DNA from: a virus | DNA length: 64,000 nt | IMG/VR virus record: IMGVR_UViG_3300045391_004554 | Coordinates: 36,226-100,225 of that record | Strand: one strand, 5' to 3' | In this document: in pieces, positions 1-64,000 of the stretch | How the letters are laid out: every line of letters starts with the position of its first letter | Numbering within the stretch: the first letter of the stretch is position 1 | Notes under the pieces: generated by a model | Told to the model about the DNA's origin: nothing | The model's input: the letters and a program-made list of their open reading frames with translations, nothing else | Databases searched by the model: none | Program-made: the position numbers and the translations under genes

Positions 1-179
1 ACGCCGAGCTGCCATACGGTTAGAAACATGTCTTTATTGATCCGTATTTTAATATCGAGTGGCTCCCGTATTTGCGGAACGAATAGAAGAATACCTAAAA
101 TAATAGTAAGCCCAGGCACAAAGTATTTTGCATAAAGCTGTATATTTTTCAGTCTTGGTGGTAAAGGCGCATCTTCCAT
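1..179 (-). CDS. partial small membrane protein (holin-like), runs off the window edge
   Basis: Read by hand: MEDAPLPPRLKNIQLYAKYFVPGLTIILGILLFVPQ..., one hydrophobic helix, lies after the fibre genes. Confidence 0.4.
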   Translation of the reverse strand, partial: MEDAPLPPRLKNIQLYAKYFVPGLTIILGILLFVPQIREPLDIKIRINKDMFLTVWQLG

Positions 180-205
180 TCATAATCAGTTATTTAGTCG
201 TAACG

Positions 206-553
206 TTATTTGATGGGTATATAAATTAATGTGCGTTTCCCATCAATTTCTACCCATCGTTGCGTATAAGATTCAAATCGCCCCCTGAATGATACAGGCT
301 GAGGCTTAGCATCAACTTTATCGGTCAAGGTCTTGATATCTGTTTGGTCAATCTGATGAAGACTATCGATCTTCTTTTCAAGCTTAAAGTAATGCCATGT
401 GCTGGAATAATTGCTATCCTTTATATCGGCCTTTAGGCCATAATAGATACCAGCCATAGCTAAGAGCATCGAAGCCGCCCATGCACCAAAATAGAGCGCC
501 GTTTTCCAACGGACACCATTCATGTATTCGCTAATTTCTTGTGTCATTACCAT
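206..553 (-). CDS. single-TM membrane protein (possible lysis accessory)
   Basis: TM segment ALYFGAWAASMLLAMAGIYYG followed by a short coiled coil. Confidence 0.5.
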   Translation of the reverse strand: MVMTQEISEYMNGVRWKTALYFGAWAASMLLAMAGIYYGLKADIKDSNYSSTWHYFKLEKKIDSLHQIDQTDIKTLTDKVDAKPQPVSFRGRFESYTQRWVEIDGKRTLIYIPIK

Positions 554-731
554 ATTTTAATAACCTGATTTTCAGAATCTCGTTTTCTTTTTTTAACTTT
601 TTATTCTCTTCAAGCTGCAGCCGGTATAAATGAATATTAATAGCGACCATAATGATCAGCAATATTGAAAAGGCAAAGTCAAAATAGGCAACTGCGTCCA
701 CGATTTTTATCTGGTTCTAAGGTTAAGTAAA

Positions 732-1085
732 TCATTCTGGTTCACTGTTTTTAAAGGTATAAAAAAGGACTGTAATTATAAAATATGATGCGACCTGTAC
801 ATTTTTATTTTTAATCCAATCAGGCATAGCAAAGATAGTGAGAAGGCAGTAACCATAATAAAAGCCGGTTGAGCACATAAAATATTTTATAAATGTGCGC
901 TCGCGAAATGTCAGCTTTATCTGAGAGGTTGATTGCCATAGCCAAAATAATCTGATAATAATTAAAGCAGGCACAGTATACATGAGTACTAACGCTAACC
1001 TATCCCATTTTTCACGATACAGCAAGATTGCGATAAACAAAGGATAAAAGTGAGTCAATACGAATATCTGTGCCTGCCTCCTCAT
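732..1085 (-). CDS. four-TM membrane protein
   Basis: Four hydrophobic segments; its ATG directly follows the stop of the 52-aa ORF at 1086-1244. Confidence 0.6.
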   Translation of the reverse strand: MRRQAQIFVLTHFYPLFIAILLYREKWDRLALVLMYTVPALIIIRLFWLWQSTSQIKLTFRERTFIKYFMCSTGFYYGYCLLTIFAMPDWIKNKNVQVASYFIITVLFYTFKNSEPE

Positions 1086-1244
1086 TTAGGGATGTGTCGG
1101 ATTTGGAGGTACGGGATCACCATCTGTTGTTAACCCAACCTTATTACTGTTGGCTTCGTGCGATTGAAGATAATCCGCTAATTTTCCCAAATCTTCTGGG
1201 CTTAATGAGACCAATGATTCTGCTAATTCTTGTAAGTTATCCAT
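1086..1244 (-). CDS. 52-aa small protein, not in the ORF track
   Basis: MDNLQELAESLVSLSPEDLGKLADYLQSHEANSNKVGLTTDGDPVPPNPTHP; A-rich upstream region, fills the gap between two genes, TAA-ATG abutting. Confidence 0.65.
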   Translation of the reverse strand: MDNLQELAESLVSLSPEDLGKLADYLQSHEANSNKVGLTTDGDPVPPNPTHP

Positions 1245-1264
1245 TTTATTGTGAGTTTAGTTTT

Positions 1265-3205
1265 TTAATTATTTCCAATTATAATCCAATTGGCATTATT
1301 ACTTTGAACTGTTACATATTTATATTGAGAGGCTAATGAATATGTAGTACTTGCATCTATTGTTTGTGATGATGTGGTGTTAACTGTCACAGCATTTCCA
1401 CTACTATCAATTTTTTTTATAGTATATATTTGCCCTAATTTTCCGACAGCGGTGGGTAATGTTATATTAAACGCTGCTGATGTAGCATCTCCGGTTACTG
1501 TATAATCACTTGCTGTTAATGTATAAGTAGTTGTCTTTGCGGCAAAGTTTGTTATTAAACCACCTGTTTTTAGAGTGGCTAATGTCCCACCAGACCCATT
1601 ATTAACTTCCATTATGCCTGCCGCACTCCTTCTCAACCCAATATCAACACCATTAGATGTGGGATCGCTTGCAGAAAAACCTAATATGATACCGCTGTTT
1701 ATGTTAAATACACCATTACTGAAAACGGCTGCATTAGTTCCCGCAGCTATCATATCCATGCTTCCTACAGTCCGTTGTCTGAAGCCGGAAGTAGTCCCCT
1801 GTGAAAATCCAACCAATCCGGTTCCAGATGGCGAAACTATCACGTTTTGGTTTGTGCCGCCTGCGCCTAATTCCTGTTTAACGTCCCAACTGGCGGCTGT
1901 AGTACCTGATGTTAGTATACAAGTAAAAGTCATTTCGGTATTAGACGGCACAGTAGAAACCGTATTCGCACCAGATGATTGTACGGTAACTAATCCTGTG
2001 CTATTATTAACTATTGTAAACGGTTGCCCTAATACTAGAGTCGATGTTACCGGCAATACAACCGTCTGTGTAGTTGAACCTGTAAAATATTGATTTTGAG
2101 TTGATGAAACGGTTAGCGTAGTTGTTCCTGCCGCCGTTGCTGTTGTAGTGTAGCCACTTAAAAAACTATTGGCTGATAAATTCTTATTAGCATCCCATGC
2201 TGCGAATGAAGATGCAGTAGGCGAAGTTGTAACGGAACTGACATTTGTACCACCGTTGGCAATTGGTAAGACGCCCGAAATATCGGCAGTTAAATTAACA
2301 GCGCTCCAACTTGGTGAGGTACCTGCTTTTAAAAAACCAGGTCCGGTTGCTAGTCTCGTTGCAGCTCCGGAAACGCCTCCATAAATTATATCTCCTTGCG
2401 ACGTCATAGGATTAGTTAAATAGGAGCCAACAGGCTGTTTTCCATTTAGCTGAGTCTGTATTGAACTTGTCGGATCGTAATAAGACTTTGTGATGCCATT
2501 AATCTGTGATACTGAAGGATTAGGATAACTTCCAGATAAATCTCCCCCAGCTGAACCGCTTGGCGGAAGTGAAGACGGCCCCCCTGTTACCAACGAGTAA
2601 GGTATCGCACCTGCCACCAAAGTTCCTATGGTAGTAATATCAGACCCCACTAACTTACTTGCAGTAATAGAACCCGCCAGCATAGCATTCGTAACTTTCC
2701 CTGAACCTATGGATGTCGTAATTGCGGTCGCTCCGGATCCTGTAATATCGCCGGATAAAGTTATATTTTGATTGCCAGATATATAGCCAGCTGGATTTGT
2801 AGCATTATAAGGCGTATATCCTAAACTATTTTGCTTTCCATTAAGTGCCGCTTGAAGATCAGTTTGACTGGAGAGTGTGCCGGTTATCGCCCCCCAGACT
2901 GCTGCACCAGAACCTCCTCCTACTGAAGTAAAAAAGTTAGTTAATATATAGGACTGGAGAGCAGCAAACGACGAAAATATCGTATTGGTATCCCCATTAA
3001 ATACCCTGGTGTACGGAAACTTATCAATCGGTTTTATTTGATAACTTAGATCAGTATATCTGGGCTCCAATGAAAAACTTACGCCATCTGGCTGCGCCAC
3101 GAAATCATAAGTATTTACTCCATAACTTCTTAATATTTTAGATTGCTGATCAAAAATAGTGAAGTATGAGCCTATAGTACTTTTCTGAATGGTTAAATAA
3201 TCCAT
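1265..3205 (-). CDS. tail/head fibre protein
   Basis: Gly/Ser/Thr-rich; fibre motifs WGAITGTLSSQTDLQAAL and GGDLSGSYPNPSV; C-terminal ITLPTAVG...YTIKKID fibre domain. Confidence 0.8.
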   Translation of the reverse strand: MDYLTIQKSTIGSYFTIFDQQSKILRSYGVNTYDFVAQPDGVSFSLEPRYTDLSYQIKPIDKFPYTRVFNGDTNTIFSSFAALQSYILTNFFTSVGGGSGAAVWGAITGTLSSQTDLQAALNGKQNSLGYTPYNATNPAGYISGNQNITLSGDITGSGATAITTSIGSGKVTNAMLAGSITASKLVGSDITTIGTLVAGAIPYSLVTGGPSSLPPSGSAGGDLSGSYPNPSVSQINGITKSYYDPTSSIQTQLNGKQPVGSYLTNPMTSQGDIIYGGVSGAATRLATGPGFLKAGTSPSWSAVNLTADISGVLPIANGGTNVSSVTTSPTASSFAAWDANKNLSANSFLSGYTTTATAAGTTTLTVSSTQNQYFTGSTTQTVVLPVTSTLVLGQPFTIVNNSTGLVTVQSSGANTVSTVPSNTEMTFTCILTSGTTAASWDVKQELGAGGTNQNVIVSPSGTGLVGFSQGTTSGFRQRTVGSMDMIAAGTNAAVFSNGVFNINSGIILGFSASDPTSNGVDIGLRRSAAGIMEVNNGSGGTLATLKTGGLITNFAAKTTTYTLTASDYTVTGDATSAAFNITLPTAVGKLGQIYTIKKIDSSGNAVTVNTTSSQTIDASTTYSLASQYKYVTVQSNNANWIIIGNN

Positions 3206-3253
3206 TGTGACAACTTACTTTTTTTAATACGAGACAAAAATGCCCGATTATCG

Positions 3254-4264
3254 CTAGTACCAACTATCCGAATCTGAATCATAAACTAACATCTCTAGTT
3301 GGGCAGCGGTTGGGCTAGAAACTCCACCTACAATCGTTCCATTGCTATAGGTAACAGCCGTTATAGCTTGGGTAAACTTAATATAAACACAATCATTATT
3401 GATAGGAGCAGTTGGCATATTGAGTGTCAAAGCAGCTAACGGAGCAGCAGGATTTATTATATTATATTTATTACTTTGAACATCTATCGTATCTCCGGTC
3501 AAAGGTATAAAAATAATATGCAATTTTGGTGTTGATTCTATAAGCAAATTACCATATTGCACGTATTGATCATCGCTATTCTTTGCGAAAACTTTAGTCC
3601 CCCTTAACCCTATCGAATCAATATCATCTGTAACAACAACTCCGTTGCCGCCGCTATTATCAACTTGGATAGCCTGCGAATTAACAGTGTCAGATGCCGT
3701 TAAATAAGCCACAGTACCGTCGCTCTGAATTTGCGAAATTGCCCCTCCGGCCCTGGTTTGCTGTGCTATGAAAAGAGAAATGCCACTTGCAACATGCTGC
3801 ATATAAGAGGTAAATCCCGCGCCATCGTCGGCGGTTAAAAGAAATAAGTGATCACTTTGGGTTATCGTTGTATCTTGATTGAGTGTATTAGGTCCGCCTA
3901 ATATGACTGGATCTACATTAGTGCCGGTACCCGAAATGCCATTATCAGTTATAACTGCCCCACCCCCAGAGGCTCCGTTGGGATTACGAAAAAAATTGGT
4001 CAGGATATAAGTTCTCAATGAATCGAAATCGGCGAAAGGATCACCGGTATCACCGTTGATAATTGAACTGAAATGTGCATTGTCAATGATCTTAAACCTA
4101 TCAACAGATTTACTACTTGCTGCTTCTAATGAAAATGATTCCCCGTCTTGAGACGGAACAAAATCATACCCATTTACCATATAAGGCCGCAAAATTCCAT
4201 CAGTAGAATCCTGGACGGTAAAATAGGCTCCTGAATCGCTTCTTTGTATTGTTACCTGTGGCAT
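3254..4264 (-). CDS. fibre/receptor-binding protein with an N-terminus paralogous to 1265-3205
   Basis: Shares about 95 N-terminal aa (TIQ.S..G.YFT..D....ILR.Y.VN.YDFV...DG.SFSLE...YILTNFF); C-terminal AALTLNMP fibre-like domain. Confidence 0.7.
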   Translation of the reverse strand: MPQVTIQRSDSGAYFTVQDSTDGILRPYMVNGYDFVPSQDGESFSLEAASSKSVDRFKIIDNAHFSSIINGDTGDPFADFDSLRTYILTNFFRNPNGASGGGAVITDNGISGTGTNVDPVILGGPNTLNQDTTITQSDHLFLLTADDGAGFTSYMQHVASGISLFIAQQTRAGGAISQIQSDGTVAYLTASDTVNSQAIQVDNSGGNGVVVTDDIDSIGLRGTKVFAKNSDDQYVQYGNLLIESTPKLHIIFIPLTGDTIDVQSNKYNIINPAAPLAALTLNMPTAPINNDCVYIKFTQAITAVTYSNGTIVGGVSSPTAAQLEMLVYDSDSDSWY

Positions 4265-4276
4265 ATTAAAATATTT

Positions 4277-7066
4277 TTACGTTAATGTAAATGTTTTTAC
4301 TACTCCTCCAACTATTGCTTTAAAATTAGTACCGTCAAACCATAGGGTGCCATTTGTAGCACCGGTATAAGCTGCTCCAGGTGTGATAATTAAGCTGCCA
4401 TATGCTGACGTTGATGCGGCAAATAAAGACGGTCCTCCTAATACACTTAATGAATAGTTCTGCAGTCCTGTATATGTTGTAATACTGCCTACCGGAACTG
4501 TGGCTCCAGAACCTACCGGCGAGCCACCAACCAAAACAACTATTCCTAATACATCTCCTGCGGTATAGTTAATACCGCCATCGATCAATGTAGCACTTGT
4601 TACAGAGCCGCCGCTGCAAACTACCTGTAGTACGGCATTACGCCCGGTGCCCCCCGTCACATTCGATAAAAATGTTCCTGTCGGATAGCCGCTTCCGCCC
4701 ACCAATGATCCAACTGTTAAGGTAGCAATCTTTGATTTTCCAAAGGTAGGATTAATTGCCAATCCAACGAGCACGTCCCCGTTAGCCGAAGGCCGTAAAC
4801 CGGAGACCATATTATATCCTATCGCAGTTGTACTTACTGATTTTGAAAGTCCGTTATGTACTATCGATCCGTCTACACCTATAGTAAAAATGTCCCTGTA
4901 CTGATTTTGCAACTCCAGAATAAATCCTGTAGATGAAAGATTACTTTGTTGAATTTTCAAGGCCGAGACCGCATCGCCAACATTTCGTCCGATAACCGTT
5001 CCGCTGGCCGAAAGACTAACAAATCCGTTTGCCAACCCCGAAAGGGAATAAATACCGGCGCCACGATAGTAACCGTCAAATGTTACGAAACCTACATTTG
5101 CCCCGTTATATTTAAAAGTCGTCACATTAGCATTTGTAGTCGTTTGATTAAAAGAAGCGCCTGTAGTGTTTGTCGTGATCGAATCTGCCACTATATCGCC
5201 GTACTCCCAGGGATTATTAATTGTTCCAGGATCATCTCCAAAATTCGGACCAGCTGGTTTAAACGTACCGGCAGCAAAATACGCGGCTTTAGCCAGTATA
5301 GCAGCATCCACATAATGCTTATTTGCTGCCTGGGCATCTGCCGTTGGATCTGCAGCAAGGTTTAGCACACCGGTCATTGTTCCGCCAGATTTCAATAAGT
5401 ATCCGGATAGAGATGTGGAAGTCAAATAAGTGGCATCAGCATATGCCTTATTTATTTTGGATAAACCCGTAAAAGATCCGCTGACATCCGATACATAGTT
5501 ATCGAGTCCGGCAGTTTGAACAGCGTAGGAAGTAAATGGTCCGATACCTATCGTAGCGCCTTGAATGATCGTAGGGATGCCGGAGTCTGTCCCTTTCCAG
5601 TTTGGCAATTGGGTGTTAGGGTTAGTACCATTATTTAGGATATTCCAGTATAAACTTGGGCTTACCTGTGGCAACGTAAAGAACTGCCTGCTTTTGCTTT
5701 TCAGAATTTCTATACTGTAATCCTGGAATGACACTGCGCCTGACAAAAGCTTATGTCGTCCCCTTACCTCGTAAGCACCGGAAGCATTCTTTGCTACATC
5801 TATATGAAGCTCATGACTCCTTCCTGACCTGCTTATATAATCATGTGATTTATAAAGGGGTAAAAGTTCATACCAGACACCTGCTGTAGCGATTTGCGAA
5901 GGCGTAAATTTATACTCTGCAAAATATCCCTGGTTTATTGTATTATTGTCAACGCCAATAGAAAACCCTACCCAGTCTTCCCCGAATATCGATTGTACTA
6001 AGCTAAATAAAGGAAAAGTTGAATTGTTGGTTGTGCTGAAACTTACCTCTAAATATAAGATTCCATCCCCAACTGGCGAGAATGTATTCGAAATATTTAC
6101 CCAGTCCAGATAACTTGTGATATTATTAGCGTCAGATACAGCACTTGTAAATTGTATCGTCCTTAAGGCCCGATACGGTGTCTCTGTCGAATTCGTTATT
6201 GGGTTATTCGTTAGAAATAATAGACTACCATCACTAACAATATTTCCCGTTACGAGATTTTGACCTGATACCCATGGATGATACCATTGATTATTCCGGA
6301 AGTAACCAGCATCTATAATTGCCCTGTCATTTGCATCAAAATAACTGCTATAGTCATCTAAAAATAATAAGCCCTGCGTAAACTTCAGCGTGAATGAATT
6401 CATATCAATTGTCGTATTCATAGACAACTGACCACCTAAGCCATAATATGGGAAACTAGTAACACCAATTCCATTATTGAACTGCTCTCCCGTGATAAAA
6501 TCAGCAAGTTGATTAAACGCCACCGCATCCTGCCCGGTCACTCCATTCGGAACTTGCGGAGAACTGGTAAAGGTTTTTATCCCATTGATGGTTTGATCTG
6601 AATGCGTATCAACATAATCTATAGGAGGGGGCGAACCAATCGTCACAGATGTAGGCGTGATCAACGCAGTACATATTAAAATAGTACTGCCTGGAATTGC
6701 CGGTATCACCGGAGAGCTGGACAGGTCTCCTGATAGAAGATACAATCGATTGAACGCATCCGCATAGACAACGTCATACCGACTTAAAGTAGGATCCTGA
6801 GCATCGAGCGCAAATGTAGTTACGGTAGATGTGCTGTATTGAAGTCTTTGTATTTGCCAAACGCCAGGTTGCACTGTCAGGTTATTTGAACCATCTACAG
6901 CTACACCGAGCCCTGAAATTATTCCGTCTGGAAGAAGGAGATTGGCGAGTTCTTCAAAACAACTTGCCTCGTCATCAAGGGAAATAGAATCAGGCAAGGA
7001 TTTGGTCCTGATCTTCTGATAGGGATAGTCGATTTTATACTGCGCTATCGCGTCAGAAAGTTGCAT
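4277..7066 (-). CDS. tail fibre protein
   Basis: Fibre motifs QTINGIKTFTSSPQVP, YLLKSGGTMTG, AANKHYVD, GGSGY; N-terminal SRYDVVY adaptor. Confidence 0.8.
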   Translation of the reverse strand: MQLSDAIAQYKIDYPYQKIRTKSLPDSISLDDEASCFEELANLLLPDGIISGLGVAVDGSNNLTVQPGVWQIQRLQYSTSTVTTFALDAQDPTLSRYDVVYADAFNRLYLLSGDLSSSPVIPAIPGSTILICTALITPTSVTIGSPPPIDYVDTHSDQTINGIKTFTSSPQVPNGVTGQDAVAFNQLADFITGEQFNNGIGVTSFPYYGLGGQLSMNTTIDMNSFTLKFTQGLLFLDDYSSYFDANDRAIIDAGYFRNNQWYHPWVSGQNLVTGNIVSDGSLLFLTNNPITNSTETPYRALRTIQFTSAVSDANNITSYLDWVNISNTFSPVGDGILYLEVSFSTTNNSTFPLFSLVQSIFGEDWVGFSIGVDNNTINQGYFAEYKFTPSQIATAGVWYELLPLYKSHDYISRSGRSHELHIDVAKNASGAYEVRGRHKLLSGAVSFQDYSIEILKSKSRQFFTLPQVSPSLYWNILNNGTNPNTQLPNWKGTDSGIPTIIQGATIGIGPFTSYAVQTAGLDNYVSDVSGSFTGLSKINKAYADATYLTSTSLSGYLLKSGGTMTGVLNLAADPTADAQAANKHYVDAAILAKAAYFAAGTFKPAGPNFGDDPGTINNPWEYGDIVADSITTNTTGASFNQTTTNANVTTFKYNGANVGFVTFDGYYRGAGIYSLSGLANGFVSLSASGTVIGRNVGDAVSALKIQQSNLSSTGFILELQNQYRDIFTIGVDGSIVHNGLSKSVSTTAIGYNMVSGLRPSANGDVLVGLAINPTFGKSKIATLTVGSLVGGSGYPTGTFLSNVTGGTGRNAVLQVVCSGGSVTSATLIDGGINYTAGDVLGIVVLVGGSPVGSGATVPVGSITTYTGLQNYSLSVLGGPSLFAASTSAYGSLIITPGAAYTGATNGTLWFDGTNFKAIVGGVVKTFTLT

Positions 7067-7078
7067 TGGCTCTTCGGT

Positions 7079-7396
7079 TTAAACAAATTCAATATCGAAC
7101 TCTTTAACGTGAATCTTGAAATGAGAACCACCGCCATCAGGACAGCAATTACCCGCTCCAAAGCATTCATTTAGAAAATCAGTTTCCCGCATGTTTAATG
7201 TGCCGTACTCGTGGCCATCAAACCCAATAAAAAAACCGTACATCATTTTGAAGCATCGGTCTACAGGATCCCAGGTTTGTTTTTTAAGTTCGCCTTTAAC
7301 GCTTACCAAGGAACAATCAATAAGAAAATCACATTCCTTTTCCAGCAATTCGCCATCTTTATAAGCAGCAGGAAATAAAATGCTTCTCCCTTCCAT
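7079..7396 (-). CDS. hypothetical protein (possible fibre-associated)
   Basis: ORF with appropriate spacing directly upstream of the fibre gene. Confidence 0.5.
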   Translation of the reverse strand: MEGRSILFPAAYKDGELLEKECDFLIDCSLVSVKGELKKQTWDPVDRCFKMMYGFFIGFDGHEYGTLNMRETDFLNECFGAGNCCPDGGGSHFKIHVKEFDIEFV

Positions 7397-7467
7397 TGTT
7401 CCCCGATAAAGTTAATTCAAAAGCCAATATTTTTGAAAGTGTTATCCTTTTATTGCAATTGTTTGCA

Positions 7468-8163
7468 TTACAAAGTTATACCTAAAGCAGCAGCAGTTTG
7501 AGAACCTACTTCACCATCCGCTACAAGCTGGTGAGCAATCTGGAATGTTTTCACAATTGCTGAAGTAGCTGGCCCGTATTTACCATCGACTATGATATGG
7601 TAGCCTTTGTTTAATAGCGCCTGCTGGATCTTCACCACTTCATTACCACTCATTAAAGGCGACGTAACGTAAACTATATTCGGCTGCTCATGAGATTGAG
7701 TGATCTCATTTGTGGTATACTGTACGCCCGGCACTTTAATACCGATACTCCAACGCCTGCCAAGTGCTGTACTTTGGATAAGGCCGTATTTGGTCGAATT
7801 GGCTTCCATGGTGCCTCCTTTACCGTCAGAGAATACAATGTGCCCAATCAAACCATCTCCTCCAATACGCAGTAGATATGCGCCCGGTGTATGAATAGCT
7901 TCGTCAATACTAATTTTAATACCCAACTGCTCAGCATCCCGCGCAAAGAAACCGGTATAAGCATCTGCGCTATGTGGAGAGCCTTTGTCGTTCGCCCATC
8001 CATAAGGAATGCCGGTGACCTGGTAAAGTACATATGACGCGAATTCCGCACAGTCAAAATTTCCACGATAATTTTCATTATCTTTTGGAACCAATACGCC
8101 CAAAACATAACCTAATCCTTTATAGGTTAAGGCTTTTTCGAATAATTCTTCCCCTGTATGCAT
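7468..8163 (-). CDS. endolysin: NlpC/P60-type peptidase plus C-terminal peptidoglycan-binding domain
   Basis: FDCAEF (catalytic Cys) and GHIV (His); PG_binding_1-like VVKIQQAL...DGKYGPAT...FQ...L.ADGEVG; start moved to MHTGEEL because the longer start overlaps a terminator. Confidence 0.85.
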   Translation of the reverse strand: MHTGEELFEKALTYKGLGYVLGVLVPKDNENYRGNFDCAEFASYVLYQVTGIPYGWANDKGSPHSADAYTGFFARDAEQLGIKISIDEAIHTPGAYLLRIGGDGLIGHIVFSDGKGGTMEANSTKYGLIQSTALGRRWSIGIKVPGVQYTTNEITQSHEQPNIVYVTSPLMSGNEVVKIQQALLNKGYHIIVDGKYGPATSAIVKTFQIAHQLVADGEVGSQTAAALGITL

Positions 8164-8199
8164 AATGTTTTTTATTGTAAAGCTAAAGGAAATATTATA

Positions 8200-8237
8200 A
8201 AAAAGAAATGCCCCGCAGATCAAACAGGGCATTCTTC
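8200..8237 (-). terminator. intrinsic terminator after tRNA-Met
   Basis: Minus strand AATGCCCTG-loop-CGGGGCATT followed by TCTTTTT. Confidence 0.65.
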
Positions 8238-8275
8238 AGTAAATCAAGTAAACCTAAAATAATAACAGCACGTTG

Positions 8276-8347
8276 TAGCGGGAATCGGAATCGAACCGAC
8301 GTACGACAAGGTTATGAGCCTGTCAGGAAACCAACGTCCTCCCCGCG
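8276..8347 (-). tRNA. tRNA-Met(CAU), initiator-like, deviant D arm and anticodon stem
   Basis: CGCGGGG...CTCATAA...GTCGG TTCGATT CCGAT TCCCGCTA; 1:72 mismatch as in fMet; TATATTTG promoter element about 10 nt upstream; CCA not encoded. Confidence 0.8.
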
Positions 8348-8371
8348 ATTTATTATTCAAATATAAAAACT

Positions 8372-8530
8372 TTATTTCATTTTGTTGCCACTGATTTTCA
8401 TTAAATTTTTATTAGCCCGTTTCGCTTTATTGCTGGCATTCCTTCCACTAGATGCCAACATAGCATATGCTTCATGTAAAGGAACTCCTTCTTTCTTAGC
8501 AATTCCTTCTCCTACTGATTTAAAACTCAT
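8372..8530 (-). CDS. 52-aa basic small phage protein, not in the ORF track
   Basis: MSFKSVGEGIAKKEGVPLHEAYAMLASSGRNASNKAKRANKNLMKISGNKMK, between tRNA-Leu and tRNA-Met. Confidence 0.65.
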   Translation of the reverse strand: MSFKSVGEGIAKKEGVPLHEAYAMLASSGRNASNKAKRANKNLMKISGNKMK

Positions 8531-8559
8531 GATTGATGCATTTGATTAGCATAAAATTC

Positions 8560-8575
8560 TGTAAAATATTTTACA
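8560..8575. repeat. copy of a dispersed palindrome, consensus RTAAAATATTTTAY
   Basis: TGTAAAATATTTTACA; further copies at about 876, 12002, 24331, 33235, 40894, 45259, 47768, 56242 and 60298. Confidence 0.75.
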
Positions 8576-8583
8576 AAACCAAG

Positions 8584-8663
8584 TCTTCCCTGAGGGATTT
8601 GAACCCTCACCCCGAAGGACGGGATTTTAAGTCCCGCGCGTCTGCCAGTTTCACCAAGGGAAG
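8584..8663 (-). tRNA. tRNA-Leu(UAA)
   Basis: CTTCCCT/AGGGAAG acceptor; CGGGA-CTTAAAA-TCCCG anticodon arm; short variable arm with TTCG loop; TTCAAAT T loop. Confidence 0.92.
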
Positions 8664-8667
8664 TAAG

Positions 8668-8741
8668 TGGGCTGTGAAGGATTCGAACCTTCAACATCCA
8701 GATTCTAAGTCTGGCGCGACTACCAATTGCACCAACAGCCC
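8668..8741 (-). tRNA. tRNA-Leu(UAG) lacking the long variable arm
   Basis: GGGCTGT/ACAGCCC acceptor, A73; CCAGA-CTTAGAA-TCTGG; 5-nt variable loop ATGTT; GAAGG-TTCGAAT-CCTTC. Confidence 0.85.
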
Positions 8742-8746
8742 ATTTG

Positions 8747-8822
8747 TCTTGTGGGAGGGATTTGAACCCCCGTGATCTCGCTTCCAGGGCGAGCTAGATA
8801 AACCGGACTCCTATACCACAAG
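8747..8822 (-). tRNA. tRNA-Pro(UGG) with C33 and A37
   Basis: C1-G72 and A73 Pro identity; CTCGC-CCTGGAA-GCGAG anticodon arm; TTCAAAT T loop. Confidence 0.85.
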
Positions 8823-8857
8823 AAATAAAAAACCCCTTGACTTTTTAGATCAAGGGG
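8823..8857 (-). terminator. attenuator terminator immediately 5' of tRNA-Pro
   Basis: CCCCTTGA-TCTAAAAAG-TCAAGGGG-TTTTTTATTT: 8-bp perfect stem plus U tract. Confidence 0.85.
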
Positions 8858-8882
8858 CGCGTTCAGTTAATAGTTAATATGA

Positions 8883-8954
8883 TTAATCCATACTTCGCCC
8901 CTTAATGCCAGGTAACGGCAAGCCCAAGAGGTTTAATAGAGATATCTGTTTCAT
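8883..8954 (-). CDS. 23-aa Leu/Pro-rich leader peptide (putative attenuator uORF)
   Basis: ATG AAA CAG ATA TCT CTA TTA AAC CTC TTG GGC TTG CCG TTA CCT GGC ATT AAG GGG CGA AGT ATG GAT TAA = MKQISLLNLLGLPLPGIKGRSMD; codons 18-20 are complementary to the terminator 5' arm. Confidence 0.75.
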   Translation of the reverse strand: MKQISLLNLLGLPLPGIKGRSMD

Positions 8955-8958
8955 GACG

Positions 8959-8991
8959 CAAGTATAGTAAATTATTTTATTAAAATGCAAA
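8959..8991 (-). promoter_or_regulatory. Bacteroidota sigma-A-type promoter of the leader/tRNA operon (probably leaderless)
   Basis: TTTG (8991-8988), 21 nt spacer, TATACTTG (8966-8959; one mismatch to TAnnTTTG), then CGTC and ATG. Confidence 0.65.
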
Positions 8992-9018
8992 AAGCCCTGT
9001 AAATAAATACAAGGCTTT
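8987..9018 (-). terminator. intrinsic terminator insulating the tRNA operon from upstream transcription
   Basis: AAAGCCTTGT-ATTTATTT-ACAGGGCTTT-TTG. Confidence 0.7.
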
Positions 9019-9101
9019 ACGGTCGTCGCGCCGGGTTCCCCTTACCCTTTGACTTGGTCTGCAATTAAGCTATGCTCGATAGCGGGTTTCTGGTTATCTC
9101 T

Positions 9102-9554
9102 TTATTCTTGATCGTCCGCTTCCTGGAAAGTAAGAATATACTTTACTCCAGGCTTAAGAAAATCAATTGCTCCTTTTGCGCTGATCATCATTTCTAATGA
9201 TCCGCTTGGCGTCGCTTCTGAAAACTGATTATCCTCCGTGTTTCGCTTTGAAGAATAAAGAGCATTCATTTTAACTTTTTGATGGCCACCATAGCCATAG
9301 TTAGTTACCTCATCGCACCTGAATTTGGCACGCATACTTGGTTTTTGTTCGTCAGACATTGTTTGATTTTTTGAGCCTAAACCGGCATTGCTAAAATACC
9401 TATTTATTTCTTTTTCCAATAATAAATTTTGAGCTAACTGCTCGATCTGCCATTCTCCATAAAATATCGGGGCATCCCTCTCAATTGCTTCCTTTAACCA
9501 TGTGTAATCTTCCATACACATATAATACCAAAGCGTGACAAACAAAAAAGTCAT
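9102..9554 (-). CDS. conserved phage hypothetical protein (start uncertain; possibly 9359, MSDEQKPSMRAKF)
   Basis: RAKF.C...EDNQFSEATPSG.LEM.I motif typical of a widespread small phage family; annotated start overlaps a terminator. Confidence 0.6.
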   Translation of the reverse strand: MTFLFVTLWYYMCMEDYTWLKEAIERDAPIFYGEWQIEQLAQNLLLEKEINRYFSNAGLGSKNQTMSDEQKPSMRAKFRCDEVTNYGYGGHQKVKMNALYSSKRNTEDNQFSEATPSGSLEMMISAKGAIDFLKPGVKYILTFQEADDQE

Positions 9555-9822
9555 GTAAATTTACATGACTTTCAATGGCTTTATCCGTTCCAACGTGGAC
9601 TTATCCTTTATGGGCCACGCAGTGATGATCACTTCCGGCTTTCATTCCCATCAGACTCTTCGAGTTTTCCCGTATTTATTCCTCAGCCTATGGTGCGTTC
9701 CGCGCACATACTGAATATTCACCGGTGTATACGTTTCGCCCTGAGTTTCGTTATTGTGGCACATACTCCACGCGTGTCCCCGGAACCCCGCCGCGTCTTT
9801 CAATGTACTCTACCGCCGTTGG
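9545..9822 (-). ncRNA. candidate stand-alone structured ncRNA of about 275 nt
   Basis: TATATTTG element at 9833-9826; GC-rich body; 5' CCAACG complementary to 3' CGTTGG; ends in the palindromic terminator AAAGTCATGTAAATTTACATGACTTT-TTT (9547-9572). Confidence 0.5.
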
Positions 9823-9834
9823 CTTCAAATATAA

Positions 9835-10029
9835 CTAAAAACTGAATATTCCAAAGTGATCCAGCGCCCACAAAAGAAATATTAAGAAGAAAAGAGCGAA
9901 CACAATAGCCTGTAAACTTGGTGACCAAAATCCTACCGTGGCCAGAACAACCCTTAACACATAAAATAATACTGCCATAATCAATAAAAAAATGAGCAGT
10001 GAAATTAACAATCCGATTAATCCGTGCAT
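9835..10029 (-). CDS. small two-TM membrane protein
   Basis: MHGLIGLLISLLIFLLIMAVLFYV...IVFALFFLIFLLWAL. Confidence 0.65.
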   Translation of the reverse strand: MHGLIGLLISLLIFLLIMAVLFYVLRVVLATVGFWSPSLQAIVFALFFLIFLLWALDHFGIFSF

Positions 10030-10082
10030 GGCTTTAAGTTTTAAGTGAATAACCTTAATAACCAATTGATTAGGTTATTGTT

Positions 10083-11033
10083 TTAACGCCAATCGATGCT
10101 GTCTTCGTTACGTTGCATAGACGAATGACGGAGATCATGTTCAAGCGCTTTTTTATTCCCAGTCCACTTATAAAGTCCATTGGCTCCGACATAAATATCT
10201 TCATACGGATCAAACCCGTGATCGCAGATAATATTCCATTTCTCTTCATACCCACGTAGATTCATTTTACCATGCCAATAGTGAATACAAATCCCATCTA
10301 TATACCCCACATTTTTTTTGATAAGCTTGGCCTTTTCCTGATATTTATGGAAGGCTTTAGTTAATCCTTCAGCTGGTTTTCGGGTATTATAATAGCTATC
10401 AACATCCCCCATTAGCGCATTGCAAAGGTGGCTATCCCCACTTCCCATGATGCAGAAGTCAATTAAACCGCCTAATTTGTCCAGAGCTTCGATAGTTGCA
10501 GACCAAGCCAATCCTGGGTGACCGAGTGCTATATTTTCACCATAAGTCCCTCTTCTTTCCTCTGGTTTAGGGAATATTTTGTTGCAGAAGTTAAAGAAAA
10601 CGCCACCACCTATTCCTCCAAGATTGACATAATCAGGCCGAAGCCCCATAGTATAAGAGAAGAGTTGAACAACCTCGTAATGCTCTAGCGCTTCTAGAGT
10701 ATCCTTTACCCAATGAACATTTGTAAACCGGACATCTGCATCTATCCAAGCTACTTTCTTAGCATCTGGAACTAAACGTAGAAGATGTTGGATACCTAGA
10801 TTGATACATTTCTCTTTATGCCATAGGTCTTGATCGCTTCTGAGTTGCAAATCAAATGGGTTACTTGGATCCGTACATTCAAATGGACGGTCTGCGAATG
10901 CGACTTCTACTGTTATTAATACAACATCTTCCTCGCACGCAAGATATTTTTTAAATTCATGATACAGTTGGATACGGCGACGAAAATTACGCGGATTGAA
11001 TATCGGCGTAACGACATAGAGTTTTTCTGACAT
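10083..11033 (-). CDS. GT-A fold glycosyltransferase-like protein
   Basis: VVTPIFNP N-terminal strand, WHKEKCINLG, DxD motif WIDADV, HYWHG; start moved to MSEKLYVV. Confidence 0.7.
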   Translation of the reverse strand: MSEKLYVVTPIFNPRNFRRRIQLYHEFKKYLACEEDVVLITVEVAFADRPFECTDPSNPFDLQLRSDQDLWHKEKCINLGIQHLLRLVPDAKKVAWIDADVRFTNVHWVKDTLEALEHYEVVQLFSYTMGLRPDYVNLGGIGGGVFFNFCNKIFPKPEERRGTYGENIALGHPGLAWSATIEALDKLGGLIDFCIMGSGDSHLCNALMGDVDSYYNTRKPAEGLTKAFHKYQEKAKLIKKNVGYIDGICIHYWHGKMNLRGYEEKWNIICDHGFDPYEDIYVGANGLYKWTGNKKALEHDLRHSSMQRNEDSIDWR

Positions 11034-11048
11034 AGTTAAATTAGAGGA

Positions 11049-11082
11049 TAATAAAGATGGCAGTCCCAAAAACCGCCATCTT
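11049..11082 (-). terminator. terminator-like hairpin upstream of the glycosyltransferase
   Basis: AAGATGGCGGT-TTTTGGG-ACTGCCATCTT-TATT; the G.U pair is possible only on the minus strand. Confidence 0.55.
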
Positions 11083-11228
11083 CGCATTTATTAATCATCA
11101 ACCCAGAATCAATAGCTTACATAAGGCATACCGAAATGTCTAACTCTCTGCCCGGCCAAACTGGATGTTATCAGTAGGTTCTAAGCTACATGTTGCATCG
11201 TTTCATAACCGATATGTAAGTATTTTCA

Positions 11229-11954
11229 TTATACTATTACCGGCCAATCCCAGTGGCCCACTTCCGGATCAGTTGATTCAGCCAGTTTAATTTTGTGTGG
11301 CACATTTTTGCGCAAAGTCCAGCGACCTTCTTCTTCCACGGCAGGGAATATGCGCAAATCCACTTTATGGTTACCATACGATTTAACCACAATTGCTGCC
11401 ACTGAATCTACTTCACCATCCCTTGCCTGAACATCGCCAGGATGAGGATAGAATATTACGATACGACCAATGCTTGGTTTACGAAAACCGGCAGGTAAAA
11501 TATTGTCGTTTGCTTCAGCTAATTTAGCGGCGCGTTTATTTTCTTCTTTTTTGGCAACAGCAGCCTGCTCCTTTGCAGCTTTGTCTTTAGCAGCCTGCTC
11601 GTCGTCCAATTTCTTTTGTGCGGCAGCGGCTTCGTCTTCCTCTTTCTTTTTAGCTTCCGCTTCGGCAGCGGCCTTAGCATCTGCTTCAGCTTTTTCGTCG
11701 GCAGCTTTCTTGGCCTCGTCAGCTTTTAACTGAGCTTCGGCATTGGCTTTGGCCTGGGCTTCTTGCTCTGCTTTTGCTTGATTGGCCGCTTTTTCTTCAT
11801 CGGCTTTTTTCTTAGCCTCGGCATCATCCTGCGCCTTCTTTTCGTCGGCAGCTTTTTTATCAGCGGCTTTCTGCTCAGCAGCAGCCTTTTTTTCTGCAGC
11901 ATCCTGGGCTTTTTTTGCCTCGGCATCCGCTTTTGCTTGTTCCTCTGGTGTCAT
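11229..11954 (-). CDS. Ala/Lys/Glu-rich coiled-coil protein with a C-terminal phage domain (KPSIGRIV..Y)
   Basis: About 150 aa of low-complexity AKE repeats; own TAAATTTG promoter element at 11979-11986. Confidence 0.8.
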   Translation of the reverse strand: MTPEEQAKADAEAKKAQDAAEKKAAAEQKAADKKAADEKKAQDDAEAKKKADEEKAANQAKAEQEAQAKANAEAQLKADEAKKAADEKAEADAKAAAEAEAKKKEEDEAAAAQKKLDDEQAAKDKAAKEQAAVAKKEENKRAAKLAEANDNILPAGFRKPSIGRIVIFYPHPGDVQARDGEVDSVAAIVVKSYGNHKVDLRIFPAVEEEGRWTLRKNVPHKIKLAESTDPEVGHWDWPVIV

Positions 11955-12019
11955 GATTTTCAGTGATTAATATTGATTCAAATTTAAATTATTTTTACAC
12001 ATATAAAATATTTTATAAA

Positions 12020-12223
12020 TTATTTTTCAAGCATTGGCAAACCTAACATCGGGTTACCTTCTATTGGGATTTGGTTGCTCTCAAAATGCTTAACATCTCC
12101 CTTATCATTGAGGCGGACAATCCATATAGAGTTGAGCATCAGCCCATAATCTATAATGAAAAATGCCCATCCTCGTCCAAGCGGAGTAATAACTTCTATC
12201 TGCGGATTCAACTGCGATATCAT
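12020..12223 (-). CDS. conserved small phage protein
   Basis: QLNP.I.V.TPLG.G.A.FIIDYG...N.IW.V motif; overlaps the stop of the giant ORF. Confidence 0.65.
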   Translation of the reverse strand: MISQLNPQIEVITPLGRGWAFFIIDYGLMLNSIWIVRLNDKGDVKHFESNQIPIEGNPMLGLPMLEK

Positions 12224-15200
12224 TTCTTTTTCTTTTGCAGTTCACCCTCTTTTACCAACGCGTCCAACCCATATTTTTCGATCAGTTTTGCCTTGGCAAC
12301 GTTTGACGCGGTAGTCGAGGCGCGTTTGCTATCAACCCCTTTTGCCATCAACTCATTAGCGTAACTCTCTTTGATCTTTTCATAGTATTCCTGGTGATCA
12401 GTCCCAAGCTGGATAACTTTTGAACCTACCTTTAATGGACCTGGTTTACTGATATCCTCGTAGTTTGGTTCATGAAACTTACTGGCCAATGAGAATTCTA
12501 CCTGCTTCCTGATTGACTCAATAGAACGATTCAGATCCGCATCATTCATTCCTGACATGGCTAACATATTAGATAAGAAGCTGGTAGCCATTACCGATTT
12601 CTGATACGGGGTTATATTTACCGGAACACCGTACTTGTCATTATTGTTTATAAATCCGCGATAAATATCTTTCATTAAGTCCCCGTTACCGTTCCATGCA
12701 GCACCAAGCATACCGTAGTTATTGGCATCCTGAACCTGTTGGGTCGGGCTGATATTTGGTTCATAGAAGAACTTACTGTTAGTCAGATCATTTATTCCCC
12801 GCTGGGCCAAATCCTGCGGCGCATTCCCCAGACCGCCAAAGAAGTAATTACCCAAGGTATTGGTGTACCATTTCTGAAAAGCATCATCCTTCATTTTTTC
12901 CAGCTTTTGATCAACCTTTCCCAAAGCCTCCTGTTTTTCTTTGTCGGTACCGAACAAACTGGCAAGCGCATACGTAATGCCTCGTGTTGCCAAGGAAGTT
13001 ACGCCATAACCTATTACAAGCTTTAAACCTTGGAAGAATGCCTCTTCTGTTAGAGCTCCGACCAAAGACATAGCCGCTGTCTTAGCCTCTATTTTCCGGT
13101 AGTTCTCGTCGACGAAAGTATCCTTGCTCGCCAGGGTCCTGTAGTTTTCTACCATCGTCTGGAACTTGTGCAGGTTGAACGAACCAAATGGCAGTATAAA
13201 GGCTTTCACCAGACGATCACCAAACGCACCGCTGTTCAGGAACTTCGATCTGGCAGCTTTTGTATTTTCGTTTAGTTGCTTTGAAGTCATTGACTCCGCA
13301 AATTCTGCAGCTTCCCGGTTTGGATGAGCAGCTTCTTTGGCCCAATCAATATCCTCGAATTTTTTACCTTCGGTATCAATGATATGTTTGGCATAATAAG
13401 TCACCCATGCCCACTCGCCAGATTTAACGTCCCCCCATTTGATCGGCTTTGTGAAAAACTTTTCCTCATGGGCTCCATTCTCCTCCAGGTGTTTGAAGTA
13501 CCTGTTAAAGAAACTCGTAGCCGATTTGATGTGCTGATCGACGATGTTATTTACGTCAGATATCCCTTCCAGATTAAGGGTATTTAATTGGGCCAGGTTC
13601 TCAGCACGCTCCCCGATAGCATGATCTTTCAGTAGCTTTTGAACGGACTCACTACTCATCTGCTGAATAGCCTTATACATCAGCGGCGCATCAAATCCTG
13701 TTGTGGCCAGCGTATTAAAGATGGTGGCTCCCCCTTGCTTTGCCAGCGCAGATAAACTTAATAGCTGCTTAAAAGTACCCGCCTTGGTAATGAAGTTGAG
13801 CCCCTCCTTAACAATCCGGAGTTCCTTTTCACCCATGGTATTGTTAAGGCCCATGCTGTTGAGCACGTAGTCACGTATGGTGTTTTTGTAAAGCGTGTGA
13901 TTTTCATTACCCAACGCATCGCGGAGGTCGCGATTTTTAATGGCTGAGTCAAATATCTGCCGCGCTTTTAAAGTGTGAATGTCTTCGAGCTGGTTCTTGA
14001 TATTCTGATTTTGAACATCAAAGAAATTCAGGTTGAGAACCTTTTGCTTTTCGCCAGACTTGGTAGCAAGCGGATCTCCTTTAACACGTTGCAAGGTACT
14101 TGTAGAACCCTCAGTCGTGTTTTGGTTGGTCGCAGTAAATCCCAGCTCATCAGGTCCTACCACATCGATCAAACCGGAGTTAAGGAAACGATAACCATCC
14201 CGCATATGATTGTTCCATCCCTCATAGTTTTGATTAAGCTGGCGCTCCACTACGTCGCGGTGCCTGTCTCTTAACTGCTCATCGGCATCCCGGTAAGTAT
14301 CATATATCTTCTTCTCACCCTCGTTCAGGAATGGCAAATCTTTTATGTCAGCATATTTAAGACCGGACAACTCCTGTTTATTCATTATATCAATACCGGT
14401 AGCTTCCTTTATTTTTTGGGCAAAACCATTCCATACTTCCCTTTCGATAGCCGCCTCACCATTGTCTTTTTTCAGGCCCTCTTCGCTCTTTAACGCCATA
14501 TCTTTATTGATCGAACTTATACGTTTAACGAGCTCTTTATTCTGCTGATCGGGCGAAGAGAATTCCCTGTTCTGATTAAAGTATGAATACAGAGATAGGC
14601 GCTGGATTGACTCCGGGCTATTGGCAATCTCAGGATGCTCTTTGAATATGGCATGGATCTTCTTACCTATCAGATTATCGTACTCTTGCTTTGCTTTGGC
14701 GAAACCGTTCCTGATCTCATCGAAGTGAGTCCCGGTATTGAGTTTATTCAGGAAAGTAAAGTCATTATTGGCTATCCTGGTCATGATCACCGATAGCGCA
14801 GCACCACGGCTTCTCAGTTCACCCAACTTTGTTTTAAACCGGCCCTCTTTAGCGCCGCGTCCTCGCTCTTCCAGGTAGTTTACCAGCTTCAAAGCTCCCT
14901 CATCACTATTGCCAATTGCCTTAGCTTCGAATATGCCTATGCCATTATGATTGTCATTCAGCAACACATTTTCCAGCACGTTATTGTATAGGCGAAGATT
15001 ATCGGCAGTCTCTCCATCCAATGGTACGTTTTTTAGCGTCTCCAAACTTTCTTTTTGTTCAGGAGAAAGACCAGGATCTTCGGTATTAATAGCATCTTGC
15101 TTAGCTTTCGCAATGTCCTCCAGGTTGTCTCGCAATGATTCCCGGTCGGAAGAGGACCCAGTTTGGATATCCTCCAATATTTTATCAAAGTCCTCCGGCT

Positions 15201-18200
15201 GGCCGGTTACTTCGTTGGTTATCGGATCGATTGACTTCCTTAAACCTGCATCGTACTCATCCAACGCATCGCTGATCTCACCAAGCTTTTTTACCTTTTC
15301 ATTATGAGTCAGCTCCGGATCACGAACAATTCTTTGAATACGTTTTTGAATATCGTAATCGTCTGGTAACGTGCTTCCTTTTTGCTCTGATACAGCCGCA
15401 TATTGAGGGCTTTCCTCTATTGAATTACGGGTATCGACAATATCATTGCCGCGTTGCTTAATATCAAATTCGCGTTCTTTATTAATATAGTCGTTGATCT
15501 GGTTTTCGTCAGCCAATGGGATTGACTTGGCACGCTGAGAGTCGTTTATATCCTTTAGGAAAGTTTTAAGTTCCTTGGGGTTTTCTACCCGGTTAGGATT
15601 TAAACTGGTTAGCTCCCTGATCAATGATTTTATATTAGCAGGAACATAATCCTTATTGAGTAATCCTTTGGCCTCCTTGATCAGCTTCCGGTTCTCGCCT
15701 AAATCACGCATGTAATCTACGCTTGTAACTGCCTTAGACACAAAATCCCTGAATTTATCCAGCCCCTTTTCGGTGGTAATTTTGTTGACCTGGTTGGCGA
15801 AAGCAAGTACATCGCGGTCGTTGAACTTAACGCCACCTAACACGCCGCTCATATGAAGCGAAGTGAGTATCCCATTTACTTCATTACGGATATTCTGAAA
15901 CTGCGATTTCAGCTTTTCGGTTTGCTCCTGGCGCAGGTTTTTCTCCGCATCTACCTTTTCCTGGTAACGGGTGCGCAATTCCGAAAGACGCTTTTGAGTT
16001 TCTCCCTTTTTATACGAATCATATTCCAGGAATGCCTGCTTGGTAGCTTCTTTATAATCCGCTAATTTATCAGCTGAAGCTTTCTTCTCAGCCTTTAATT
16101 TTTCCTGCCATTTGGCTTTCAGATCAGACAGGTTCTTTTTGGCAACATCCTTACGATATTTGTCATACTCTAAAAATGCCTGCTTCTTTTCTTCGCGTAC
16201 GCTGCGAACGCCTTCCTGGAAAGCCCTGTTAAGCTCTGCAATTTTTTCACGTACCGGCTTAAACAAACGGTTCAGTTCGTTCCTGGTACGACCTTGTGGA
16301 TTATTATATTGATCGCGCTTCCATTCACCAAGGCGACGGGCATATTCTGCCATTGTCTCACCCGGATTGCGGTCCGGTTTTTTCATCTGGAACTCGTTGG
16401 CGCCATTAACCTGGTCGCTTCTCAGTTTAGAAATCTCAGTATCCGAAAGCAGGTATTTTGAGTTGATGGTATTCAGGAATTCCTGCACGCCCATGTTTTT
16501 GATATTCTTAAACTTAGAAATATCAAAACCTGTCTTTTCAAGCAAGTAACGTTGGAACTTATTCCAGACGTCATTTATAAAAGATTTTATAACGCCACGT
16601 TTCCCGCTGTTTTTAATAACCTCATCTAAACGTCCGGCACCTTCACGACCAAGCATGGTTACAAATGCCTCATCATTCAGCCTTTTGCCTGATAGGAAAT
16701 ATCCATTTTCTTTTAATTCGGAATGAATATCTTTTGCTTCGCTGCCGTAGCGCTGCATAGCCTCGTAAAGTTTTGGCGCATGCTGTTCGGCCCACCTAGT
16801 TAGGATATGGCCGTATTCATGTATTTGCGTATCGCTGTTGATCTTTTCGGGATTGAAGTGCATCACACCATCCTCGCCAACAAATGCGTTAGGGAGATTG
16901 CTGGAATGCACTTCAATGCCATTTTTATTCATGGCATCTTCAAAGCTTTCTACGTTGTCGTGGAAGTTCGCCTCTATACCAGGTAATACCTTTTGCAGCA
17001 ATCCCTTTGCCAGCAGCACTTTCTGCTCCGGTATGGTATCTCCGTTGCTTTTTTGGAACGGAAGATCATCCTCTAGTTCCTGGGCTGTCCTGTTATCGGC
17101 GTTTCCTTCGGCTCCTTGGGTGGTTTCGGCAGTTCCGGTTTTTTCGGTGTTACCGGCACCCTCGGCAGACGCGGCCTCGTTGTCAGTCCCCAGCCCAGAG
17201 CCTTCAGGCTCGTTTGCAGGTTGATCGTTGCTTCTGCCGCCTGGCTCTTGCCCATTCTGTCGTTCAGTGATAAATTCATGTACTCGCTTGATTTGGTCCT
17301 CGCTCAGCACTGCGCCATCGAAGACAGGGTGAAATATATTAAATACCTCTTCCGGATCTTTTACATACTCGTCAAATTGGCTACGCATCTTATCAGCCCA
17401 CTCAGCGGTTGAAATATTATCGTCCTCGCCAAATGCGTCTTCAAGAATGTCATTAACCAGTTTTGTATTTTCCGGCCCATGCAGTTCTTCTGAAATTGTT
17501 TTCACACCTTCTTTGGTTGCCTCGCCAGCTATTCTTTCCACATTCGTTTTAAAAAGCTTTTTGCCGGTAAGATCATAATATCGATCAGCAATTTCCTTTA
17601 AAGCTGGATTGCCCTTAGGAGTAAAGAACGTACGTTCACCAGATGGATGATCAATCATGAAGTTGGCGATATCCTCTGCGTGCACCACCGGGTTGCCGCC
17701 AAAATATAGCCGGTTAATCTCATCAGCCTGTAAGTGCAAATCAACATTCTTACCTTCACCTTTAAAATAACTCATCCGGATATTAGGAGTTATATTATTG
17801 GCGTCGTTGATCTGGGCGAAGTCTTTTGCAGTAGTACGCGGTCCGTACTGGGCTATTGCCGATTGTGGATTGCCAGTATCATGCAGCTCATGCAGCTTAT
17901 CCAGGTACATCTGGGCTACATGTTCAGGATGGTCCGTCGCATATAGGCGGTTATCCTTTTCAGCCCGATCAAAGCGCTCTGGCTCTACACCAAAGAAATC
18001 GTGCATCTCCTGGCGCGTGAAATCGTCACTGGTACCATCACTGAAAGTGGCACGATATTTACCGCCAAATAAACCCTGAATATCTATTAACCCATGGTCT
18101 TTTGATTGATAAGTAAATGGCTGACCTATAAGAACGGGCTTCTCTGTTTGCGCAGTGGCATCAGTTCCATTCCCATCTCCAATGGTATGAGCATCTTCCG

Positions 18201-20286
18201 TTGTGGATATACTTGCATTTCCCTCATTGTTGGATGGAGCTCCTTCATTTCCGGAAGTGCTGATATTATCCGCAATAAGTACCGGCGTACTCTTATTTTC
18301 TCCGCTAGCTCCAATTCTTTCCTCAGTGGCGGATGCTTCATTCCCTTTTTGAATAATTCCTTGCTCATTAGCTATATTATTTTGTACGATGTGTAACTTT
18401 TGCTCTTCCGGAAACCTGGCTATCTCTTCTTTTGAGTAACCCAATCTTTCAAGCTCCTGTTCATAGGGCTCAATTTCTATGCCAGCCGGTTTAGAAGTTT
18501 GCTCCGTGTGATCAAGAAGTTTTTCCTGTGCGTCAGTCCTTGCTTCCACCATGTCAATCAAAGCGTTCATTTCTTCCGGACTTCCTTCGGCTGCAATATT
18601 TGGGTTTGCCTCTGAAAGCACATCGATATGGTTCTGTGCATTCTGCTCACCATCTTTCAGGTTTGCAGTAATACGCTCATTAACATCTACAGATGGATTA
18701 ACGGCTTTATGAGCAATATCAGCATTTTCAAGCAGTCTTGTTTTCAGCTCATCTGGCAAATCTGATTTACCGGCAGCATCAGTAAACCCAAGTATACCAT
18801 CAGTCTGTATAGTTTGACCGACTGATTTTATGTCAGCTTGCTTTTGCAGTTCCAACTGCTGAAGATGGAGGGTATTTTTATCCTGCAGTGTTTGCGCATT
18901 CTGGGCTTCTACTCCTTTCCCAAGCGCCATTACCTGCAGCTCATCGGCAGTCTCAGGTCGGCCAAGGGCAGCATGAATTTCTTCAGGACTCGCTGTAGCA
19001 AAATTAGTTATGCTATTGGCCTGTGCCTGCTGCATAACTGAGTTTATATTCTCATTTAACCGGGCCTTTGTATCAGCCATATCCTGGCCTTTACCAACAG
19101 CTTCTATGACATGCTGTGCTTCAAAAGGCAAAGCTGTTGCCGCAGATACACCGGCATTTGTCCAGTCAACCGGACGGCCATTAGCAAGGTCCTCTGCTAC
19201 AGATGATGCCGCGAAAGTGAATGGTGCGGCTACTACTGATTTTAAAGCTTGTTGCGTGACTACCCCATCTGCATTTACTACTCCTGACTTTACCGCCAAA
19301 TCAAATAGCTTGCCCCCCAATTGATCAGCGGCGCTCATCTGACCCTCCAGCATAGTTCCGCTTTCTACACCTTCCTGGGCGCCTTGTAATGTTCCGAATA
19401 ATGTTGGCAATACGGCGCCATTGCTTTTCTTATAAGCTTCGGTGCCCTGTTCAGCGGCTTTTGTTAAAGTCAGGTAACGTGTTAAAGGACCGGAAGCCTG
19501 CGTAAGTGCATTCTGGAATATTTGGGATTTAGTGAGATAACCACTCGCAGCATCTCCAATAGCATTGAACGCTTGGCCTTCTGCAGTTGCGCCACCGCTT
19601 GCGGCAGCACCTATTACAGCCGGTATAGTTTGAACAACGCCCCCGGCAAGTTTACCACCAAAAGTATCCGGAAGGGGATTTTCTTTCACTCCGCTGCGCA
19701 ACCAATCTGAGGCCCAATTGAAAAGATAACCGGCATCGTATTTATTTACTTTTGACGAATCCAACCCCGGAGTTACAGCATCCAACAACTTATCTACCGG
19801 GCGAACGATTGCTGCTGCAAGATCCGTTACCGGCGCTAAAGCATAGTTGAATTGTGAAACAAGCGATTGTGGAGTATAACGCCCTCCTGCTGCTACATCT
19901 TCATCCTGGTCTGCTTGGGCTTGACGCTCATAATCTTTATAACCGCGGGGATGATCAACGGCTGAGAGACTTTCATCTTCCTGGTTAATTAAGCCTTGGG
20001 TTGACTGACGGCTGATCGGCACTCTGCCTGTTGCTATCGAAGCAAGATCCTGCGCTCCGTGTTCCAATAAAGAAGAACCATTTCCCGTATCTGATGATGA
20101 CTGGGAAGGCGCGGCGATATTTGATGGCAGCGGAGTAGCATCCGAAAAAGGCGTCGGAACAACGTTCGCGGATGGGCTTTTTTTTTCAGGGGTAGTTTGA
20201 TCTTCAACCAATAAATCTGAAGATGGCGGATGCCAAGTTTCAACTTGGGTATCACTTGAAGGAGGTGTCCAACGCTGCTTTCCCAT
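12220..20286 (-). CDS. giant virion ejection/cargo protein (polyvalent-like) with a zincin HExxH motif
   Basis: 2688 aa, mostly helical; QIHEYGH with downstream DEAFV; last of three cargo genes in a podovirus tail block. Confidence 0.7.
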   Translation of the reverse strand: MGKQRWTPPSSDTQVETWHPPSSDLLVEDQTTPEKKSPSANVVPTPFSDATPLPSNIAAPSQSSSDTGNGSSLLEHGAQDLASIATGRVPISRQSTQGLINQEDESLSAVDHPRGYKDYERQAQADQDEDVAAGGRYTPQSLVSQFNYALAPVTDLAAAIVRPVDKLLDAVTPGLDSSKVNKYDAGYLFNWASDWLRSGVKENPLPDTFGGKLAGGVVQTIPAVIGAAASGGATAEGQAFNAIGDAASGYLTKSQIFQNALTQASGPLTRYLTLTKAAEQGTEAYKKSNGAVLPTLFGTLQGAQEGVESGTMLEGQMSAADQLGGKLFDLAVKSGVVNADGVVTQQALKSVVAAPFTFAASSVAEDLANGRPVDWTNAGVSAATALPFEAQHVIEAVGKGQDMADTKARLNENINSVMQQAQANSITNFATASPEEIHAALGRPETADELQVMALGKGVEAQNAQTLQDKNTLHLQQLELQKQADIKSVGQTIQTDGILGFTDAAGKSDLPDELKTRLLENADIAHKAVNPSVDVNERITANLKDGEQNAQNHIDVLSEANPNIAAEGSPEEMNALIDMVEARTDAQEKLLDHTEQTSKPAGIEIEPYEQELERLGYSKEEIARFPEEQKLHIVQNNIANEQGIIQKGNEASATEERIGASGENKSTPVLIADNISTSGNEGAPSNNEGNASISTTEDAHTIGDGNGTDATAQTEKPVLIGQPFTYQSKDHGLIDIQGLFGGKYRATFSDGTSDDFTRQEMHDFFGVEPERFDRAEKDNRLYATDHPEHVAQMYLDKLHELHDTGNPQSAIAQYGPRTTAKDFAQINDANNITPNIRMSYFKGEGKNVDLHLQADEINRLYFGGNPVVHAEDIANFMIDHPSGERTFFTPKGNPALKEIADRYYDLTGKKLFKTNVERIAGEATKEGVKTISEELHGPENTKLVNDILEDAFGEDDNISTAEWADKMRSQFDEYVKDPEEVFNIFHPVFDGAVLSEDQIKRVHEFITERQNGQEPGGRSNDQPANEPEGSGLGTDNEAASAEGAGNTEKTGTAETTQGAEGNADNRTAQELEDDLPFQKSNGDTIPEQKVLLAKGLLQKVLPGIEANFHDNVESFEDAMNKNGIEVHSSNLPNAFVGEDGVMHFNPEKINSDTQIHEYGHILTRWAEQHAPKLYEAMQRYGSEAKDIHSELKENGYFLSGKRLNDEAFVTMLGREGAGRLDEVIKNSGKRGVIKSFINDVWNKFQRYLLEKTGFDISKFKNIKNMGVQEFLNTINSKYLLSDTEISKLRSDQVNGANEFQMKKPDRNPGETMAEYARRLGEWKRDQYNNPQGRTRNELNRLFKPVREKIAELNRAFQEGVRSVREEKKQAFLEYDKYRKDVAKKNLSDLKAKWQEKLKAEKKASADKLADYKEATKQAFLEYDSYKKGETQKRLSELRTRYQEKVDAEKNLRQEQTEKLKSQFQNIRNEVNGILTSLHMSGVLGGVKFNDRDVLAFANQVNKITTEKGLDKFRDFVSKAVTSVDYMRDLGENRKLIKEAKGLLNKDYVPANIKSLIRELTSLNPNRVENPKELKTFLKDINDSQRAKSIPLADENQINDYINKEREFDIKQRGNDIVDTRNSIEESPQYAAVSEQKGSTLPDDYDIQKRIQRIVRDPELTHNEKVKKLGEISDALDEYDAGLRKSIDPITNEVTGQPEDFDKILEDIQTGSSSDRESLRDNLEDIAKAKQDAINTEDPGLSPEQKESLETLKNVPLDGETADNLRLYNNVLENVLLNDNHNGIGIFEAKAIGNSDEGALKLVNYLEERGRGAKEGRFKTKLGELRSRGAALSVIMTRIANNDFTFLNKLNTGTHFDEIRNGFAKAKQEYDNLIGKKIHAIFKEHPEIANSPESIQRLSLYSYFNQNREFSSPDQQNKELVKRISSINKDMALKSEEGLKKDNGEAAIEREVWNGFAQKIKEATGIDIMNKQELSGLKYADIKDLPFLNEGEKKIYDTYRDADEQLRDRHRDVVERQLNQNYEGWNNHMRDGYRFLNSGLIDVVGPDELGFTATNQNTTEGSTSTLQRVKGDPLATKSGEKQKVLNLNFFDVQNQNIKNQLEDIHTLKARQIFDSAIKNRDLRDALGNENHTLYKNTIRDYVLNSMGLNNTMGEKELRIVKEGLNFITKAGTFKQLLSLSALAKQGGATIFNTLATTGFDAPLMYKAIQQMSSESVQKLLKDHAIGERAENLAQLNTLNLEGISDVNNIVDQHIKSATSFFNRYFKHLEENGAHEEKFFTKPIKWGDVKSGEWAWVTYYAKHIIDTEGKKFEDIDWAKEAAHPNREAAEFAESMTSKQLNENTKAARSKFLNSGAFGDRLVKAFILPFGSFNLHKFQTMVENYRTLASKDTFVDENYRKIEAKTAAMSLVGALTEEAFFQGLKLVIGYGVTSLATRGITYALASLFGTDKEKQEALGKVDQKLEKMKDDAFQKWYTNTLGNYFFGGLGNAPQDLAQRGINDLTNSKFFYEPNISPTQQVQDANNYGMLGAAWNGNGDLMKDIYRGFINNNDKYGVPVNITPYQKSVMATSFLSNMLAMSGMNDADLNRSIESIRKQVEFSLASKFHEPNYEDISKPGPLKVGSKVIQLGTDHQEYYEKIKESYANELMAKGVDSKRASTTASNVAKAKLIEKYGLDALVKEGELQKKKK

Positions 20287-21932
20287 TATTTTTTTGTATA
20301 GGTCTTACCATCAGGCGCTATGTATTGCGCACCTTTTGGAAGCGATTTATATTGTTCATCACTGGATACCTGAGGCAATGTTGATGCTTGACTACTTGGA
20401 TTCACAAGCGCTTTCAACTTCTCAATATCAGGACTATCGGAACCAGTATTTTTTTGCAGCCATTCACGCGATGCTTGCGATACTTGCGGAGCATATTTCT
20501 CACCAAGGACATGATCAAGATCATCATAAAATTTTTCTCGTGGAATATACATTTGATGGATACGGCCATTTTGATTATTCTTAATTGTAATTAAAGCCGT
20601 TCCATTGTTAGCCACTCTATTCCCAATAACTGTTTCTTTAGGGACCATTTCTTCATATTGTCCTTCTGCTGTATTTTTATCTCCGACTATATGCTTAACC
20701 TTCGCATTATCCCCATAAATATTCTGAAGCACCTCATTAGGTATATTTCTACCATAGCTTGCGTTGTTTAATGCCTCTTGTGTCAATCTATCCATTACGG
20801 CTATTTTATCAGTAGGCGTTCTATTAGGATCATTATTAATCCGATTTAAATCAACTGGCTGAATGTTATCCGTCCCTGTTCCTGTAAAGAAATCATGATA
20901 CAACTTATTCTTGTATTCTCCAACAGCATTCTTATCAAACTTGGCATCCTTACCTTTTAAACCGGCGATCTCCAATTGATTTTCACGATTGAGTTCATTT
21001 TGATGCGCTTGGAATGCCTCTTCCATTGAAAGATTCTTTCGGGTCTGAGCGCCCTGAGCGGCGATAGTGCCATATTGGTTTTCATCAAGTTTAGCCTTTT
21101 CCTGCTGATCAGGAGTCATCAAAGCAAGAGCTTGCGTATTGCTCCACTTCTGCGGATCATTGCCGTATTGTGCCTTGTCTTCGGGACTTAACTGGTTCCA
21201 GGCATTGAGCATTGCTGCACGCGCTGTACGCCCATAAGAATCGTCCGAACTTAATAAAGTATTATAAGCCTTTAAATAATCCGGGGCCGCAGCTTTTAAA
21301 CCTTCTTGGGTGAATACATATTTACCATCAGTTGTCGCAGTAGCATATTTTTGCTTTACTGCATCATAGGCTTTTTTTGCAATGTCTGCCGGGTTGAAAA
21401 CATAAGCCGGGTTTAAAGCGAACGGCCTCCGTTGGCCGAGCGGCGTGTTCCAATAGTCCTGTACTTTCTTCTGGTAATCTTCCGTATTAAAATCAGGATG
21501 TGCCTGGACGAACTTGTTATTCTCTTCCATAATACCGCGATCCATCTGGCTTTGCGATATTTGGCTTCTTAACGCAGCTTCCCTAGCCATCAAACTGGCA
21601 GCAAGTTCTTTATTTTTTAAAGGGTTCTGAATGACATCGTAGTTATCCGAAATATCTTTAGCCAGGTTAATATATTGATTTGACAAAGGGTCATAATCTC
21701 CGGGCGCCAGGTTTTTTAAATCGATGTTCCGAAAGTTATTCAGGTAATCCTGCATGCGTTGGTTGTGCACTTCAGCAAGATATTTATTTGCACCTGCCTG
21801 TAAATTAGCTGCATTTTGTAAATAAGCTAAAGCGGTATTATTTTCCGGAAGTATAGCGTCAGTGCCAAATCCGCCCTGGGCAAGATCGGCATCTCCTTTG
21901 ATGTTTGCTATTTCGCTCAGTGATACCGCCAT
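20286..21932 (-). CDS. virion ejection/cargo protein
   Basis: Helical, N/Q/A-rich; C-terminal YKSLPKGAQYIAPDG motif typical of ejection proteins. Confidence 0.6.
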   Translation of the reverse strand: MAVSLSEIANIKGDADLAQGGFGTDAILPENNTALAYLQNAANLQAGANKYLAEVHNQRMQDYLNNFRNIDLKNLAPGDYDPLSNQYINLAKDISDNYDVIQNPLKNKELAASLMAREAALRSQISQSQMDRGIMEENNKFVQAHPDFNTEDYQKKVQDYWNTPLGQRRPFALNPAYVFNPADIAKKAYDAVKQKYATATTDGKYVFTQEGLKAAAPDYLKAYNTLLSSDDSYGRTARAAMLNAWNQLSPEDKAQYGNDPQKWSNTQALALMTPDQQEKAKLDENQYGTIAAQGAQTRKNLSMEEAFQAHQNELNRENQLEIAGLKGKDAKFDKNAVGEYKNKLYHDFFTGTGTDNIQPVDLNRINNDPNRTPTDKIAVMDRLTQEALNNASYGRNIPNEVLQNIYGDNAKVKHIVGDKNTAEGQYEEMVPKETVIGNRVANNGTALITIKNNQNGRIHQMYIPREKFYDDLDHVLGEKYAPQVSQASREWLQKNTGSDSPDIEKLKALVNPSSQASTLPQVSSDEQYKSLPKGAQYIAPDGKTYTKK

Positions 21933-22735
21933 TACAGTGTAGGGCTTAAGTAGTCATACATTCCACTAAAATAAGGGCTATCCTTATACTTGCTAATGAT
22001 ATCACCCATAGCAACATTCCTTGTAGAATTAATTGCATCTTCTGGAATCTGATTTGATAGCGTTATCGGGCCAACGCCAGCAGATGAAGTAGTCAATTCC
22101 GGCATAGCACCTTGTTCTCTTCCAAGCGCCAGTGCATCTGCAGCACCACCCGCAGTACCTCCAGCTTTATCGGCAAAGTTTGTTCTCCCCGAAGTATAGC
22201 TGTTGATTGCTCCCACTACCGTATTCAGCCCATCGTTAACACCCTGCTGGCCTGCAGTTTTCTCACCGGCAATGGCCTTTGCTTCATCCTTAAATGGCTC
22301 GTATTTGTCAAGCGCCCATTTTTGAGTTTCCTGATCCGCAAGTGCGCGATTGGCCTCCATCAAGGTTTGCAGTTTTTGCGTACGCAACTGATCGCCTGTA
22401 GATGCTAATTGGTTTTGTCCGCGCAGGAAGGAATCATAAAGATTGCCAATAGCATTAGGGCCTTGACCGGTTTGGAGTGCTGCTCCAATACCGGTCGTCA
22501 ACCCACGCTCTGCATTAGTATTGTAATAGTTTTTCTCAGCATCAGATAAGCCGGTTGAGGCCATACTGGATGCTAAGTTCTGGTTATCGTAATATTGTTG
22601 CTGGATAGGATAGGTCGGCCTGATATTTAACTTAGCACGGTTACGCGCATCAGAAATCTGGCTATTGCCTTTTAAGGTTTTATATATGCCCAGTCCGGCT
22701 GTCGCTGCGGCGGATGCTCCAAGGAACCATGTCAT
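21932..22735 (-). CDS. virion ejection (pilot) protein
   Basis: N-terminal Gly/Ala hydrophobic helix GASAAATAGLGIY, Q/A-rich body. Confidence 0.6.
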   Translation of the reverse strand: MTWFLGASAAATAGLGIYKTLKGNSQISDARNRAKLNIRPTYPIQQQYYDNQNLASSMASTGLSDAEKNYYNTNAERGLTTGIGAALQTGQGPNAIGNLYDSFLRGQNQLASTGDQLRTQKLQTLMEANRALADQETQKWALDKYEPFKDEAKAIAGEKTAGQQGVNDGLNTVVGAINSYTSGRTNFADKAGGTAGGAADALALGREQGAMPELTTSSAGVGPITLSNQIPEDAINSTRNVAMGDIISKYKDSPYFSGMYDYLSPTL

Positions 22736-23235
22736 GCTATTTCCCTCACTTCTGATGAATCAATTAAAGGATTAACCCGTTTCAAAATAATATCCTCTTC
22801 CACCAGGGCGACGGCTTTTAAAATCTCTTCTTCCGAATCATCTTTTGGAAAATGATCTGTAGGATGAAATGTAAGCCAAACGCAATCTGTCACCGTCCTT
22901 AGTACTCTTCTTGTGTCCGGTTCCGTGATACCACGCTCCGGCGATGTAACCAGCTTCCAACCTGTATGCTTAGTGAACACCAATACAATCCCTAAAAGTG
23001 ACACCCATTGATGTTGTGTGTTATGACATTTACTTATTACTTCTGTACCGGCAGGCATAAATAATTCCCGGCAATACAGCCCTTTGGTAAACGTATGCTT
23101 TGCCTTTAACTGGATCTGTGGCCGCGACAAAATAGTTGCTTCCACCATATCCAGAACCTCGTCAACGCTGTAGCGCTCCTCCTTTATTGGGGTATCTTCT
23201 GCAACTTCATTTTCGAGGGTTATAACGTCTTCCAT
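22732..23235 (-). CDS. cupin-like conserved phage protein
   Basis: HTFTKGLYCRELFMPAGT...H...R...TDCVWLTFHPT motif. Confidence 0.65.
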   Translation of the reverse strand: MEDVITLENEVAEDTPIKEERYSVDEVLDMVEATILSRPQIQLKAKHTFTKGLYCRELFMPAGTEVISKCHNTQHQWVSLLGIVLVFTKHTGWKLVTSPERGITEPDTRRVLRTVTDCVWLTFHPTDHFPKDDSEEEILKAVALVEEDIILKRVNPLIDSSEVREIA

Positions 23236-23239
23236 TTTA

Positions 23240-23686
23240 TTAATTAGAGGCTGCTAAAATTAACACATTTTTTCCGGAATAATCAAGTTTTGGCGTAGCA
23301 ACTTGTTGGGCATCCTGAGTGGTTAATATATCAGGATCAATATTGTTCACACCCGTGCTATTAAAATGCCCGTAGGCAAATACCTGCTGCACCAAAGTAT
23401 TGAAATCCGCCAGCAAATCTTTGGTCCTGCATTGCTTCCGAATATACCAGGCGTTAAGCACTCCAGTTACCGGAGTAATGGCAAACCAACCCATCAAAGC
23501 ACCATCTGGCATTTCCAGCTTATAGAAATTTGTGTCAGTCGCAAATGAAGCTAAAGCATTCGAAACGGCAATATCCAAAGCCAAAGCAGCATTGTTATTC
23601 AGAGTTTTCAGAAATGTTAAATCCTCAGAATACATAGCCCTGATTAATGTTGCTTTATCTTTGGTTAGTACTTTGTGTAACTGCAT
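23240..23686 (-). CDS. GNAT-like protein (tail/ejection associated)
   Basis: LMGWFAI...LNAWYIRKQCR resembles GNAT motif A; usual podophage position. Confidence 0.4.
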   Translation of the reverse strand: MQLHKVLTKDKATLIRAMYSEDLTFLKTLNNNAALALDIAVSNALASFATDTNFYKLEMPDGALMGWFAITPVTGVLNAWYIRKQCRTKDLLADFNTLVQQVFAYGHFNSTGVNNIDPDILTTQDAQQVATPKLDYSGKNVLILAASN

Positions 23687-24006
23687 TATTTTAAAGTAAC
23701 AGAAGCCAATATTATTATTGGATTTAACCCTTCTATAGTTCTAAATTCTTCATTACCGGCAGTTTGAATAATTAGACGTTCTTTATTGTCAATTACTTCA
23801 ACTGTTAGAATATCAATTACTTGCTTAGTCCCTAAAATCATTCCAGAAGCAGACTCCCAACATTTTGACAATTTTAAAAATTGGCCATTGGAATTAATAT
23901 AGTCCAATAATAAAGAATACTGGCCTTTACGGTCAGGTTCTTCTTTTATATCGTTATCAGATACAAATATTCTGATTTCGATACCCGGCTTTGCTGTTAC
24001 AAACAT
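23686..24006 (-). CDS. hypothetical protein
   Basis: ORF track; translational coupling. Confidence 0.55.
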   Translation of the reverse strand: MFVTAKPGIEIRIFVSDNDIKEEPDRKGQYSLLLDYINSNGQFLKLSKCWESASGMILGTKQVIDILTVEVIDNKERLIIQTAGNEEFRTIEGLNPIIILASVTLK

Positions 24007-24011
24007 ATTTT

Positions 24012-24329
24012 TTATTTTAGTCCGAATAAACGTTTAAACTTCCTTTCAGCATTCTGAGCATTCAAGGATGGCATATAAATACAATTTGGCTTGGTTTTAA
24101 TTTCCTGCCTGCTTTTCTTTACGCCATTTCGCATGAGCACGATATCGGTTTTAACTACTTCAGCTGGCTGTATCAATCCCTCCTTGGCATCGATCTCAAA
24201 AAGATGGTGGTTAGGCTTAAGCTGATCTACCTCGTACACTAATTTATTATCCATGGGATTAACCATCTGGGACCGCAATTCTGTCACAGTCAGATTATCC
24301 TTTGAACTTATTGTTAAAACTTCCCCCAT
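24012..24329 (-). CDS. conserved phage hypothetical protein
   Basis: C-terminal YMPSLNAQNAERKF motif. Confidence 0.6.
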   Translation of the reverse strand: MGEVLTISSKDNLTVTELRSQMVNPMDNKLVYEVDQLKPNHHLFEIDAKEGLIQPAEVVKTDIVLMRNGVKKSRQEIKTKPNCIYMPSLNAQNAERKFKRLFGLK

Positions 24330-24341
24330 TTGTAAAATATT

Positions 24342-24497
24342 TTATAAATAATAACCTTCGTCGTAAAATACCCCCATCACTATATCATGCTCACTTTCGC
24401 CAGTTTCAGGTTCACCGTATACAACCATTGGCATATCACCAACAATTGCATCGCCCCAATTAGGACATTCTTCGGTTTCACAAATCTGCTGGCTCAT
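24342..24497 (-). CDS. 51-aa acidic hypothetical protein, not in the ORF track
   Basis: MSQQICETEECPNWGDAIVGDMPMVVYGEPETGESEHDIVMGVFYDEGYYL fills the intergenic gap. Confidence 0.4.
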   Translation of the reverse strand: MSQQICETEECPNWGDAIVGDMPMVVYGEPETGESEHDIVMGVFYDEGYYL

Positions 24498-24741
24498 TAT
24501 ATTCTGTCCAATGTGTTACTCCCCTGATGTGCTGACCTTCCATTGTCTGCCATATTTTCAAATCATGATTATAATGGCCAAAATAGCTTCTATATTTATC
24601 AAAGCAATTTCTATCTTCGATTAGCCCTATGAAAAAAATAGGCCGGAATTTAAATCTATCAGTCAAAAACGAATAAACCTGCATTATTCCCGGTTGCTCC
24701 CGTTCAGGCAATCCATCTTCAACTTTGGTCCAATCTATCAT
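24478..24741 (-). CDS. DUF551-like protein
   Basis: W..V.D.LP at the N-terminus and VTHW at the C-terminus. Confidence 0.65.
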   Translation of the reverse strand: MIDWTKVEDGLPEREQPGIMQVYSFLTDRFKFRPIFFIGLIEDRNCFDKYRSYFGHYNHDLKIWQTMEGQHIRGVTHWTEYNEPADL

Positions 24742-27700
24742 TTTCCGCTTGTGCTTATATGCTGCATTAAAATATGATCAATTTCGCTATAACTATTTAA
24801 TTGGGTCACATCCCTCACTAACCTGATCCTGCAATACTCCCCGGCGATCTTACCACCGCGATCCACGATCATAGACGGTGAATCATTTTGATTTGACGGA
24901 TAACTGCCCATATTTCTCAGCAAGGTTGAATAAAATTTATTCTGCCTTTTTCTCACCCAAAACGGCGCCACATAACTGTATAAGTTTGGATGGTTCGTCT
25001 TGATTTTATCTACGAAGAACTTGACTACCGGGCTTGTAATGATGATGCATTGGTAAGTCAGATCGCGCTCCTCTTTTGGATAAAATGACAGATCAATAAC
25101 CTGGCTGTCAGAAACTCCATAAAACTCATTAAATGTATCTACATCCTTTGAATTATGCAAATATGGCACGCCATTTACAAAAGAAATAAATTCATTACCT
25201 GATATTGACTTCTGCAGCATGCCATAGAATTCCGGGACAAATGTTTCGAACCTGGCCCATTGTTTCTGCTCTATGCTGAATGTGAACGTTTCGTTGAGCT
25301 CAGTAAAAGTCTCCCGCTCCGTATTCACGAAATCGTTAACCTGAGTTGAGCTATTTTTTCGTTTACGGAAGCTGAATGATATCTCCTTGTATTTTGGATT
25401 GACACCAACCGTGAGCTCCATTAGATTACTTAAAATCGTCGCCGGATCTAGTGAGTTATTATAATTCCGCTGGTAGTTGAACTTGTCAGAGAAATAACTC
25501 TTTACACCCAGATCGGCGATATCAATAGCGGTGCGATAATCACATAGCGCGATGGCCTCCTTTTTTGAATCCGCCCAGACAACGTAGTTCTTATCTCCCT
25601 CTATAAACTGGATGGTGCCAGTATCGGCATATTCACATCCAAACATGCTTTCTTTTTTCTGCTGAGGATCGCCTATGATATTATCGGCACTGGCCACGAT
25701 AAGCCCGGCAGAAGTACTCCTTACCAGCTGCAGATCATAGTCCGTCATGAACCAATCACTCTGGCAGATGAATACGATCAGTTTATTTTGCGCATGCCCG
25801 GCAACAATTCCCCCGCGTTCCTGTCCCTTGAACTGCTTCCGGTTACTTCCTCTCCATGTACCGAATCCGTTGATCTGCCCCTGGTTCACAAACTCGTCAG
25901 ATTTTATAACATCGTCTGGATACCATTGCTGCATTGCCTGGTTGTTTTTCACCAGAACCCGGCCAAGACTGCTGCAGTTGGCGCCCCAGAAATCTGATAC
26001 GGACGACGACATGAAAGGATGCAGAATAGCTTTGCCTGTACATTTCGAGATATTCAGGCTACGGTTTTGATAATAAGTATCGAAAGCATTCAGCACGAAC
26101 TGCTTAGCCAGTATTTTACCTTCGCTGGTGAAATACATCCCCGGCACTTCAAAATATGCCTCTTCTTCTTCGCCGTTGCTTGGGGTTGAAAGCTGTATCC
26201 AGAACCCGCACTGCTTGCTCAGGGCCAGCAATCGTTTATCAAATGCAATAAAAATATCACTGCCGGTGATTGTAGCATTCACATTGTTGGTTGTGGTAAT
26301 GCCTGTAGTTTCATCCGTAGTAGAAGTTGAAGTGCTTTCTTCCTGAACAGATTGATTAAAGTCAGAGCCTAATACCTGGAAGTCCAGATAACCGTTGTTT
26401 TTAGCAGGGTCAAAGAGATTACCGTTACCATCATCATAGATACGCACAAAATCTCCAGGCACCTGTTGATATTCTACCGTAGTAGAAAAGTTGTTTTGCT
26501 TATTATAATCCAGCAATGACTGTATGCTGATCTTTGCCCGGACCGCTCCGTTTCCGTCAGCAAGTATGTTCCCATCTTTATCCAGGAAAGAAATTGCATC
26601 CCCAACCCAGTGAAGATATTTTTTATTCGTCAGCTCTTTAGTAACTGAAAAACTTATGTAGGCAAGATCATTAGGTAATATCAAATCCTGTAGAAGGTTC
26701 ACCACGATCTGCATAGGATTGAAGTTTCCTTTTTGCGGAAAACTTGGCGCATCGATATAACCGATAAAGTTTGCATACTGCACGCGTCCCGCACGGTCCC
26801 AACCTTGCACTGAAACGCCATACCGTCCGCCTTCCTTAATACTATTTACATTCTGATCAGCAAAGGTAAAAGAGAAATTAAAAGTCGCCGGATATATTCT
26901 TTCGACACAACTGTTACAACCAACAATATTGCTGTCATAAGGTTGTACATCCAGGCAAGACGCCGCACAGGTTTGCATTAAACAAGATCCTGAAACATTA
27001 GCATAAATCCTGCCTTGGTAAGCGGCATTTCCGTCATGCGCTATAATCTCAAAAGCGCCGTCAATGCCTGTATAGGCTGTGGCGCCCTGCGTTAAGGTAA
27101 CGCCGACACCTGCTATAGGAGCGCCTGTCTTACAGTCAAGGACGGTACCACGAATCTTTATTTGCATGCACGGCCCCAGAGGGCCTCCTAAAAAATCGGC
27201 TACCGATATATTTTCCTGGTAGTAGCCATTATCCTGTTTGGCATTAAGGTGAATTGCGGTTTCAGCTAAGATATTAGGGCCATTACAATTCACTAATCCG
27301 ATGAACTGCACTTCCCCTTTATAGGCAGTTCCCATGGCCATATATTCAAAATAATAGCCGTTGTGATCCGTTATCTTTCCGCTTCTTTCATATTGTGCTA
27401 AACCACCTAAACCAGCTTTTTTAATATATGTTGCCCGTTCATAAGGCTGCAACGAAGTATCATCTTCCTGTAAGTACCCTTCGATGAACCGCCATAGATT
27501 ATTGAAAACACCGGCGTTCCCGGATTGCTGAAAGACATACGGAACAAAAAGATAAAACAAACTATTATTTGTTGTCCAGGCATCAAAATCCTCTGTGCAA
27601 ACATCGACCTCTATTTCCTTTACAAAGTTGTTTACACCGGCCCAGTTTGAAAGGCCAAACATCGCGTTGATATTATTCTTATTGGCAAGACCTATTATGG

Positions 27701-29411
27701 AGGTCGATGTTTTCTGATATTGGGTATTCAGATCGACACCCTGACGTGCCATACGTGCGATATATTTTCCAGCTGGCACATCAAACTCAAACTTTTGAAC
27801 TACAAATTTTCCCTGTGAATGAATGGTTTTTAATAGATCGGTCTGCTGATTATTCTGAGCATTAACCGAAAGTAGCTCCGTGAAATTTCCTTGTTTGTCA
27901 ATGATACCTTGTTTGCCTTCCGCGTAATAAGGAGTGCCAGCCAAGTAACAAATAAAATTCTTGCTATCGCCCAGCGTCAGCCCAAGATAATCATTGAACT
28001 GCGTATTAAACGCAAAACCCTGTATTGACCCTCCGTTATTAAAATTGGTAGTTATACCGCCATATCTTAACGTTGTGTCGCTTCCATTTGTCCAGATGAA
28101 CGCATTTGAGTCTATCTGGCCAAAAGGGCCCACGGTTGATAAAAAGGCATATAGCGTGATCTTGCGAGTCTTAACGACCGAATAACTTCCGACATCGGAA
28201 GGGGTATCCTGCACTGCCAAACTAAACTTGGCAAGCTCCGATTTCTCAAAATTATTATAGTTATAAAGATTATCCAAAAGCAGAATGGAATCCCCGGCAG
28301 CAGTTAACCCGATTGATACTAATGGCAAATCTGTCTGTATCCTATTGGCGTCATCCTGAACTGCAAGAGAAGTCTCTTTATCGCCACAATAAGTATACTC
28401 TATAGTATTATCAGTATGGTCATAATTCAACCCGGCCCATTGGCCATCCCTTAGCCAATATTGATCTGTATTACTACGCGGTCCGAACCGTTCTATAGTG
28501 TCATACAGATACCAGTCACCGCCGCATAATCTTTGGTAGAGAAGTACCCGCTCCACGAGTGCTGAGCCAACATTGATCTTGAGTTTCAGGCATCGTGGCA
28601 AACCACTTGCATTTAAATTACACGGATTGCTTTTTTGGATGAATGGTGAGCTGTATGGACCGAATACAGACGTACGATTGTCGGTATTCTGAAACTCAGC
28701 CGCAAATTGAATCGCTTTGTCGGTAATATTATTGGGTTTCCCTATGTCATCCGCAGTTGGATCGATAGCCGAAACTTCAATAGGAAACATGGGTGGCCTA
28801 ATCGCCAGGTCAATATACTCCTGCCTGTCAAACTGTGGTGGCCGCAAAGTATAGTAAGGGTACTGGCTGGCATCGTAGCCATTCGTAGCCACGGCTGCTT
28901 CGGTATCTATAAAACGCTGCCAACCGAACCCGTCAGTAAATACGAGGAATATCGCTTTAGCTTTCTTTGTTTTAGTTACAGGATCGTTCTCATAATACAC
29001 CCGAAGCGTAACACGATGCGGAGGAATACGATGTGCTGGATCATTGCTGAATGCCAATATGGGATCCACCATAACGATCTCCCATTTGAGTGTATCGCCA
29101 TTGATCCGGTAAATACCGTGAAAGTTATTCGAGTTCCAGTTGAAGTAATATATCTGGTTGGTTTCCTTGGACTCATAGGCGCCCATGGTCATATTCTTAC
29201 CGGCAGGCATTACACCTATGGAAGCTTTTTTATTAGACCGGATTGGCGTACCTAATCCGAAGTTACCCCCTTCACTACCATCAGCGTTGGCATTGAAAGT
29301 AACACGGTAGTTCTTTAAATAAAAAGCCTCATTCTCTGAGGTGTACTTTTCGCTTTTATCGGTAACGACATAAAGCGGTTTGCTCCTGGTAATGCGCTGC
29401 GCTTCTGCCAT
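24738..29411 (-). CDS. tail stabilisation/muzzle protein (crAss-like, P22 gp10-type)
   Basis: 1557 aa, beta-rich; FTFSIEQKQW..F.TFVPE.YG and FISFVNG.PYLHN C-terminal motifs; follows the ring genes. Confidence 0.7.
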   Translation of the reverse strand: MAEAQRITRSKPLYVVTDKSEKYTSENEAFYLKNYRVTFNANADGSEGGNFGLGTPIRSNKKASIGVMPAGKNMTMGAYESKETNQIYYFNWNSNNFHGIYRINGDTLKWEIVMVDPILAFSNDPAHRIPPHRVTLRVYYENDPVTKTKKAKAIFLVFTDGFGWQRFIDTEAAVATNGYDASQYPYYTLRPPQFDRQEYIDLAIRPPMFPIEVSAIDPTADDIGKPNNITDKAIQFAAEFQNTDNRTSVFGPYSSPFIQKSNPCNLNASGLPRCLKLKINVGSALVERVLLYQRLCGGDWYLYDTIERFGPRSNTDQYWLRDGQWAGLNYDHTDNTIEYTYCGDKETSLAVQDDANRIQTDLPLVSIGLTAAGDSILLLDNLYNYNNFEKSELAKFSLAVQDTPSDVGSYSVVKTRKITLYAFLSTVGPFGQIDSNAFIWTNGSDTTLRYGGITTNFNNGGSIQGFAFNTQFNDYLGLTLGDSKNFICYLAGTPYYAEGKQGIIDKQGNFTELLSVNAQNNQQTDLLKTIHSQGKFVVQKFEFDVPAGKYIARMARQGVDLNTQYQKTSTSIIGLANKNNINAMFGLSNWAGVNNFVKEIEVDVCTEDFDAWTTNNSLFYLFVPYVFQQSGNAGVFNNLWRFIEGYLQEDDTSLQPYERATYIKKAGLGGLAQYERSGKITDHNGYYFEYMAMGTAYKGEVQFIGLVNCNGPNILAETAIHLNAKQDNGYYQENISVADFLGGPLGPCMQIKIRGTVLDCKTGAPIAGVGVTLTQGATAYTGIDGAFEIIAHDGNAAYQGRIYANVSGSCLMQTCAASCLDVQPYDSNIVGCNSCVERIYPATFNFSFTFADQNVNSIKEGGRYGVSVQGWDRAGRVQYANFIGYIDAPSFPQKGNFNPMQIVVNLLQDLILPNDLAYISFSVTKELTNKKYLHWVGDAISFLDKDGNILADGNGAVRAKISIQSLLDYNKQNNFSTTVEYQQVPGDFVRIYDDGNGNLFDPAKNNGYLDFQVLGSDFNQSVQEESTSTSTTDETTGITTTNNVNATITGSDIFIAFDKRLLALSKQCGFWIQLSTPSNGEEEEAYFEVPGMYFTSEGKILAKQFVLNAFDTYYQNRSLNISKCTGKAILHPFMSSSVSDFWGANCSSLGRVLVKNNQAMQQWYPDDVIKSDEFVNQGQINGFGTWRGSNRKQFKGQERGGIVAGHAQNKLIVFICQSDWFMTDYDLQLVRSTSAGLIVASADNIIGDPQQKKESMFGCEYADTGTIQFIEGDKNYVVWADSKKEAIALCDYRTAIDIADLGVKSYFSDKFNYQRNYNNSLDPATILSNLMELTVGVNPKYKEISFSFRKRKNSSTQVNDFVNTERETFTELNETFTFSIEQKQWARFETFVPEFYGMLQKSISGNEFISFVNGVPYLHNSKDVDTFNEFYGVSDSQVIDLSFYPKEERDLTYQCIIITSPVVKFFVDKIKTNHPNLYSYVAPFWVRKRQNKFYSTLLRNMGSYPSNQNDSPSMIVDRGGKIAGEYCRIRLVRDVTQLNSYSEIDHILMQHISTSGK

Positions 29412-29413
29412 TA

Positions 29414-30490
29414 TTAAAAATCATTGTTAAAATGTCCGTGTTCATAATACTGATCGTCCAGATGGGATTGACCGCGATACGCCACGAGTTTCCTACCATA
29501 ATAGTATTCGTAGAAATCCTTCAACGTCATCCTGTTGATGTTTCTCCTAAAGACAACCACAGCCCTTGAATGCTCATTTTCCCATTTAGCAACTTCACGG
29601 TCACTTGCTTTTTTATCCCACAATACAAGTTCTTTCTTTAAGCCGGTCATAAAAGCCTTCAGGCCCAAACGCGGAATAAGAATATCTTTTGTTTTTATAG
29701 TCGCATAATAACGTAGCACGATCTTATCCCAAAGAAATTTTTCAGGCAGAATCAACCGGTTACCATCCTGCGAAATATTGTAGGTCGTTTTACGCTCTTT
29801 GTAATATTCAGGATGGGAACAACCACACTCATGAGTAAAGCTAATTCCGCAACAATTAGCCTCCAGCTGAGTTCTGTTATGTTCACATTCGACCAGACAA
29901 CCGCACTCCTTAACTTCCAGTTTGCAGATAAACGACTGAGTGACTTCCATACGGGTATCCGTCCAGGTTCCATTATCGTATACTCTAACCGGTTCGCCTA
30001 TTTCCTGGAAAAACGAGCCGTCCGGATTTACATATTTACGGGTATACTTGGTAAAGGTTTTCGGAGTATTGTTCGGAAGATCCATAGTCACCTGCTCAGT
30101 AATGGTCTCATAGTCTTTAATAGCTGAGCACAACGAATATTTGCATCCGCATTCGCAACCGCAATCATGATCCAGCGAAACATCTACCACGTCATCCTTT
30201 AACTTATCATTGAACACCAGTGGCTTGAAACTACCGTCCCTGTCAACATAGTCCAGCGTGGCAAAATCAAAAAAGTCATCTGGAAGCGGTAATACCGGAA
30301 GATGAGGATTCAATTTTATCACAACCCGTTTGGTATCTTTTATTACAGCAAGATTAAGGCTTTCATAAACCTCTTTAGCAACTTCAAAATATTGCAGGCG
30401 CTTTGTGGCCGAGAAGTCTCCTTCCCTGGACATGATAGATTTGACCGCATCCGCAACTTTGCTAAATCTTCCTGTATTAAAGTTTTCCAT
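29414..30490 (-). CDS. tail ring/tubular protein, Cys-rich insertion
   Basis: LPLPDDFFD motif, YNIS..GNRLIL...IVLRYYA; crAss-like ring position. Confidence 0.55.
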   Translation of the reverse strand: MENFNTGRFSKVADAVKSIMSREGDFSATKRLQYFEVAKEVYESLNLAVIKDTKRVVIKLNPHLPVLPLPDDFFDFATLDYVDRDGSFKPLVFNDKLKDDVVDVSLDHDCGCECGCKYSLCSAIKDYETITEQVTMDLPNNTPKTFTKYTRKYVNPDGSFFQEIGEPVRVYDNGTWTDTRMEVTQSFICKLEVKECGCLVECEHNRTQLEANCCGISFTHECGCSHPEYYKERKTTYNISQDGNRLILPEKFLWDKIVLRYYATIKTKDILIPRLGLKAFMTGLKKELVLWDKKASDREVAKWENEHSRAVVVFRRNINRMTLKDFYEYYYGRKLVAYRGQSHLDDQYYEHGHFNNDF

Positions 30491-30687
30491 TACTGACCCT
30501 GTGATATTACTGCAGCCATCAGTTTACAAACTGTCTGGCAATCGTTACTTTGTATGGCCTGCGCTATTTGCGCTGCCACATCGGCGGGGATCGTCAACCC
30601 TCCCTGCTGTTGTGATTGATCCTGTGGTGCATCTGCATCCGGATCTTGTTGCTGCGCATAGGCGCTCTGTAAATCAAATCCTGCCAT
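30490..30687 (-). CDS. small Gln-rich hypothetical protein
   Basis: ORF track; coupled to the neighbouring gene. Confidence 0.55.
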   Translation of the reverse strand: MAGFDLQSAYAQQQDPDADAPQDQSQQQGGLTIPADVAAQIAQAIQSNDCQTVCKLMAAVISQGQ

Positions 30688-30708
30688 TGATTAAAAGTTT
30701 AATATACA

Positions 30709-31365
30709 TTATGCTACCTGGGCAGCTGATATTTTGGAGTTTATTTGCTGTACGTTAGGGTTCTGATCATCGGTTTTATCAACGGGGAATCCCTCTACAC
30801 GTAATACTATACCCAACACATCATTGATCATATCCCACGCGATATCCTCCGGTACATCAACATCGTCGTCGTCGGCCACATAAACCATTTCTACCTGTTC
30901 AACATCCGACCCGAACAAACGTATCTCATTGCTTGACATGATATAAATTAATTCGCCGGTATCGTCCAGAAATTCGTTGGTGCAAAACATAAACTCTGAG
31001 CCAGCTGGTGCCTTTGAAAAATTGATGCTGTAATCGATCTTCCCTCCATCGTTGATCGGCGTGATCCGGATCACACCATTACCATCAGGCAACTTAACGA
31101 TCTTCGTTACATCGAAATCAATATCAACCGTTAATATACCCCGATCACTCTTAGCTGTTTTAAACTCTGCTGCACGAATCTGGTCACCTACAAACGCAGA
31201 TACATTTCCCTGCTGTCTCTCCTGGATATACCTGGCACGAACAACCGAACCTTTAGCCGCACGGCACAGCACGATAAAGTCACGACGATCTATTTTATGA
31301 CGTGATTTTACTACGCCATTATTATAGACATCATTGATAACATCAGCTATTACCAGCAACTTCAT
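30709..31365 (-). CDS. tail ring protein
   Basis: Size and position; C-terminal DKTDD.N motif typical of crAss ring proteins. Confidence 0.5.
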   Translation of the reverse strand: MKLLVIADVINDVYNNGVVKSRHKIDRRDFIVLCRAAKGSVVRARYIQERQQGNVSAFVGDQIRAAEFKTAKSDRGILTVDIDFDVTKIVKLPDGNGVIRITPINDGGKIDYSINFSKAPAGSEFMFCTNEFLDDTGELIYIMSSNEIRLFGSDVEQVEMVYVADDDDVDVPEDIAWDMINDVLGIVLRVEGFPVDKTDDQNPNVQQINSKISAAQVA

Positions 31366-31979
31366 GTGCGCGATTTAAAGATTAAAAAGTTGACATAAGA
31401 TAAGGAAATTATATCTGCTATCAATAATAAAAAGGTGTAAATGTTCCACTGGAAAAATATCGAAGCGACGATGCAAAATGTCAAACCGCCCCAAAAAGAC
31501 GACATACAAATAATACATCCTATCAATGGCTTTCTTAAATATTTCGAGAATACATATTCATCCTCTTCCTTATAGAAAGCAATTCTTCTGTTCATCTGAT
31601 CGTACTGCATTTTACCGCCGTAGAATTCTTTTATCCAGTTTTCTGCTGGCAATGTGCTACCATTGCCGACAACACGCCAACCTCTTACATGAAAGCCATC
31701 CTGCCAAAAATCATCCCAAATCACTACTAGTCCATTGTCCCTGGGGAAGGTAGTAGTATCCAGTACTTCTTTAGCAAAATACCTTCGGCGTTTTTCAGTC
31801 TTGTGAAGAAACTTATAAATCGGATAAAATATCATTTCACTATCGTCATCCGTTCCGTCTATTCTCTTGGTTGTTTTTCCTTTGGCGGAAATAAATATAC
31901 CATTGATGAAAATTGCCTGAATGAATAGGAAAAGTATCCAGTCAAGTAAACAAACGAAAATATCTGCCGCAGTTCCCAT
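31362..31979 (-). CDS. membrane protein with a CxxC motif (DUF1360-like)
   Basis: KPLIGCIICMSSFWG with flanking TM segments. Confidence 0.55.
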   Translation of the reverse strand: MGTAADIFVCLLDWILFLFIQAIFINGIFISAKGKTTKRIDGTDDDSEMIFYPIYKFLHKTEKRRRYFAKEVLDTTTFPRDNGLVVIWDDFWQDGFHVRGWRVVGNGSTLPAENWIKEFYGGKMQYDQMNRRIAFYKEEDEYVFSKYLRKPLIGCIICMSSFWGGLTFCIVASIFFQWNIYTFLLLIADIISLSYVNFLIFKSRT

Positions 31980-31980
31980 A

Positions 31981-32454
31981 TTATTTTGATTTTACAAGTG
32001 CCATATAGTCTACAGCAGGATTCTTGTGATTAGCAATCAGCTGTTTAAGCATATCCGAATCTTCAGGGCCAAACATAGGCACCTCTCCCGGCTTAGCAAT
32101 ATTACGTCCAAGTATTGCGTTGATCTTAGGATCTCCCTTCGCGCGTAATACGGCGATATCAGACCCAGCAAGGTTACCATTTGGATAGGTACGGTAATAT
32201 TGCGGTTCAGCATCGTAGTCGACTGGGTTATGAGCCCATCCGCCAAGCCAATTAGCAAACTCCGGGAAGTTGCTCCACTTCATGCCATCCTTGTTGAACT
32301 TTTCCATGTCGTCCTTAGAAATACGAACTCCATATTTCCCTATAACGACGTTTGGATCGGCAGTCATTTTATAATTCATACTGTCGCCTGGGCCATCGTC
32401 TGCGGATGGCTTCTTTAACAATACTGATTTGTAATAGTCGTCTGTTGGCTGCAT
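31981..32454 (-). CDS. hypothetical protein
   Basis: ORF track. Confidence 0.55.
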   Translation of the reverse strand: MQPTDDYYKSVLLKKPSADDGPGDSMNYKMTADPNVVIGKYGVRISKDDMEKFNKDGMKWSNFPEFANWLGGWAHNPVDYDAEPQYYRTYPNGNLAGSDIAVLRAKGDPKINAILGRNIAKPGEVPMFGPEDSDMLKQLIANHKNPAVDYMALVKSK

Positions 32455-32465
32455 AAAACTACACT

Positions 32466-33233
32466 TTAAAATAAACCAATCTTCTTTAACTCCTGACCAC
32501 CATCACGCAACTCCCCGTCCCTGGCAAATATAGAATATAAGGTGTACAATCCCTTATAAATATAAGCATGCGCATTGTCGCGCCATTCGCTTTCAACTGC
32601 TCCTTTCATATCCGGATCATAAGAGTAACTCTCATCCGGGTTCATCGAATAACCATAGCGGTATGTTTTCGGCATACGAATATAACGAAGCTCCACGAAA
32701 GGAATGTCAGGTGGCAAAACTTTTATGCTTGACCCTTCAAAATCGCATCCTATAGGATCGATCAGCGTTGGCATTTTAAAAGAATGAGTGGTGAGGTCAT
32801 TGTATTCATCAACATCAACCACGTCAAGATCCTGACATACGACATGTTTCCTTGCAGCCATTTCCTTTAACTGATCGTCAGTTGGAACTTCGCCATCCTT
32901 AATATCTTCAGGCAAACAGAAACGGGTTTTCTTAGGATCGTTCTTATCTTCCAGGAAGATCCCTCCGCCGGTAAAATGACGATAGTCATCAGGAAGTTCG
33001 ATTACACCAAACTGGACAGGCACAAGCTTCTTTGCCATGAACGGCTTGAGAAGATCGACAACGCTACGGTTTTCCGGATAAACCTTAACGCATTCATCCA
33101 TTAGCCATGAACTCACCAGATTATAATGCGTGTCAAACACATGGATAGGGTAATGTTGATTCTGCTCTGCATTTGCTGTCGATAAAACAGCCTGCAAAGA
33201 CCTATCCATGGAAAGAACCGGAATTTCGTTCAT
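32466..33233 (-). CDS. head-tail adaptor/ring protein (P22 gp4-like)
   Basis: LPDDYRH, LRYIRMPK...YGY motifs seen in crAss-like ring proteins. Confidence 0.6.
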   Translation of the reverse strand: MNEIPVLSMDRSLQAVLSTANAEQNQHYPIHVFDTHYNLVSSWLMDECVKVYPENRSVVDLLKPFMAKKLVPVQFGVIELPDDYRHFTGGGIFLEDKNDPKKTRFCLPEDIKDGEVPTDDQLKEMAARKHVVCQDLDVVDVDEYNDLTTHSFKMPTLIDPIGCDFEGSSIKVLPPDIPFVELRYIRMPKTYRYGYSMNPDESYSYDPDMKGAVESEWRDNAHAYIYKGLYTLYSIFARDGELRDGGQELKKIGLF

Positions 33234-33245
33234 TTATAAAATATT

Positions 33246-36104
33246 TTACGGCGTATCGATTTCTATACTTAATACATCCGGAGCGCTTACACCGCCGGTA
33301 GGCACCGTCAATGTAATATCCGATAATCCTGATAACGGTTGACTATCTAAAACAGTAGTACTATTCTTAACCAGTTTCAAATGAGCCGTTGGCGGACCTA
33401 AAGTTCCACTTGGGGTCACCACTATACTGCCTGCAGATACGGCTGCAGTATAGTCAGCTTTACTGGTGGAAACAACGACACCGGTAAAGCTAGCAGGAAT
33501 CCCTGTCGCAGAACCTCCGGTAATTTGCAAGGCTATACCATATCCGGCCCAAACGTAGAAGTTATTTACCGTTCCACTGGAAACAGGGACCGTAATAGTA
33601 GGCATCCAGTCGCTCACAAACCTTGGCGATGAAGTATTGTCACACACGGCACGCACCTGGAATGAATATGTTCCTGTCACCCCTGTTGGTATCGGAATAT
33701 TAAAGTTACCGCCCGGCGCACCAAAATCATTAATAACCGTGGTCTGACCACCAGTTGGATCAGTCATCAATACTTCTACAATAGTTTGGGATCCCGAAAG
33801 TGCAACCTGGACGCCGAAGTTCGCGCCATTTAAGCCTATATTAACAGATAGCGGAACCACGCAACCATTTGGCGACGCGCCTGATACCCATGGAGAGTAT
33901 ACACCATTTGAACATAGCTTACGCACCTGAACCTCGTATTGAGCGTTAGTAAGCCCTCCGGAACCTATTGCTATTGGCAATGCACCTGCAGTTGTATTTA
34001 CCTGGGTGAAGGTCAATCCTGAATTGGCTATCCTGTAACGTACCTGGATGACCGTTGAACCATCACCGGTATCGTTTGCATCAACAGTTAATGTGCCTGA
34101 AGCAAATACTCCTGAAACGTTCGTTACTGGTGCACAAACAGCCCCAGCGCATCCCTGAGATATACCACATAGCTGAGATGCCAAGTCTGAACTTGCTGTA
34201 ATTTTTGTCAATATAATTGAAGCCAACTCATCATAACTAACCTTTGCACATGATCCCCCCTTGGTACCGAGTATGCCATCGGTCGAAACCAGCATTTTGT
34301 CTACCGTACCAAAAAGCGAATTGATATTCACGCAACTTAATCCGGCTGCATTTAACCTGGTAAATAATTGCTGCTGAGCCAGGATCATGTTTTTCAGCAC
34401 GTCACTTAACTTTGCAGCCTGATCAATAGTGATTTTATTGACAGCCGAGTAATCACTGTTGAAGCTATACTGCTGCAATCCTGCCACACCGAACGCAATT
34501 TCAGTCGTGTCCAAAGCACAAACATAATCGAATAACAGCTGAAGTAAATCCACCAGGGATTTTGTATTCGTTGAAAATAAATAGGTCTTCGTTGAGGTAT
34601 TTCCGGAAACGACCGTGCTTACCGTCAGGGTAGAAACTTTGAATGTATTAGCCAGAGACTGAATAGTAACGGTTCCAGCCGTGTCATCCTCATTGACTGT
34701 AAAGGTTCCTTTTGAAAGACTATTAAGCCAAGTAGATATACCAGAAGGGTTCAACAATGAAAGTCCATCAGGCGCGGCCACACTTGCTCCATCAATAAAT
34801 ATCGCAGTTATAGTCTGAACGCCGCTTTCATTGATCGGAACTGCCAATATATAATCGGCACTTGAAAGATCGATGATGCATTTTCCGTCAAAGCTATTGA
34901 GCGCATCCTGGAAAAGTGTCTTATCAACTATGGCATTGAATAAGGATTTAAGATTATCATCCTCATCAATAGCCACCAAAATATTTTCAGCCAGCACACC
35001 ATAATTCAAGGAGATTGCATAGATGTTTTGACAACCCGACTGCGTTAAAATGACATTAAAGGCCAAGTCATCATTGTCATTAGTAACAGCTGTAGTTGCA
35101 CCACTGATCGTGTAAGTGGTATTGCTTCCTTCCGTTACTACATCTACGTCAATTCCGCATCCAGCGGCTACTACAATAGTTTGAGTAGCATCTACCGTGC
35201 GCGGAGAAATTAATTGCGCTCCGCAATTACAGTCACATCCAAGAATGTCAGCTATTTTCAGTATTTCTTCCGAACTCGAAAGCCCTATTTTTTCTTTTGA
35301 TAGGGCCAGATAAACATAAGGTGATATTATGTCTAATTGAGCTTTAGCCGATTTGCCACGTTCAGTATTGGGCCATTGCTGGTAAATGTCAGTGACTGCT
35401 TCTATACAACAAATCACGCTGGCCAGACCGGTATTGCAATTTACCGAAAAGTTAAGTTTAGTAATATATTGAAGCTCCAGGAAAATCCCATCCTGAAGAT
35501 CGTAAGTTGCAGTAGTTGTATTTTTTACAATATAGTCTCCGGTATAAACAGAATCCGATCCGGAGATTAAGAAAGGTGTGACTGTAAATGCCTGTGAATC
35601 TAAGGTGCCCTGAGGGTAATAGAAATTTCCCGATTTAGATACAATTACCGGCGACTTGCCATTATAAGATAAATTTGTAGTTTCTGTTATTTTTATACTT
35701 GGTGAATCGCAGTTGATATCTGCAGTTAATTGTCCTGGAATGGTACCATTTTGAATCGCTGCCGCTTCACAAATATTTTTCTTTACTTCTACAGTAGTTA
35801 ATGTTCCATCCTGGTCCTTTAAGGTAGCAGTGATCTGCCACCATCCGAACATAAAAAGATTGTTTGGAATGGATACTGTCTTCGTATGCCCGGCAAGTGT
35901 AATGTCCGGAGAGTTAAAATCAATATCCTTGATCGTAATGCCGCTTGGATCTACAACTTTAAAAAATATACCTTGTATGGTGCCGCTTGGTTTAAAACTA
36001 GTATAACCATCAATGACAAATAATATTTGCTTGCTGGCTAATTTAAACGTAGCTCCGAATCCGAAGTTTACAATATTATCCGAGTTTACTGGAACTGGGT
36101 TCAT
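33246..36104 (-). CDS. large Cys-rich virion protein with C-terminal FN3/Ig-like repeats
   Basis: YEVQVRKLCS and YSFQVRAVCD FN3-like ends; CDCNCG and VICCIE motifs. Confidence 0.6.
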   Translation of the reverse strand: MNPVPVNSDNIVNFGFGATFKLASKQILFVIDGYTSFKPSGTIQGIFFKVVDPSGITIKDIDFNSPDITLAGHTKTVSIPNNLFMFGWWQITATLKDQDGTLTTVEVKKNICEAAAIQNGTIPGQLTADINCDSPSIKITETTNLSYNGKSPVIVSKSGNFYYPQGTLDSQAFTVTPFLISGSDSVYTGDYIVKNTTTATYDLQDGIFLELQYITKLNFSVNCNTGLASVICCIEAVTDIYQQWPNTERGKSAKAQLDIISPYVYLALSKEKIGLSSSEEILKIADILGCDCNCGAQLISPRTVDATQTIVVAAGCGIDVDVVTEGSNTTYTISGATTAVTNDNDDLAFNVILTQSGCQNIYAISLNYGVLAENILVAIDEDDNLKSLFNAIVDKTLFQDALNSFDGKCIIDLSSADYILAVPINESGVQTITAIFIDGASVAAPDGLSLLNPSGISTWLNSLSKGTFTVNEDDTAGTVTIQSLANTFKVSTLTVSTVVSGNTSTKTYLFSTNTKSLVDLLQLLFDYVCALDTTEIAFGVAGLQQYSFNSDYSAVNKITIDQAAKLSDVLKNMILAQQQLFTRLNAAGLSCVNINSLFGTVDKMLVSTDGILGTKGGSCAKVSYDELASIILTKITASSDLASQLCGISQGCAGAVCAPVTNVSGVFASGTLTVDANDTGDGSTVIQVRYRIANSGLTFTQVNTTAGALPIAIGSGGLTNAQYEVQVRKLCSNGVYSPWVSGASPNGCVVPLSVNIGLNGANFGVQVALSGSQTIVEVLMTDPTGGQTTVINDFGAPGGNFNIPIPTGVTGTYSFQVRAVCDNTSSPRFVSDWMPTITVPVSSGTVNNFYVWAGYGIALQITGGSATGIPASFTGVVVSTSKADYTAAVSAGSIVVTPSGTLGPPTAHLKLVKNSTTVLDSQPLSGLSDITLTVPTGGVSAPDVLSIEIDTP

Positions 36105-36126
36105 CTTTTCAGGATTATAGGAATTT

Positions 36127-36170
36127 AAAAAAAGGGACTGGAGAATGGTTACCCGCTCAGCCAGCCCCCT
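36127..36170 (-). terminator. terminator closing the capsid operon
   Basis: GGGGCTGG...CCAGTCCC-TTTTTTT on the minus strand. Confidence 0.55.
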
Positions 36171-36228
36171 CTGGGTTGGGAAGAATACTACACCTGGTGA
36201 AGGGGTAGAATCTTTGGCAATTCAGCTG

Positions 36229-36303
36229 CTAATTCCCTCCGCAATTGCAGCCACCGGTTCCGGTGCCGTCTTTTCCGCCGTCTTTCAAAATCACATTTTT
36301 CAT
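36229..36303 (-). CDS. 24-aa Gly/Cys peptide, not in the ORF track
   Basis: MKNVILKDGGKDGTGTGGCNCGGN. Confidence 0.4.
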   Translation of the reverse strand: MKNVILKDGGKDGTGTGGCNCGGN

Positions 36304-36345
36304 GATCGTCGTTATAAAATTAATAATATGGTTAAAAACTCTCTA

Positions 36346-37146
36346 TTAATTATAGGTGATCGTTAAGATCGCCCCATACACAGAAGTAGTGGTTAAAGTA
36401 ACCACACCTGATGCCTGCGTAAAGGTACCGCCTGGCGTTGTCCCCATGGCAGTATTTGCAGCTGTTACCACTCCGGCCAAAGTCGTCGCCTGGACGCTAG
36501 GATAGATGGTGCCATCGGCATTAACAGTCAACACATAGTTTGTCATGCCACCTGGCAACGCACCTACAGTATTCGAGTTGAATACGCGTGCGGTTTCGCC
36601 GGTCAGCAAGTCGGCAGTTGATGAATGCAGCACATCCGGACCTAGCGGAACAGGATCCTTATACGATGAGAACGTATAGGTAGCGCGGCCACTGGTATAA
36701 CCGGTCCGTAACAACGTGCCCGGAATGATATACTTCATATAATCCAGGTTAAAATCCTGGAACGCTACGGCACCATTATCCTCTTCGCGGGTCATGGTAT
36801 AGGTTGCGGCAACCGGCGGAATATAGGCCGGAATGCTGTCATAAGCAGAAGCAAGACTTGGCGTAGATCCGCAACATGCATTACATGCGTTGATCACTAA
36901 ATCGACTGTCGCGACATTGAGCAACGTACCAAGTCCGTCAATTGACACCCAAACGCCTTGCAGCGCATTGATATCATTCGGATTGGTAAAGGTCACCTTA
37001 TACTGCTCAATCCCGTCACTTTGCACCAGCCATGCCAAACGCGGAGTGCCCTGCATTAAGGCGCAGTTGAAGGATTGCAGAGTTGTACAGTTGCCCAGGA
37101 ACTCTTCGTTCTGATAAAGGACACTGGCTTTAAAAATAACTCCCAT
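36346..37146 (-). CDS. auxiliary capsid/decoration protein
   Basis: Thr/Ala/Gly-rich beta protein two genes after MCP, the crAss-like position. Confidence 0.5.
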   Translation of the reverse strand: MGVIFKASVLYQNEEFLGNCTTLQSFNCALMQGTPRLAWLVQSDGIEQYKVTFTNPNDINALQGVWVSIDGLGTLLNVATVDLVINACNACCGSTPSLASAYDSIPAYIPPVAATYTMTREEDNGAVAFQDFNLDYMKYIIPGTLLRTGYTSGRATYTFSSYKDPVPLGPDVLHSSTADLLTGETARVFNSNTVGALPGGMTNYVLTVNADGTIYPSVQATTLAGVVTAANTAMGTTPGGTFTQASGVVTLTTTSVYGAILTITYN

Positions 37147-37164
37147 TTCTTTATGGTTTTAATA

Positions 37165-38106
37165 TTAATTAAGAACTTCCATTAATTTTCCGTTGATCTC
37201 CTGAGCCTTCACATAAGCCTCATATATCTCCGGCTCTAAGATGCCTTCCGACAGGAATTGAATCTTATCAGTGGCGCTTATGCCTTGATATAAGAACTCT
37301 TTTGCTTCGTCGATGATCAGTACTGCGTCTCCTTCTTGTGTAAAGTCTAACACCCGGTTGCTCTGCATCTGTTCAAGTATAAATTTAAAGCGGAGTTTGG
37401 TAATCTCGATCACCCGAAGGAAGTTGTCAAATTTCTTAACCTCTTCCAATAGCTGATTGAATATTATCTCATTCTGCGCCTGCGGATCTAACTCAAACAG
37501 GTTTGCCAATACCGCCAGTTTTGCTTCGCTGTTTTCAGCTTCCAGCACGATTTGTTCAGCCTGGTTGCGACGTTTCATATCGCTCACCTGAGAACGGTTA
37601 AGGTTTTCCGGATTGTACTCACAGAATAACTGCTCACGATTATTTGGATCGCGTGACACGTTATCCTTATTGTACGTGTGATGCCTGATCATTTCAATCA
37701 GCGGCCCGTCTGTTTCCCTGTTAAAGTCATTCAGACCGTTGCTGATGCTTATCTGGGCATCCTCATCCGTTACACGCAGCTTAAGCACGTTGTCCTGGTA
37801 TTGTTTATCCAGGGACGAAGTACCGCGCATATAGCGTATCTCTACGGGCCTGCATTCGGCAAATTCTTTTTTGCCTAAGTCATGCTTCTCGCCCCATTTG
37901 TGAAAAACCAACTTGCCGGTGGGCACGCCATTCTTCAGTTCCTGCCAGGCCCATGCTCTTGAAAAGTTGGGGATTTGTATCTCCCCAACCTGCAAGATCA
38001 TCTTCGAAGTCTGACCGTCAGGCAACCCCGTAGTTTTATTTAAAAAACCTTCCTCAATTTCTGATGGTACTGCGCCCATCACCATTATCGAAAAATATTT
38101 ACTCAT
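37165..38106 (-). CDS. conserved crAss-like protein downstream of MCP
   Basis: Position and size (313 aa), helical C-terminal half. Confidence 0.55.
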   Translation of the reverse strand: MSKYFSIMVMGAVPSEIEEGFLNKTTGLPDGQTSKMILQVGEIQIPNFSRAWAWQELKNGVPTGKLVFHKWGEKHDLGKKEFAECRPVEIRYMRGTSSLDKQYQDNVLKLRVTDEDAQISISNGLNDFNRETDGPLIEMIRHHTYNKDNVSRDPNNREQLFCEYNPENLNRSQVSDMKRRNQAEQIVLEAENSEAKLAVLANLFELDPQAQNEIIFNQLLEEVKKFDNFLRVIEITKLRFKFILEQMQSNRVLDFTQEGDAVLIIDEAKEFLYQGISATDKIQFLSEGILEPEIYEAYVKAQEINGKLMEVLN

Positions 38107-38152
38107 TTTCTTTTAGTTTAGCATTCTTTCCCTAGAATTTACACAAAAACGA

Positions 38153-39583
38153 TTAGCAGGTAGCTTTCCTGATGGTACCCATTTTGCTTGCGCAATGGAT
38201 CTCCATGCCATAAGATGTTTTTACAAACACGTTAAGGTCACGGCAACCACGTTGACGGGTATCATCCGGCCATATTTTATCCTGCCATGCAGATTCAGCA
38301 CCTTTGATGTTAACGAAGGTTACCGGAGCAACATCATTACCATTGGTATCTTTAAATGTACATGCAGGCAGCATCAGTGCAAAGTTTTCCTGGTAAGCGC
38401 CATAACGACGGTTATCAAAGGTATCGATCAGTTTCGGGGTGAACATATACCCGTAAGCGCTGAAAGTACCGTAGTCATACCAGCTGATCGCACGTTTGCC
38501 TTCACCACCTAAGCCGAACAACTGGTAGTTCTTACCAATCTCAGTTGCTTTGATCAGTGCAGCCATAGCATCGTTCCAGTCGAACTTGAATCCGAAATCA
38601 TGCAGCAACATATAATCAGTACAGCCATTAACTTTACGTAAAGCTTTGATCATGTTGAACAACATAGATTTTAAGGAAACACCGTCTCCCGGATCATAAC
38701 GACGTGAGAACATGCCCTGACTATCTGCAGTTGGGATAAGGCCGTCAAAACCCTGGCGAAGCACGTCATCTCTGCGGCCCCACAATGAGTTGATGATCTT
38801 ATTGTCTTTCAGGCGAACCAGAAGTTCTTTGGTAATCTCAGGCAATGACCACATCTGAATCTTTTCACCAGTAACCGGGTCGATACCTTTAAACAGTTTG
38901 AACTCTTTGTCGTATGCATATCCATCCAGCTCATCTTCAGAAATAGGAATCATATCTTCGAATTTCTGGATAAAGCCTTTACGTAATGCAGGAGGATTCT
39001 TTACGAAACCAGAACCGGTGATACAGTTACGGTCGCCTTTCTTATACATACGCAGGGTATCCATAACAAGCGTATAATAAGGGAACTGGCTAAGGTCAAG
39101 CGTTTCACCATTAATCGGTGTAAGGCCCACTGTATGGGAACCGGCAGTTGTCTTCGTGGTATTGGTAATGTTGACAACCTGGTTAATTTCCTTGATATAA
39201 CCACGATATCCCTTTTTAGGAGGAGAGTATTTACCACCACGGGAATAATCAGATTTGTCAAGGTTTGCGGTAACTTCTGCGCCTGGTGCACCTTTGGATA
39301 CACCACCAGTTAAGGTAATGGCCAAGGTAGTAGGTTCGCAATATTCAGTCCAGTAATAAGGATTAGTTAACACTTCACGTTTATCCTGGCTAATCATAGC
39401 CTGAATTTCCGCAAACATACCTTCTACACCTGAGTCCTTATAACACATGATTGTGCCATCGCGCAGGGAAGGCTGTAATGCGATCTGAGCAAGTGGATCA
39501 TACCACACAAGCTGCGACTGACCTTGCATAACGGTATCGATATTGAAGGTACCGGCGTCGCACTGAAATCTTTTTACGAGCAT
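38153..39583 (-). CDS. major capsid protein (HK97 fold, crAss-like)
   Basis: 476 aa after the scaffold; PYYWTE, GFDGLIP and terminal GMEIHCASKMGTI motifs; strongly biased codon use. Confidence 0.75.
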   Translation of the reverse strand: MLVKRFQCDAGTFNIDTVMQGQSQLVWYDPLAQIALQPSLRDGTIMCYKDSGVEGMFAEIQAMISQDKREVLTNPYYWTEYCEPTTLAITLTGGVSKGAPGAEVTANLDKSDYSRGGKYSPPKKGYRGYIKEINQVVNITNTTKTTAGSHTVGLTPINGETLDLSQFPYYTLVMDTLRMYKKGDRNCITGSGFVKNPPALRKGFIQKFEDMIPISEDELDGYAYDKEFKLFKGIDPVTGEKIQMWSLPEITKELLVRLKDNKIINSLWGRRDDVLRQGFDGLIPTADSQGMFSRRYDPGDGVSLKSMLFNMIKALRKVNGCTDYMLLHDFGFKFDWNDAMAALIKATEIGKNYQLFGLGGEGKRAISWYDYGTFSAYGYMFTPKLIDTFDNRRYGAYQENFALMLPACTFKDTNGNDVAPVTFVNIKGAESAWQDKIWPDDTRQRGCRDLNVFVKTSYGMEIHCASKMGTIRKATC

Positions 39584-39618
39584 CTCTTTTGAGTTTAATT
39601 GTTAATCAAATGGGTTAA

Positions 39619-40884
39619 TTATGCAAATGCCTTTTTAAGCGGTTGCTGCTCTTCCGGTGTAAGCACGTTTGAATCTGTCACTACTGGCTTAGCCGCTTTT
39701 TGCTCCTCAAAGGGCGCCTTTGCACCAACAGAACCTTTTTTCAATCCTACGCCTTCCCGAACATCACCAACTACTTTGGTAATTGCATCGATATTCTGAA
39801 AATATATCTCCTTTTTGATCTCTCTTTCAAACTCAGCACGTTGCTCAGCGGTGCCTCCTTTTTCAAGGAAATCGTCGAAGTAATGGTTTTTAACGAACAT
39901 GCGCTCTAAAGCATCCATGTCCACATTTTTCAAGACTACAGTGGCCTTATTTTCACCTTCACCAAATGTCAGTTCTTTCGGTACTGAATCGGCGATGGTT
40001 GACTTAACGAATTTTTTGAATTCGGGAATGGCCACCGTCTTGCGGTTCTCATCATCGAAAACCTCTTTAACATCATTATACTTATCTTCCAACGGCTGGA
40101 TGATACTTTTTGCAGCAAGGTCCAGGTTCTTTTTGCCTATATCCTGAAGAGCTTTATTATCGGATTCGATATGATAAAGCTCATTGAACGCATCGCGGGT
40201 CTCGTCTTCGGTTGCCGGATTAGCTTTACCATCGCCATCGACGCGGCTCTTATTAGCTTCCTGGAATTCTTTTTTGAACTGGTTATATACCAGATCCTTC
40301 GGTTCCATTTTTTTCAGGGCATCCAACGTGGATAGCTCTTCATTGGTGAAGACCTTGTTTTCTACAGCGTACTTATTAAGCGACGCAGTATAAAGCTCCT
40401 GCTTTTGCTTTTTCTGTTCCTCAGTTTCAACAACCGGGTTCAGTTTTTCGGCAAGCTCGGCTTCCGACTTAACACCATACTTTTTAAAGAGCTCCTGCAA
40501 TGCAGAATCCTTGATCTGCTTTTCTTTAGCCTCAGCTTCCGCTTTTGCTTCTGCCTCCGCAGCGGCAGCTCTTTCTTCCGGGGTTCTTGTGTCGCGTGCA
40601 GCTTCCTGCAATGCTTTGATCTCTTCCGGAGTTTTATCTTTATTTTCGTCAGCTATCTTAGCATCCTGTTCCGCCAGCTTTTCTTCGTCAGTTAAGGCAG
40701 CGACACGTTCTTCCTCAGCTTTGGCTTTAGCCGCAATTTCTTCTTCGGTTTCAGTAGCAGTTGCCGCGGCGCCTTCTTCAGCAGCAGGCGCAGGTGTACG
40801 GCCATCACCAATGGCACCCACCTCATTTTTTGGATCGACTACGGCCTTCCCACCACCGTCTTCTATTAAAGCTTCATTTATCAT
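39619..40884 (-). CDS. putative capsid scaffolding protein
   Basis: Acidic E/A/K-rich coiled coil directly upstream of MCP; TATATTTG element at 40921-40928. Confidence 0.65.
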   Translation of the reverse strand: MINEALIEDGGGKAVVDPKNEVGAIGDGRTPAPAAEEGAAATATETEEEIAAKAKAEEERVAALTDEEKLAEQDAKIADENKDKTPEEIKALQEAARDTRTPEERAAAAEAEAKAEAEAKEKQIKDSALQELFKKYGVKSEAELAEKLNPVVETEEQKKQKQELYTASLNKYAVENKVFTNEELSTLDALKKMEPKDLVYNQFKKEFQEANKSRVDGDGKANPATEDETRDAFNELYHIESDNKALQDIGKKNLDLAAKSIIQPLEDKYNDVKEVFDDENRKTVAIPEFKKFVKSTIADSVPKELTFGEGENKATVVLKNVDMDALERMFVKNHYFDDFLEKGGTAEQRAEFEREIKKEIYFQNIDAITKVVGDVREGVGLKKGSVGAKAPFEEQKAAKPVVTDSNVLTPEEQQPLKKAFA

Positions 40885-40987
40885 GTTTCCCAGAATAAAA
40901 TATTTTACAGATTATGCTAACAAATATATTTGGAATTTGGAATCATGGAGATTGTGCTTATATTTATTGCAATCAATTACATTACAT

Positions 40988-41314
40988 ATGGCCTCTAAAA
41001 GAGATGAAAAGTTTCCAATAATTGAGATACTTCACGGCGTACCTATAAGGAAATCAAATACGATATGCCTGCGGTTTAGCGAAGACGCATACCGCGATCT
41101 CGTAATTCAATCTCATAATACTTCATTGAGCGTTAGTAAAATCGTAATTTTACGGAATGGACCTTGCCAGGAATGCGGCTGCGACAACGTAACAGTTGCA
41201 GTGCTGAAAAAAAGAAATGGCTATCGAATTCAAGACAATGGGAATAACCTCGTAAAAAATGGCAAAGGACAACACGATACTGGAGAGAGCCAGGATATTA
41301 AGGCACAAGCTTGA
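40988..41314 (+). CDS. ribbon-helix-helix-like regulator with a CxxCxC motif
   Basis: True start MASKRDEK within the 40511 ORF; TICLRFSEDAYRDL...SVSKIV fits RHH; CQECGC. Confidence 0.5.
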   Translation: MASKRDEKFPIIEILHGVPIRKSNTICLRFSEDAYRDLVIQSHNTSLSVSKIVILRNGPCQECGCDNVTVAVLKKRNGYRIQDNGNNLVKNGKGQHDTGESQDIKAQA

Positions 41315-41963
41315 CGGAGACTGGAAAGTCGACTTTGAAGAGATGGGTATCTGGGAAGATGTAGAACCGCTCTATGCCCATGTCGAATCCAAAAAAAATG
41401 CAAACATTATATTTATCTATATAGTATTCGCCTACCATTCTAAGTCAGAATACATCAATCCCCACAAGGACCGGTTGGAAGTTAAACGATCTATCATGCG
41501 CAGGTTCGCCGGTAAAGAATCGCTTGACAAAGAACTTTTCCTGGACGCTGTTCTTGGCGGCGATGCAGTAATTGACAACCTGATCGAATTTATTATTAAC
41601 GATCAGCGCGACTGGCGATGGAACACGATTATCTCCAACATGGAGTTTGCATCCAAGGTTACCGCCAAATCCCGTACCGAAGATTTCAAAGAGTCTGCCG
41701 ACCTGTTGGACCTGGCTGATAAGCGCCGGGAAAAAGCAGACAAACTACTCGAAGAAATTCGCCGGGACTTTGTTGAACTGGATGGCAGCCTGGATCAGGA
41801 AGGCAAACAGAAAATAACCGAACGTACGCAAGATTTTATGTCCTGGGAGATGTTCGTTAAAAAGAAAAAGCTGGATGACGCAGCCAAAGAAGCCGAAGAT
41901 CGTGAAAAAGCTGCCAGCAAAACAAAACGCAAAAAAGAAGAATATGACGATTCGCCTATTTAA
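41259..41963 (+). CDS. helical protein, possibly a crAss-type terminase small subunit
   Basis: FIYIVFAYHSKSEY...DR resembles the conserved crAss-like gene normally upstream of TerL; long ORF opposite to its neighbours. Confidence 0.4.
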   Translation: MAKDNTILERARILRHKLDGDWKVDFEEMGIWEDVEPLYAHVESKKNANIIFIYIVFAYHSKSEYINPHKDRLEVKRSIMRRFAGKESLDKELFLDAVLGGDAVIDNLIEFIINDQRDWRWNTIISNMEFASKVTAKSRTEDFKESADLLDLADKRREKADKLLEEIRRDFVELDGSLDQEGKQKITERTQDFMSWEMFVKKKKLDDAAKEAEDREKAASKTKRKKEEYDDSPI

Positions 41964-44455
41964 GCTGCACTATCCTGTTCCGTTGCCGCCAACTTTTTAT
42001 CAAGATGGTGCTGAACTACTTTTTCCTCTATCTTTTGCTGACCACGCATTTGTGTGGTGGCCGTAGTTGTTTGACTCTTGATGCCTTCCAATAGCTGAGC
42101 AATCTTATAGTCCCATTGCTTCATCATTTCATGTGTTACATAATTACCTTGGCTGGTAGCATTTATCTGAGCAATCTTCAAATCATTCTCCATCTTAGCC
42201 TGAGCTGCCTGAGCCTGCTGTTGGGCCTGCTGCTGAGCAATCTGTTGAGCCTGCGCCTGCTTCAATTTAAGCGCCAATATACCATAAGCCTGCTTAGCAT
42301 TTTCGATGATAGAAAGATAAAGCACAACATCCGGGGTAAGCACGCCAGCTGCAGCCATAGAATCCGCCACCTGCATAATCTGCTTTTTGAATTCGTCGGT
42401 AAGCTGGTTTTCCAAATGCAGGTGCATGCGGTGCATAGGGATATCTTTGAGTGATTCCAGCGCCATAGCATTTGCCTGTCCAACGATATCCATTAAGTTT
42501 TGGAATCGCGGACTATTCTCACCTTCGTCAATAACTTCCTTAATATAGTACATCAACCAGTCGGCCACGTTTTCCACGGTCGATATATAAGCCTCTTCCA
42601 GGAAATAACGTGAATTGCTCCCGGCTGCAAGGCTGGCGGTAATACCACCGAGATTGGTTCTTGCCTGGGGCGCCTGACCTTCTGCAATCGGATTGATACC
42701 CAACGATTGGGTCATCATTTGGTATAGGCTGGTGATCAAACCAAGTCGCTTAGCGGCAGTATCTAACGAGTTAAGGTCAGTCTTAACAAATGGTTTGATA
42801 TCAATTGCTTTGCCCTCCTTATCAACAACAGATGCCAAACCGCTGCCTGTCTGGTGAAGCATTTTAATATACTCCATGGTTTTCTGCTGTTTGTTCATTC
42901 CTTGATCTGGAATATCAACCCACTCCATCATGGCCTCAATAACTTCCTTTGCCCAGATAACACCATCCGGACGGGAGTTGGCAATGTCATTTTGGAACTG
43001 GTGCCACAAATGGATAATATCATCCATGTAGGTATGCATAATCTTGGAGAAAGACATGCGTTTGATCTTATAGCCTCTTAACGAAGCCTTGGCATATTTA
43101 AAGTCTTCGCCTTCACGCTGCTGATCCTGCAACAATCCAAAATCATAAATGAAAAGAGACTGCTCCTGGAATCCGGTTGTACCACTGGCTGAAGCCGTAT
43201 CTGTAAGGGTTAATGGCTGATAGTAGAATTTATACCAAACGTTGTAATGCTGCTCGATGCGTTTAGCCTGTTTTAAACGACGCCCCGTTTGAGTAGGTGT
43301 ATAATTATAATCATCCGGAGACATTTTTTTATACATCTTGTTCCCGTTGTCGGTATATTCGGAGTACACATCCATATTTTGCGTCTGGCACTCCATATAG
43401 CCGATACGGCACTTAGCGGCATTACGCTGGAATATTTTCAGATCGCTGTAGTTTGTTGAGATGTTGTGGTACTGCCGGTTCTTGATGAAGAATTGTTTCT
43501 TCTGCTCATCGGTCAGCTTAGCCCCGAAACGTCTTACCCATTCCCCAAAGGAAATATCTTTTTCCATATACCAAAAGGTAATGTCCGACATATCCGGAAG
43601 TACAAAGGGGGAAACGTAAACATAAGAAGGGTCAAGGTAATCTATAACAGGATAGCCGGTCGTGTAACTCGTGGTGCATTGAACCGTGTGGCAATTGAAG
43701 TTCTTAATGTCTGGGATAATCTGGGCCGCGATGATTTTCCATTTGTTGATCACCTGCATGAACTCCTTGATACTGATCTCTACCCCGATCTCAGCGCCAT
43801 CCTTGTAGATATAAGTGTTATATAGCGCCAGCTGCTCATCGTTCCAGATATTAGCCTTTAAACTATCAACCACATCTACTGCGGGTTGCGTGCGTCTTTT
43901 CTTAGGTGAAGTTTTTGCATCTGCCATTTGCTTAATAAACCGGTACGGACTTTCATCCGGGCGCAACTGGCGAATACCGAAATGCTTATTCATGCCGTTA
44001 ACGAAATTGCGCATCTGCGGCATGCCTAATATCTGGGCATTATCCTTTTCCTGCTTAAGCATCGAAAACTCATCCGAAGCTTTACACACAATATTCACCG
44101 GTAGCTTTTTTAGCTCGGCCTCCTGGATCGTTTCCAGGTGAGCATATATCGGACAGGTATCCCACTTACTTTTAAAATACTCCGCACGACCGCCTTTCTT
44201 ATTGCCTCTCTCGTCAGGTAGTACAGGGTCAATAAATTCTTTATAGGCTTCGACGTCAATGATGCCCTGCTCCAAATCCCGGTAGAACTTCGCCTCTCTC
44301 GCTTCGACCAATGGCTTGCCGATCAGCTTATTAAAGTAAAGCATCTGAGCTGCCCAAAACTCGTTCTTGTCTTTTACGGGGATGAAATTCAGGGAGTCAT
44401 AATAGACATACCTGGTTTCTTTGTCAGCAAGTTTGTCTGATGAAGTGTCTGCCAC
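41960..44455 (-). CDS. portal protein (crAss-like)
   Basis: 831 aa, GTG start; GINPIAEG motif, Gln-rich C-terminal barrel; between TerL and scaffold/MCP. Confidence 0.8.
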   Translation of the reverse strand: MADTSSDKLADKETRYVYYDSLNFIPVKDKNEFWAAQMLYFNKLIGKPLVEAREAKFYRDLEQGIIDVEAYKEFIDPVLPDERGNKKGGRAEYFKSKWDTCPIYAHLETIQEAELKKLPVNIVCKASDEFSMLKQEKDNAQILGMPQMRNFVNGMNKHFGIRQLRPDESPYRFIKQMADAKTSPKKRRTQPAVDVVDSLKANIWNDEQLALYNTYIYKDGAEIGVEISIKEFMQVINKWKIIAAQIIPDIKNFNCHTVQCTTSYTTGYPVIDYLDPSYVYVSPFVLPDMSDITFWYMEKDISFGEWVRRFGAKLTDEQKKQFFIKNRQYHNISTNYSDLKIFQRNAAKCRIGYMECQTQNMDVYSEYTDNGNKMYKKMSPDDYNYTPTQTGRRLKQAKRIEQHYNVWYKFYYQPLTLTDTASASGTTGFQEQSLFIYDFGLLQDQQREGEDFKYAKASLRGYKIKRMSFSKIMHTYMDDIIHLWHQFQNDIANSRPDGVIWAKEVIEAMMEWVDIPDQGMNKQQKTMEYIKMLHQTGSGLASVVDKEGKAIDIKPFVKTDLNSLDTAAKRLGLITSLYQMMTQSLGINPIAEGQAPQARTNLGGITASLAAGSNSRYFLEEAYISTVENVADWLMYYIKEVIDEGENSPRFQNLMDIVGQANAMALESLKDIPMHRMHLHLENQLTDEFKKQIMQVADSMAAAGVLTPDVVLYLSIIENAKQAYGILALKLKQAQAQQIAQQQAQQQAQAAQAKMENDLKIAQINATSQGNYVTHEMMKQWDYKIAQLLEGIKSQTTTATTQMRGQQKIEEKVVQHHLDKKLAATEQDSAA

Positions 44456-44590
44456 GGCGAGTATTTTTGCTTAAAATTAAAAATAATTTATGAATACAGA
44501 ATTTTTTCTATATTTACCCTCGCCAATAGGACAGATTGTGTTCTTATCAGTTACATGTGAATGAGTCCGCTTTTACCCAGGCGGACTTTT

Positions 44591-45331
44591 TTAATTTAAG
44601 TGAATGATCGGGCTCTCCGACTTTTGCGCCTCAAACCTAACCGTACTCAATATATCTTTCTCAATACAAACGCTGATCACCTTGTCGTATACCTCACGTT
44701 CATATAAAGAATCAAATGGCACAAGGACCGTATCGCCTTGCTTTATCCGGCTATTCTCATGCGCGAAAAGACACCGCCTCATCACCGCATCACCTTCGTA
44801 AACAGGAACCAATATACCGTTCTCATTCTCCTCGAACGTTCCATCGACAACTGCATATTCCAGGATGACAAAAGGATCTAATGGGATCACTTCACCATCA
44901 TCTTTTACAATGCCAAAGATAACGGTTATTTCATCCAAATCTCCTTTACGCCAGATATACGTATCACGTGGCCGCTCGTTGGTAGCAGACAATAAATAAT
45001 CGTCTTCATGATAAACGTTCTTGGCAATCACATCTACCAACTTTCTTTCACCATCGTTAAATAAAATCCGCGCCGTTCCTGTATCGACAGTATAATCTAC
45101 CATCACAACATCGCCGGGTTTAACGCTATCAATCTCATCTCCCACTGCGACAATCTTAGCCAGATGCACGCCTTGCGAAAAATGCTCATCCTTATCCCTG
45201 CTTTTTTCAAATGTCAAAGTGAGCCTGATCTTTTCGCCTTTAGGACCAGGTATTTCCTTATAAAATATTTTATCGTGGTCAGTCTGCAATATCTCTACTA
45301 TTGCATGCGTAGGTAAGCACTCCAGTTCCAT
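44591..45331 (-). CDS. tandem GroES-like domain protein
   Basis: AKIVAVG..IDSVKPGDVVMV and a second unit IPLDPFVIL...IKQGDTVLV...EKDILS. Confidence 0.6.
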   Translation of the reverse strand: MELECLPTHAIVEILQTDHDKIFYKEIPGPKGEKIRLTLTFEKSRDKDEHFSQGVHLAKIVAVGDEIDSVKPGDVVMVDYTVDTGTARILFNDGERKLVDVIAKNVYHEDDYLLSATNERPRDTYIWRKGDLDEITVIFGIVKDDGEVIPLDPFVILEYAVVDGTFEENENGILVPVYEGDAVMRRCLFAHENSRIKQGDTVLVPFDSLYEREVYDKVISVCIEKDILSTVRFEAQKSESPIIHLN

Positions 45332-45684
45332 TACTTTTTCATTATGGCATCCATCAAATTCTCTTTCACTGAGTAAGCTTCACCGGTTTTTAATGGAGGC
45401 AAGTTATGAAACGCATAAATTTCCCTCTCTCTCAGCATTGTATACACAAATGACCCTATTGCCAAGTCCATTCCAGACCCTTCGCCGAAAAAAACTCTCA
45501 TTCCCGGCTTGGCTTTTACGCAATCTGGACCGACAATTTTAATAGTTCCCATATTGGGCTTTTTTCTAGCCGTCTCAGGTATGGCTAAGCCACCTTTTGT
45601 TTCATTGACTACCGGATCTCGCTCAATAAATATTATATCGGCGTTCGGATCAATAAATACATTACTTTTTTCTTCTTTTACCAT
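45331..45684 (-). CDS. groES: co-chaperonin GroES (Cpn10)
   Basis: P..D.I.I...ETKGGLAIPETA.KKP..GTI..VGP...KPG.RV.F....G......Y.MLRE.EI.A. Confidence 0.88.
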   Translation of the reverse strand: MVKEEKSNVFIDPNADIIFIERDPVVNETKGGLAIPETARKKPNMGTIKIVGPDCVKAKPGMRVFFGEGSGMDLAIGSFVYTMLREREIYAFHNLPPLKTGEAYSVKENLMDAIMKK

Positions 45685-45695
45685 GATTATATATG

Positions 45696-47744
45696 TTAAT
45701 ATTCTTCCTCAATTTCGACTTTTCCCCTTGTCTTTAAACCAAACAAGGTATTGAAAGCTGAACGTTTGCTTACATCCAGGTCGCCCTCCTCCAGGTTATT
45801 AGAATAGTATATCTGATCCATAGCATGTTCCATCATAATGTTGGCCATAAATGTATCAAATTTTCGTGTATTTGTAGGATCAAACTTTTTAGCATCTTCG
45901 AGTAACGGCAGTAAACCGATTGTCTCCAGCCAGTCCATTTCCTCTTTGGTCTTTGGCCGCTTGATATATGATTGGAATCGCTGCACACCATGCTTGATCA
46001 CGTTCTTTTGATTGTCTGTCCAAAGGCCGTAAGTGCCCTTCTTTAAATCCTTCAGCAGGAAGTCAAGCGCCTTCATTTCTTTGAACCACTTGTAAACTCC
46101 AGGCACCTGGGCCTCATGCATGATAGGGAATCCCCAAAACTTAGCCGCCTTGTAAGCTTCATACGATGGCAGATCAGGATCATCATCACGGTTCAACCAC
46201 ATACCGGCATACCGGTTAGCGCAGTTATTACCGAAATAATCAAACTTGTATTTAGCTATGATGGCCGCTTTAGATATCGAATCAGATGTGGTTTGCACCT
46301 CAGCGAATTGTACCGGGTCATATCCGATTGCCCCTTCCGGAGATTTGGTTATTTTCTTAAAGCCATCGTAGTCCTCTCTCCACCGGTTTGAACGATCTTC
46401 ACCGGTAAGCATTCTTTTCTTTGGCTTGATCGAAATTGTCCAGTAGCCTTTGCCGGTATCTTCGAAGTGAACCCTACCGTCAGTATCTTCAATTAACTCA
46501 GCTTTTTCAATGAATGGTTTATCAGATGATTTCTTAAGCACAAAACTCTTAACCTTCTTGATCACATTTTCAATACGGATAGAGTCGAAGGTACTGGTTC
46601 CCTCGGCAGTTGCCATTGCCTCGTCTTCGGTAAGCGGCTCACGACGTACCTGGTTAACCCAGCCATTAGAACCCTCTTCATAGTTATTCCGCTCGTTACG
46701 AATTACCGCTTCGGCTTTATCTTCATTAATGAACCCGTACTTATCTTTAAAGTCATCGCCGAATTTAGAGTAGATGGCCGATACGAAATAAGGGTAAAGC
46801 CCAGTCTTAGTAAAACCGTTTTCGTCACGGGCCTCCGGATTGGAACTGCGGTAGATTTCAATTCCTTCCTCAATAGCTTTTTTCTGGCTCTTAGAGTCAC
46901 CCAATGTTGACAGTAATGATATTAACCCCTTGATACTACCACCGACTTCCAAACACTTTAAATGCGTTTCAAGGAACTCTTTTGGCGAACATGATATCCA
47001 CTTCCAAATCTCGTCACCTACGATATAGTCCATCTCGTACGCGTCAAAAGCTGAAGCCGTTGTGCCACTTGGGAAAAGCTGACCGTTTAACTCTACTGCA
47101 TCATAGAATGAGTAGTCATCGTCGTCGTCAATGCCTTTAGAGGTGAGCTGCAGGATCTGCTGAGGTTTTTTATTATTTGGCTTGTAGAATACTGGCCGCA
47201 TCCAGGGTGGACGCTTAACAAAGGAATCTACAATCGGGTTGAAGAGGGACTTCTTTGTTTTCTTTTCTTCGATGGAGACAAGGCCGACGAACCTGTCAAA
47301 GTCTTCCACGAACCGGTAAGTGCCTTCGGTTTGTTCCTCCATTGACATACCGTAACGACGGCACTTAGAGAATACGCGCCCCTTGCACTTTGGGTCCTTC
47401 CAGGTAAGCTCCCTAAATAAAAAATCCTTCCGCTGGTTATCCAGGTAGAAGGCTTTCTTATTCTTAAATGTCATATTCACCAAGTGGTCCCAGTGAATGC
47501 CGTTGATGTATGTAGGCTCTCCATTGTTAAAGAACCATGCTCCTTCGGCCCACTTCTGGCGCTGATCTTCTACATAATGAATACGCTGCTGCATACTCAT
47601 TCGTTTTAGATCAGGGAAAACCGGAGAGCGCCAGTACTGCTCTTTCTTTGGCTTATCAAAATAAAGTATATCTTCCTCCCTATTTGGTTGGGGAGGAAGG
47701 ACATACTTATAAACGCCCCCATGAAGATCTACAATATCTGCCAT
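45696..47744 (-). CDS. terL: terminase large subunit (crAss-like)
   Basis: Walker A KCRRYGMS, Walker B IVGDEIWK, motif III LST, nuclease IGYDP and FDT. Confidence 0.85.
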   Translation of the reverse strand: MADIVDLHGGVYKYVLPPQPNREEDILYFDKPKKEQYWRSPVFPDLKRMSMQQRIHYVEDQRQKWAEGAWFFNNGEPTYINGIHWDHLVNMTFKNKKAFYLDNQRKDFLFRELTWKDPKCKGRVFSKCRRYGMSMEEQTEGTYRFVEDFDRFVGLVSIEEKKTKKSLFNPIVDSFVKRPPWMRPVFYKPNNKKPQQILQLTSKGIDDDDDYSFYDAVELNGQLFPSGTTASAFDAYEMDYIVGDEIWKWISCSPKEFLETHLKCLEVGGSIKGLISLLSTLGDSKSQKKAIEEGIEIYRSSNPEARDENGFTKTGLYPYFVSAIYSKFGDDFKDKYGFINEDKAEAVIRNERNNYEEGSNGWVNQVRREPLTEDEAMATAEGTSTFDSIRIENVIKKVKSFVLKKSSDKPFIEKAELIEDTDGRVHFEDTGKGYWTISIKPKKRMLTGEDRSNRWREDYDGFKKITKSPEGAIGYDPVQFAEVQTTSDSISKAAIIAKYKFDYFGNNCANRYAGMWLNRDDDPDLPSYEAYKAAKFWGFPIMHEAQVPGVYKWFKEMKALDFLLKDLKKGTYGLWTDNQKNVIKHGVQRFQSYIKRPKTKEEMDWLETIGLLPLLEDAKKFDPTNTRKFDTFMANIMMEHAMDQIYYSNNLEEGDLDVSKRSAFNTLFGLKTRGKVEIEEEY

Positions 47745-47785
47745 CTATTAAACCAGATGACTAATGTAGTAAAATATTTTACAAA

Positions 47786-48157
47786 TTATGCATGCGTACT
47801 TTGCTCTTCCTTTAGATAAGGGATCATGGCTTTGCAAATTGATGAAAAGACATGATCCTTGATCGTCTGCGAAGCCGCCAGCTCGGCATATGGTACCAAA
47901 CAATGATGCTCTTTTTTTTCTGCATTTTTCTCTGGCCCATAAACCCAACCATCCGCTATTTTATCGTTACACCATGCTTGGTGCTGCATCTCAGGGGTCA
48001 CATCCGGATGTTCGATAACATAATTAACGCCACGTATGGCTGATTCCTTTTGCCAAACCTCGGCTTCATCCCAGTGCTTTTGACTAAAATCTCCATTTGC
48101 CTCGCAAATAACTTTATTCGCTTCGTGGCAGGCTGCTGCAATTGTTGCTACGTTCAT
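47786..48157 (-). CDS. RyR-domain protein
   Basis: HQAW...KIADGWVYG...KEHHCLVPYAEL...KD signature. Confidence 0.8.
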   Translation of the reverse strand: MNVATIAAACHEANKVICEANGDFSQKHWDEAEVWQKESAIRGVNYVIEHPDVTPEMQHQAWCNDKIADGWVYGPEKNAEKKEHHCLVPYAELAASQTIKDHVFSSICKAMIPYLKEEQSTHA

Positions 48158-48171
48158 ATGATTGTTTTAAA

Positions 48172-48627
48172 TTAAATTTTATTTAATCGCTCAAGTACAT
48201 CAGCAGGAGTATGTCCGTCCCATTCCGGTGCGCGTTCTAACTCAGGAATGAACCTACATTCCTCCCATCTTGAGAGTGGAATATGGTAAGTAACCTGACT
48301 CCCTTTATTTGTACCAAGACCCAATACAAACCACCGGCCTCCATATGCAAGTTCACCATCTGAATGCCTTAAGCTTTTCCAAACTTTATGAGTATTTAGT
48401 TCAGTAAATAAAAGCTGTGTCTTAGCAGCTGTTACTACCCGGCAAAGTGTAATGAATAAGCTTATTCTGTGATCATAAAGTTCCCCGAAGGTATGGTAAC
48501 CATCTGAGATAAGATTGGTATCTACATTTTCATGTTTTATTGCGGCATTTATTAGTTCTTCCATGGAGTCATATCCTTGGTAATTCAGACTGATATTATT
48601 GTCAGTTTTTGCGTTTGAAGCTTCCAT
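48172..48627 (-). CDS. WDGH-motif phage protein
   Basis: SDGYHTFGELYDHR...TYH...W...EWDGHT. Confidence 0.75.
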   Translation of the reverse strand: MEASNAKTDNNISLNYQGYDSMEELINAAIKHENVDTNLISDGYHTFGELYDHRISLFITLCRVVTAAKTQLLFTELNTHKVWKSLRHSDGELAYGGRWFVLGLGTNKGSQVTYHIPLSRWEECRFIPELERAPEWDGHTPADVLERLNKI

Positions 48628-49271
48628 TAGCTTGACGATTTAGTTGCCATTGCATTATTGCCCTTAAGTTTAACTACCGATTTCCAAGCTTCTCTTTGGG
48701 TTGACGGTAGGTCAGTCCATGGATCAAACTTAGTTCCCGGCGCAGAAGATTCAGTAATAGAGGCCACATAACTTTCATAAGCTATCTGGGCATATTCTGA
48801 ATCGTTTTTATCTGAGCGATCCTGCCGTTGTTTCAGATAATTCAGATACTCACCTAACCACATACGGGCCTCACAAAGATTAATACGGGACTCATTAACA
48901 TACATTCCCATATCAGTAGAGGTATTGTTGAATGAGAAGTTAAGGCCCAGTTTGGTGATCACATTTTCAATTTCCTGGCGCACACGTTTAGCTAATATAA
49001 CTGTATCAGTCATATCGATGTCGTCATACAAATCACCGAAGATCGCCGCTTCATCAGCTCGGTCGTCAATTTTATTGTTGGATACATCATTATCTTGTTT
49101 ATACGGGCTTTCGTCACCCATTGCACCTAAGGCTTTACCGAGCCACATTTTCCCTAATACAAGGCTTTTATTGGCTTCTACTACATTTGGTTGCCAGTCT
49201 TCTAAATACTTCTGAGTTACCTGGATAAGGGCATCTATGTCAACCCTTATTTCTTTGATCTTTTCTATCAT
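48627..49271 (-). CDS. tandem Acb2/Tad1-like helical hairpin protein
   Basis: Two units: KEIRVDID...SLVLGKMWLG and KRVRQEIE...INLCEARMWLG. Confidence 0.45.
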   Translation of the reverse strand: MIEKIKEIRVDIDALIQVTQKYLEDWQPNVVEANKSLVLGKMWLGKALGAMGDESPYKQDNDVSNNKIDDRADEAAIFGDLYDDIDMTDTVILAKRVRQEIENVITKLGLNFSFNNTSTDMGMYVNESRINLCEARMWLGEYLNYLKQRQDRSDKNDSEYAQIAYESYVASITESSAPGTKFDPWTDLPSTQREAWKSVVKLKGNNAMATKSSS

Positions 49272-49990
49272 TCGTTTGGATAATTTGATATTGTTGATGA
49301 ATTTCCTGAAAGGCCTGGATGCTCATTTGATTGCCATTCTGGAACCTGAATTACCTCCCAGTCTGTAGCCATCATATCCTGCTGAGTCGGACGCCATCCG
49401 TTGAAAACATTAAGCTTCGAATCAATTTTGCAGATATAACTTTCAAAGTTGATAGGATTTTCACTATAAACCTGATCGACCGTAGCTTCTCCTTTATTGC
49501 TGATTTTTTCTGTTAACCACGAACGTAATGAACCAGGCAATGACTTATCGGTAGATAATGCATAAGCCAACGTCATAGTATGAGCTGGTCTGATAAAAAT
49601 TAATTGATCCCTCCAAGCAGCACGAGCCAAAAGCTTACCTGCTTTTAATGCCAACATAGCAAAGTCAAATCCCATCCCCTGAATAGCTATCTCCCAGTCA
49701 TCACGTGAACCAAATTTTTTAAAATCAGGAGTAGTAAGAATATCACCTGTTCTGGTAAGCAGGCTCATCTCTCCATTATTCATAAACCAATATCCTGTCC
49801 ATTCCGGAAGACGGACCTTCCATCCGGAATGCATTGCCTTCATTGCCTCGTTAAAGGTTAGCCCGGTTGTTTTGTCGGGAAGGCTAGCTGATTGATTTGT
49901 ACCCATATCGTATTGTTTTGAAAGTTTATATGTTGCCAGAATTTGAGTTGGACCACCGATTGCTGCAATAAAATCTAATCCAGTTATCAT
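49268..49990 (-). CDS. tandem DUF2829 (Tad2-like) protein
   Basis: LTFNEAMKAMHSGWKVRLPEW...DDWEI and MGFDFAMLALKAGKLLARAAW...GWRPTQQDMMATDWEV. Confidence 0.8.
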   Translation of the reverse strand: MITGLDFIAAIGGPTQILATYKLSKQYDMGTNQSASLPDKTTGLTFNEAMKAMHSGWKVRLPEWTGYWFMNNGEMSLLTRTGDILTTPDFKKFGSRDDWEIAIQGMGFDFAMLALKAGKLLARAAWRDQLIFIRPAHTMTLAYALSTDKSLPGSLRSWLTEKISNKGEATVDQVYSENPINFESYICKIDSKLNVFNGWRPTQQDMMATDWEVIQVPEWQSNEHPGLSGNSSTISNYPNE

Positions 49991-50256
49991 TTTAAAAGTG
50001 CCTTTATATGAAATTCTTTAAAAACCGGGTATTCTATTGCTATAGTAAAATATTCGCCAGTTGTTTTCATATTTAACTTAGTCCATATCTTTTCAGAATC
50101 ACCAGGTTTAAGACATGGATAATAGCTTTGTATCTCTTCAATATCAATCATAGCCGAATCCAAGTGCCCTTTGTTGTTATCAGGAAGCCCTAATTCACGC
50201 AGTGTGCTGTCTTCCTTATCCTCAAAAACAACCTCAAATTCATAAAACTTAGACAT
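49987..50256 (-). CDS. hypothetical protein
   Basis: ORF track; coupled. Confidence 0.55.
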   Translation of the reverse strand: MSKFYEFEVVFEDKEDSTLRELGLPDNNKGHLDSAMIDIEEIQSYYPCLKPGDSEKIWTKLNMKTTGEYFTIAIEYPVFKEFHIKALLK

Positions 50257-51052
50257 CGTATAATAATTTATTAAGCACTTTAATCAATAGATCAATACCC
50301 TTTGAGGTAATGCTGTATTTTAACTCCCTAGTGGTGCCGCGTTTGTTTAAAAGACCGGCCCGATACATTTCGGCTAACGCCCTGCTCAGCTCGCTCCGAG
50401 TTTTACAATAGGCATACTTAAACTTTCTATCGTAAAAATCTTTACAGAGACGTTCCTTTTTGTAAAAGAATAACAACCCGTATAGCTTCGGAACATTTAA
50501 CCTATAAAGGTCCAATACCCTCCGTTTAACACTTTCATATTGCAACATGTAATCGACAACCTCACTCAATATTTGCATCTTCTCATCAAACTTTTTCTCC
50601 CGTGAACCCTTTCTCTTGGGATGGTTGAGTTTAAACAAGTTGTAGATATCAGAGGTTTCAATATGGTTCAGATAAATCAATGCATCCATCACTTGCCTAT
50701 CACCCTGAACAAATATTCCTTTACTGATAACTTTATCGAGTAGCACCGAATTATTCAAATGTCCAGCGGCAGCTTTTACCGTATCGCTAAATACTTTAGG
50801 CGTAATCCCCTCTTCATTGTTCTGAACCACTATCAAAACATTATCACCAAATCCAACCGATAGTATATGCATCTTTTCAGTTAAGGATAGGTAATTGATT
50901 GCGTCTGATCTATGCCTGGTTATTTTCCGTTGAACAGACATTTCGAGATTAGCAATCTGATACTCTGTTATATTTTCAAGCTTTAATTGCAGGTAATGAT
51001 CGAAATTTGGACAATAAATATCTGCTTTATGGAATGTTTTGATACCGTTCAT
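50249..51052 (-). CDS. protein with a C-terminal MarR-like winged helix
   Basis: SELSRALAEM...GLL.K....ELKYSITSKG. Confidence 0.6.
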   Translation of the reverse strand: MNGIKTFHKADIYCPNFDHYLQLKLENITEYQIANLEMSVQRKITRHRSDAINYLSLTEKMHILSVGFGDNVLIVVQNNEEGITPKVFSDTVKAAAGHLNNSVLLDKVISKGIFVQGDRQVMDALIYLNHIETSDIYNLFKLNHPKRKGSREKKFDEKMQILSEVVDYMLQYESVKRRVLDLYRLNVPKLYGLLFFYKKERLCKDFYDRKFKYAYCKTRSELSRALAEMYRAGLLNKRGTTRELKYSITSKGIDLLIKVLNKLLYDV

Positions 51053-51317
51053 TTGTAACTTTTTCGCTCAAATATCCCACTTTTTTAAGTAAATTGTACG
51101 CATCTACTGGCGATTCTACAACGGCTTTTGCACGATAATCATTTCCTAAAAAAACACGCATATCTTTTTGACCATTGCTATCAGCATCCTTATCAATTAA
51201 TATGAGCCAGCTATGGCATTTATAACTAGAGGTAACGGTTGCATATTCAATTTCCTGTGGATCAGTCGGAATCTCCAATACAAAACCCCACCTAGTAATA
51301 TCACTTGCGATTACCAT
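51027..51317 (-). CDS. hypothetical protein
   Basis: ORF track. Confidence 0.5.
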   Translation of the reverse strand: MVIASDITRWGFVLEIPTDPQEIEYATVTSSYKCHSWLILIDKDADSNGQKDMRVFLGNDYRAKAVVESPVDAYNLLKKVGYLSEKVTNERYQNIP

Positions 51318-51688
51318 AGATAATCTAATTCAATTTTTAAAACGGTCGCCCTGACATACGCATCGCTTAATAATCTACTAATATCGTTGAATTTATCCTC
51401 ATCAATATTACAACCAACTATTGCATACTGTAATTTTTGCAGATCATCATAGATATCGGAAGCGAGTTCTTGTTTTTTACTCAATTTGGAAAAATGCCGA
51501 AATTTAAACCACCAGCTAACATCATGGGGTTCACCGAAGTTATTTCTCACAACTCCTTTGCCATAATATTCGTACAGGCGACCTTTTGTAAACGACTCAT
51601 GCCAAATAAGTTCGCCGTCCTTGATGGCCTCCTTATTTTTTATGCTTTTTACGCACAGGTACTTCATCTTTATTAGGTTGATGTTCAA
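51311..51688 (-). CDS. hypothetical protein
   Basis: C.KS...FTKGRLY motif of small phage proteins; start may be the second Met. Confidence 0.5.
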   Translation of the reverse strand: MNINLIKMKYLCVKSIKNKEAIKDGELIWHESFTKGRLYEYYGKGVVRNNFGEPHDVSWWFKFRHFSKLSKKQELASDIYDDLQKLQYAIVGCNIDEDKFNDISRLLSDAYVRATVLKIELDYLW

Positions 51689-53078
51689 TAATTTCTACTT
51701 TAAACTCTTCGTCAGGCACGGTCATTTCAATAAGATACTGCACGTTATGCTTTTCTAGTTCTTTCATTACAGCGTCTTTTTCTGACCCCAAGGACTGCGC
51801 TTCCGGCACAACGATGAAGTTATCACCTTTTGGATTTAAAGCCATCTGGATAGCACTGGTGAGCTGTAGTCGTTCGCCAGTGCTCAGGTTATCTTCCGAA
51901 AACTCTTTCCCCTTATAAAGCACTGCAGGCTTTTCGTCAAGCTCTCCGATACTTAGTTCAGGAATAGGAATCCGTTTCTGCAACATCTGGTCATTAGCGG
52001 CTTTTGCAAACTTGATCTTTTCGTCAAGTTCATTCCATTTGGCATCCAGTTTTTCCCATTCATCAAAGGCATCCAGACCGGCGTTGAACTTTTCCTTTTC
52101 AGTACGGAACTTCACCATCTCCTCTACCTTCTCATTATACAGGTCGTTAGCTTTTTTAGCTATTTCAGAATTATGCTTTTCAGCCGTTTCAATATCGGAA
52201 GTAAGTTTCTTAAATTTTTGGCCAGGTAAAAGTTGATTAGCCAAAACTCTTCGCGATTCATCAAGCAATGCTTTTTTATTGCTGAGCGCTTGCAACTGAC
52301 GCTGCAATTCAGCAATCTGAATGTCGATTTCGGCCTCTTCCTTGCGATGCTGTTCTATGTGTCCAATAATCTCCGTTTCCTTAACAAGACGGGCACGCAA
52401 TTCTGAAACATCTTTTGTTTCCTTGACCACATACTCGTCCTTCGCTTTCTGGCAATCGGCAAGCGTAAACTCCTGGCTATAGTACTTGTTTTGTTCCTCG
52501 AATGTTTCAATATCATAAGAAGATGCTTCTACAATTTCCCATTTAGCATCCCGGCTCGTACCTACCTGACCACGTTCCCGCATCCAGGCATTGATCTTGG
52601 TTACATTGCTTTCGATCTCAGCGCCTCCGATAGCTTTTACAAAGTAGGCGTAACGGGTGACAGCAGTCTTGTTCTTATAAAAATATTCGATATAGTCAAA
52701 GTAGCCATTCTTAAAGGCGCCTCCGAAAACATCATCCACCATTTTCTCCATGGAGCTACGATTGCCTACAGGGGGATAAACCCACATGCGCTCCAGTTCA
52801 ACTTCGCCGGTATCTTCATTACGCTTGAATTTACGCTGGATGGTATAAACCTTTCCTTCGGCATTTTTATGAGTAGTTTTCGTCCAGCCTTCGTTCTCTC
52901 CATCAGATAGCGGATTAGAAGGATAGTCGCCCTGGTTTGTATGAGCAAGTATCAGCTTCATGATATTAGATTTACCCTTCTTAATATCACCCATAAGGAT
53001 CGCTGATTTGCCATCAAGAACGATCTTACGGTTTTTATGCTGTTTGTAGTTGTAGCATTCAATAGTTAGTACTGCCAT
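51633..53078 (-). CDS. Rad50/SbcC/SMC-like ABC ATPase
   Basis: Walker A GDIKKGKS, central coiled coil, signature LSTGE, Walker B-like FIVVPE. Confidence 0.75.
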   Translation of the reverse strand: MAVLTIECYNYKQHKNRKIVLDGKSAILMGDIKKGKSNIMKLILAHTNQGDYPSNPLSDGENEGWTKTTHKNAEGKVYTIQRKFKRNEDTGEVELERMWVYPPVGNRSSMEKMVDDVFGGAFKNGYFDYIEYFYKNKTAVTRYAYFVKAIGGAEIESNVTKINAWMRERGQVGTSRDAKWEIVEASSYDIETFEEQNKYYSQEFTLADCQKAKDEYVVKETKDVSELRARLVKETEIIGHIEQHRKEEAEIDIQIAELQRQLQALSNKKALLDESRRVLANQLLPGQKFKKLTSDIETAEKHNSEIAKKANDLYNEKVEEMVKFRTEKEKFNAGLDAFDEWEKLDAKWNELDEKIKFAKAANDQMLQKRIPIPELSIGELDEKPAVLYKGKEFSEDNLSTGERLQLTSAIQMALNPKGDNFIVVPEAQSLGSEKDAVMKELEKHNVQYLIEMTVPDEEFKVEIIEHQPNKDEVPVRKKHKK

Positions 53079-53566
53079 TAGTAGTTAGGATTAGTGTTGA
53101 TTTCGTATTCGGTTCTTAGATACATAGTGAATTCATGAGCAAGATCGGTAATTGCTACCGAATCAATCTCCAACCGGTTCGAATAAACCTGGGCGGCAAA
53201 CTGCAATCCCAAAGCTTCCGGCGTTCCTGCCATGTTGATGTGTTTACTAGCCGGGGGGATAGATCCGCTTGGCTGTGCAGGCCGCGAGGCAACGAAGGGT
53301 TTTACTGAATTAATTCCAATCGTATGTACATTACGCGAGAACGATTTCACATTAAAGTCAATGATATCTCCTACAGAAAATTCAGTAAGATGTTCAGATG
53401 TTGAACAGTATTGACAAGGATATTCGATATCATCTACCATGATCGTACAACCATGACAGTATCTCATCCCTCCCTGTTCAGATTTAGTGTCCTTGAAGCT
53501 ATCTATACCCTCATTAACTTCAAGTACGCGGCCAATAGCGTTTAGTCCTTTTATCAGTGTTGCCAT
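53078..53566 (-). CDS. OB-fold ssDNA-binding-like protein
   Basis: Beta-rich N-terminus (FSVGDIIDFNV), Pro linker, helical tail; next to the recombination ATPase. Confidence 0.45.
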   Translation of the reverse strand: MATLIKGLNAIGRVLEVNEGIDSFKDTKSEQGGMRYCHGCTIMVDDIEYPCQYCSTSEHLTEFSVGDIIDFNVKSFSRNVHTIGINSVKPFVASRPAQPSGSIPPASKHINMAGTPEALGLQFAAQVYSNRLEIDSVAITDLAHEFTMYLRTEYEINTNPNY

Positions 53567-53568
53567 TA

Positions 53569-53802
53569 TTATTTTTTAAATTTGTTACCCTCGAATAAGT
53601 CCGGATTAAAGTCCTCCATAGTGAGTTCATCTCCGAACTTTTGAATAAGCTTATCCATTACGACACCAGTACCAACGCACTTTACCCCATGACTTATGGC
53701 AATCGTATCAAATGTATTGCATATTTTATTGAACTTAATTTTAGTCAGTCGCGAGATGGACTGAGTAATAGTAATTTTATCGTCTTTCTTTGGTGCTCCC
53801 AT
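53569..53802 (-). CDS. small RHH-like DNA-binding protein
   Basis: ITITQSIS..TK.KF...GVVMDKLI; first gene after a TACTTTTG element (53817-53824). Confidence 0.4.
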   Translation of the reverse strand: MGAPKKDDKITITQSISRLTKIKFNKICNTFDTIAISHGVKCVGTGVVMDKLIQKFGDELTMEDFNPDLFEGNKFKK

Positions 53803-53864
53803 AAATACAATTTTAACAAAAGTATAAAAAAATTATTATTGAAATAAAATAATAAATAATTATT

Positions 53865-55613
53865 TCAAATAGTTATTGAAGGTAAATAATCTTTAATCAC
53901 TTCTATCTTTTCTACAGTTATAGGCTTGCCGTCTTTATAATACCTGCTAAGTAACTTTAATGAGTTGCGAACATCCCGTCCAGACATCGGGAATTTGTTG
54001 GCGATCTGGGTAATGTTTTCAAGCGGGATATTTAACCCGTAAGAAGGTGTATGCGTCTCCCAAATCTTAATCAGATCATCAATCTCTGGATTTTTATATT
54101 CGATGGAAACTGTTACCCTGCTCATGATTGCCTCGTCGATGATATCAGCCCTGTTGGTGGTCAGGAAGAGAATGCCGTTATAATATTCTAACAGGCGAAG
54201 GAAAGTGCCGACAATACAGTTCTGAGTAATATCTTGGCCGCGTTTATAAATGTACGTATCGGCTTCGTCAATCATTAAAATACAATTCCATCGTTCAGCC
54301 CGGCGAAGTACTGCACTGAGATTTTTTTCGATATCATTCACACTAATGCCTAACTGGGAAGACTGTATTTGATAGAGAGGCTTTTCCACATACTCAGAAT
54401 AAATCTCGCCGGTTAAAGTTTTACCATTTCCAGGAGGGCCAAAACCTAATATTGTTAACCCGCCTGATTTACCTTCGATAATGTCCTTTCCCTCCATTTC
54501 CAATTCACCGTCGATCATTGAATTAACCAACGCTTTTACAGCAGGCTTAACTATCAATTTCTCAAGCAGATTTTTATTGTATTTATACTCTTCAAGTACG
54601 CTGACATGCGCTGTACAATATGAATGTTTACTGATATTATATAGGTTGATATAAAAATGGTATGGCAGATATGACATCCCAAAATTAGTGCTTACCGTAA
54701 TAGGCATCCCTTTTTCACCGGCCTTGACAATGAATTCATCCACTACTAATTTTTGCAGGCGCTTATCTTCAATAAAACTGGTAACGCCGCTCCAATATCC
54801 AGAACTGGTAAATCCAAGACTCCGACAGATGTACTGCTTGCCGATACATTCCAGTTGAACTTTTTTCCATAATTCATAATGAGATATGTAGGTTGACTGC
54901 AAAGCCTCAGAATGATAATAGACCGCCTGGTTAAGTAATATTTTCCTTACACTGAGATATTTTCGTTTAACATCGGACTTTTTTGCCTTTGCTTTAGTTT
55001 CCACCACCTGCTCATCATCGGCATTTAACTCTTCATCCGACGAGTCGAAATAACTGTCTTCGGATAAATCCTCTTCAATTGCAGCGGTTTTCTCATACAT
55101 ATGCCATTCATAAAAATTGAACGTTGTGCTTTTGTTACTACAGTCCTTGCCTGATTCAATAAAACCCCTAACTAAGTTCAAAGCAATATGCCGAGGGTTG
55201 TATTTTTGGGCCGGAACAATTGACGTGCTGTTAATCGCCCATGGCAACATTACTCCATCTTCTCCCATTGTCCAGAACCAACGGACTTTTACTGATTTGA
55301 TATAAGCATCAAGTGCCTTCTTAAAAATATCTATGTTTTTACATTCAACAATATCCGGATTATCAATTGCCTCCAGGAACCGGTCTATTTTTTCAATGAT
55401 AGATGCGGATACTTTTCCAGATAACTTTATGCGCAGTTTTTGAATTTCTTGTTTGGTACGATTTTCTATGTCGATCTTGATGGTTTCCAGATCGTCTATT
55501 CGTTCGGCTGGCTTACTTAGTTTGGTTGTTGTTTTCCAATCTGCCACAGAAAACAAATTCTTATTTGTCTGGTAAAGCTCTTTAGCAATGCTGAGTTTAA
55601 GTGTTATGATCAT
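53865..55613 (-). CDS. AAA+ ATPase
   Basis: GPPGNGKT, LMIDEAD, FLRLLEYYNGILFLTTNR, SR finger, MSGRDVRN. Confidence 0.9.
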   Translation of the reverse strand: MIITLKLSIAKELYQTNKNLFSVADWKTTTKLSKPAERIDDLETIKIDIENRTKQEIQKLRIKLSGKVSASIIEKIDRFLEAIDNPDIVECKNIDIFKKALDAYIKSVKVRWFWTMGEDGVMLPWAINSTSIVPAQKYNPRHIALNLVRGFIESGKDCSNKSTTFNFYEWHMYEKTAAIEEDLSEDSYFDSSDEELNADDEQVVETKAKAKKSDVKRKYLSVRKILLNQAVYYHSEALQSTYISHYELWKKVQLECIGKQYICRSLGFTSSGYWSGVTSFIEDKRLQKLVVDEFIVKAGEKGMPITVSTNFGMSYLPYHFYINLYNISKHSYCTAHVSVLEEYKYNKNLLEKLIVKPAVKALVNSMIDGELEMEGKDIIEGKSGGLTILGFGPPGNGKTLTGEIYSEYVEKPLYQIQSSQLGISVNDIEKNLSAVLRRAERWNCILMIDEADTYIYKRGQDITQNCIVGTFLRLLEYYNGILFLTTNRADIIDEAIMSRVTVSIEYKNPEIDDLIKIWETHTPSYGLNIPLENITQIANKFPMSGRDVRNSLKLLSRYYKDGKPITVEKIEVIKDYLPSITI

Positions 55614-56240
55614 TTATAAATTATTTATCTGGGAGTTAATTTTGGTTGCATTATTTATTTTGAGTTCAATTAATTTAAAATCAGGAGAATTCTTTGGAGT
55701 ATTTACCAATAATATTCTCAAACATGCTATATATTTTGGCAATGGTAGATCGGCTTTTTCTTGATTACAACTATAGCAACATGGCAGCGTTGGTTTCCCT
55801 TTACCGCCTTGACTTTTGGGAATAATATGTTCCCGCGTTCTATCCGTACCACTGGGTGCGCCAACTCTTTGCGTTAACCAAACCTCACAATAACAGCATT
55901 GCCCTAACTTCTTGTTTAATGGCTTTATTTCTGCTTTCGGAGATTGTTGGATTGGTCTGCCTATGCCTAAGAATTCTGCTTTGTGATGTTGCTGCAGTTC
56001 TTCTAAATTCTGCGCAACTTTATAGTACCATTTCTCACCATCTACCAAATAACAAAACCATTCATCATTATCAATCGGTTCTTGCTTTGTGAAAAGTTTT
56101 GCTTGCCTTTCTTTATTTTTCTGCTTTTTGGTTTTTACAAATCCAGCAAAAACATCTAAACCTTTATTATTTAAGGTCTTCGGGAAGATTGTATCTGCTA
56201 AATCATCGCTTGAATATCCAATCAATTTGATATTGGCCAT
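55614..56240 (-). CDS. HNH endonuclease domain protein
   Basis: CCYC...TREHIIPKSQGG...CCYSCNQEK. Confidence 0.8.
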   Translation of the reverse strand: MANIKLIGYSSDDLADTIFPKTLNNKGLDVFAGFVKTKKQKNKERQAKLFTKQEPIDNDEWFCYLVDGEKWYYKVAQNLEELQQHHKAEFLGIGRPIQQSPKAEIKPLNKKLGQCCYCEVWLTQRVGAPSGTDRTREHIIPKSQGGKGKPTLPCCYSCNQEKADLPLPKYIACLRILLVNTPKNSPDFKLIELKINNATKINSQINNL

Positions 56241-56252
56241 CTGTAAAATATT

Positions 56253-56624
56253 TTACGATTTAGAAAGTCTACTTACTGATAGGTTTAACTTTTTTGCTTC
56301 GAGAGGATTCAACTCCGCCCAGAGATGGTGTTCAGGACAAAGAACGCGCATTAACTTTTTATCTATTAAATTATTGCCGATTCTGCCCCCTGCATGATGT
56401 AGCGTTTTAACTTCGCTTTCACATCCTGGGAACTGGCAACAATCAATTTCTTTGAATACCTCAGCCTTATTTTTCTCATACTCGCGCAACTTTTTAGCCC
56501 GTTTCTTAGTGACTTTAGCAATAGGCTTTGTACTTCTTGCTAGTGGCTTCGTTGCTCGTGGTAACGGCGTTTTACGTGTTAATGTTGAGTTCCAGATTTT
56601 ACCCATATTAGTATGTTCTATCAA
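56253..56624 (-). CDS. HNH-like Zn-binding nuclease
   Basis: RKTPL basic N-terminus, CQFPGC...LHH..GR...LCPEHH. Confidence 0.6.
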   Translation of the reverse strand: MIEHTNMGKIWNSTLTRKTPLPRATKPLARSTKPIAKVTKKRAKKLREYEKNKAEVFKEIDCCQFPGCESEVKTLHHAGGRIGNNLIDKKLMRVLCPEHHLWAELNPLEAKKLNLSVSRLSKS

Positions 56625-56916
56625 ATTTCATAAAGCTTGGCTGAACTTTTGGAAAAGCCAACACTCTTAATTTCTCTCTCTGATACTTTGTAAGATTAGC
56701 TGTACTTACGGTTTTACGATCTACCTGCTCATCATCATAAATAACTGCCGGTGGAATAATAAATACTTCAGGAAGCGGTTGTTTAAATTTCTTGATGATG
56801 TAGGCTCGTTTATTATCGCATACAGGAGGTTTTAGTCCCATCATTTCGCAGAACCAACAACCTGGATCTTTACACTCATAGGTATAAGATCCTTCACCTT
56901 GTAGTTCAGCTTTCAT
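56608..56916 (-). CDS. hypothetical protein
   Basis: ORF track; C.DPGCWFC. Confidence 0.5.
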   Translation of the reverse strand: MKAELQGEGSYTYECKDPGCWFCEMMGLKPPVCDNKRAYIIKKFKQPLPEVFIIPPAVIYDDEQVDRKTVSTANLTKYQREKLRVLAFPKVQPSFMKFDRTY

Positions 56917-56919
56917 GTC

Positions 56920-57168
56920 TTACAGGTAAATATCCAATGTATAATCCTCAGCATGGGTAGAATTGTTTTTGCTATGAATAAATGGGATCATAGCCTCGCG
57001 TAAAAGTCTTCGATCTTCTTCGATATACTGTATTGTAAGTGAGTTTCTAATTGGCTCTGGGAGCTCATCATGCAACTCAGTATAAACAATTTTACGCCCT
57101 TGTTTAGATGTGGTAATCATGCCATGGAGTTCAGGGCTTACTTCGTTAAGCATTTCTAAAGTTGTCAT
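56920..57168 (-). CDS. hypothetical protein
   Basis: ORF track. Confidence 0.5.
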   Translation of the reverse strand: MTTLEMLNEVSPELHGMITTSKQGRKIVYTELHDELPEPIRNSLTIQYIEEDRRLLREAMIPFIHSKNNSTHAEDYTLDIYL

Positions 57169-57186
57169 ATATTATCTGTTTTAGGT

Positions 57187-57534
57187 TTAATAATAATAGG
57201 TTCGTTCATTATTTATTACAGTAACTTGGTCCGGCTTAAGCGTTAAGAATTCATCAACATGCATAACAATTGTTCTAACACCTTCCATGCCGCTGATCTC
57301 ATCACTGAAAGAAATTCTGCCGATATATTGCCTTGCATCTCCATAGAATGTCATTACACAATCCTTAGGCTTGTAAATAATACGTTTAGGCACGAAGAAT
57401 CCCAAATCGTCGCGGCCACCAAAAGGACTATCATAAAACCCTTTGACTGGTTTATAACCTTCTCTGGGTGTAATGCCATTCTTCTTACGGAATGCTCCGA
57501 ATGTTAAAAAGTGTAAAGCGTTATCAAATCTCAT
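57187..57534 (-). CDS. hypothetical protein
   Basis: ORF track. Confidence 0.5.
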   Translation of the reverse strand: MRFDNALHFLTFGAFRKKNGITPREGYKPVKGFYDSPFGGRDDLGFFVPKRIIYKPKDCVMTFYGDARQYIGRISFSDEISGMEGVRTIVMHVDEFLTLKPDQVTVINNERTYYY

Positions 57535-57806
57535 TTTCCATCTTCTTGATATTTACCACATGTAGGCCAATTAGCCCGGTGATCAGTTCCTGGACCGTTA
57601 GTATCTCCGCGAAGTGCGCATTTAAAATAAACGCCTCCGTAATGCTTTCTTATAAAATGAACACATTTTTTACATCTTGTTCCTTCTGGTCCTTTTCCAA
57701 AGGCAGCAATACAAGGATTAATGTTAAAGCCTCCTGACTTATTTTTAAGAGGAACTTCAGGTTGGACTACATTGCCAAATAGATCGGTGTTTATCATAAA
57801 TCGCAT
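57531..57806 (-). CDS. small Cys-rich phage protein
   Basis: CKKC...YFKC...DHRANWPTC. Confidence 0.6.
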   Translation of the reverse strand: MRFMINTDLFGNVVQPEVPLKNKSGGFNINPCIAAFGKGPEGTRCKKCVHFIRKHYGGVYFKCALRGDTNGPGTDHRANWPTCGKYQEDGK

Positions 57807-57807
57807 G

Positions 57808-58437
57808 TTAAAACATTTTTGGTTGACTTATAAATTCAGGCTTTAGCAGAGGAATATATTTTGCGCAGCCCTCTCCATTTATCCAAACCGTCCAAGCTAC
57901 TTCCATCGTTGGCGCAGGCGTTTTGTCGCCTACCACTCTTAAATGTTCGTAAAAATCTGGGCGCCACGTCAAAGGAAGAATATAGGACGGTTTACAGCTA
58001 TTAAATAAGTTCACTCTTGATTTTGCATGCCAGTACTGCGACTTAAGTAACATGCAAACGATCTTGGCATGTTTGAGTGCCTGAGATATAAATTCTGATG
58101 AAAGATCAAATGGTGGGTTAGTAATTATAGCGTCAAACTTCCGTGCAATAGGTGTAGTAAGAAAATTGCAGTTGCTATCGCCATAGCCATAATCGAAAAT
58201 ATCAGATGAATATACTTCAAAACCATACGACTTTATCACATTACTTATCGACCCAGAGCCACAGGCTGGCTCCCATATTTTTAACGACTTATAGAACTCA
58301 CCAGGATGATACTCCAATAAAAATAGCATTAATGCATGCGTGCAATTTGCTGGAGTAGGATAAAAATCCAATTCACGTCGCTTTGTTTTACCAGAACCAC
58401 CTGTCAATTGAAGATCAGTTTGCGCTACTTTAGTCAT
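57808..58437 (-). CDS. DNA N6-adenine/N4-cytosine methyltransferase
   Basis: DFYPTP, motif I WEPACGSG, motif IV IITNPPF. Confidence 0.85.
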   Translation of the reverse strand: MTKVAQTDLQLTGGSGKTKRRELDFYPTPANCTHALMLFLLEYHPGEFYKSLKIWEPACGSGSISNVIKSYGFEVYSSDIFDYGYGDSNCNFLTTPIARKFDAIITNPPFDLSSEFISQALKHAKIVCMLLKSQYWHAKSRVNLFNSCKPSYILPLTWRPDFYEHLRVVGDKTPAPTMEVAWTVWINGEGCAKYIPLLKPEFISQPKMF

Positions 58438-58465
58438 AGGTTATCGCCTTGTTGTATAGTTAACT

Positions 58466-58805
58466 TCATTTATGCATAAATCTAAAAGGTGAATTCGCTT
58501 TTGTAGCGGCCATTGCCATCTCTTTTAACTTTTTGTACATGTCGGATTCTGGATTATCGCGCAATGCTTGTTTGGCCAAGTCAGGTCCAAAGTCAAATTT
58601 TTTGACAATATCACTTTCTACATTTATTTTAAATAAATCTGGTAAAGGATCTGGCTGATGGCGGTATTTAATGGCGTCGCTATAATATTCCTTAGGCCAT
58701 TGACCAGTAAAGTAATTTTTCGTAAAAATCATACCGTTGAAAGGGCTTACCTGTGGCTGGAAGTCTTCATTATCTCTTTGTTGATCTATTATGCTATTGC
58801 TCATC
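58466..58805 (-). CDS. hypothetical protein
   Basis: Likely start at MSNSIIDQ within the 58466-58852 ORF. Confidence 0.5.
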
Positions 58806-58808
58806 TCA

Positions 58809-59816
58809 CTAATAATTATTTGATTTAACTGGCATGAGCAAAGAAGACCCATTAATTACAACGCAGCGATCTTGATTATACATACCGAAAGTCAACTCGT
58901 CGGCTTTGATGCCATTAATAAGATTCAACAACATTCTACCATTAAGCGGCACTGTAATAGTGTCGCCTGTGTGTTTACAGCTTAATTGCCGCTTATATGC
59001 ATTGTTAGTCATCACGTCTTCCGAACTTACCGTAAGCCTCGAATTAACCTCAAGCGTTACGCTATAAAGGGTCTTAGGTGCACATAATAGAGCCCTGGTG
59101 ACTGCTGATTTAAAATCAGTCTTATTAACGGTCATGCCAATTGATAATTCCTTAGGGATAACAGCCATTAAATCAGGGAAACGATTGTCGTCAACTCGCT
59201 GAATTATTATTATATCGTCATTTTCTAACACCACTTTTTGATCAGAAAGAAGCACTACCCAGTCCGATTTTGGAAATAAACCGACTAATTTCACAGCCTT
59301 TTTACCCAATAAAATAGGTTTAGAACAACCGAATTCACTTTTCTCATAGATCGCTGAATGTGCATCCGTCCCCATAATATATCCATCTTTAATGGCCACG
59401 CACATCATCGCCGGGCGTAACTCGTCTTTGCTAATTACAGTAGATGCACGCATAATATGCGCTACATCTGACGCCGGTAACTTGCCGACTGAGATAGCAT
59501 CCGGATATTCAACTTTTGGAAAATCACCTACATTTTCACTGTAGAAAGTAAAACTCTCGTCTTCATTTGAGATCGTAATTCTTTGTTCCTTCTTTTCAAA
59601 CTTTGCATTGTCTACATAACCGCAAGCTTTAATGAAATCTTTGCCCTCCAAAACAAAGTCCAACGGTATATCGATGTCTTTAACAATTACCGAAGTATTA
59701 AGATCGGTAATAATTAATCGGTTGCCAATTACCAGAACACATTCCAGAATAGGTAAAACAGATGATTTTGGAGCCAATGCAGAGAACGCTTTTTTGATCG
59801 TGTTGATTTTTTTCAT
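58809..59816 (-). CDS. dnaN: DNA polymerase III beta sliding clamp
   Basis: LPILECVL, TDL, DELRPAM, GTDAH, RFPD..AVIP, terminal LLMPV. Confidence 0.9.
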   Translation of the reverse strand: MKKINTIKKAFSALAPKSSVLPILECVLVIGNRLIITDLNTSVIVKDIDIPLDFVLEGKDFIKACGYVDNAKFEKKEQRITISNEDESFTFYSENVGDFPKVEYPDAISVGKLPASDVAHIMRASTVISKDELRPAMMCVAIKDGYIMGTDAHSAIYEKSEFGCSKPILLGKKAVKLVGLFPKSDWVVLLSDQKVVLENDDIIIIQRVDDNRFPDLMAVIPKELSIGMTVNKTDFKSAVTRALLCAPKTLYSVTLEVNSRLTVSSEDVMTNNAYKRQLSCKHTGDTITVPLNGRMLLNLINGIKADELTFGMYNQDRCVVINGSSLLMPVKSNNY

Positions 59817-59843
59817 ATTGTTTATTTTTACATGATTTACTGA

Positions 59844-60296
59844 TTACAATCCCTCCAATCCTTCTGGTCCTACAACTGCTGCAGACCTTTCTATAAAGTA
59901 TAACTGATCAGGAGAAGAGATATCGCTGAAATAATTAATTATTGTATCGATGATACCGGTAGCGCTCCCAGAAGTAAATTTATGTTCGTTACCATTGGAA
60001 TCCGGCATCCAGGCCGTGATCATACCATTCTCACTTTTAGAAAAATGAACGGGTATAGCAAAGAATGGATTGTGCGTCACGGAACTTGAAGGATGGAGGC
60101 AGCTCCCGATCTGGATACCAAAGAAACTACGCGTTTTAACGATCTGGGCGATCTCAAAATCATTCAGCTCGTACTTAGCGGTATATTGTTTTACACCTTT
60201 TTCTTCGGTCTCCATTTCATGAAGATGAAGAGTTTTATACTGTGGTTGAGATTTGGCATATGTGCCGGTCATCTCAGGAAATTTAACTGATTCCAT
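59844..60296 (-). CDS. hypothetical protein
   Basis: FPE....YAKSQPQYKTL motif of small phage proteins. Confidence 0.55.
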   Translation of the reverse strand: MESVKFPEMTGTYAKSQPQYKTLHLHEMETEEKGVKQYTAKYELNDFEIAQIVKTRSFFGIQIGSCLHPSSSVTHNPFFAIPVHFSKSENGMITAWMPDSNGNEHKFTSGSATGIIDTIINYFSDISSPDQLYFIERSAAVVGPEGLEGL

Positions 60297-60308
60297 TTGT
60301 AAAATATT

Positions 60309-60611
60309 TTATAAGTCGATTTTTCGGTTTACGATTTCTTCTAACATTCCCAACCGATCATGAAGGTGGATCTTGAAAAGCGGAATACTCTCACAGGCTC
60401 GGCCAAGTTTTGTACTGAGTAATTCTTTCGTACGGTAAAATGATATAATGATACCAACTTGCACATCAAAAGGTACCGATTCAAAATAATCCCAAGTAAT
60501 AGCCCCATGATGTTTATAATAATCTTCGATATATATCGATAGCAGCCTGGTAGCAGAAGGAAATTGAACTCTTAGTTCATCCCAAGTATTTTCATTATTT
60601 AAATTCTCCAT
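60309..60611 (-). CDS. hypothetical protein
   Basis: ORF track. Confidence 0.55.
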   Translation of the reverse strand: MENLNNENTWDELRVQFPSATRLLSIYIEDYYKHHGAITWDYFESVPFDVQVGIIISFYRTKELLSTKLGRACESIPLFKIHLHDRLGMLEEIVNRKIDL

Positions 60612-60612
60612 A

Positions 60613-62106
60613 TTAAAAAGGCTGATCGTCCCAATCCTCTTCAGATGGGCGGATTATAAAATTTGAATGATTGTTAAACTCTTTAGGCTTTTCCTGTTCC
60701 AGATATTGTGATTCGTCAAGGTCTTTAAATTTCATCAATGCACCATTAAATTTTAATTTGACTTCACCACAGACACCGTTCCTATGTTTAGCTATAATAA
60801 CCTCACCAATTCCGGCTGTAGGTGTGCCGTTCTCATCTTCTGTTAAGCCGTAATATTCAGCCCTGTAAAGAAATAAAACCAAATCTGCATCCTGCTCCAA
60901 GGAACCAGACTCGCGGAGGTGCGATAGATTTGGCTTTTTGCTTCCTGCTTGAGATTCAACGGCCCGGCTCAATTGAGATAATGCTATAACAGGGATTTGA
61001 AGCTCTTTTGCAAGACCTTTTAATCCACTTGATATCGACGCTACCTCCTGTTCTCTCAATGCGTTTTTACCTAGGGATCCCTTCATTAACTGCAGGTAAT
61101 CGACCATTACCCACTGGATGTTATGCTTCATTTTAGCCCGTTTTGCCTTGGCTCTAAGCTCCAAAATAGGTATAGCAGCAGTGTCATCTATAAACATTTT
61201 TTTATTGATCTGCAACCGCTCTGTGGCAGTTCCTAAACGCTCAGTTTCGTAATCGTCAAGGTTCCTTTTTATTATTTTATCTAGTAAAATACCGGTTTCC
61301 GCAGCAATCAGACGTTGTGTAAGCTGCTCTTTTGACATCTCAAGGCTAAAAATAAGCCCAGGTTTATCATAATCTAACGAAGCATTTCGGGCACAATTCA
61401 ACATAAAAGCTGTTTTACCCATGGATGGCCTTGCTGCAATCAATATTAAGTCGGGCTGACGGAATCCATTAGTTATCTCGTCCAGCTTGGTAAAGCCTGT
61501 TCCAACCCCTAGGAGTCCCGAAATTGGTTTTTCATAGAGATTAGTTACTTCGGCAGTGACCATATCGGCAACGTCAACCATATCTGCTCCGTGCAAGTTG
61601 GATAATAGCGCAGAAGTTTCGCTGGTATTTTTATCAATTACTTCAAATACATCGCTTGTATCCTCATACGCTGCATTAATTGTCTCCGTAGAGATTCTTA
61701 TCATTTCGCGCTGAAGATACTTCTGATAGACAATAGCGGCGTGGTACTCAATATTTTCAGATGATGTAACCGGATTAGTCAGTTCCGTAATATAGTATGC
61801 CCCACCTATCATTTCGAGTTCACCGGACGACCGAAGCTCAGCAGTAACCGTTCTTATGTCAATCGGCCTTGACTTTGAATACAACCTAAGTATGGCAGCA
61901 TATATTTTGCAATGGCTATCCTTGTAAAAAATTTCAGGTTTTATTTTATCTACTACAGATACGATGGCATGTTTATCAATCATAAGAGCGCCAAGAACTA
62001 CCTCCTCCATTTCGATAGCCTGTGGCGGAAGTTTGCCAAGTCCGCTGTATGCAGTAGGTTGTCTCTGGCTAATTCTATTTGTATTTTGGTTTTCCACAAT
62101 CATCAT
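60613..62106 (-). CDS. dnaB: replicative DNA helicase DnaB
   Basis: AARPSMGKT, FSLEMS, VDYLQLM, LSQLSR, LRESGSLEQDAD, IIAKHRNG; Bacteroidota-type GKLPPQA N-terminus. Confidence 0.97.
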   Translation of the reverse strand: MMIVENQNTNRISQRQPTAYSGLGKLPPQAIEMEEVVLGALMIDKHAIVSVVDKIKPEIFYKDSHCKIYAAILRLYSKSRPIDIRTVTAELRSSGELEMIGGAYYITELTNPVTSSENIEYHAAIVYQKYLQREMIRISTETINAAYEDTSDVFEVIDKNTSETSALLSNLHGADMVDVADMVTAEVTNLYEKPISGLLGVGTGFTKLDEITNGFRQPDLILIAARPSMGKTAFMLNCARNASLDYDKPGLIFSLEMSKEQLTQRLIAAETGILLDKIIKRNLDDYETERLGTATERLQINKKMFIDDTAAIPILELRAKAKRAKMKHNIQWVMVDYLQLMKGSLGKNALREQEVASISSGLKGLAKELQIPVIALSQLSRAVESQAGSKKPNLSHLRESGSLEQDADLVLFLYRAEYYGLTEDENGTPTAGIGEVIIAKHRNGVCGEVKLKFNGALMKFKDLDESQYLEQEKPKEFNNHSNFIIRPSEEDWDDQPF

Positions 62107-63107
62107 TAAAAGTTTTTAGCAGAAGAACTATGATCTATTTTTAGACCGCTTCCGCCTGCCATTGGCGTATGGCCATTTACCTTTCCATTCGGCTTAACTT
62201 CCCGAACATAATCAACATATTGTCTTAATTTATGGTAGATTGACCCATTGATTCCTACACCTGTTTGAGTCATTTTTTTAATTGCCTCTTTAAGTTCAGC
62301 ACGTGTGGGAACTATGCCAGATATAGGCTCGGTAGATATTTTAACAAAATCTGGATAGGTCAATTGCAAGCTGGAAATTCGAAGTGGCTTGTAGTCTTTA
62401 TCAATAAATTCATTGAACTTTTTAAATCTATCAAACCAACTCTTATCAACCTGGGCTTTAAAAGCTTCATTTTGCTTATCGTAGTCCAATAAGCAAAATC
62501 TGATGATCTCTTCGTGAGGAGTTGGTTTGTATCCAGGCAAAAATTCAGGAGACTTTTCGTCAGGCTTGGCCGGTTGTTCTGGCGCTTTTGGTTTTGCCGG
62601 AACGACTGGTTTTTCAGATTGATTTCTGCTTTCCTTTTGAGCCTTTCGTTTAGAATGCTGCAAATATTTTCCGCTTAAGTCAATAATACTCAACCTATCT
62701 GCTCCGGACATCTCTTCTTTATTTATTAATATGTATTCATCGATCATTATAATTTCATCTCGCCGATATGTGACCTCAGACCAAATTTCCTGAATACTCT
62801 CACTGGTAAGTATCTCATATTTATCATACATGCCACGGTGAAAAATCTCTTCAGAAAAACATGTTTCTAATATTTCTTCCAGCTGTAGCTTGCTGAATTT
62901 CTCGTCATCACAGAATAACTTTCGTTCACGTAGGCCAAACTTTCGGAAATAATCATTACCATATATTTTAATAAGTAGTATAATCAAACAGGCAAATCCC
63001 TCATTACCGCTATCAGCACGTAATATCTTAACCTTGTCATTGTTAAGTATATTAGTCTTTAGCGGAAAATAGATAAGTCCTTTGGATAACCTGTGACTTG
63101 ACCTCAT
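62106..63107 (-). CDS. replication initiator, DUF4373 (Lin1244/Lin1753-like) N-terminal domain
   Basis: KGLIYFPL...DKVKIL...G.EG...LL.KIY...ILTSESIQ; directly upstream of dnaB. Confidence 0.75.
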   Translation of the reverse strand: MRSSHRLSKGLIYFPLKTNILNNDKVKILRADSGNEGFACLIILLIKIYGNDYFRKFGLRERKLFCDDEKFSKLQLEEILETCFSEEIFHRGMYDKYEILTSESIQEIWSEVTYRRDEIIMIDEYILINKEEMSGADRLSIIDLSGKYLQHSKRKAQKESRNQSEKPVVPAKPKAPEQPAKPDEKSPEFLPGYKPTPHEEIIRFCLLDYDKQNEAFKAQVDKSWFDRFKKFNEFIDKDYKPLRISSLQLTYPDFVKISTEPISGIVPTRAELKEAIKKMTQTGVGINGSIYHKLRQYVDYVREVKPNGKVNGHTPMAGGSGLKIDHSSSAKNF

Positions 63108-63433
63108 AGATTGGCAGGCGTAAGCGTAAATAAGTAAATATTAGCCATGAAAATTTTCAGATCATCGGTTTCAATCTCGATATCTCTACCGTCGATTGAA
63201 ACTTGAAACTTCCCATCGGCACTAACAGAAAAATTGATCTGACTACCATTCGCGCCTATAGTTCTGGGTAACGCAAGCGGATTAGACATTAGTTTTTTGA
63301 TAGGGAGATACTGGACCAATGCCTCTCTTACTGGCCTGGTATATTCAGGATCTATATCCAATAAATCAGTTTTAAGGGTTTCAGGTATCCTTAAAGTCAA
63401 CCTGTATTTTAAAGAATCTTTGTCTTTGGGCAT
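63104..63433 (-). CDS. RHH-like transcriptional regulator
   Basis: YRLTLRIPETLK...VREALVQYL; start set at MPKDKD, downstream of the promoter. Confidence 0.6.
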   Translation of the reverse strand: MPKDKDSLKYRLTLRIPETLKTDLLDIDPEYTRPVREALVQYLPIKKLMSNPLALPRTIGANGSQINFSVSADGKFQVSIDGRDIEIETDDLKIFMANIYLFTLTPANL

Positions 63434-63454
63434 ATTTTGGTGATATGTGTCTGA

Positions 63455-63485
63455 CAAATTTATACAACAAAAAGACAATTGCAAA
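63455..63485 (-). promoter_or_regulatory. consensus Bacteroidota promoter of the replication operon
   Basis: TTTG (63485-63482), 19 nt spacer, TAAATTTG (63462-63455). Confidence 0.75.
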
Positions 63486-63546
63486 TTTTTTTTAACAATA
63501 ATTTAATGAATTTAAAATATGCCTTTTAAACGCTAAAAACGAAGTA

Positions 63547-63826
63547 TTTTTCCATAACGTATACATTCATATTTATAACGCATACTTATCAAAAGCAGCT
63601 ACGATAACTACGTTTTTTTCTGGCACTATTTTTCCAAAAACTAGCCTGTTTTTCCAAAAACTCACTCATTTTTCCAAAAATTCGTGTTTTATAATGTATA
63701 CGTAATACCTTATGAATGTATACATATTATTTCATAACGTATACATTATAGCCATAACGTATACATTCATACGGTCAACGTATACGTGGTGAAACAAAGT
63801 AAAGTAAAGTAAAGTAAAGTAAAGAA
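63547..63826. repeat. iteron array, putative replication origin
   Basis: GTATAC-cored repeats (CATAACGTATACATT) with cores at 63559, 63696, 63718, 63739, 63759 and 63780; TTTTTCCAAAAA at 63629, 63649 and 63669; tandem (AAAGT)n from 63796. Confidence 0.7.
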
Positions 63827-64000
63827 AGAGAATATAAAGAGAAAGCACCCACTTTTTTCGGTTGGCGTTAACAGGAGTTAAATGCTGCTTTTTTTAGTTG
63901 TTTCGCGCCGCCGGGTCTCTTTTAAATCCCCCTTCCCTTCCATCAGGGAAGATACAGCGGAAAGCCCGCCCCCTTCGCTCAGCCCAAAAGAGCGAAAGGG

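Follow-up and report, generated by a model that had tools for sequence, protein, structure and literature searches.

The three tRNA genes of the phage studied here (IMG/VR record IMGVR_UViG_3300045391_004554, ~100 kb, labelled G000) are preceded by a short upstream open reading frame (uORF), written largely in codons for the amino acids of these same tRNAs, and by an intrinsic terminator that competes with an alternative helix; we consider it likely that this arrangement is a ribosome-mediated (leader-peptide) transcription attenuator, which controls the phage's own tRNA operon and feeds back on the tRNA supply. The combination of a uORF in tRNA-matched codons with a switchable terminator suggests that these tRNAs are probably produced by the phage chiefly while ribosomes decode the matching codons slowly. 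As read from their sequences, two related and two cultured phages have the parts of such a leader and the match between leader codons and tRNA set, and the competing pairings and their conservation are found among them.

Organization of the leader and the tRNA array

All features of the leader are located on the minus strand, where each feature of the original prediction has been re-found at its coordinates. They are listed below in positions of the window, i.e. the whole stretch of 64,000 nucleotides that has been analysed.

9018-8991, minus strand: upstream intrinsic terminator, closing the preceding transcription unit; 11-bp stem, 6-nt loop, T-rich tail
8991-8959, minus strand: Bacteroidota sigma-A-type promoter-like site; TTTG at 8991-8988, 21-nt spacer, -7 box TATACTTG at 8966-8959
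8954-8883, minus strand: leader uORF, 23 codons plus TAA (stop at 8885-8883), MKQISLLNLLGLPLPGIKGRSMD; start 4 nt past the -7 box
8939-8910, minus strand: regulatory codons 6-15 of the uORF, CTA TTA AAC CTC TTG GGC TTG CCG TTA CCT
8931-8924, minus strand: segment 1, CCUCUUGG, codons 8-11, inside the regulatory codons; 5' arm of the 1:2 hairpin
8905-8896, minus strand: segment 2, UUAAGGGGCG, codons 17-20; partner of either segment 1 or segment 3
8859-8850, minus strand: segment 3, CGCCCCUUGA; pairs with segment 2 in the antiterminator and forms the 5' arm of the terminator
8858-8827, minus strand: intrinsic terminator 3:4; 10-bp stem at 8858-8832, 7-nt loop, U6 at 8832-8827, hairpin of -15.6 kcal/mol
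8822-8746, minus strand: tRNA-Pro(UGG) (ARAGORN; Rfam tRNA 47.6 bits); anticodon loop CCUGGAA, with C33 and A37
8741-8667, minus strand: tRNA-Leu(UAG), 75 nt (ARAGORN; Rfam 62.1 bits); 5-nt variable loop (class I shape), Leu-type D arm
8663-8583, minus strand: tRNA-Leu(UAA), class II (ARAGORN; Rfam 51.4 bits)
8562-8573, no strand assigned: perfect copy TAAAATATTTTA of the phage palindrome, just past the array; 17 perfect copies in 100 kb

The three tRNA genes, which are the only ones in the 100-kb record, are separated by spacers of 4 nt (tRNA-Pro to tRNA-Leu(UAG)) and 3 nt (tRNA-Leu(UAG) to tRNA-Leu(UAA)). Between the U-run of the terminator and the first base of tRNA-Pro lie 4 nt; since this gap leaves no room for a promoter of the tRNA genes' own, a separate promoter between the terminator and tRNA-Pro is absent, and the tRNA genes are thus reached via this terminator. 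At the other end of the array, the perfect copy of the palindrome probably serves as the promoter of the following unit, with the leader-tRNA unit bounded by it on the 3' side; copies of the palindrome often occur 3 nt ahead of the ATG of a gene, and the literature searched for it held no mention in a relevant context.

The -7 box TATACTTG matches seven of the eight positions of the Bacteroidota -7 consensus TAnnTTTG, with a TTTG, the optional -33 element, 21 nt upstream; taken alone, the promoter match carries no genome-wide significance, as four full matches on the minus strand are about the chance expectation. Its position and geometry, i.e. a -7 box followed after 4 nt by the ATG (here at 8954), are common to leader uORFs of the cultured phages phi40:1 and Panino, so that the leaderless geometry pointed out in the original prediction recurs. 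In F. psychrophilum, the -7 box is located at -12 to -5 (PMC9723704); the same spacing would place the +1 on A8954, and the mRNA of the uORF is therefore probably leaderless, starting at the AUG itself. Signs of leader-peptide attenuation have been reported in Flavobacterium (PMC9723704). The hosts of the relatives of the phage terminase (TerL) are all Bacteroidota, and 78 of the 85 genes of the phage have no Shine-Dalgarno sequence.

Codons 6-15 of the uORF carry the Leu/Pro load that had been predicted ahead of the Pro-Leu-Leu array: eight of the ten are Leu (CTA, TTA, CTC, TTG, TTG and TTA) or Pro (CCG and CCT). The decoding of CTC and CCT requires four-way wobble by U34.

The promoter-like site overlaps a one-mismatch copy of the palindrome (TAAAATAATTTA, 8979-8968), which could be the site of a regulator. 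This overlap is relevant to a translation-independent explanation, in which the alternative helices would serve a factor of the phage or the host, either an antiterminator protein or an RNA polymerase (modified or phage-encoded), that reads through the terminator at a given time of infection; antitermination is a common means of timing phage genes. We regard this explanation as improbable: the uORF is accounted for without any factor, the matching of codons across phages is left unexplained, and the leader has no match to a known protein-binding leader, the closest being PyrR, with 22.5 bits against a threshold of 54.

Competing helices around the terminator

The exact complementarity between AAGGGGCG (8903-8896) and CGCCCCTT (8859-8852), on which the original prediction had based its antiterminator, is present, and the pairing runs on to 10 bp, joining 8905-8896 with 8859-8850. 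In addition, CCUCUUGG, which did not figure in that prediction, has two pairing partners, segment 2 and the 3' arm of the terminator; these pairings give the leader the four-segment layout of the classical attenuators. The region 8954-8880 folds into the 1:2 hairpin, with -17.5 kcal/mol, and helix 2:3 is present in the minimum free energy (MFE) structure after segment 3 has been transcribed. The antiterminator 2:3 and the terminator are mutually exclusive, and the antiterminator uses RNA that a translating ribosome can cover, as the uORF spans segment 2 and has its stop 11 nt beyond it.

The combination of these features is far beyond chance. Among 20,000 dinucleotide-preserving shuffles of 8958-8863, an ATG in the first 8 nt that opens an ORF of at least 15 codons occurred in 4.3%, the same ORF with at least 8/23 Leu/Pro codons in 0.05%, and a duplex of -19 kcal/mol or lower between upstream RNA and the 5' arm of the terminator in 0.48% (for the antiterminator, the shuffles gave P = 0.005-0.01); no shuffle had all three of ORF, Leu/Pro load and antiterminator. 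The folding z-score of the leader is -3.46. None of the five other terminators that a stricter finder detected in the genome had a comparable upstream competitor. Pyrimidine-rich hairpin arms are often read as Leu/Pro in two of the three frames, which could yield part of the enrichment in G000; such a by-product does not account for the Ser/Tyr codons of the related leader described below, or for the sets of the other leaders.

A homologue of the leader ahead of another tRNA set

The nearest relative that has been compared, the IMG/VR record G005, has a TerL that is 49% identical and is the only close relative with the cassette in our comparison; closer TerL homologues, 76-86% identical, occur in Logan and JGI contigs. 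Its array is syntenic, lying between a homologue of the 105-aa gene and, on the other side, those of the 2688-aa and 241-aa genes, and reads Leu(UAG)-Leu(UAA)-Ser(GCU)-Ser(UGA)-Tyr(GUA), with the homologue of the 75-nt tRNA-Leu(UAG) first, carrying paired stem changes, and that of tRNA-Leu(UAA) second. The following features of G005 are given in the coordinates of L182.

L182 1862-1835: counterpart of the upstream terminator hairpin
L182 1705-1631: uORF, 24 codons, MKNKNLYSLLLSYSLYDAKRHPMD
L182 1606-1584, plus U7: terminator, ending 2 nt before the first tRNA

The codons of the uORF have changed together with the anticodons downstream, from Leu/Pro in G000 to Leu/Ser/Tyr in G005, in line with the covariation that had been called for. 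Codons 6-16 of G005 (CTA TAT AGT CTC TTG TTA AGT TAT TCG TTA TAC) are Leu, Ser or Tyr in all 11 cases, with no Pro run; all five tRNAs are represented, 10 of the 11 codons being cognate by standard wobble. The positions that hold Pro, Asn and Gly codons in the leader of G000 hold Ser or Tyr codons in G005. At proteome frequencies, a run of 11 L/S/Y has a P of ~1e-7; in shuffles, 0.08% had an ORF with at least 11 L/S/Y and 0.005% a run of at least 8.

G005 keeps helices 1:2, 2:3 and 3:4, and thus the original reading as an attenuator is supported by a homologue that has retained the uORF, the terminator and the AAGGGGCG/CGCCCCTT pairing. In segment 1, the CUCUUG core is identical and six of the eight pairs are kept. 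In the antiterminator, the 7-bp core is kept with a compensatory change, the pair 8900-8855 being G-C in G000 and A-U in G005; through the same change, the terminator has a G-U wobble and helix 1:2 a U-A pair. As only one close relative with the cassette was available, the structural covariation consists of two sequences and one compensatory pair. The leader of G005 folds as 1:2 plus 3:4 (z = -4.19). A clear -7 box, TACTTTTG, is located ~90 nt upstream of its uORF, which may therefore not be leaderless.

The elements kept between the two leaders are CUCUUG, AAGRGGC, GCCYCUUGA, UCAAGGGG and UAUGGAUUA, and in this two-sequence alignment the conservation tracks the RNA structure rather than the peptide sequence. 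This bears on the explanation that the uORF codes for a working micropeptide, or that it is what remained of a gene N-terminus when a tRNA cassette was inserted, with the hairpins being ordinary terminators and possibly a tandem duplicate. Such an origin would fit with the related contig L008, where the gene that follows the homologous upstream gene begins with MKNIS, as against MKQIS here, and with the likeness of segment 1 to segment 3 and of segment 2 to segment 4, as in a duplicated hairpin. The peptide core, however, differs between G000 and G005 while the helices and the stop region are kept; segment 2 pairs with the CG at 8859-8858, outside the terminator stem core, which is unexpected for a plain duplicate; and the Ser/Tyr and His/Gln/Glu/Pro sets found elsewhere are incompatible with the remnants of one gene. 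We therefore hold this explanation to be highly improbable.

Similar leaders in cultured Bacteroidota phages

The same design, with other amino-acid sets, has been found in two cultured phages. In Cellulophaga phage phi40:1 (KC821612.1), a uORF at 37983 with the run LLHQEPLEQLRLP precedes the tRNAs Pro-Glu-Gln-His...Leu-Arg. In Maribacter phage Panino (PP540027.1), there are three such uORFs: at 25321, with QRLHQELEQP, before Pro/Glu-Gln-His-Leu-Leu-Arg; at 26342, before Ala-Lys-Ile...; and at ~68090 on the minus strand, before Tyr-Ser-Ser....

These leaders resemble the one described here in the -7 box, the 4 nt to the ATG, the MK... start, the run of residues from the tRNA set and the terminator that abuts the first tRNA; the last feature is seen in all four leaders and the leaderless geometry of the -7 box in three, the exception being the leader of the Ala block. 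In three of five cases, folding of truncated transcripts pairs the uORF, in its 3' part, with the 5' arm of the terminator. The leaders of phi40:1 and Panino differ in their amino-acid sets, and they have no evident sequence homology to the leaders of G000 and G005, which are homologous to each other. Upon brief inspection, no clear uORF was seen ahead of the arrays of Tenacibaculum phage Gundel_1.

Ribosome position and choice of structure

The effect of a ribosome has been modelled on the leaders of G000 and G005 with a 28-nt footprint and a transcript that ends at segment 3. The modelled antiterminator forms with the A site at codons 2-14 in G000 and 2-15 in G005, and at none further on; in both leaders, the run of matched codons stops at this footprint boundary (codon 15 in G000, codon 16 in G005). 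Folding with and without the masked footprint had been proposed as a check of the original prediction; the antiterminator forms as long as the A site is at or before codon 14/15. The full-length MFE with a stalled ribosome retains the terminator, and thus antitermination must be kinetic, as in trp. In the model without a ribosome, the MFE of G000 is already the antiterminator, as 2:3 is stabler than 1:2 after segment 3 has been made, and that of G005 is the 1:2 hairpin; either the untranslated default state differs between the two phages, or it is poorly predicted.

The persistence of the terminator in every full-length MFE with a modelled ribosome would also agree with a constitutive leaky terminator or a small-RNA gene, i.e. 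a terminated RNA of ~130 nt, with or without a function of its own, and a fixed fraction of read-through that yields the tRNAs, where the ORF is no sensor. The terminated product, with its stable 3' hairpin, folds well (z = -3.46), and rnTrpL is a precedent for an attenuator RNA that works as a small RNA (PMC6614838). This explanation leaves unaccounted for the tracking of tRNAs by the uORF in G000, G005 and the four leaders of phi40:1 and Panino, the end of the matched run at the footprint boundary and the compensatory change in helix 2:3, and we find it to be improbable.

Proposed mechanism

From this arrangement, we infer the transcription start, the translation of the uORF, the kinetic coupling of ribosome and polymerase and the read-through upon stalling. 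In the attenuator that we propose, transcription from the promoter-like site would give a probably leaderless mRNA that begins at AUG 8954, and a ribosome would translate the 23-codon uORF as the RNA polymerase advances. If the Leu/Pro codons 6-14 were decoded slowly, the ribosome would remain on segment 1 and leave segment 2 free; free segment 2 would pair with the newly made segment 3, no terminator would form, and tRNA-Pro, tRNA-Leu(UAG) and tRNA-Leu(UAA) would be transcribed. If decoding were fast, the ribosome would cover segment 2 and halt at the UAA, the 3:4 terminator would form, and transcription would stop 4 nt before the tRNAs. The quantity that is sensed would be the decoding capacity for the codons read by the operon's own tRNAs; since the sensed codons are those of the operon tRNAs, the result would be negative feedback on the tRNA supply, opening when the matching charged tRNAs are scarce.

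Phage tRNAs have been described to replace host tRNAs that are cut by defence nucleases, and variants of the anticodon loop have been proposed as a means of escape (PMC10264068; PMC11555353). The operon described here is similar in that it would supply decoding capacity during infection, and its tRNA-Pro has an unusual C33/A37 loop; attenuators, terminators, promoters and leader peptides are not mentioned in PMC10264068. The original prediction went further along this line, towards a leader that senses the depletion of tRNAs during infection, i.e. an inducible counter-defence. In its boldest form, this reading adds nuclease-resistant replacement tRNAs and a general module that phages would rewrite codon by codon whenever their tRNA set changes. 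An anticodon nuclease, or another effector that targets tRNAs, would then remove the host tRNA-Leu and tRNA-Pro, the leader would stall and the replacement tRNAs would be made, with altered anticodon loops (C33/A37 in tRNA-Pro, A37 in tRNA-Leu(UAG)) that could resist the nuclease. We regard this extension as possible, though rather unlikely; plain negative feedback on the tRNA supply fits the same facts as the depletion of host tRNAs by an anticodon nuclease, and is the plainer reading.

Comparison with known systems

The enterobacterial multivalent attenuators include leuL (CUA CUA CUA CUC), ilvL, thrL, trpL, hisL and pheL. The proposed attenuator shares with them a short promoter-proximal ORF with a run of regulatory codons, the 1:2 hairpin, the 2:3 antiterminator and the 3:4 terminator with its U-run, the location of the regulatory codons within segment 1 or directly ahead of it, and the selection of the structure by the position of the ribosome; as in ilvL and thrL, several amino acids would be sensed by one leader. 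The output is different, being biosynthetic enzymes or synthetases in enterobacteria and tRNA genes here, and so the loop would close on the sensed molecule itself. Further differences are that the leader belongs to a phage, with a probable Bacteroidota host, that the uORF has no Shine-Dalgarno sequence, is probably leaderless and runs through segment 2, and that there is no sequence relationship.

T-box riboswitches are likewise transcription attenuators governed by the state of one particular tRNA pool through the choice between terminator and antiterminator; unlike the proposed read-out by a ribosome, a T-box itself binds the uncharged tRNA, by means of a specifier codon and the T-box sequence and with no translation, is ~200 nt or longer, and controls synthetase and amino-acid genes. 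The mycobacterial leaderless polycysteine ORFs, which act as attenuators that respond to cysteine (bioRxiv 10.1101/834739), also are leaderless short ORFs at the 5' end of an operon, with codons of the sensed amino acid in a row, and differ in host phylum and in their output, cysteine metabolism genes.

Rfam found only the tRNAs above threshold in the window; Leu_leader, Phe_leader, His_leader, Thr_leader, Trp_leader, riboswitches and T-box were not found, and the best sub-threshold matches were the above PyrR match on the leader of G000 and Phe_leader on that of G005 (23.9 bits against 55). None of the papers found in our literature search connected attenuators or leader peptides to the tRNA genes of phages, and we could not find a published account of trp-operon-style control of tRNA genes.

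Searches for further relatives covered several collections. In viral contigs, single-protein scans with the neighbour genes found no relatives, and exact DNA patterns of the hairpin and the tRNA junction gave no matches; two scans of genome contigs with leader patterns returned nothing, or ordinary terminators away from tRNAs. BLAST of the region and its tRNAs against cultured phages gave generic tRNA similarity only, the distant TerL relatives (at most 30% identity) that have tRNAs have unrelated upstream regions, and G006-G009 have no tRNAs. The small upstream protein has been rejected as a marker of the lineage: its gene is a widespread small phage gene, and the viral and metagenome loci from its alignment search have no adjoining tRNAs. 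The palindrome plus ATG pattern gave only chance matches, in AT-rich contigs.

Significance

Why phages carry tRNAs, and what use they make of them, has been debated for decades. If the proposed attenuator is real, phages would regulate the supply of tRNAs on demand, classical attenuation would reach from the supply of amino acids to the supply of tRNAs, and the codons of a leader would directly show which tRNAs the phage expects to become scarce. Hosts in culture exist for two of the phages that show the design, Cellulophaga baltica for phi40:1 and Maribacter halichondriae for Panino, so that bench tests of the idea are already feasible. The rewriting of the leader along with the tRNA set, from Leu/Pro to Leu/Ser/Tyr and to the sets of phi40:1 and Panino, points to a compact and evolvable codon-specific sensor, which is probably portable.

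Structural elements of the leader

The original prediction placed a leader-peptide attenuator ahead of the phage tRNA genes, and all of the features that it listed on the minus strand have been found in the sequence:

The leader and the tRNA array in the window, in order of transcription
9018-8991 (-): upstream intrinsic terminator, from the sequence
8991-8959 (-): promoter-like site, from the sequence: TTTG at 8991-8988, a 21-nt spacer and TATACTTG at 8966-8959
8954-8883 (-): leader uORF MKQISLLNLLGLPLPGIKGRSMD, 23 codons, with its ATG (8954) four bases after TATACTTG and its TAA at 8885-8883
8858-8827 (-): leader terminator: stem of 10 bp (8858-8832), U6 run to 8827
8822-8746 (-): tRNA-Pro(UGG), starting four bases after the U6 run
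8741-8667 (-): tRNA-Leu(UAG)
8663-8583 (-): tRNA-Leu(UAA)

Leu or Pro is encoded at eight of the ten positions 6-15 of the uORF, the short ORF ahead of the array, and the three tRNA genes of the array are the only ones in the whole record. Within segment 2 of the leader (8905-8896), AAGGGGCG (8903-8896) is exactly complementary to CGCCCCTT (8859-8852) of segment 3 (8859-8850); the full helix, the antiterminator 2:3, has 10 bp, and segment 3 also forms the terminator 3:4 with the terminator 3' arm (segment 4). A fourth element, CCUCUUGG (8931-8924, segment 1), is added here to those originally listed: it sits within the regulatory codons and pairs with segment 2 (the anti-antiterminator 1:2), giving the 1:2, 2:3 and 3:4 layout of the classical attenuators. 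Since promoter-like sites are located at both the head and the tail of the leader-tRNA stretch, and the terminator lies 4 nt before the first tRNA, the stretch is a separate unit; on this layout, transcription is predicted to reach the three tRNAs only through the leader terminator.

The arrangement observed in the window is confirmed, far beyond chance. Of 20,000 dinucleotide-preserving shuffles of 8958-8863, 4.3% gave an ORF of 15 codons or more with its ATG in the first 8 nt, and 0.05% gave such an ORF with at least 8/23 Leu or Pro. An upstream duplex with the terminator 5' arm that at least matches the real one in stability (-19.1 kcal/mol) occurred in 0.48%, and no shuffle combined the ORF, the Leu/Pro load and the duplex. 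The Leu/Pro richness of the leader uORF is matched by 3.4% of the 382 short ORFs of the genome, and a comparable upstream competitor was found at none of the five other terminators that a strict finder detected in it. The promoter match alone is not significant, as sites of this kind are just as frequent across the genome as expected.

Covariation of the leader codons with the tRNA array

No close relatives were found through the neighbouring genes and exact sequence patterns; the nearest relative examined, the IMG/VR record G005 (98,180 bp), was found from the alignment of terminase homologues, its TerL being 49% identical to that of the window phage. Like the tRNAs of the window phage, its five tRNAs share the strand of TerL and lie about 36 kb further downstream, and the array locus is syntenic (C-terminus of a 2688-aa protein and a 241-aa protein upstream, 105-aa protein downstream). 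The array reads Leu(UAG), Leu(UAA), Ser(GCU), Ser(UGA), Tyr(GUA), with both Leu tRNAs homologous to those of the window, including the 75-nt Leu(UAG) with the short variable loop.

The uORF of G005, MKNKNLYSLLLSYSLYDAKRHPMD (24 codons; 1705-1631 of its locus L182, minus strand), is followed by a leader terminator that stops 2 nt short of the first tRNA. Its codons 6-16 (CTA, TAT, AGT, CTC, TTG, TTA, AGT, TAT, TCG, TTA, TAC) all encode Leu, Tyr or Ser (11/11) and represent all five tRNAs of the array, 10 of the 11 being cognate under standard wobble; G005 has neither a Pro run in the uORF nor a tRNA-Pro in the array. A Leu/Ser/Tyr run of 11 has a P of about 1e-7 at proteome frequencies, and among shuffles, 0.08% had an ORF with at least 11 such residues and 0.005% had a run of 8 or more. 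The two uORFs align codon for codon, sharing the MK start, the MD-stop end and the Leu codons at 6, 9, 10 and 14/15, with the Pro, Asn or Gly codons of the window uORF being Ser or Tyr codons in G005. The uORF codons had been expected to covary with the downstream anticodons, and they do so between the two phages, from Leu/Pro to Leu/Ser/Tyr; the attenuator reading is thus supported, in the G005 leader, by a comparative test that was able to refute it, and this comparison carries the most weight in its favour.

The G005 locus holds further features. The 98-kb record has exactly two copies of a 16-mer, TTTTATTTTAAAAAAT (19 nt with flanks), one immediately before the leader (L182 1802-1817, -) and one immediately after the array (1109-1124, -); they would be either a duplicated promoter or direct repeats that flag the cassette as an insertion. 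Downstream of the array, a G+C-rich stretch of about 600-700 nt (L182 480-1100, -) lacks a long ORF. T-arm/acceptor-like ends occur in it, among them a very weak match to the tmRNA 3' end (618-635), as well as a GGTTCGATCCC hairpin (890-873), and structured RNAs, degenerate tRNA-like ones or others, may be encoded there.

RNA structure and ribosome position

Between the two leaders, it is the RNA that is conserved, rather than the peptide: CUCUUG (segment 1), AAGRGGC (segment 2), GCCYCUUGA (segment 3), UCAAGGGG (segment 4) and UAUGGAUUA around the stop codon are kept in both. Seven core pairs of the antiterminator are common to the two phages, and its pair 8900-8855 is G-C in the window and A-U in G005; the C-to-U half of this change makes a G-U wobble in the G005 terminator, and its G-to-A half converts a U-G wobble of 1:2 into U-A. 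The predicted fold of the G005 leader is 1:2 with the terminator (z = -4.19), and the fold of the window leader has z = -3.46.

A 28-nt ribosome footprint was modelled on the transcript that ends at segment 3, i.e. at the moment of decision. The modelled antiterminator forms with A-site codons 2-14 in the window and 2-15 in G005 and is absent from codon 15 and 16, respectively, through the stop, where the ribosome covers segment 2; the matched codons stop precisely at this boundary in each of the two phages. The terminator is part of the minimum free energy structure whenever the whole leader is present, so that the read-through decision must be kinetic, as in trp. In the model, the ribosome-free state is the sole point where the two leaders differ: the G005 leader is predicted to stay in 1:2, i.e. 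termination, whereas 2:3, i.e. read-through, is predicted to be more stable in the window leader.

Similar leaders in cultured Bacteroidota phages

We located tRNAs in five cultured Bacteroidota phages and read the upstream sequence in three; the codon-matched leader idea was examined in G005 and in two of the cultured phages, Cellulophaga phage phi40:1 (KC821612.1) and Maribacter phage Panino (PP540027.1):

Leader uORFs of phi40:1 and Panino
phi40:1, 37983: run LLHQEPLEQLRLP, then a terminator and Pro, Glu, Gln, His ... Leu, Arg tRNAs
phi40:1, 35281: rich in Lys, Thr, Ile, Met, Asn, Ala, Asp, Gly, Val, before Lys, Ile, Gly, Met, Asp, Thr, Val tRNAs
Panino, 25321: QRLHQELEQP, before Pro / Glu-Gln-His-Leu-Leu-Arg
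Panino, 26342: AATGIAIIGRTKDK, before Ala-Lys-Ile, then Gly, Asp, Thr, Val
Panino, near 68090 (-): rich in Asn, Phe, Ser, Tyr, before Tyr-Ser-Ser, Asn, Phe

In these uORFs, which are probably leaderless, the residue runs consist of amino acids served by the tRNAs encoded downstream. A terminator is located ahead of the tRNA block in all five leaders and abuts the first detected tRNA in four, and three of the five truncated folds have the 5' arm of the terminator paired with the 3' portion of the uORF. The promoter geometry, TATATTTG, 4 nt and ATG in Panino and TATATTTA, 4 nt and ATG in phi40:1, is that of TATACTTG in the window; the sigma-A box of F. psychrophilum is found at -12 to -5 (PMC9723704), which puts the predicted +1 at the A of the ATG. 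A quick look at Tenacibaculum phage Gundel_1 gave no clear uORF before its tRNA arrays.

Genome, host and promoter element

The source IMG/VR virus record (100,225 bp) has essentially all its genes on one strand, and 78 of 85 ORFs lack a Shine-Dalgarno sequence. The nearest cultured relatives of its terminase (21-30% identity) all have Flavobacterium, Cellulophaga, Tenacibaculum or Maribacter hosts, and thus a Bacteroidota host is likely.

The palindrome TAAAATATTTTA occurs in 17 perfect copies in 100 kb (in the window, e.g. 60300-60311, 56244-56255, 33237-33248, 24333-24344 and 8562-8573). Most copies are intergenic, and many stand exactly 3 nt ahead of a gene ATG. A constant promoter-to-ATG distance is a hallmark of leaderless mRNAs, and TAAAATATTTTA is probably the main phage promoter element, yielding such mRNAs. 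One perfect copy (8573-8562) directly follows the tRNA array, and a one-mismatch copy (8979-8968) overlaps the leader promoter-like site. The palindrome is similar to the TATATTTAC-AAT-ATG arrangement of phi40:1, and a copy is also found in G005 (L182, about 457-468); we found no relevant mention of it in the literature.

Upstream of the leader, the 150-codon ORF 9102-9554 (-) encodes a small conserved protein (RAKF...TEDNQFS.ATPSG.LEMM; phrog_6978), present in many soil phage contigs; the ORF is probably shorter, with a likely start near 9359, and the homologues align from that point onward only. The stretch 9546-9854 (-), G+C-rich over about 280 nt and without an ORF, is bounded by a sigma-A-like promoter, TTTG-N18-TATATTTG (9854-9826), and a terminator (9573-9546), and looks like a structured non-coding RNA gene; Rfam gave no family for it at an E of 1 or better.

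Unusual tRNAs

A long extra arm is the norm among bacterial Leu tRNAs; the tRNA-Leu(UAG) of the window (8667-8741, -) has 75 nt, a 5-nt variable loop, a class I shape and a Leu-like D arm. This short form is kept in G005 (L182 1500-1574, -) with paired stem changes, and the gene is thus a conserved, working one. In tRNAs, position 33 is nearly invariantly U, and position 37 is usually G in those for Pro; tRNA-Pro(UGG) (8746-8822, -) has C33 and A37 in its anticodon loop, CCUGGAA. A37 is also found in the tRNA-Leu(UAG) of the window, with G37 in its G005 homologue. These odd bases could be relevant to escape from tRNA nucleases or to m1G37 independence (see PMC10264068). A further tRNA-like sequence, with a CAU anticodon loop, is located at 8277-8346 (-), flanked by a 52-codon ORF and a terminator (8234-8206). 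It is a weak match of 20.3 bits, short of the tRNA threshold, and ARAGORN calls no tRNA there; it may represent a fourth tRNA, either decayed or atypical.

Comparison with known attenuators

The element would work like the multivalent leader-peptide attenuators of enterobacterial amino-acid operons, and it is not a sequence member of the Rfam leader families or of the T-box family. Unlike the enterobacterial attenuators, it is phage-borne, its uORF is probably leaderless, and its output is tRNA genes, so that the loop would close on the sensed molecule. Leader-peptide attenuation has been suggested for Flavobacterium amino-acid operons (PMC9723704), and leaderless regulatory uORFs are described in mycobacteria (10.1101/834739). 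We found no account in the literature of attenuators before phage tRNA genes.

The replacement by phage tRNAs of host tRNAs cut by defence systems is established (PMC10264068, PMC11555353), with attenuators, terminators and promoters unmentioned in the former. It is possible, though less likely than not, that the attenuator answers host tRNA depletion by defence nucleases, the sole hint of such a role being the tRNA-Pro anticodon loop with its unusual C33 and A37. Judged from sequence analysis, the leader is quite probably a codon-matched, ribosome-mediated attenuator with feedback control over the phage tRNA supply, and phi40:1 and Panino are ready experimental systems for leader elements of this kind.
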